This document shows positions 1 to 13,829 of a stretch of 13,829 nucleotides of DNA, one piece after another. Within the stretch, counting starts at the first letter, position 1, and each line of letters begins with the position of its first letter. The DNA is from a bacterium (GTDB taxonomy: Bacteria; Oederibacteriota; Muellerivitia; Muellerivitales; Muellerivitaceae): assembly GCA_035541195.1 (NCBI GenBank), contig DATKNU010000210.1, positions 1 through 13,829 of the forward strand, written 5' to 3'. The notes below the pieces were generated by a model, which saw only the letters and a list, made by a program, of their open reading frames with translations, was not told where the DNA came from and did no database searches. Position numbers and translations under genes: made by a program.

Positions 1-328
1 CACTCGCGCCTGACCGAGGCGGCCTTCAGCCGGTTGGTGACCACCCGGTCCTCGCCCCAAACCAGTGAATTCTTAGTGAAGACATAAGGCCTAGGGGACA
101 GTCCCTTCAGGGCTTTGCCCACCACCTCTTCCGAATGGCCCCGGCCATAGGCGGGGGCGGTGTCGATCCAGTTGATCCCCTTCTCAACCGCCCTTTGGAT
201 GGCCGCGATGGAATCGCCGTCGTCCTGCGGCCCCCAGTTGTAGTTGCCGTCCGGGCCGCCGATGGCCCAAGTGCCCACTCCCAAGGGTGAAATGTTCAGG
301 TCGGAATTGCCAAGTTGACGCTTTTTCA
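1..328 (-). CDS. Aldo/keto reductase family oxidoreductase (5' portion; 3' end lies beyond the left window edge)
   Basis: I translated the minus strand by hand: (TTG)KKRQLGNSDLNISPLGVGTWAIGGPDGNYNWGPQDDGDSIAAIQRAVEKGINWIDTAPAYGRGHSEEVVGKALKGLSPRPYVFTKNSLVWGEDRVVTNRLKAASVRRE..., with no stops to the window edge. This is the classic AKR N-terminus (LG.G.W..GG ... IDTAxxYG ... E..VGKAL). The start is TTG at 326-328(c), preceded by AAGGA with a 6-nt spacer; an in-frame TAA lies 4 codons upstream. The ORF track does not list it because it is an edge-truncated, TTG-start ORF. Confidence 0.75.
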
Positions 329-389
329 AGGTGGATCCTTAAGTAAAATTGTGGGGAAAAAATTAAGCCGCATCCGAGCCGACGCCCGG

Positions 390-938
390 TTACATCGGCC
401 TGAAATTCAAAAGCACCCCGTCAAACAGCTTCTCGGCCATCTTTCCCGGATCCCAATCGGGGGTGGGCGTGCCCAAGATGGAAGGCTCCACCGCGTTCAG
501 TACCCCCACCCAATAATATTGGCGGGTCTTGCTGAGGGCCACATAGGTGACCGTCACCAAGGCATGACCCGCCCCCCGGTCATCGTCGACGGTCTTTTCG
601 AACTTGAGCCCCCCCGCCACCAGGAACCCCGTGGGTTCCTCATCGCTGTCCAAGGGGACATCCGCCACCCCGTTATGGACAGGGGTGGTTTCAAGCGTCA
701 GGGTCATTTCGGCAATAATGGCGGTTTCGGGCCAGGTCAGCTTAAAGGAACAATCCCCCAGGCTTTCCCATTTCACCCCTTTGGGATAGCGCAGCCAATA
801 GCCGCAGGCCTTGTTAGAGACCGTTTCCCAAACCGCCGCCGAGGCCTTGTTTGCCGCGGGCGCCGGGGTGGGCGTCTGGGCCGTCACTTCCGGAACCATC
901 CATAGGAGCCCCAATAGAACCATCAGAAACCGAATCAT
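390..938 (-). CDS. Hypothetical exported protein (Sec signal peptide, 2 Cys)
   Basis: 182-aa ORF. The N-terminus MIRFLMVLLGLLWMVPEVTAQTPTP is a signal peptide with an A-x-A-like cleavage site (VTA|Q). GC3 is high, matching the flanking genes. The ATG at 936-938(c) is preceded by AAAAGG. The gene lies 9 nt downstream of the glpK stop on the same strand, so it is probably co-transcribed. I recognise no family. The overlapping plus-strand ORF 315-905 is R/G/P/H-rich antisense noise. Confidence 0.6.
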   Translation of the reverse strand: MIRFLMVLLGLLWMVPEVTAQTPTPAPAANKASAAVWETVSNKACGYWLRYPKGVKWESLGDCSFKLTWPETAIIAEMTLTLETTPVHNGVADVPLDSDEEPTGFLVAGGLKFEKTVDDDRGAGHALVTVTYVALSKTRQYYWVGVLNAVEPSILGTPTPDWDPGKMAEKLFDGVLLNFRPM

Positions 939-947
939 GTTGGCCTT

Positions 948-2435
948 TTACTTGGTGGTTAAAACTTGTCCGACGGCCTTTTTCCAACCCGCCCAGAGCC
1001 GGGCCCGGTCGGCCGGTTTCATCTTGGGGGTGAAGACCCTGTCCACCCGGCGAATCTTTTGGATCTCGCCGGCGTTTTTCCAAAATCCCGCCGCCAACCC
1101 CGCCAAATAAGCCGCGCCCATGGCCGTCGTCTCCACCACCTTGGGACGGTTGATGCGCGCGGGCAGGATGTCCGCCTGGAACTGCATGAGCAGGTTGTTC
1201 CGGCAGGCGCCGCCGTCCACTCGCAGTTCCTTGAGCTTTAAATGGGAGTCCTTCAGCATGGCGTCCACCAGGTCCCGGGTTTGATAGCCCATGGATTCCA
1301 GCGCGGCCCTCACCACATGGGCCCGATGGGTCCCCCGGGTGAGGCCCACCAAGGCGCCCCTGGCATGGGGATCCCAATAGGGCGCGCCCAGGCCCACAAA
1401 GGCCGGCACCAGGTAAACCCCGCCGGTATCCTTCACCCCCGCGGCCACCCGCTCGGACTCGGGCGAGGTCTTCACCAAGCCCAGCCCATCCCGAATCCAC
1501 TGCACCGCCGCGCCCCCAATGAAGACCGCCCCTTCGAGGGCATAGACCGGCTGGCCTTTCGCGTCGCAAGCCAAGGTCGTCAGAAGCTTGTTCTTGGAGA
1601 CCAGGAATTTTTGGCCGAGGTTTAAAAGCAGGAAGCAGCCCGTGCCATAGGTGTTTTTGAGGGTTCCCGGTTCATGGCAACCCTGGCCGAAAAGGGCCGC
1701 CTGCTGGTCCCCCGCGATGCCCGTGATGGGGATGCCGGCGCCCAGGTAACCTTTGGCCGAGGTCGCGCCGAAAAGCCCCGAGGAAGCCTGGACCTTGGGC
1801 AAGAGCGGCGCCGGCACATGAAGGATTTCCAAAAGCCGGGGATCCCACCGTTTCTCCCGGATGTTGTAAAGCAAAGTCCTGGAGGCGTTGGTGTGGTCGG
1901 TGGCGTGGACTTTGCCGCCGGTGAGTTTCCAAAGAAGCCAGCTGTCGACGGTGCCGAAGGCCAATTGCCCCCTGGCGGCCTTGGCCCGCGCGCCCGGCAC
2001 ATGATCGAGGAGCCACTCCACCTTGGTGCCCGAAAAATAAGCGTCCACCAGGAGGCCCGTCTTTTGCTGGAAGAGCTTGCCGTGGCGTTTTTTCAGTTCG
2101 TCGCTTCGGCGCGCCGTGCGGCGGCATTGCCACACGATGGCCCGGTGGATGGGCTTGCCGGTCCCGCGGTCCCAGAGCACCGTGGTTTCCCTTTGGTTGG
2201 TGATGCCGACGGCGGCCACCGAGGAGGGCTTCACGCCCGCGGCCTTCAGCGCTTTTTGGCCCGTCGCCTCGACGGTCTGCCAGATTTCAGAGGCGTCATG
2301 TTCCACCCAGCCGGGCTGGGGGAAATATTGGGTGAACTCTTGGTAGGCGCTTCCCGCCACTTTGCCCGCCCGGTCAAAAAGGTAGGTGCGGGTACCCGTG
2401 GTGCCTTGGTCGATGGCGAGGATAAATTTGGACAT
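948..2435 (-). CDS. glpK: Glycerol kinase
   Basis: The protein MSKFILAIDQGTTGTRTYLFD...EFTQYFPQPGWVEHDASEIW...GITNQRETTVLWDR...YALEGAVFIGGAAVQWLRD... is an unmistakable FGGY-family glycerol kinase, 495 aa. The track ORF (948-2588) extends 51 codons upstream of the true start. I place the start at ATG 2433-2435(c), which has a perfect AGGAGG 4 nt upstream (TTTTTAGGAGGTTTTATG) and matches the GlpK N-terminus MSK..LAIDQGTTSSR. Confidence 0.95.
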   Translation of the reverse strand: MSKFILAIDQGTTGTRTYLFDRAGKVAGSAYQEFTQYFPQPGWVEHDASEIWQTVEATGQKALKAAGVKPSSVAAVGITNQRETTVLWDRGTGKPIHRAIVWQCRRTARRSDELKKRHGKLFQQKTGLLVDAYFSGTKVEWLLDHVPGARAKAARGQLAFGTVDSWLLWKLTGGKVHATDHTNASRTLLYNIREKRWDPRLLEILHVPAPLLPKVQASSGLFGATSAKGYLGAGIPITGIAGDQQAALFGQGCHEPGTLKNTYGTGCFLLLNLGQKFLVSKNKLLTTLACDAKGQPVYALEGAVFIGGAAVQWIRDGLGLVKTSPESERVAAGVKDTGGVYLVPAFVGLGAPYWDPHARGALVGLTRGTHRAHVVRAALESMGYQTRDLVDAMLKDSHLKLKELRVDGGACRNNLLMQFQADILPARINRPKVVETTAMGAAYLAGLAAGFWKNAGEIQKIRRVDRVFTPKMKPADRARLWAGWKKAVGQVLTTK

Positions 2436-2467
2436 AAAACCTCCTAAAAAGTTGAGCCCTATCTCAC

Positions 2468-2483
2468 CACCAAGACACCAAGA
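2468..2483. repeat. Left inverted-repeat arm: two tandem copies of the octamer CACCAAGA (CACCAAGACACCAAGA)
   Basis: Read directly from the sequence: 2468-2482 CACCAAGACACCAAG is the exact reverse complement of 2900-2914 CTTGGTGTCTTGGTG, a 15/15-bp match. The arm lies 33 nt upstream of the glpK start codon, at the left boundary of the AT-rich island. Confidence 0.85.
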
Positions 2484-2517
2484 AAAGCCAAACAAAAATA
2501 AAATTCGGAATCTATGC

Positions 2518-2850
2518 TCACTGGCCCTTCTTGTTTTTACGGTTTCGCTTTTGGTTACACTTTGAACAAAGCGCTCGCAAATTCGCAAGTGCGTGGCACT
2601 TCACATAAGCTATATGGAGCGGCACCTTACTATCGGCAAACGACTTTACCGTTCTTATATGATCAACATGTAATTCACTCGGTTTTAAGATCTTTTTACA
2701 ATCCGCACAACAGTTTTTCTGTTTCTTCAGCAGATCTTCTATCTTTTTTCTTCCATGATACTTTCTCACATTCAGAGTTCGTAGTACGTGGTAGCGAAAT
2801 CTTTCTGGCGGGAGAATGTCATCGTCAAATTTATAGGTCCGTAGTTTCAT
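2518..2850 (-). CDS. Stand-alone HNH endonuclease (zinc-finger HNH nuclease, 110 aa)
   Basis: MKLRTYKFDDDILPPERFRYHVLRTLNVRKYHGRKKIEDLLKKQKNCCADCKKILKPSELHVDHIRTVKSFADSKVPLHIAYVKCHALANLRALCSKCNQKRNRKNKKGQ. The HNH signature is present: a C-x2-C pair (CADC), then H-V-D-H-I, a conserved N (ANL), and a second C-x2-C (CSKC), where Asn replaces the usual final His (CSKCN). A Lys/Arg-rich tail follows. I prefer the start at ATG 2848-2850(c), which is preceded by AAGGAAGG with a 4-nt spacer. The track ORF begins 10 codons earlier at a TTG. Confidence 0.8.
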   Translation of the reverse strand: MKLRTYKFDDDILPPERFRYHVLRTLNVRKYHGRKKIEDLLKKQKNCCADCKKILKPSELHVDHIRTVKSFADSKVPLHIAYVKCHALANLRALCSKCNQKRNRKNKKGQ

Positions 2851-2898
2851 TTCGCCTTCCTTTTGTTTTCGTCCTCCCAAGAATTCGACTTTGCAGTC

Positions 2899-2922
2899 CT
2901 TGGTGTCTTGGTGCCTTGGCGG
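2899..2922. repeat. Right inverted-repeat arm: three tandem octamers CCTTGGTG-TCTTGGTG-CCTTGGCG (reverse complement of CACCAAGG/CACCAAGA/CGCCAAGG)
   Basis: Read directly from the sequence. The array starts 35 nt after the M48 stop codon (as read on the minus strand) and sits just upstream of the HNH gene RBS. It pairs perfectly over 15 bp with the left arm, 417 bp away. Confidence 0.85.
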
Positions 2923-2933
2923 TGAAAAGAGAT

Positions 2934-4058
2934 TTATTTCAAAGAAATTTGGACTTGTTTCCAGTCGATACCGGCAAAAAGTTTCGGATTTTTAGGTTCC
3001 AAAGTCTTCGATAAGTCTTCCAAAGCCGCCACCCGGTCCCGGCTCGCCGGGTGGTCCGACAGGAAGGCCGCGGCTTTCCCGCCCATCATTCCCTGTTCTT
3101 GGGCCAAACGGGCGAAAAAATCCTCCAAGGGTTTTACCGGTAGGTTGGCCCGGGCCAAAAGCCTGGCCCCGTCCAAATCCGCCTCTGATTCCTGTCCCCG
3201 GCTGAAGGATAGGTTCAAAACTTTTCCAGCCTCGTCGGCCAAAACCGCGAAACCGCCATGGCCGAATAAAAGGGCGATCCAAAGCTTCATGCCCAATTGC
3301 TCCACGGTGCGGCGCACCACGTGCCGGTGCAGCACATGCTGAAGTTCGTGGGCCAAGACCCCCGCCACTTCCTCGGGGCTTTGGGCTTGTTCCACCAAGC
3401 CGGTCAAAAGAAAAATCTCGCCCCCGGGCAAGGCGAAAGCGTTCACTTCGGGGTTTTGAAGGACGTGGATTTGAAAATGATAGCCCGGATTATCGGGGAT
3501 CGAGGCCGTCAACCGGGCCAGGATGGTTTGCGCCGCGTCAACCACGGGGCCCGATTCCACCACCTTGGCTTGGGCCATCTCGCTTTGGGCTTGAACCTCG
3601 CCCCAAGCCGCTTCCATGTCCAAGGGCAGGTGCTTGGCCGCGAAGTCCGCCGCGAAATGGCCCAAGGCCCAATAGCCGCCGAAAAAGAGGGCGGCCGCGC
3701 CTGAGGCGGCCAAGAGCAGGTTGCGCCATTTGGCGGCGAGGATGCTTCGGTGTTGTTTTTTGAAGTTCAGCAGGAAGCTTTTGTGGGGCTCGGGCAGTTT
3801 CAGGGCCAAGGCCCCCCGAAAATCCGGGTCTTGGACGATCAGGCTGCCGTTGAATTCCGCCCCGGGGGCGGAAGACTTAATCTTGAGGAATCCGCCGTCC
3901 TCGCCCGTGTGGGCCAATTCCAGGCTCCGGTAAGCCCACTGGAAAACCGGGCCTTCCTCGATTTGGCCCTCCAGGCCCAGCGGCCCCAGGCTCAGGCGGC
4001 AGGCCTGGGCCCCGCCCCGTCCGTCCGATCGATAAGCGGCCGCGGGGTAATCGCCCAT
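2934..4058 (-). CDS. M48-family zinc metallopeptidase (HtpX/Ste24-like) with an approximately 110-aa N-terminal extension and a TM segment
   Basis: The motifs HELQHVLHRH (HExxH) and the downstream GQESEADLDG (ExxxD) are typical of peptidase M48. A hydrophobic segment LLLAASGAAALFFGGYWALGHF precedes the catalytic domain. The track ORF starts with GTG at 4061. I prefer the adjacent ATG at 4056-4058(c), which is preceded by AGGGG. The gene lies 9 nt downstream of the GlsB/YeaQ gene stop. Confidence 0.85.
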   Translation of the reverse strand: MGDYPAAAYRSDGRGGAQACRLSLGPLGLEGQIEEGPVFQWAYRSLELAHTGEDGGFLKIKSSAPGAEFNGSLIVQDPDFRGALALKLPEPHKSFLLNFKKQHRSILAAKWRNLLLAASGAAALFFGGYWALGHFAADFAAKHLPLDMEAAWGEVQAQSEMAQAKVVESGPVVDAAQTILARLTASIPDNPGYHFQIHVLQNPEVNAFALPGGEIFLLTGLVEQAQSPEEVAGVLAHELQHVLHRHVVRRTVEQLGMKLWIALLFGHGGFAVLADEAGKVLNLSFSRGQESEADLDGARLLARANLPVKPLEDFFARLAQEQGMMGGKAAAFLSDHPASRDRVAALEDLSKTLEPKNPKLFAGIDWKQVQISLK

Positions 4059-4067
4059 CACCGGCCC

Positions 4068-4310
4068 CTATTTCGACCGGATGAGCCGAAGCACCACGAG
4101 CAAAACCACCGCGCCCAAGACCGACATGCCTAAGGCGCTCCAAAAACCGTCGATGTTGACGTGCAGGAAGCTCGACAGGTAACTGCCGATCAGGGCGCCC
4201 AGGATGCCCACCACCATGTTGCCGATAAGCCCCAGGCCCTCGCCCACTAAAAAGCCGGCCAACCAGCCGATGATGACGCCGATGATGACGACCCAGATGA
4301 GTTGATGCAT
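4068..4310 (-). CDS. GlsB/YeaQ/YmgE-family stress-response membrane protein (transglycosylase-associated protein)
   Basis: The 80-aa protein MHQLIWVVIIGVIIGWLAGFLVGEGLGLIGNMVVGILGALIGSYL... is the characteristic Gly-rich two/three-TM GlsB/YeaQ/YmgE signature. The ATG at 4308-4310(c) has AAGGAG 7 nt upstream. Confidence 0.85.
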   Translation of the reverse strand: MHQLIWVVIIGVIIGWLAGFLVGEGLGLIGNMVVGILGALIGSYLSSFLHVNIDGFWSALGMSVLGAVVLLVVLRLIRSK

Positions 4311-4342
4311 GAAAGGCTCCTTCGGGAAATTTTAACGGCCCT

Positions 4343-4348
4343 ATTATA
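4343..4348 (-). promoter_or_regulatory. Candidate -10 hexamer TATAAT upstream of the GlsB/YeaQ gene
   Basis: The minus strand reads GCTTATAATAGGGCCG, a perfect TATAAT about 35 nt upstream of the ATG at 4310, in the 47-nt gap after the MFS stop. There is no convincing -35, so this is speculative. Confidence 0.3.
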
Positions 4349-4357
4349 AGCGAAAGC

Positions 4358-5578
4358 TCAGCGCGCCCGCGCCTTTCGGTAGTTCATGAGGGAAAGGGAC
4401 GCCGCCAGGGCCAAAATAAGCGCCGCCAGGTAAAAGGGGGCGCCCGGCAGTTGGGGCGAGCGGCCCGGCGCGATGAAGAAAGCGTACACCGAGGTGAAAA
4501 GCCCCGGGGCCAGGAGCTCCGAAAGGGCCCGGATGGAGCCATTGGCGCCCTGGAGCCTTCCTTGCTCCGAATGCCCAACCCTTTGGGACATGAGGCTTTG
4601 AAGCGGCGAGCCCGCCAGGCCCCAAAGGGCCATCAAGGGAATGGCGCACCAAAAGGCCCATCCGACAGAGGCGGTGCCGAAGGCCGTGAAGCCCAGGATG
4701 CCGAAAAGGAAGCCCAGCAAAAGCGACTTCCATTCGCCGATGCTTTTGACCACCGGCCGGATGAGGCCGCCCTGGACCACGCCGGTGAAAATGCCCACCA
4801 ACATCAAGGTGAAACCCACTTGTTTCGGGTCCCAACCGTAACGATAGCCCCCATAAAGCACGAAGACGCTCGACAGCACGCCATGGGCCAGGTAATTGAG
4901 GAACTGCAGGAAGGCCAATCCCGATAGCTCGGGATGGGACTTGAGCAGGACCAGTGAGCCCACCGGGTTCGATTTTTTCCAGCTGAAGGCCGCCCGCCGG
5001 GAAGCTTTCAGGGATTCGGGCAGGATGAAATAACCATAGAGGAAATTCAGCAGGCTCAAGGTCCCCGCCACCCAAAAGGGCAGCCGCGGAGAGATGGAAC
5101 CCAGCCATCCGCCCACCCCCGGCCCCACCACAAACCCCAGGCTGAAAGCCGCGCCCAAAATCCCGAAACCCGCCGCCCTTTGCTTGGGGCTGGTGGAATC
5201 GGCGATATAAGCGAAGGCCGTCACCACGCTGGAGGCGGTGAGCCCCGAGAGGACCCGCCCCACCAAAAGCCATCCCGTGGTGGGCGCCAGGGCCATGACG
5301 ATGTAATCCAGCCCCATCCCCAAGCAGGAGATCAAAAGTACGGGCCGGCGTCCGAAGCGGTCCGAGATGGAACCGATGAGCGGCGAAAAGAGGAATTGCA
5401 TCAAGGCGAAGAGCGTGCCGAAAAGGCCGTAGACCAGCGCCCCATGCGCGGGGTCGCCGCCCGAAAGGCTCACCACCAGCCGGGGCAGGATGGGGATGAT
5501 GATGCCCAGGCCCAACATGTCCAAAAGCACCACCACGAAGATGAAGGTCAAGGCATGGTTGGACTTTGTCTTTTTCAA
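4358..5578 (-). CDS. MFS transporter, TetA/TCR (DHA1) family-like
   Basis: 406 aa with 12 predicted TM segments. The N-terminus ...LTFIFVVVLLDMLGLGIIIPILPRL aligns with TetA-type MFS proteins (ITLLDAMGIGLIMPVLP), and a DRFGRRPVLL motif is present. The start is TTG at 5576-5578(c), preceded by GGGGAG with a 5-nt spacer. The overlapping 423-aa ORF 4344-5615 is an out-of-frame artefact. Confidence 0.85.
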   Translation of the reverse strand: MKKTKSNHALTFIFVVVLLDMLGLGIIIPILPRLVVSLSGGDPAHGALVYGLFGTLFALMQFLFSPLIGSISDRFGRRPVLLISCLGMGLDYIVMALAPTTGWLLVGRVLSGLTASSVVTAFAYIADSTSPKQRAAGFGILGAAFSLGFVVGPGVGGWLGSISPRLPFWVAGTLSLLNFLYGYFILPESLKASRRAAFSWKKSNPVGSLVLLKSHPELSGLAFLQFLNYLAHGVLSSVFVLYGGYRYGWDPKQVGFTLMLVGIFTGVVQGGLIRPVVKSIGEWKSLLLGFLFGILGFTAFGTASVGWAFWCAIPLMALWGLAGSPLQSLMSQRVGHSEQGRLQGANGSIRALSELLAPGLFTSVYAFFIAPGRSPQLPGAPFYLAALILALAASLSLMNYRKARAR

Positions 5579-5610
5579 CGCTTCTCCCCATGAACAAGTT
5601 CTGAAACCCG

Positions 5611-5644
5611 GACAAAAGAAAGCCGTCCCCCCGCGGGGGACGGC
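5611..5644 (-). terminator. Rho-independent terminator downstream of the SPFH gene
   Basis: The minus strand reads GCCGTCCCCC-GCG-GGGGGACGGC, a perfect 10-bp GC stem with a 3-nt loop, followed immediately by TTTCTTTTGTC. The hairpin begins 19 nt after the stop codon at 5664-5666. Confidence 0.8.
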
Positions 5645-5663
5645 TCGGCGAGACCCGCCCCCC

Positions 5664-6533
5664 TTAAGGTTTGGCGTCGATCGTCTTGCTCTTGACGTAA
5701 GCGGACAGGTTGTCGACCGCCTCCAGCATGTTCACCGGCACGGCCAAAACCACGGTATTGGAGGCCGTGGGGCCCAGGCCGTCGATGGTCTGCAGGGTTC
5801 GAAGCTGCATGGCGCCGGGGCTGGCGGCCATGGTCTGGGCCGCGGCGGCCAAGTTGACGGCGGCCTCGCGGTCGCCCTCGGCCTTGGTGATGGTGGCGCG
5901 TTTTTCCCGCTCGGCGGAGGCCTGCCGGGACATCATCTTCTTGAGTTCCTCGGGCATGTTGATGTCCTGGATGCGGATGCCGGTGACTTCCAGGCCCCAG
6001 TCCTTGGTGTCGTTCTCCACCGTCGTCTCGATGGCCTTGCCGATGGCCTCGCGCTCGCCCAAGAGCTGGTCCAAGGTCATTTGGCCGATGACGTCCCGCA
6101 GCGAAGTCTGGGCATATTGCAGGATGGCGTAGCGGTAATCCTGCACCTTGATGACCGCGTCCGCCGGTTCATCCACCTTGAAGAAGATGACCCCGTTGAT
6201 GGTGACCGGCACGTTGTCCTTGGTGATGACCTGCTGGGCCGGGATGTCGGTGGTGCGGATGCGCATGTCCACGAAGGTCACTTGGTCCAAAATGGGGATG
6301 ACCAGGAAAAGGCCTGGGCCTTTCATGGCGCTGAACTTGCCCAGGCGGAAGACCACGCCCTTTTCCCATTGGGCGGCCATCTTAAGGCCCGAGCAGACGA
6401 TGAAGTCCAAAAACAGCCAAGCCACGAAAGCGGCGGCGCCGAAACCGGGGCTGACCATCATGATCGGGAAGCAAACCGCGCCCCCTAAAATCAGCAGGAC
6501 GGTGAATAGTAAAGCCGAGACGCTGTTGATCAT
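5664..6533 (-). CDS. SPFH domain / band-7 family protein (stomatin/prohibitin-like)
   Basis: 289 aa. An N-terminal membrane anchor is followed by ...WEKGVVFRLGKFSAMKGPGLFLVIPILDQVTFVDMRIRTTDIPAQQVITKDNVPVTINGVIFFKV...TSLRDVIGQMTLDQLL..., the canonical SPFH/band-7 core, and then a coiled-coil tail. The ATG at 6531-6533(c) has GAGGTG upstream. Confidence 0.9.
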   Translation of the reverse strand: MINSVSALLFTVLLILGGAVCFPIMMVSPGFGAAAFVAWLFLDFIVCSGLKMAAQWEKGVVFRLGKFSAMKGPGLFLVIPILDQVTFVDMRIRTTDIPAQQVITKDNVPVTINGVIFFKVDEPADAVIKVQDYRYAILQYAQTSLRDVIGQMTLDQLLGEREAIGKAIETTVENDTKDWGLEVTGIRIQDINMPEELKKMMSRQASAEREKRATITKAEGDREAAVNLAAAAQTMAASPGAMQLRTLQTIDGLGPTASNTVVLAVPVNMLEAVDNLSAYVKSKTIDAKP

Positions 6534-6633
6534 AGGACACCTCGAAAAAGGATAAAGACCCGCTTAGCCTACAGGGTTTAGGCCCTTTTTTTAACCCCCT
6601 TGGGGAAAGCCCCGGGATTTTTACGGGGATGGG

Positions 6634-6673
6634 GCCTAAATAAAAAGGCCCGATTCCTTCAGGAACCGGGCCC
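6634..6673 (-). terminator. Rho-independent terminator downstream of the outer-membrane protein gene
   Basis: The minus strand reads GGCCCGGTTCC-TGAA-GGAATCGGGCC, an 11-bp stem (one G-U pair) with a tetraloop, followed by TTTTTATTTAGG. It begins about 21 nt after the TAA at 6695-6697. Confidence 0.75.
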
Positions 6674-6694
6674 ACGGCGTTTGCGGTTAATGAA

Positions 6695-7675
6695 TTAGTG
6701 AAGCAGGAACTGGGTCCCCAAGGCGTAGGTCGGATCCACCGTCTGCACCCCGATCAGATTGGTATAAACCGGCACTTGAACCTTGGCGTAAAGCACCGAA
6801 TCCCCCGACAGGTTCCAGGAAAAACCCGGCGACAGATCCAACACCGTCCCGCCGGTGTTGGGGGCCGTCACGACCGCGGTCTGGCTGTCATTTGCCTTGC
6901 TGTCGGCATCGGCATAACGGCCCTCCACGGCCAGCGAAATGGCCAAGTCATCCGCCAAGTGGTACTGGCCCGAAATGCCCCCCGTATAGGAAGTCCCGAA
7001 GGCGTAGTCCCAAACCGCGCTGGTGGAATCGCTGGTCAGCGCCTTCGTGTGGGCGACCACGTTGAAGTTGGCGCTCAAGGTGAAGTCATCCCAAACATGG
7101 TTGTAGAGCAATCCCCCGTAAAAACCGAAGGCCCCGGTCCCCAATTGGGAATGGGTGTCCAAGTTGTCCCCCGTGACGCCGGACTTAAAATCCGTCCCGC
7201 CCGTGGGCAGGTAGGCTCCCCCCGAAAGCGCCAGGGCCTGGTGTTCCTTGGTCTTGAAGTCCGTGTCCTGCCAAAAGAAATAACGGGCCCCGACCATCAC
7301 ATCCCCGATGCCGAAGGGCGTCCCGCTGTCGGCCAGGGTCCCGCCCGGCACCGCCGGGGCGTCGCCCGCCGAAAGGGTCCAATATTTTTCCACCAGGGGC
7401 AGCATGGCTGTCAGGGTCCAATCGCCGCTGGGGCTGTAATTCAAGGTGGCGTTGAAGTTCACCTGCCGCACCGCCTCGGTTTGGGTGACATCGTCATCGC
7501 TTTGGGCGCTGGCGGTCAGGTAGATGCTTTGAAAATCCAGCCGCACCGCGCCCGCCAAAGGATGGGCGCTGGCGGAAGATTGCAGGGGATCCCCGCAGCC
7601 GCAAACCGAACAGGCCCAAGCGGCCGGGACGGTTAAAAATAAAAAGAACGAGAACAGCCATGAAAATTTCGGCAT
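6695..7675 (-). CDS. Putative outer-membrane beta-barrel protein with N-terminal Cys cluster (CSVCGCG)
   Basis: 326 aa. The signal peptide MPKFSWLFSFFLFLTVPAAWA| has an A-x-A site. Then comes CSVCGCGDP, followed by a long Gly/Thr/Tyr/aromatic-rich sequence with alternating hydrophobic residues (GAYLPTGGTDFKSGVTGD..., AFGFYGGLLYNHVWDDFTLSANFNVVAHT...), typical of small OM barrels; it resembles the Phenol_MetA_deg-type 'transporter' family. The RBS GGAGA lies 5 nt before the ATG. The family assignment is from memory and was not verified. Confidence 0.65.
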   Translation of the reverse strand: MPKFSWLFSFFLFLTVPAAWACSVCGCGDPLQSSASAHPLAGAVRLDFQSIYLTASAQSDDDVTQTEAVRQVNFNATLNYSPSGDWTLTAMLPLVEKYWTLSAGDAPAVPGGTLADSGTPFGIGDVMVGARYFFWQDTDFKTKEHQALALSGGAYLPTGGTDFKSGVTGDNLDTHSQLGTGAFGFYGGLLYNHVWDDFTLSANFNVVAHTKALTSDSTSAVWDYAFGTSYTGGISGQYHLADDLAISLAVEGRYADADSKANDSQTAVVTAPNTGGTVLDLSPGFSWNLSGDSVLYAKVQVPVYTNLIGVQTVDPTYALGTQFLLH

Positions 7676-7740
7676 TTAAATCTCCTGTGATCGAAATGGG
7701 ACGGCAAGCGTCCGTCAAGCGGTTCGAGCCTTGGGAAGAT

Positions 7741-8106
7741 TTAAGCGCGGGGCGGCGGCGAGATGGGTTCGGCTTTGAAGGAGGGGGGCGCGGCGAACAA
7801 GCGGGCATCCAGGGAGAAAAGAATTCCGGGGCGTGAAAACCGGCTATGAGGGACCCATTTGGCCGTGGGCGCGGGGGCAAAGAAACCGCGGTTCACGGGG
7901 ACGCCATCGGCGGCATAAAGGCCGGCCAAGGGGGCTTGCCCGCAAAGCGAAGGTTGGCGGGACGAGACCGGCGCCAATCCGCAAAGACCCTGGATGGACA
8001 AGGATGCCTCCAAATCCACCTTTTGGACCGCCGGGGCCGGCGGCCAGCAGGGCTCCAGCGCCAACAAGAGGGCGGCGAATAGGACGAGGCAAAATCGCGG
8101 GGACAT
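7741..8106 (-). CDS. Hypothetical small exported protein (121 aa, 4 Cys, Pro/Ala-rich)
   Basis: The N-terminus MSPRFCLVLFAALLLALEPCWPPAP looks like a signal peptide. GC3 is high and consistent with coding. The start lies 9 nt after the stop of the upstream ATP-grasp gene and the stop lies 65 nt before the OM barrel gene, on the same strand. The RBS is weak, so translation may be coupled. Several GC-rich shadow ORFs overlap this region (7833-8186+, 7844-8092-, 7846-8082+, 7893-8141-), so the call is tentative. Confidence 0.45.
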   Translation of the reverse strand: MSPRFCLVLFAALLLALEPCWPPAPAVQKVDLEASLSIQGLCGLAPVSSRQPSLCGQAPLAGLYAADGVPVNRGFFAPAPTAKWVPHSRFSRPGILFSLDARLFAAPPSFKAEPISPPPRA

Positions 8107-8115
8107 GGGTTGAAG

Positions 8116-9081
8116 CTAGCGCACCCTTCGCGGGAATTCAACCCGGGCGGGTCTTTTCGGGGCCCGGGCCCTCCACTCCCGCTTGAATTCCAAGTGGTTC
8201 CCCGGATTTAAGGCCTTGCGCAAAAGCCACCGGGCGATTTGCGGGTTGGACAGGTGGAAGATTCCCGCCATGGGCGTGAAAGTGAATTCCCCGAAGAAAA
8301 TCCCCTTGGTTGTTTTATAAAGATCCACCCGCACGAACTCGAAAGGCTTGGAAAGGGCCTCGGCGATTTTCACCATCTCCCGGAACCCGGCCGGGCGCGC
8401 GGGGACCCGGTCCGGAAGATTCCCGTGGGTTTGGATATAAACCGGCGTGAAATCGGGAACCGTAAAGTGATATTCCCGAAGGTCCACGAAACGGCCCGCG
8501 TCGGCGGCCCCAAACCAGGCTTGGCCCCTGGTGCAGAAAAAGCGGTAGTCCGTCGGCGGAGCCTCTCCCCGGGGGGCCAAGCTCGGCTCCACCAGGATTT
8601 TCTTTTCCAAACCCCGGTACTGCCTTTCCCCGTTGGTGAAAAAATAGTCCCGGCGGGCGGCCCGATAGAGCCTTTTGATTTGCCCGGGCTTCACGCGGTC
8701 GAGCAAAACCCCGTTTCCCGAGCCGTGGGCCGTTTTAGCCACCCGGGTCTTGCCCAAGTGGGGGGCCAGGAATTTCTCAACCTGCCGGAGGGAAGTCCAG
8801 GGTTTCACGCGCAGGACCGCCAGGGTGGGCGACACCTGGACGCGGGGGCAGAGCGATTTGGCCACGGCCTTGGCCTTTTCCTTGTCCACGCACCGGCGCT
8901 CCAGGTCCGACCAGTCCCGGGCATTGAGCGAGAAAAAATAATCCGAAAGATCGGCCCCCGGATCCCCCGGAGGCAGGGGCGCACGGCCCCGGGCCCGGAT
9001 AAAAAGGGGCCTGCCGATCAACCGGCTGGCGAAGGGCCCATCGGGAAGCGCCCCGGCGGCGAGCCGCCGCCACTTCGCCAT
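8116..9081 (-). CDS. ATP-grasp fold protein, TupA-like (PF14305-type); start ambiguous (alternative ATG at 9204)
   Basis: The C-terminal motif FVRVDLYKTTKGIFFGEFTFTPMAGIFH matches the TupA-like ATP-grasp signature as I recall it (RVDxY...G.iyFGExTF.P..G). So do the N-proximal ...CVDKEKAKAVAKSL... and the Gly-rich KTAHGSGNGVLLDR. The track ORF runs on to 9225, but the stretch 9082-9223 is conspicuously AT-rich and non-coding-like, and it would overlap the divergent hydrolase start at 9224. I therefore prefer the ATG at 9079-9081(c), giving 321 aa. The ATG at 9202-9204(c) (MRKFIKK...) remains possible. Confidence 0.6.
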   Translation of the reverse strand: MAKWRRLAAGALPDGPFASRLIGRPLFIRARGRAPLPPGDPGADLSDYFFSLNARDWSDLERRCVDKEKAKAVAKSLCPRVQVSPTLAVLRVKPWTSLRQVEKFLAPHLGKTRVAKTAHGSGNGVLLDRVKPGQIKRLYRAARRDYFFTNGERQYRGLEKKILVEPSLAPRGEAPPTDYRFFCTRGQAWFGAADAGRFVDLREYHFTVPDFTPVYIQTHGNLPDRVPARPAGFREMVKIAEALSKPFEFVRVDLYKTTKGIFFGEFTFTPMAGIFHLSNPQIARWLLRKALNPGNHLEFKREWRARAPKRPARVEFPRRVR

Positions 9082-9223
9082 CAAATTTTCAAGGGCATTC
9101 GGCAAGGGTGTCCAATGGTTAACACGAAATGGCCCGGCCTTTGATCGGGCAAGGGCAGGTTGGATTTTATTCGGAAAAACGGTTTTTTTGATAAACTTTC
9201 TCATTCCTCGAACCGGGAGATCC

Positions 9224-10063
9224 ATGAAACGGACGCTGCTGACCCTCTTGCTTCCCGCCCTATTGGCTTACCTGACCATCGTGGCGGCCTTCGACCTCAA
9301 ACAAAAACAGATCATTTTCGTGCCCCAACCCCTGGACCACGTGACCACCCCGCTCAAATACCACCAACCCTATGAGGTGGTCCATTTCACCGCCGCCGAC
9401 GGCGTGACCCTGAACGGTTGGTGGGTCCACCACCCCGGCCCGCCGACCCACCCGGCCCTGGTCTATTGCCACGGCAACGCGGCCATGCTCTCGCTTTTGG
9501 CCAATGTCACCCACATTTTTTACCGTTATGGGTTCGACGCCCTGGTCTTTGATTATCGGAGCTATGGGGACAGCGAGAAGGCGCCCTTGAGCGAGGCCGC
9601 GGTGGACGCCGACGCCTTGGCGGCTTATCGTTGGGTGCAGGCTAAGGGATATCCGGAAAGCCGCATCTTCATCTGGGGCCATTCCCTGGGGTCCTCGGTG
9701 GCCGCCCAGCTTTCCACCCGCACCCATCCCGCGGGGCTTTTTTTGGAAGGCGCCTTCCCTTCCATCTATGACGTATCGCGGGCGCGCTTTCCCTGGCTCC
9801 TGGTTTTCCCCTTCATGATCCATGACCCCTTCCGGACCGAGGATTACGTCCAGGAACGGACCTGTCCCTTGCTTGAGATCCACGGTGAAAAAGACACCGT
9901 GATTCCCATAAAGCTCGGCGAGGAGGTTTACGCGCGGGCCGCCGAACCCAAGCAATGGATCCAGATCCCCCAGATCGACCACCTGGACTTCCCCAGCGTG
10001 TCGGAACAGTACCGCGAACCCATCATGGATTTTGTGGCGCGATGCCTGAAGAAAAGCCATTAA
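9224..10063 (+). CDS. Alpha/beta-fold serine hydrolase (ABHD13/Bem46-like) with N-terminal membrane anchor
   Basis: The protein starts MKRTLLTLLLPALLAYLTIVAAF (TM anchor). It carries the oxyanion motif VYCHGNAA, the nucleophile elbow GHSLGS, an acid residue in IHGEKDTVIP and a His in IDHLDF, which together form a catalytic triad. I place the start at ATG 9224 with GGGAGA 3 nt upstream; the track start at 9188 is a TTG. This is the only plus-strand gene in the window. Confidence 0.85.
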   Translation: MKRTLLTLLLPALLAYLTIVAAFDLKQKQIIFVPQPLDHVTTPLKYHQPYEVVHFTAADGVTLNGWWVHHPGPPTHPALVYCHGNAAMLSLLANVTHIFYRYGFDALVFDYRSYGDSEKAPLSEAAVDADALAAYRWVQAKGYPESRIFIWGHSLGSSVAAQLSTRTHPAGLFLEGAFPSIYDVSRARFPWLLVFPFMIHDPFRTEDYVQERTCPLLEIHGEKDTVIPIKLGEEVYARAAEPKQWIQIPQIDHLDFPSVSEQYREPIMDFVARCLKKSH

Positions 10064-10100
10064 CCACGATGGCCCGGGCATCGGGGTTGATTGACGTTTA

Positions 10101-10682
10101 TTAAATCAACGAAAGTTTGCGGCGCTTGGCGAGGTCCATCTTTTCCAAAAGCCCGATGATGTGCTCTTCGGTGAGGGAGTTCAGCGCGTAATCGGCCTTC
10201 CCCTCCATCGAGGGCGGCACCACGCAAAAGACGTCGGCTTTGCGGGCGGCCTCCACGCCTTCCGGCGAGACCTCAAAAGCGATGGCCTTGATGGCCTTGA
10301 TTCCCAGGGTTTCCATGACGTTGAAGTTGAGGTCCGGGTTGGGCTTCAGCGAGGGCAGTTCCTCGGCGCAGCGGATGCAGTCAAAATCCTCGGCCAGGTT
10401 GAGGCCGTGCAGTTTTTCGACCACCCGCTTCTGGGTGAAGTTGGAGGTCATGGCCAGGCGAACCTCGAATCCCCGGAGCATGCGGAAGGTTTCTTTCAGG
10501 CCCTCCAAGCTGGTATGGGCTTGTTTCTGGTCGGGCATGGCGTGGCGGGCCAATTCGGCCTCCCGCACCACCCAGTCGAAATCGAAGATGAAGACCTTGG
10601 TCAGCCAGTAGCTCTCGGGCACCGGGCCCCAAAAGTAACTGCGGGGGTTCTTGACGTCGGAAGGACCGAAGGAGACGGGCAA
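10101..10682 (-). CDS. HAD-superfamily hydrolase (subfamily IA-like phosphatase)
   Basis: Motif I is FIFDFDWVV (DxD), motif II is LAMTSNF (T/S), and motif III is KPNPD (the K-P-x-P pattern of HAD-IA). An acidic motif IV region lies near FEVSPEGVEAARKAD. The start is TTG at 10680-10682(c) with AAAGGAAAG 4 nt upstream, only 10 nt after the gatB TAA, which implies translational coupling. The DxD motif sits unusually far from the N-terminus (residue 33), so the true start is uncertain. Confidence 0.7.
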   Translation of the reverse strand: MPVSFGPSDVKNPRSYFWGPVPESYWLTKVFIFDFDWVVREAELARHAMPDQKQAHTSLEGLKETFRMLRGFEVRLAMTSNFTQKRVVEKLHGLNLAEDFDCIRCAEELPSLKPNPDLNFNVMETLGIKAIKAIAFEVSPEGVEAARKADVFCVVPPSMEGKADYALNSLTEEHIIGLLEKMDLAKRRKLSLI

Positions 10683-10692
10683 GGGCTTTCCT

Positions 10693-12150
10693 TTAGGCGT
10701 CCAGCTTCTTCTTGAGGGCCTCGTTGACCAATTTGGGGTTGGCCTTCCCCTGGCTGGCCTGCATGACCTTGCCCACCAGGAAGCCGATCACGCCCTGCTT
10801 GCCGCCCTTGTACTCGGCCACCACCGCGGGGTTTTCGGCCAGCACCTTGTCCACCGCCGCCTCGATGGCCTTGGGGTCCGAGACCTGGGCCATGCCCTTG
10901 GATTTGACCACCTCGGCGGGCGAGGCCCCGGTGTTGAAAAGTTCCAGGAAGACTTCCTTGGCCTGCTTGCTGTTGATGGCGCCGGCCTCCACCAGGTCGG
11001 CCAACTCCGCCAGCTTCTTTTGGTCGTACTTGAGGTCCTTGAGTTCCTTTTCCTGCTCCTTCATCTGGGCCGCCATGTCGCCCATCATCCAATTGGCGAA
11101 GGCTTTCGGGCTCTTGGCCAGCTTGGCCCCCACCTCGAACCAGTCGGCCATCTCCTGGGCGGCGGTCAAGACCCCCGCGTCATAGGCCGGCAGGCCGTAC
11201 TCGGCCATGAACCGCGCCTGCTTGGCGGCGGGAAGCTCGGGCAAGGATCGCCTCAGCTTCTCAACGTAATCCTTGTCCAGCACCAGCGGGACCAGGTCGG
11301 GCTCGGGAAAATAGCGGTAGTCATGGGCCTCTTCCTTGGAGCGCATGGACTTGGTCTTGTTCTCGGTCACGTCCCAAAGCCGGGATTCCTGCACGACCTT
11401 CTCGCCCTTGTCCAAGAGCGCGCTTTGGCGCTTGATCTCGTACTCGATGGCCTGCTTGGCGAACTTGAAGCTGTTCATGTTCTTGATCTCGGTGCGGGTG
11501 CCGAACTTCTGGCTTCCCACGGGCATCACCGACACGTTGGCGTCGCAGCGAAGCGACCCTTCCTCCATGTTGCAATCGGACACGCCGATATAGAGCAGGA
11601 TGTTGCGCAGGGCCGTCAGGTAGGCGTGGGCCTCCTCCGCGCTGCGGATGTCTGGCTCGGACACGATCTCCACCAAGGGGATGCCGCCGCGGTTGTAGTC
11701 CGCCAGCGAATAGTCGGAGGAGTCCAACCGTCCCGCCTTGCCGCCCTGGTGCACCAGCTTGCCCGCGTCCTCTTCCAGGTGCGCCCGCGTCACGCCGATG
11801 CGCTTGGTCCCCTCTTTGGTCACGATGTCCAAATAACCGCCGTAATTGAGGGGCTTGTCGTACTGGGAAATCTGGTAGGCCTTGGGCAGGTCGGGGTAAT
11901 AGTAGTTTTTGCGGTCCATCTTGGAATAGTCCGCGATCTTGCAGTTGAGGGCCAGGCCGATCTTGACCGCGTATTCCACGGCCCTTTCGTTCATGACCGG
12001 CAGCGTGCCGGGAAGCCCCAGGCACACGGGGCAAACCTGGGTGTTGGCCTCATTGCCGAAGACGGTGGAACAACCGCAGAAAAGCTTGGTGGCGGTCTTC
12101 AGTTCGCAGTGGACCTCAAGCCCAATCACCGGGGTGTAAAGGTTGGGCAT
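10693..12150 (-). CDS. gatB: Asp-tRNA(Asn)/Glu-tRNA(Gln) amidotransferase subunit B
   Basis: The protein MPNLYTPVIGLEVHCELKTATKLFCGC...NTQVCPVCLGLPGTLPVMNERAVEYAVKIGLALNC...DRKNYYYPDLPKAYQISQYD... is canonical GatB (485 aa), including the C-terminal YqeY-like tail. The ATG at 12148-12150(c) has GGAGG 6 nt upstream, inside the gatA 3' end. The gatA stop TGA lies 1 nt upstream. Confidence 0.95.
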   Translation of the reverse strand: MPNLYTPVIGLEVHCELKTATKLFCGCSTVFGNEANTQVCPVCLGLPGTLPVMNERAVEYAVKIGLALNCKIADYSKMDRKNYYYPDLPKAYQISQYDKPLNYGGYLDIVTKEGTKRIGVTRAHLEEDAGKLVHQGGKAGRLDSSDYSLADYNRGGIPLVEIVSEPDIRSAEEAHAYLTALRNILLYIGVSDCNMEEGSLRCDANVSVMPVGSQKFGTRTEIKNMNSFKFAKQAIEYEIKRQSALLDKGEKVVQESRLWDVTENKTKSMRSKEEAHDYRYFPEPDLVPLVLDKDYVEKLRRSLPELPAAKQARFMAEYGLPAYDAGVLTAAQEMADWFEVGAKLAKSPKAFANWMMGDMAAQMKEQEKELKDLKYDQKKLAELADLVEAGAINSKQAKEVFLELFNTGASPAEVVKSKGMAQVSDPKAIEAAVDKVLAENPAVVAEYKGGKQGVIGFLVGKVMQASQGKANPKLVNEALKKKLDA

Positions 12151-12151
12151 T

Positions 12152-13618
12152 TCAGGCCTCCTTCAGGGAAGGCTTCAACTGGTGCCACTGGGTGGCTTGC
12201 TCGTAAGCCCAGGCCGTCTTGAGCAAGGTGGATTCGTCGAAGGCCTTGCCGATGAGCTGGAGCCCAATGGGCAGGCCCGTTTTGGAAAGACCGCAGGGCA
12301 ACGAAAGGCCCGGGAGTCCCGTGATGTTGATGGACACCGTAAAGACGTCCTCCAAGTACATGGAAAGCGGGTCGCCGGTCTTTTCCCCGAACTTGAAGGC
12401 GGGGTTGGGCGCGGTGGGCGTGGCGATGACATCGACCTTCCCGAAGGCCTTGTCATAGTCCTGCTTGATGAGGCGGCGCACCTTGAGGGCCTTGAGGTAA
12501 TAAGCGTCGTAGTAGCCCGAGGACAGGGCGTAGGTGCCCAGCATGATGCGGCGTTTCACCTCGGGGCCGAAGCCGGCGGCCCGGGTTTTGGAATACATCT
12601 CCACGATGTTCTCGCCGGGAACCCTCAGGCCGTAGCGCACGCCGTCATAGCGGGCCAGGTTGGACGAAGCTTCCGAGGGCGCCAATAGGTAATAGGCCGC
12701 CAAGCCGTAAGGCGAGGTGGGCAGGGAGACCTCGTGGATCTCGGCGCCTTGTTTTTCCAGTTCCGTAATGGCCTTCTTGACCGCGTCGCCCACCTCCGGA
12801 TTCAGGCCCGAGGGGAAAAACTCCTTGGGGATCCCCACCTTGAGGCCCCGGATCCCCTTCTTCATTTCGGCGGCGTAATCCGGCACGGCCAGGGGGGCGG
12901 AAGTCGAGTCCTTCCGGTCATGGCCCGCGATGGCCGAGAGCATCAGGGCGCAATCCTCCACGTCTTTCGTGAAGGGGCCGATCTGGTCCAAGGACGAGGC
13001 GAAAGCGATCAAACCATAACGGGACACCCGGCCATAGGTGGGCTTCAGCCCCACCAAGCCGCAAAGGGCCGCCGGCTGGCGGATGGAACCGCCGGTGTCC
13101 GAACCCAGCGAGGCGAAGGCCTGGTCCGCGGAAACGCTGGTGGCCGAGCCCCCCGAGGATCCGCCGGGCACGCAGGAAAGGTTCCAGGGGTTTTTGGTCT
13201 TCTGGTAGGCCGAGGTTTCGGTGGAAGAACCCATGGCGAACTCGTCCATGTTGGTCTTGCCCACCGACACGGCCCCCGCCTGGTTCAGGCGCTCCACCAC
13301 GGTGGCGTCATAGGGCGGCTTGAAGGTTTCGAGCATCTTGGAACCGCAGGTCGTGCGCACGCCCTTGGTGCAAAGCAGGTCCTTGAGCGCGATGGGCACG
13401 CCCGTGAAGGGGGTGAGGTCTTTCCCCGCCGCCAGGCGCTTGTCGGCCTCGGCGGCCTGGGCCAGGGCCTGCTCGGGGGTTCTCGTGATGAAGGATTGGA
13501 CCTTGGGCTCGACCTTCTCTAAATGGGCCAAAACCGCCTTGGTCAGTTCAACCGAGGAAATTTTTTTCGCCTTCAGGTCCGCCGAGATTTCGTGGACGGT
13601 TTTTTGGTGCGGTTCCAT
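12152..13618 (-). CDS. gatA: Glutamyl-tRNA(Gln) amidotransferase subunit A
   Basis: The amidase signature [73 protein letters not shown] is near-identical to bacterial GatA. I place the start at ATG 13616-13618(c) ([11 protein letters not shown]...), which aligns with the B. subtilis GatA N-terminus MSLFDHKITEL as recalled from memory. The track ORF extends 14 codons upstream to a TTG. Confidence 0.93.
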
Positions 13619-13704
13619 AAATCCATTTTCCATCAAGAGTTTGAGGCCACATCGCTTCAAGAACCCCGATTAAGCTCGGGGCGCCAAAAATTTCCGGGGC
13701 TATA

Positions 13705-13829
13705 TCACATGATTTTAGGCACTTTAAAATGCCCGGCCTGGGTTTCGGGGCCGTTCGAAAGCACCTCTTTTTGGGACAGCGAGGGTTCGTTGACGTCCGG
13801 GCGAAAGACGTTCTTCATGTCCAGCGGAT
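13705..13829 (-). CDS. gatC: Asp-tRNA(Asn)/Glu-tRNA(Gln) amidotransferase subunit C (3' end; 5' part beyond the right window edge)
   Basis: Translating the minus strand by hand gives ...PLDMKNVFRPDVNEPSLSQKEVLSNGPETQAGHFKVPKIM*, which matches the conserved GatC C-terminus (...R.D...S....AL.NAP......F.VP.v.). The stop TGA is at 13705-13707(c). The fragment is too short to appear in the ORF track. The gatCAB order on one strand supports the call. Confidence 0.8.
   Translation of the reverse strand, partial: PLDMKNVFRPDVNEPSLSQKEVLSNGPETQAGHFKVPKIM

Follow-up and report, generated by a model that had tools for sequence, protein, structure and literature searches.

What is a stand-alone HNH nuclease gene doing between two inverted arrays of short tandem repeats, in the spacer that separates a metallopeptidase gene from the glycerol kinase gene glpK? 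The arrangement lies in a stretch of bacterial DNA of 13,829 nt (hereafter the window), and the original prediction took the arrays for transposon-like ends of a selfish cassette or of a mini-element mobilised by the nuclease. The answer turns on what the arrays are and on whether array and gene occur together. The spacer and its two neighbouring genes are composed as follows, in coordinates of the window.

948-2435, minus strand: glycerol kinase gene glpK, the downstream gene (Pfam FGGY_N and FGGY_C).
2436-2463, minus strand: glpK leader AGATAGGGCTCAACTTTTTAGGAGGTTTT between hairpin and start codon, with the Shine-Dalgarno sequence AGGAGG at 2440-2445 (20/25 identical to L092; kept in L005).
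2464-2483, minus strand: glpK-proximal arm, minus-strand reading TCTTGGTG-TCTTGGTG-GTGA; the arm has two full units and a terminal TCACCA.
2484-2517, minus strand: 3' part of the loop, a T-rich tract TTTTATTTTTGTTTGGCTTTT touching the second arm (76% identical to L005).
2518-2850, minus strand: stand-alone HNH nuclease ORF of 110 aa within the hairpin loop (Pfam PF01844, 23.3 bits).
2851-2897, minus strand: 5' part of the loop, with the purine-rich ribosome-binding region GGAAGG before the HNH ATG (14/47 identical to L005).
2898-2925, minus strand: M48-proximal arm, minus-strand reading TCAC-CGCCAAGG-CACCAAGA-CACCAAGG, i.e. three tandem 8-nt units and a conserved ACCRCC terminus.
2934-4061, minus strand: M48 family metallopeptidase gene, the upstream gene (Pfam PF01435, 8e-29).

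M48, the HNH ORF and glpK are thus all encoded on the minus strand, and the M48 stop codon lies about 8 nt ahead of the hairpin. Orthologs of M48 are present in the related loci L005, L007, L008, L089 and L092, and a protein identical to the window's glpK product (P0136) carries the NCBI name GlpK. The low-GC island with its 110-aa HNH ORF was correctly recognised at the outset: GC is 0.375-0.44 over positions 2400-2900 and 0.60-0.69 in the flanks, and the HNH ORF is the sole ORF between the arms. It is a real HNH-family gene, with a score above the Pfam cut-off of 21.4 bits for PF01844 and matches to 12 HNH or endonuclease VII families of PHROG, the best of them (9.4e-9) being endonuclease VII. 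Its residues include C48-x2-C51, D63-H64, C85, N90, C98-N99 and R102-N103-R104, and in an alignment of 12 family members D63-H64, N90, N99/N103, C48, C51, C85 and C98 are invariant or nearly so, covering the catalytic His of the D-H pair, the structural Asn, the metal-binding Asn/His and the Cys ligands of the zinc site; the L005 copy lacks the near-invariant C98 and also H86. For the beta-beta-alpha-metal fold of HNH nucleases, a structure model built on a shallow alignment reached a mean pLDDT of 66 (about 80 in the core, residues 40-108), and its best Foldseek matches were HNH nucleases (4h9d, the HNH domain of Cas9, and Cap5), all weak at E >= 0.1. The composition of the gene is distinct, with a GC3 of 0.42 compared with 0.73-0.80, and its presence at the site is limited by lineage, as expected of an inserted gene; the description of a compositionally foreign insert therefore stands.

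Inverted arrays of CACCAAG units at 2464-2483 and 2898-2925 bracket the HNH ORF. Read directly, CACCAAGACACCAAGA occupies 2468-2483 on the plus strand and its reverse complement CTTGGTGTCTTGGTG occupies 2899-2913, so that the 15-bp inverted repeat announced earlier exists, with its right arm displaced by one position from the 2900-2914 given before. The count of two octamer units on the left and three on the right is borne out by direct reading. TRF detected both 8-nt arrays, and an inverted-repeat search returned arms of 20-24 nt with 83-90% complementarity, 398-422 nt apart. On the M48 side the minus-strand units are CGCCAAGG (2921-2914), CACCAAGA (2913-2906) and CACCAAGG (2905-2898), and exact CACCAAGA occurs at only three places in the 13.8-kb window, all of them in the arms. 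We calculate that chance alone would yield a perfect 15-bp inverted repeat in a 500-nt interval about 1e-4 times. Together the octamer arrays make up both arms of a single long hairpin (palindrome) between the genes, and there is one copy of it within the 13.8 kb of this organism's DNA. As originally proposed, the arms would form a long duplex enclosing the HNH ORF on a read-through transcript.

Whether arms and gene belong together can be read from the same junction in relatives. The HNH family is small: a word search gave three relatives, and 13 representatives were found at E<1e-3 among 1.8 billion proteins, in databases that hold many glpK relatives of the hairpin-bearing clade. The closest HNH relative, 62% identical, lies in L001/L005/L006, where the order M48-HNH-glpK is retained; in L005 the arms around HNH measure 27 nt at 96% complementarity, and the glpK-proximal arm has three units against two in the window, in which one 8-nt unit is absent. 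The gene has its own purine-rich ribosome-binding site in both lineages; the segment that includes it (2851-2897) is poorly kept and differs by a 19-nt indel. HNH is present between M48 and glpK in the window and L001/L005/L006 and absent from that position in L092/L094, L007 and L089.

The loci without the gene nevertheless carry a hairpin. In L092/L094, whose M48 and glpK are 68% and 83% identical to those of the window, a near-perfect stem of 26-31 bp built of CGCCAAG units (ACCGCCAAGACGCCAAGTTCGCCAAG / CTTGGCGAACTTGGCGTCTTGGCGGT) encloses a loop of about 50 nt, with a minimum free energy of -62 to -67 kcal/mol. Its flanks align to the window at 28/35 and 35/42 positions; the M48-proximal arm of the window aligns with the left arm of L092 at 28/35 positions, and the glpK-proximal arm with the right arm at 15/17. 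L007 has a stem of 14+14 bp at the same site (-53.6 kcal/mol, z = -6.9) and L089 has arms matching at 14/16 positions, both built of 10-nt units (CACAGATGAA, CGCGGATAAA). L091 is without M48 and has only a small unrelated stem there. Around more distant glpK relatives the neighbouring genes differ and this hairpin is missing, relatives at 77-79% identity are without arrays, P0009 (44% identical to M48) is not adjacent to glpK, and when genome-collection contigs were scanned with the M48 protein, a Flavobacteriaceae locus at 25% identity was all that emerged. In L002 and L003 the HNH homologues stand beside different genes and are without such arms.

These loci speak against taking the arrays as the ends of an HNH-mobilised cassette, since in L092/L094 arrays occupy this very position between the same flanks, with HNH absent. 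The original prediction had named octamer arrays at this position in HNH-less relatives as a finding on which its idea would fail, and L092/L094 largely display it. Nor are the arrays linked to HNH elsewhere: the same hairpin type stands at unrelated loci and in phages, never with this gene, and the L002/L003 homologues are armless. The evidence is against the idea of an HNH-mobilised element.

The hairpin belongs to a dispersed family whose members share one build, namely two to four tandem units of 7-10 nt per arm around a short AT-rich loop. Outside the M48-glpK site, four copies were found in about 115 kb of sequence from the clade, including the following.

L013, 8820-8918: hairpin of CACCAAG units after a pectate-lyase gene.
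L011, 8974-9074: hairpin of CACAGATG units after ftsL, ahead of the gene that follows it in the dcw cluster.
L016, 5870-5972: hairpin of CGCCGATAA units, nested within an inverted CGCGAAG array pair.
L016, 5498-5524 and 5999-6025: the inverted CGCGAAG array pair, enclosing a 474-nt interval.

Hairpins of this family also occur in viral contigs that encode a major head protein, terminase and a Gp2.5-like SSB and are phages by these genes. A scan of viral contigs with ACCRCCAAGNCRCCAAG returned single matches in about the number expected by chance, plus 16 close inverted pairs in at least 13 contigs. Phage contigs of 14-37 kb hold up to two type-A copies each; L114 and the contig from which L126 and L140 derive have two hairpins apiece, and L193 has a hairpin that lies inside the loop of a second. 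The same contigs contain many more hairpins and solo arrays of other 7-10-nt units, several unit types standing together in single contigs (L185, L114). Apparent gene-enclosing "arm pairs" about 1 kb apart in phage contigs proved to be distinct arrays in the intergenic spaces before and after ordinary phage genes (capsid, terminase), and were rejected as cargo-carrying elements. Nothing comparable to the family was seen at 70 unrelated glpK loci. No HNH-family ORF was found in the other hairpin-bearing loci (0.63 Mb and 1.06 Mb searched, the latter being the phage loci), and the 474-nt interior in L016 holds no decayed HNH or remnant of one. Several copies with different flanks are thus known for the short hairpins, and the HNH-bearing form was seen at M48-glpK only.

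Types A, C and D have ACCRCC...GGYGGT termini in common, and terminal inverted repeats are present in the elements. Like the original reading of the window, our inspection of the flanks of more than 20 copies revealed no target-site duplication; the flanks merely extend the palindrome (TGAACC...GGTTCA, or a T-run and an A-run). The loops of the short elements are AT-rich (GC 0.27-0.37), so that the low-GC island of the window is partly a property of the hairpin family, and T-rich tracts comparable to that of the window precede the second arm in L013, L011, L016 and L007. As far as could be found, a hairpin-repeat family with arms of tandem 7-10-nt units has apparently not been described before.

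Each element folds into a long stem of -44 to -116 kcal/mol. Among five type A/D elements 98.8% of the alignment cells pair, 4 of 17 pairs having changed on both sides (A-U to G-C, C-G to G-C), and no slid register comes close to this value. Such a pattern would fit selection on pairing; however, covariation between the arms of a palindrome can also come from template-switch repair without selection on RNA, and because such repair can keep arms alike, covariation is no proof of an RNA role. An intrinsic (Rho-independent) terminator was rejected, as no U-tract follows the stems (AGATAGGG, AAAAAGGG or CAAAAAAAGG stands there instead) and there is no terminator-like site at the arms; when positions 2380-3000 were scanned for promoters and terminators, the counts did not exceed those of shuffled sequence and no site fell on the arms. 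The loop of L007 has a sigma-54-like TGGCAT, which was likewise dropped, being without a -12 element by eye. Searches against Rfam 15, which includes the HNH-associated HEARO/IscB RNA, gave no match at gathering thresholds in the window, L001 or L007 and none with E<=1 in window positions 2400-2960; sub-threshold matches in L016 (a plant miRNA-precursor model on the hairpin, and GA-cis) were taken as chance. An argument from a fixed orientation of the hairpin relative to flanking genes is void, because a palindrome reads alike on both strands; the sole remaining strand hint is that two G.T positions of the window stem would be G.U in the sense transcript.

How often did the gene enter the site? 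In the M48 phylogeny the window and L005 are sisters (84% aa identity), and L007, L089 and L092 form the other clade; given this sister relationship, one HNH insertion in the common ancestor of the window and L005 suffices. Independent acquisitions were considered on account of an HNH dS of 2.0 against an M48 dS of 0.59, and were dropped because M48 is a mosaic (pS 0.17-0.66, with a tract at 0.17-0.28) and its unrecombined background is close to the HNH value: HNH has a pS of 0.70, compared with 0.5-0.66 in the unrecombined parts of M48 and glpK. Between the window and L005 the HNH dN/dS is 0.11, and the protein is, by this estimate, under purifying selection. The GC3 of the gene is 0.42 in both lineages despite near-saturated synonymous divergence, which is not explained by simple vertical descent in a genome of 55-60% GC. 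Regarding where the gene came from, neither tblastn with HNH against records of phages and plasmids nor pattern matching on viral contigs returned anything that would point to a mobile pool, so there is no evidence of a phage or plasmid origin.

The hairpin itself has a less orderly history. Its type at the M48-glpK site departs from the host tree, L092 having type A and both its close relative L089 and L007 having type B. L092 and L089 are 86-87% identical at the nucleotide level throughout M48 and glpK, with no breakpoint; none that would explain type A in L092 was found in its coding flanks. Since hairpin type and host tree conflict, the site has been overwritten at least once, and replacement of a hairpin at a site is more readily reconciled with repeats that move or undergo gene conversion than with a regulatory site that stays fixed.

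The reading we prefer, with a probability of roughly 0.7, is that the arrays form a REP/MITE-like dispersed hairpin repeat whose AT-rich loop came to house a free-standing HNH gene in a single sub-lineage, that of the window and L005. One copy of the hairpin occupies the M48-glpK spacer in this bacterial lineage, and in the ancestor of the window and L005 organisms an HNH gene with its own ribosome-binding site would have entered the loop, the sole spot in this tight spacer where an insertion spares the stem, the M48 stop and the glpK leader. From then on the gene would have been passed on vertically under purifying selection. Presumably the hairpin works chiefly at the RNA level, in the transcript that reads through from M48 into glpK, where it would be a double-stranded element for processing or stability, of the RNase III or 3' exonuclease type; the family may spread through some mobility or gene conversion, and the gene may have arrived as a selfish, homing-type gene. 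Several observations are counted against this reading. Among them are the GC3, the departure of the hairpin type from the host tree and the possible origin of arm covariation in template-switch repair, all mentioned above. Another is the exact flanking of HNH by arms of the family, as RAYT genes are flanked by REPs, which makes a functional link possible. Endonuclease VII, the best PHROG match of the protein, is moreover a family of structure-specific nucleases.

The last two observations lead to a model in which the nuclease would be the partner enzyme of the repeats. The 110-aa HNH protein would be a structure-specific nuclease acting on the extruded hairpin or cruciform of tandem-unit palindromes, mobilising them or homing into their loops; the HNH-bearing copy would be the autonomous or master member and the short hairpins non-autonomous, like REPINs served by a single-copy RAYT, which would make it an HNH counterpart of the RAYT-REPIN system common to an uncultured bacterial lineage and its phages. 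Precise bracketing in two lineages (in L005 by 27 nt that are 96% complementary) agrees with the model, as do the endonuclease VII match, the existence of arm pairs with long interiors (474 nt in L016) and the nesting of elements in one another's loops (L193, L016), which suggests loop-directed insertion; purifying selection (dN/dS 0.11) and a single locus would also match RAYTs (PMC3116915). Against it, hairpins are plentiful without any HNH homologue, both in the 1.06 Mb of phage loci and in the L089, L092, L007, L011, L013 and L016 loci, and only 13 HNH representatives (E<1e-3 among 1.8 billion proteins) face the many glpK relatives of the hairpin-bearing clade. Arms are missing around the homologues in L002 and L003, C98 and H86 are gone from the L005 copy, the long interior in L016 retains no HNH remnant, no target duplication was found, and we know of no transposition chemistry for a lone HNH nuclease. 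We therefore consider this model unlikely, and the enzymatic role that it ascribes to the protein doubtful to the same degree.

Selection on the gene could alternatively mean that it has been domesticated, being expressed from the M48-glpK operon with an enclosing stem that regulates it (e.g. by sequestering or processing the mRNA), so that its position would be functional. Its dN/dS of 0.11 over nearly saturated synonymous divergence agrees with such a history, and its own purine-rich ribosome-binding site in both lineages, the 76% conservation of the 3' loop segment and an orientation shared with the flanking genes point the same way. A host gene would, however, hardly be absent from the three nearest lineages with the same operon, keep its foreign composition and lose zinc-ligand and His residues in the L005 copy, and nothing evident connects it functionally with glycerol metabolism or M48; we regard domestication as quite improbable. 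Less credible still is a DNA operator, i.e. iterated inverted binding sites for a regulator of glpK or M48, for which the location of the arrays about 30 nt upstream of the glpK start and the resemblance of iterated short units to multi-site operators might be cited. Close relatives, however, differ wholly in unit sequence and period at this site (CGCCAAG, CACAGATGA, CGCGGATAA), identical units and arrays are found in phage genomes and next to genes of other kinds, changes in one arm are matched by compensatory changes in the other, and the glpK relatives at 77-79% identity lack such arrays. Judged by these sequence comparisons, the arrays are not a glpK operator.

Inverted iterated repeats at this locus therefore do not mark a new HNH transposon, and a tempting false lead is removed. 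The interest of the hairpin family lies in an architecture that persists even as the units of the two arms change their sequence together, in its being common to bacterial chromosomes and phage genomes, and in members that nest in one another's loops. The window adds a clear case from nature of a nuclease gene that has long persisted in the loop of such a hairpin. Should the hairpins be elements of RNA processing or stability, they would be useful landmarks of operon structure in a lineage without cultured members; should the HNH protein act on them, this would constitute a new kind of partnership between repeat and enzyme.

Among known systems, the closest comparison is with REPs, REPINs and their RAYT transposases (Bertels & Rainey 2011, PMC3116915; PMC3337134), in which a single-copy gene flanked by repeats is the signature of a partner enzyme (PMC3116915; PMC3337134). 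The hairpins described here are likewise short, dispersed, multi-copy extragenic palindromes between genes, and, as in REPINs, two inverted conserved ends and a less conserved spacer give a hairpin of about 100 nt. REPINs number tens to hundreds per genome. The arms of the hairpins described here, however, consist of 7-10-nt units repeated in tandem and come in many sequence types, whereas a REP is one conserved 16-25-mer with its own small palindrome, and unlike REPs these hairpins also occur in phage genomes. The flanked gene is an HNH gene without a Y1_Tnp match, in contrast to the IS200-like Y1 transposase of RAYTs, and, unlike in REPIN-RAYT systems, most hairpin-bearing sequences show no flanked gene. 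MITEs resemble the family in having terminal inverted repeats around a short AT-rich interior and nested insertions, and an IStron-like arrangement, in which a large hairpin carries a transposase in its loop (PMC4853749), is comparable as a long hairpin with coding sequence in its loop. Unlike in either, no target-site duplication was seen and no transposase is present here, and the sequence of the arms varies while the architecture is kept.

The gene itself shares several features with homing endonuclease genes: it is a short ORF for a nuclease, has a ribosome-binding site of its own and a foreign composition, and occurs sporadically at a single orthologous site that relatives retain as an intact empty allele. 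Intergenic regions of phages harbour free-standing homing endonuclease genes, HNH genes among them, and other endonuclease ORFs are looped out of the stems of group I introns. A Twort intron, for instance, carries a nicking endonuclease in its P6 loop (mentioned in PMC4853749). As with such looped-out ORFs, HNH lies in the terminal loop of a structured element and leaves the pairing undisturbed. It differs from homing endonuclease genes in its 110 aa without a recognisable DNA-binding extension, from intron-borne endonucleases in that there is no intron or ribozyme here (no Rfam match), from phage homing genes in that no phage or plasmid relatives of the window's HNH were found, and from active homing in that the pattern of HNH divergence fits one old insertion.

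The heptamer arrays of cyanobacterial STRR sequences and the RNase III processing hairpins between genes of phage T7 are parallels of another kind. There is no sequence relationship with either, and RNase III processing of the hairpins described here would be putative. With STRR arrays they share tandem units of the 7-nt class scattered in intergenic DNA; with the T7 hairpins they share long near-perfect stems between co-transcribed genes, including stems around the capsid genes of phages.

Hairpins with arms of short tandem units were also found nested within one another. One case is the phage contig L193, in which a hairpin of CGCAGAGG units with its own AACCGC terminus lies exactly in the loop of a hairpin of CGCCAAG units (4388-4528; -115.6 kcal/mol). 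This exact placement suggests that the loops of tandem-unit hairpins are preferred, or at least tolerated, insertion points. Nesting likewise occurs in a relative of the window (L016, 5498-6025), where inverted arrays of CGCGAAG units surround 474 nt in which no ORF longer than 35 aa is present, and a hairpin of CGCCGATAA units (5870-5972) is situated inside this interval. Also in this interval, CTGTCATTGCGACGAG and CTCGCGATGACAG (about 5654-5815) make up an inverted pair at long range, which looks like a structured RNA; Rfam gave no match above threshold.

In the window, the loop of the hairpin between the M48 and glpK genes is occupied by the HNH nuclease gene (2518-2850, minus strand). Its GC3 is 0.42-0.43 both here and in the copy of the sister lineage L005 (7195-7524), and that of the neighbouring genes is 0.64-0.80. 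Synonymous sites are near saturation between the two copies, and the low GC content is kept up by some cause other than recent arrival. A further reading frame crosses this gene on the opposite strand:

2514-3014, plus strand: ATG-initiated ORF of 166 aa that runs antisense to HNH and to the last part of the M48 gene

This frame was taken to be probably spurious, since both of the minus-strand genes that it crosses are supported.

Along the M48 gene, the window and L005 show a mosaic pattern of synonymous divergence. Over the first 166 codons pS is 0.66 and 0.52, falls to 0.17 and 0.28 in codons 166-333 (window 3063-3566), and is 0.43 thereafter. A pair of relatives that have diverged from each other to a comparable degree, and whose M48-glpK hairpin lacks HNH (L089 and L007), shows no corresponding dip in M48. 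The low-pS segment suggests a tract of homologous recombination between the window and L005 lineages within the gene. In the relative L091, whose glpK is 84% identical, the M48 gene is absent altogether, and FMN_bind_2 is followed by 61 nt and then glpK, with a short GC-rich stem as the sole intervening structure (3679-3745). In the MAG GCA_035716725.1 the assembly broke at or near the hairpin: the M48 contig (L008, 1450-1482) runs 30 nt beyond the M48 stop and ends just within TTTTCACCGCAAAGA; the glpK contig (L090) begins within glpK.

Variants of CACCAAGA with one mismatch are present 38 times in the whole window against 10 expected from shuffles, mostly as CACCAAGG and CACCAAGC within coding regions; this excess may reflect codon or dipeptide usage, or a relation to the repeat units. 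A separate palindromic repeat, GTCCACGACGGG...CCCGTCGTGGAC, is present in L005 in two copies about 360 nt apart (2172-2217 and 2567-2592), between a BrnA-antitoxin-like gene and MTHFR, and looks like a second hairpin-repeat family of that genome, unrelated to the tandem-unit one.

The tandem-unit family also extends into the conserved dcw cell-division cluster, where in the relative L011 (8533-9120) a hairpin immediately follows ftsL (order MraW-FtsL-hairpin); an essential operon can therefore accommodate such elements. In the phage contig L126 (IMGVR_UViG_3300041955_000624, 7200-13240), tandem arrays of 7-9-nt units occupy almost every intergenic region, and likewise nearly all of those in the phage contigs L142, L213 and L162. 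Their units include CGCGAAG, GGCAATC, CGCATGG, GTCCGTG and ACTGAAA, among others, and the arrays partly form local hairpins, partly stand alone and partly flank capsid or terminase genes on both sides.

Follow-up and report, generated by a model that had tools for sequence, protein, structure and literature searches.

The window, i.e., the whole 13,829-nt stretch of DNA analyzed in this study, carries three co-directional genes on its minus strand, which encode a TupA-like ATP-grasp enzyme, a small exported Cys-containing protein and an outer-membrane (OM) β-barrel with an N-terminal CxxCxC motif. All features listed in the original prediction were found in the sequence at the coordinates it gave, and the identities assigned to the three gene products were right. 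This holds for the 9-nt gap between the ATP-grasp gene and the 121-aa open reading frame (ORF), for the 65-nt gap between the latter and the barrel gene, and for the strong intrinsic terminator proposed to close the unit, as a terminator-like hairpin with a T-tract was found at 6673–6636. The divergent region at 9082–9223, likewise described as AT-rich, has a GC content of 46% against ~60% around it and contains one sigma-70-like match (9114–9085), and the ~45 nt adjoining the abhydrolase start are homologous to two syntenic loci, L001 and L006; it is probably the promoter region for the minus-strand genes of this genome. The neighbors in and around the locus comprise abhydrolase, Band_7, SRP54, OmpH and similar genes. 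Rfam returned no match at the gathering threshold anywhere in the window; at the junctions, no relevant match appeared even at E ≤ 1. The features are:

6636–6673, minus strand: terminator-like hairpin and T-tract at the end of the unit (12-bp stem, 8 GC pairs, TTTTTATTT tail)
6695–7675, minus strand: OM 12-stranded β-barrel, 326 aa, FapF/COG4313 structural class (AF2 model, fold match)
7586–7612, minus strand: CSVCGCGDP, with which the mature barrel is predicted to begin once signal peptidase I has cut at an AxA-type site
7676–7740, minus strand: junction between small ORF and barrel gene (anti-SD-like AUCUUCC, hairpin, Shine-Dalgarno sequence, SD)
7682–7686, minus strand: barrel SD AGGAG, in the junction
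7700–7716, minus strand: hairpin GACGG..CCGTC, in the junction
7734–7740, minus strand: anti-SD-like AUCUUCC, directly after the small-ORF stop
7741–8106, minus strand: small exported protein, 121 aa, of an unnamed family (conserved upstream of the barrel in L001–L023 and L085–L110)
7750–7758, minus strand: the three Pro codons CCG CCG CCC of the PPP tail (PPP kept in all sequences of alignments A2 and A6 although the wobble positions vary)
8029–8106, minus strand: N-terminal export signal or membrane anchor, MSPRFCLVLFAALLLALEPCWPPAPA (Kyte-Doolittle peak 2.18)
8107–8150, minus strand: leader DNA of the small ORF (alignment A4 with L001 and L006, which have no ATP-grasp gene)
8116–9081, minus strand: TupA-like ATP-grasp amidoligase gene (PF14305 match), a lineage-specific single-gene insertion
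9082–9223, no strand: intergenic region of higher AT content, flanked by the divergent abhydrolase (plus strand) and ATP-grasp (minus strand) genes

Comparison among related loci shows that this region holds two unrelated things—an inserted ATP-grasp gene and a conserved small-protein/barrel module.

The small-protein/barrel pair

The AF2 model of the barrel (pLDDT 88.7) has 12 long strands, in agreement with its earlier classification as an OM barrel, and its fold matches FapF and, equally well, Pput2725. The ORF begins with MPKFSWLFSFFLFLTVPAAWA, followed by CSVCGCGDP, and the latter motif is invariant in 72 barrel homologues, down to 35% identity. Across ~70 homologues, positions −3 to −1 read AWA, AQA, ARA, ALA, SWS and similar, with W, Q, R, E or H often found at position −2; given this AxA pattern and the lack of a lipobox ([LVI][ASTVI][GAS]C) in these sequences, a lipoprotein reading of the first Cys was rejected. 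A 21-residue segment (residues 22–42, AF2 pLDDT 51–72) precedes strand 1, and no helix is predicted in the model between the signal peptide and this strand. PF13557 matched 11 of the 72 aligned relatives (best E 1.9e-10), with no match of the window barrel at E ≤ 1, and a literature search did not find the motif CSVCGCG. COG4313 channels are numerous and poorly understood. The window barrel shares with the COG4313/PF13557 (Phenol_MetA_deg) channels a 12-stranded architecture resembling Pput2725 (Pseudomonas putida F1, PDB 4RL8), but its family is defined by the invariant CSVCGCGDP mature N-terminus, a feature not described for COG4313, and is unlinked to aromatic or hydrophobic catabolism genes, being paired instead with a small protein that ends in a PPP tail. 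The comparison with FapF, the amyloid-subunit secretion channel of Pseudomonas (PDB 5O65), likewise revealed a similar barrel fold, at 15–16% sequence identity, whereas the window barrel has no fap operon, periplasmic coiled coil or predicted helical plug.

The small protein of the window consists of an N-terminal hydrophobic segment, a body with 4 Cys and a C-terminal SPPPR tail. Its AF2 model (pLDDT 56, pTM 0.20) is disordered apart from an N-terminal helix (residues 3–16, pLDDT 84–90), and an LxxEP pattern is conserved in the signal segment. Searches against Pfam and NCBIfam at E ≤ 10 returned noise only and no family, while a search among 1.84 billion representatives gave matches in 31 clusters, all of 101–141 aa except two large weak matches of 461 and 682 aa. 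The family comprises exported, mostly disordered, Cys- or His-rich proteins of ~120–130 aa with an invariant [S/T]PPP[E/R/K] tail, located 1–9 residues from the stop in >40 non-redundant loci. Most relatives carry a Cys cluster, CxxCGMxDxCGxxCCC...PGLYAAGC, which is degenerate in the window clade and has decayed to the 4 Cys of the window protein. Three otherwise unrelated flavors could be distinguished, i.e., type A, type B and a Myxococcota type, which share their ends most: the N-terminal hydrophobic segment and [D/E]xx[S/T]PPP[E/R/K] next to the stop. The Cys cluster is conserved within type A, and type B has a strong transmembrane (TM) segment ~20 residues before PPP, such that the PPP tail would be cytoplasmic in type B and periplasmic in type A. 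A purely RNA-level origin of the PPP invariance was rejected, as the window clade keeps PPP with CCG, CCA and CCC codons. The dN/dS ratios of the small ORF (0.19–0.48, with 0.48 against L001) indicate purifying selection on this reading frame, and the fact that every related locus has it ahead of the barrel further establishes it as a real gene, as originally predicted, and not a GC-rich artefact.

We compared 161 further loci encoding a barrel homologue. In candidate division FCPU426 and Firestonebacteria-like loci with enough upstream sequence, an ORF with a PPP tail lies directly upstream of the barrel in every case except L096, and the spacer measures 32–93 nt in all FCPU426-like loci. Such an ORF was also found at a subset of Myxococcota barrel loci; most Myxococcota loci have none nearby, and in these the barrel would either work without a PPP ORF or have a partner encoded elsewhere. 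Another gene lies between the PPP ORF and the barrel in four loci (L154, L157, L038 and L070), the order in the first two being PPP ORF, CusF-like gene and barrel. Taken together, the comparisons show, at the level of gene order and conservation, that the small protein and the barrel form a conserved, uncharacterized two-gene envelope module. If so, they would represent an unnamed subfamily of FapF/COG4313-class OM channels, marked by the invariant Cys-rich mature N-terminus and accompanied by an unnamed small partner, with a spread over FCPU426, Firestonebacteria, Latescibacteria, Krumholzibacteriia and Myxococcota. The explanation that we favor for the locus, with a probability of roughly 0.6, combines the insertion of the ATP-grasp gene with a conserved pair that would be translationally coupled and in which the small protein would be the partner of a metal- or thiol-gated channel.

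Proposed translational coupling at the junction

The 3′ end of the small-protein gene is predicted to pair with the barrel SD and so mask it, and ribosomes ending the small ORF would free the ribosome-binding site of the barrel. The SD was paired with the small-ORF tail in the minimum-free-energy (MFE) structure of 20 out of 21 loci. In the window, the MFE helix UUAAAUCUUC/GGAGAUUUAA gave a probability of SD pairing of 0.80, a value that is not significant against shuffled tails. Over the loci, the SD-pairing probability was 0.83, compared to a mean of 0.64 for shuffled C/U-rich tails; this signal is in part, and the effect largely, compositional, and we therefore relied on duplex energy, codon usage and covariation. 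The duplex energy beat dinucleotide shuffles (≤5% of which reached the observed value) in 10 of the 21 loci (mean z −1.87). CCU accounted for 43% of the tail Pro codons against 16% in the background (p = 7e-13), and in genomes with >60% GC for 31% against 5%. Moreover, a three-helix junction in a clade of nine sequences had 93% pairing and seven compensatory pairs, and none of 500 shuffles reached as much. In most relatives the masking segment consists of the PPP codons themselves, whereas in the window it is formed by the 7 nt after the stop. On the basis of the SD/tail pairing, the CCU enrichment and the covariation in one clade, we infer that the small ORF and the barrel gene are translationally coupled, and the junction evidence also points to possible pause-dependent control. 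The use of PPP codons as an anti-SD would be a compact combination of protein-level pausing and RNA-level masking that couples two envelope genes.

A tentative alternative takes this control further and casts the small ORF as a cis-acting sensor, in which a pause at PPP over the anti-SD would hold the ribosome-binding site of the barrel open and set the amount of barrel made. The dwell at PPP could be tuned by EF-P or by a pulling force on the nascent Cys/His-rich chain—exerted through its export, membrane insertion, oxidation or metal binding—and the small ORF family would then constitute a novel class of translational pause leaders, with PPP laid over the anti-SD of a channel gene, which we regard as possible but improbable. 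Consistent with such a role, the N-terminal hydrophobic segment and the PPP end are the parts most shared across the three flavors, and the different compartments of the tail in types A and B would leave the ribosome as the only compartment common to the motif. Additionally, in many loci the PPP codons mark the exact start of the anti-SD arm, which spans 14–17 nt, about one ribosome footprint, and CCU is enriched there; the PPP residues are kept in the window clade even with CCG codons and a moved anti-SD, and the small protein is predicted to be disordered. Against this idea, PPP stalls are normally relieved by EF-P, the conserved Cys cluster in type A suggests a function of the mature protein, and in the four loci named above an extra gene separates the PPP ORF from the barrel.

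A precedent exists in the monitoring substrates, which use SD-masking stem-loops and among which the candidate "uA_LPPP" lies upstream of secA (PMC10987492). The small ORF shares with monitoring substrates and arrest peptides (SecM, MifM, VemP, the RAPP-type ApdA/ApdP and uA_LPPP) its position as a small co-directional ORF directly upstream of an envelope gene and the general build, with a signal or TM segment at the N-terminus, a body that varies and a conserved Pro-containing motif near the stop. A further parallel would be a stem that sequesters the downstream SD and is disrupted by a ribosome at the motif; a stem of this kind is predicted here, with significance in 10 of 21 loci and not in the window. 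However, every monitoring substrate known so far controls a Sec or YidC component and none an OM channel, whereas the downstream gene in the present case encodes an OM barrel and no such component, the motif is a plain PPP rather than RAPP or GIRAGP, and the body has a Cys cluster conserved within each type. If the alternative held, the monitoring-substrate principle would extend from the Sec/YidC machinery to a possibly metal-gated OM channel.

Possible function of the barrel

In the favored explanation, the Cys-rich N-terminus of the barrel would gate a passive channel as a thiol/metal ligand, the metal being thiophilic, e.g., Cu, and the small Cys/His-rich protein would serve as the periplasmic partner of the barrel and/or as its translational leader. 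The nearest neighbors of the barrel at 82 other loci include CusF_Ec (3), cupredoxin (2), Dps-type ferritin (3), RND pumps (3) and OEP (2); metal-related neighbors occur at only ~10 of the 82 loci, the commonest neighbors being two-component regulators, and the census outside the FCPU426 group revealed no one dominant partner. The small partners also carry Cys/His clusters. A role of the barrel as a channel for thiophilic metals is tentatively suggested by this minority of metal-related neighbors in other phyla together with the Cys/His motifs. With less assurance, the Cys-rich N-terminus (~20 residues) would lie within the lumen of the barrel or beneath it, an analogy drawn from Pput2725 and FapF; in Pput2725, ~14 residues at the N-terminus block the lumen (PMC4493636). 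The AF2 model of the window barrel has low confidence over this segment, and it also counts against the favored explanation that the Cys cluster of the small protein has largely decayed in the window clade, with a dN/dS of 0.48 against L001. In PcoB, an OM barrel, the metal-ligand residues of the N-terminal extension are required for Cu handling (PMC12509749). The PcoB/CopB OM copper channel, whose disordered N-terminal domain ligates metal, serves here as an analogy at the functional level only: the extension of the window barrel has three invariant Cys and an Asp, and CusF, cupredoxin or RND neighbors are found at a minority of loci. A thiol- or metal-gated member would give COG4313 channels a concrete function.

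An unlikely alternative is that the two proteins are substrate and channel: the small disordered protein would be exported via Sec and then pass through the FapF-like barrel to reach the cell surface, its PPP tail serving to target it to the OM. The closest solved structure is indeed FapF, a secretion channel for unfolded polypeptides (PMC5557850), and the small protein is disordered with conserved termini and a variable body, as would suit a cargo with signals at both ends. Yet no FapA–E-like neighbors, N-terminal coiled coil or plug helix were found, the internal TM segment of the type B partners would keep them in the inner membrane, many barrels have no small partner at all, and Pput2725, a COG4313 channel of the uptake type, matches the barrel equally well.

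Origin of the ATP-grasp gene

The ATP-grasp ORF spans 8116–9225 on the minus strand, with start candidates at 9081, 9105 and 9204, the first of which is the likely start. Its product matches PF14305 with 73.8 bits (cut-off 25; E = 1.9e-20) over profile positions 18–236 of 241, which bears out the predicted family, and PF14305 is carried by 120 out of 120 ATP-grasp homologues among the matches listed. TupA-like ATP-grasp genes usually reside in loci for cell-wall or capsule polysaccharide biosynthesis. Despite its near end-to-end match to the family model, the gene in the window sits outside any polysaccharide or teichuronopeptide locus, flanked by the abhydrolase gene and the small ORF. Its three closest relatives (L082–L084, 56–65% identity) are likewise solitary genes in differing and unrelated contexts, one adjoined by an integrase gene, and none has a barrel or small-peptide neighbor.

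DNA alignment with the syntenic loci L001 and L006 identified the ATP-grasp gene as a single-gene indel of ~1 kb, the 3′ end of which extends into leader DNA that the small ORF already had. This leader DNA (8107–8150) now provides the last ~10 ATP-grasp codons, the TAG stop and the 9-nt spacer, and translates as ARVEFPRRVR*. We found no convincing flanking repeats as a mobile-element signature around the gene and no upstream DNA in common with its relatives. The alignment shows that the gene was inserted in this lineage, with the abhydrolase promoter region on one side and the small-ORF leader on the other, and that its co-transcription with its neighbors is a positional accident only. Its absence from the 161 barrel loci, the solitary nature of its relatives and the mapped indel together place it outside the module.

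These results bear directly on the functional triad put forward in the original prediction as a possible envelope-modification or secreted-peptide module. On this reading, the ATP-grasp enzyme would act on the small peptide, as in graspetide loci, or on a component of the envelope, and the product would be exported or displayed through the barrel. The three genes are indeed co-directional in this one genome, spaced by 9 and 65 nt and followed by one terminator. However, none of the 161 further barrel loci has an ATP-grasp gene within 4–8 kb, and the three-gene order is not kept in relatives, as the closest syntenic ones retain the pair and lack exactly the ATP-grasp gene; the small protein and the barrel are thus conserved as a unit to which the enzyme does not belong. 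The ligase/precursor adjacency of graspetide loci does not recur either (0/161 barrel or peptide loci, 0/3 loci of the closest ATP-grasp relatives). Moreover, graspetide precursors are cytoplasmic, with no Sec signal and a core rich in Thr/Ser and Asp/Glu, whereas the small protein has a hydrophobic export signal at its N-terminus, which fits poorly with cytoplasmic maturation, and its conserved residues are Cys, Gly and Pro. The enzyme itself belongs to PF14305, which is not known as one of the graspetide ligase families. As judged from these comparisons, the triad is effectively refuted. Even less credible is the view that GC-rich DNA has given rise to a spurious, non-coding small ORF and that the barrel is the sole gene: the product of the small ORF is Pro/Ala-rich and of low complexity, with no family match and a low-confidence structure, but the frame, length, N-terminal signal and PPP tail are kept in >40 non-redundant loci of 48 to 74% GC, dN/dS is below 1, and the clusters retrieved by exhaustive searches are nearly all of 101–141 aa.

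The inserted gene carries a caution for inferring function from operons—tight spacing can arise by insertion, and a co-directional 9-nt gap in one genome can be the by-product of a recent single-gene event.

A conserved pair of envelope genes

The window holds a conserved, uncharacterised two-gene envelope module—a small ORF followed by an outer-membrane barrel—beside an unrelated inserted gene. The layout described in the original prediction was recovered exactly: three co-directional ORFs on the minus strand, closed by a terminator-like hairpin and preceded by an AT-richer region, with the predicted spacers, small protein, TupA-like ATP-grasp assignment and N-terminal Cys motif of the barrel all confirmed. 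The window, with a GC content of ~60%, further encodes GatA/GatB, a HAD hydrolase, an alpha/beta hydrolase, a Band_7 protein, an MFS transporter, an M48 peptidase and a glycerol kinase.

Features of the window
390-938, minus: ORF of 182 aa, signal-peptide-like N-terminus; no match in Pfam or NCBIfam
6673-6636: hairpin closing the unit, 12-bp GC-rich stem and T-tract
6695-7675, minus: barrel ORF, 326 aa, N-terminus MPKFSWLFSFFLFLTVPAAWA followed by CSVCGCGDP; 65 nt after the small ORF
7741-8106, minus: small ORF, 121 aa, hydrophobic N-terminus and four Cys; 9 nt after the ATP-grasp ORF
8116-9225, minus (plausible start 9081): TupA-like ATP-grasp ORF, PF14305 (E=1.9e-20)
9082-9223: divergent region, 46% GC, one sigma-70-like match

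The original prediction had allowed that the small ORF might not be conserved in relatives. In all FCPU426/Firestonebacteria-like loci with enough upstream sequence (L001-L023, L085-L110), the barrel gene is preceded, at a spacing of 32-93 nt, by an ORF of ~120-130 aa, the exception being L096, which has no PPP-tail ORF. Judged from its sequence, the small ORF is coding, because dN/dS values lie between 0.19 and 0.48 (0.48 against L001 and 0.19-0.24 against L006, two related loci; 0.09 for the barrel) and the PPP motif is retained across synonymous codons (CCG CCG CCC, CCA CCA CCC and CCU CCU CCC); an artefact is thus essentially excluded. Two flavours occur in these loci: type A, with an N-terminal LWVxEPF-type hydrophobic segment, the cluster CxxCGMxDxCGxxCCC...PGLYAAGC and a KW.P motif, and type B, with GGQWxxLQSxAWxNM...FDGNHPCPLCRFIQKEK and a strong second TM segment. 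Both share the ending [D/E]xx[S/T]PPP[E/R/K], 1-9 residues before the stop. The small protein of the window falls, together with those of L001, L006 and L085, in a clade derived from type A that has lost most of its Cys residues. A third, Cys/His-rich flavour (e.g., HCVCDHAADADCDCPHHE or ECCCGKHD..CDCPDC), again ending in TPPPR, was found in a subset of Myxococcota loci, sometimes with a CusF-like or cytochrome-c-like gene between the PPP ORF and the barrel. No Pfam or NCBIfam model covers the family, and among 1.84 billion representatives an exhaustive HMM search retrieved just 31 proteins, 101-141 aa in size save for two large weak matches (461 and 682 aa). AlphaFold2 predicted an N-terminal helix alone, with the remainder disordered (pLDDT 56).

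In 72 aligned homologues of the barrel, down to 35% identity, CSVCGCGDP and the Ala preceding it are invariant, as are, among other residues, G122xGD125, R131 and D173xH175; in the N273TGG276 motif, G275 and G276 are invariant and N273 and T274 nearly so. A lipobox before the first Cys was considered and rejected: across ~70 loci, the preceding residues conform to the AxA rule for signal peptidase I, a bulky or charged residue occupying -2, and the mature barrel should therefore begin with a free N-terminal Cys. The AlphaFold2 model (pLDDT 88.7, pTM 0.83) contains 12 long strands, with low confidence at residues 22-42. Foldseek ranked FapF and the COG4313 channel Pput2725 highest (E=3e-13 and 3e-11), with autotransporter translocator domains next, and a profile search against PDB sequences also retrieved FapF (E=1.7e-4). 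PF13557 was detected in 11 of the 72 relatives and not in the window barrel itself. Among the organisms with a barrel homologue is the culturable Anaeromyxobacter oryzae Red232 (locus L055; NZ_AP025591.1, about 4.53-4.54 Mb). The protein is, in sum, a new variant within the FapF/COG4313 channel class, accompanied by an unnamed partner family.

The junction between the small ORF and the barrel

Every barrel gene carries a strong Shine-Dalgarno sequence (SD), AGGAG, which pairs with the small ORF's pyrimidine-rich 3' end in the minimum-free-energy folds of 20 of the 21 loci. The SD pairing probability was 0.83, against 0.64 with dinucleotide-shuffled tails, so that much of this signal is compositional. 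Three further results go beyond composition. When the duplex energy between tail and pre-start region was compared with 300 shuffles in 21 loci, it was matched by at most 5% of shuffles in 10 of them (z down to -5.7, mean -1.87); the 5' arm of this duplex, 14-17 nt long, typically starts at the PPP codons. Codon usage is skewed as well: CCU, the codon that gives rise to CCUCC, accounts for 43% of the Pro codons in the tail and 16% of those elsewhere in these loci (odds ratio 4.0, p=7e-13), and 31% vs 5% in genomes above 60% GC (p=6e-7), p-values that are optimistic because the loci are phylogenetically related. Finally, three helices form at the junction in a clade of nine sequences: one joins the PPP codons to the SD, a second is a hairpin spanning the stop codon and the third is a GC hairpin. 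They show 93% pairing vs 35-49% in slid controls and seven compensatory pairs, a result reached by 0 of 500 shuffles. On the strength of duplex energy, CCU usage and covariation, we infer that barrel synthesis is translationally coupled to translation of the end of the small ORF, as a conserved design of the module.

In the clade of the window, the segment pairing with the SD (anti-SD) has shifted to the 7-11 nt directly after the stop, reading AUCUUCC in the window, AUCUCC in L001 and AAUUUCCUUCA in L085; the window's own SD/anti-SD helix was statistically indistinguishable from shuffles.

One rival reading takes the small ORF as a leader in which ribosome pausing at PPP governs barrel translation. 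The protein ends are the parts most strongly shared across all flavours, and the PPP tail is predicted to be cytoplasmic in type B and periplasmic in type A, leaving the ribosome as the common site of action. Pause site and anti-SD also coincide, and the architecture resembles that of monitoring substrates, which include an LPPP candidate (PMC10987492). However, the Cys cluster is conserved within types, PPP is normally resolved by EF-P, and some loci have an intervening gene between the PPP ORF and the barrel. The architecture of the junction hints at pause-coupled translation.

The three-helix junction spans L005 7890-8003 and eight relatives (alignment A9); within its inner GC hairpin (GCCUCUUGCGGGGC core), five of ten pairs covary. 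No Rfam family matched the window at gathering threshold, and none of relevance matched the junctions at E<=1, that of A9 included. Upstream of the barrel SD, at a distance of 3-10 nt, a short (T)CCAAT(T)/CCATT element recurs across clades in the majority of FCPU426-like loci (e.g., L005 ~7980-7990; window 7689-7699), and in several clades it forms the 3' arm pairing with the codons after PPP.

A possible link to metal and thiol chemistry

Several observations hint at a role for thiophilic metals or thiol chemistry in the module: the invariant Cys3-Asp motif of the barrel, the abundance of Cys or His in its partners across three unrelated flavours, and, in the one FCPU426-like locus without a PPP ORF (L096), a different small Cys/His/Met-rich secreted protein. 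A census of 138 nearest neighbours at 82 non-redundant barrel loci from other phyla yielded CusF_Ec (3), cupredoxin (2), Dps-type ferritin (3), RND pumps (3) and OEP (2), together with many two-component regulators, and one barrel locus adjoins CzcB/OEP, BlaR-like and thioredoxin genes. The ~14 residues at the N-terminus of Pput2725 block its lumen (PMC4493636), and by this analogy the Cys-rich N-terminus of the barrel is a candidate gate. PcoB, an outer-membrane barrel that requires its metal-liganding N-terminal extension to handle Cu (PMC12509749), offers a precedent in function; it is not a structural relative. A metal-gated channel is our tentative reading, with a probability of roughly 0.35-0.4. 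That the small protein is a substrate secreted through the barrel in FapF-like fashion is possible but poorly supported.

The L096 protein (about 3330-3740, upstream of the barrel at 4057) differs from the small ORF family; it carries CLKCMAH...HGEAHAACAMSC motifs and a signal cleavage site between AWA and E, and has no Pfam match. In two metagenomic Myxococcota-like loci (L154 3078/3510-3962/4036; L157 336/432-923/997), a Cys-rich PPP-tail ORF, a CusF_Ec-domain protein and the barrel follow one another co-directionally; the middle position is held by a cytochrome-c-like protein in L038 and L070. In L048, the gene directly before the barrel encodes a cupredoxin-like protein, and in three loci of other lineages (L076 7373-7858, L026 4651-5133, L027 4408-4890) a co-directional Dps-type ferritin gene occupies this position.

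The ATP-grasp gene as an insertion

The original prediction is only partly supported: it had suggested that the ATP-grasp enzyme, the small protein and the barrel could form one module, which did not hold. Barrel homologues from a large protein collection (129 clusters) gave 69 genome and 80 metagenome loci plus individual-protein contexts, and tblastn found the ATP-grasp protein in none of the 161 loci containing a barrel homologue. The closest relative, L001, whose barrel is 86% identical, is syntenic (GatCAB, HAD, abhydrolase, small ORF, barrel, Band_7, MFS, M48, GlpK) and has no ATP-grasp gene. DNA alignments with L001 and L006 show homologous flanks around a ~1-kb segment (window about 8150-9180). 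One flank is the ~45 nt adjoining the abhydrolase start; the other is the ~45-nt small-ORF leader, a pre-existing sequence that contains the final ~10 codons and TAG of the ATP-grasp ORF. The nearest relatives of the ATP-grasp gene (63, 56 and 65% identity) each stand alone, in three unrelated contexts, oriented against their neighbours and with no barrel nearby (L082 6001-6963; L083 6001-6783; L084 6001-6597), a pattern that suggests travel as single-gene cargo. Given its absence from the other barrel loci and from L001, and the contexts of its relatives, the three-gene module is essentially excluded, the genes failing to recur together as the original prediction had said would refute it; the small ORF and barrel stand as the real feature at this site.

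Several further single-gene or few-gene indels separate the window from L001. They comprise a 564-aa unknown gene following the abhydrolase, a DoxX_2/BrnA/MTHFR block that lies between Band_7 and MFS, and an FMN_bind_2 gene preceding M48. The locus therefore shows a high gene flux, with the ATP-grasp insertion as one among several events.

The ATP-grasp relative in L083 adjoins an integrase, a MerR-like gene and a T4SS coupling protein. Elsewhere in the window, a low-GC island (2250-3000; GC 0.41-0.47 vs ~0.6) between the glycerol kinase and M48 peptidase genes contains an HNH endonuclease ORF (PF01844; 2518-2880, minus strand) and probably represents a small mobile insertion; in L001 the HNH position is taken by a different ORF of 109 aa.
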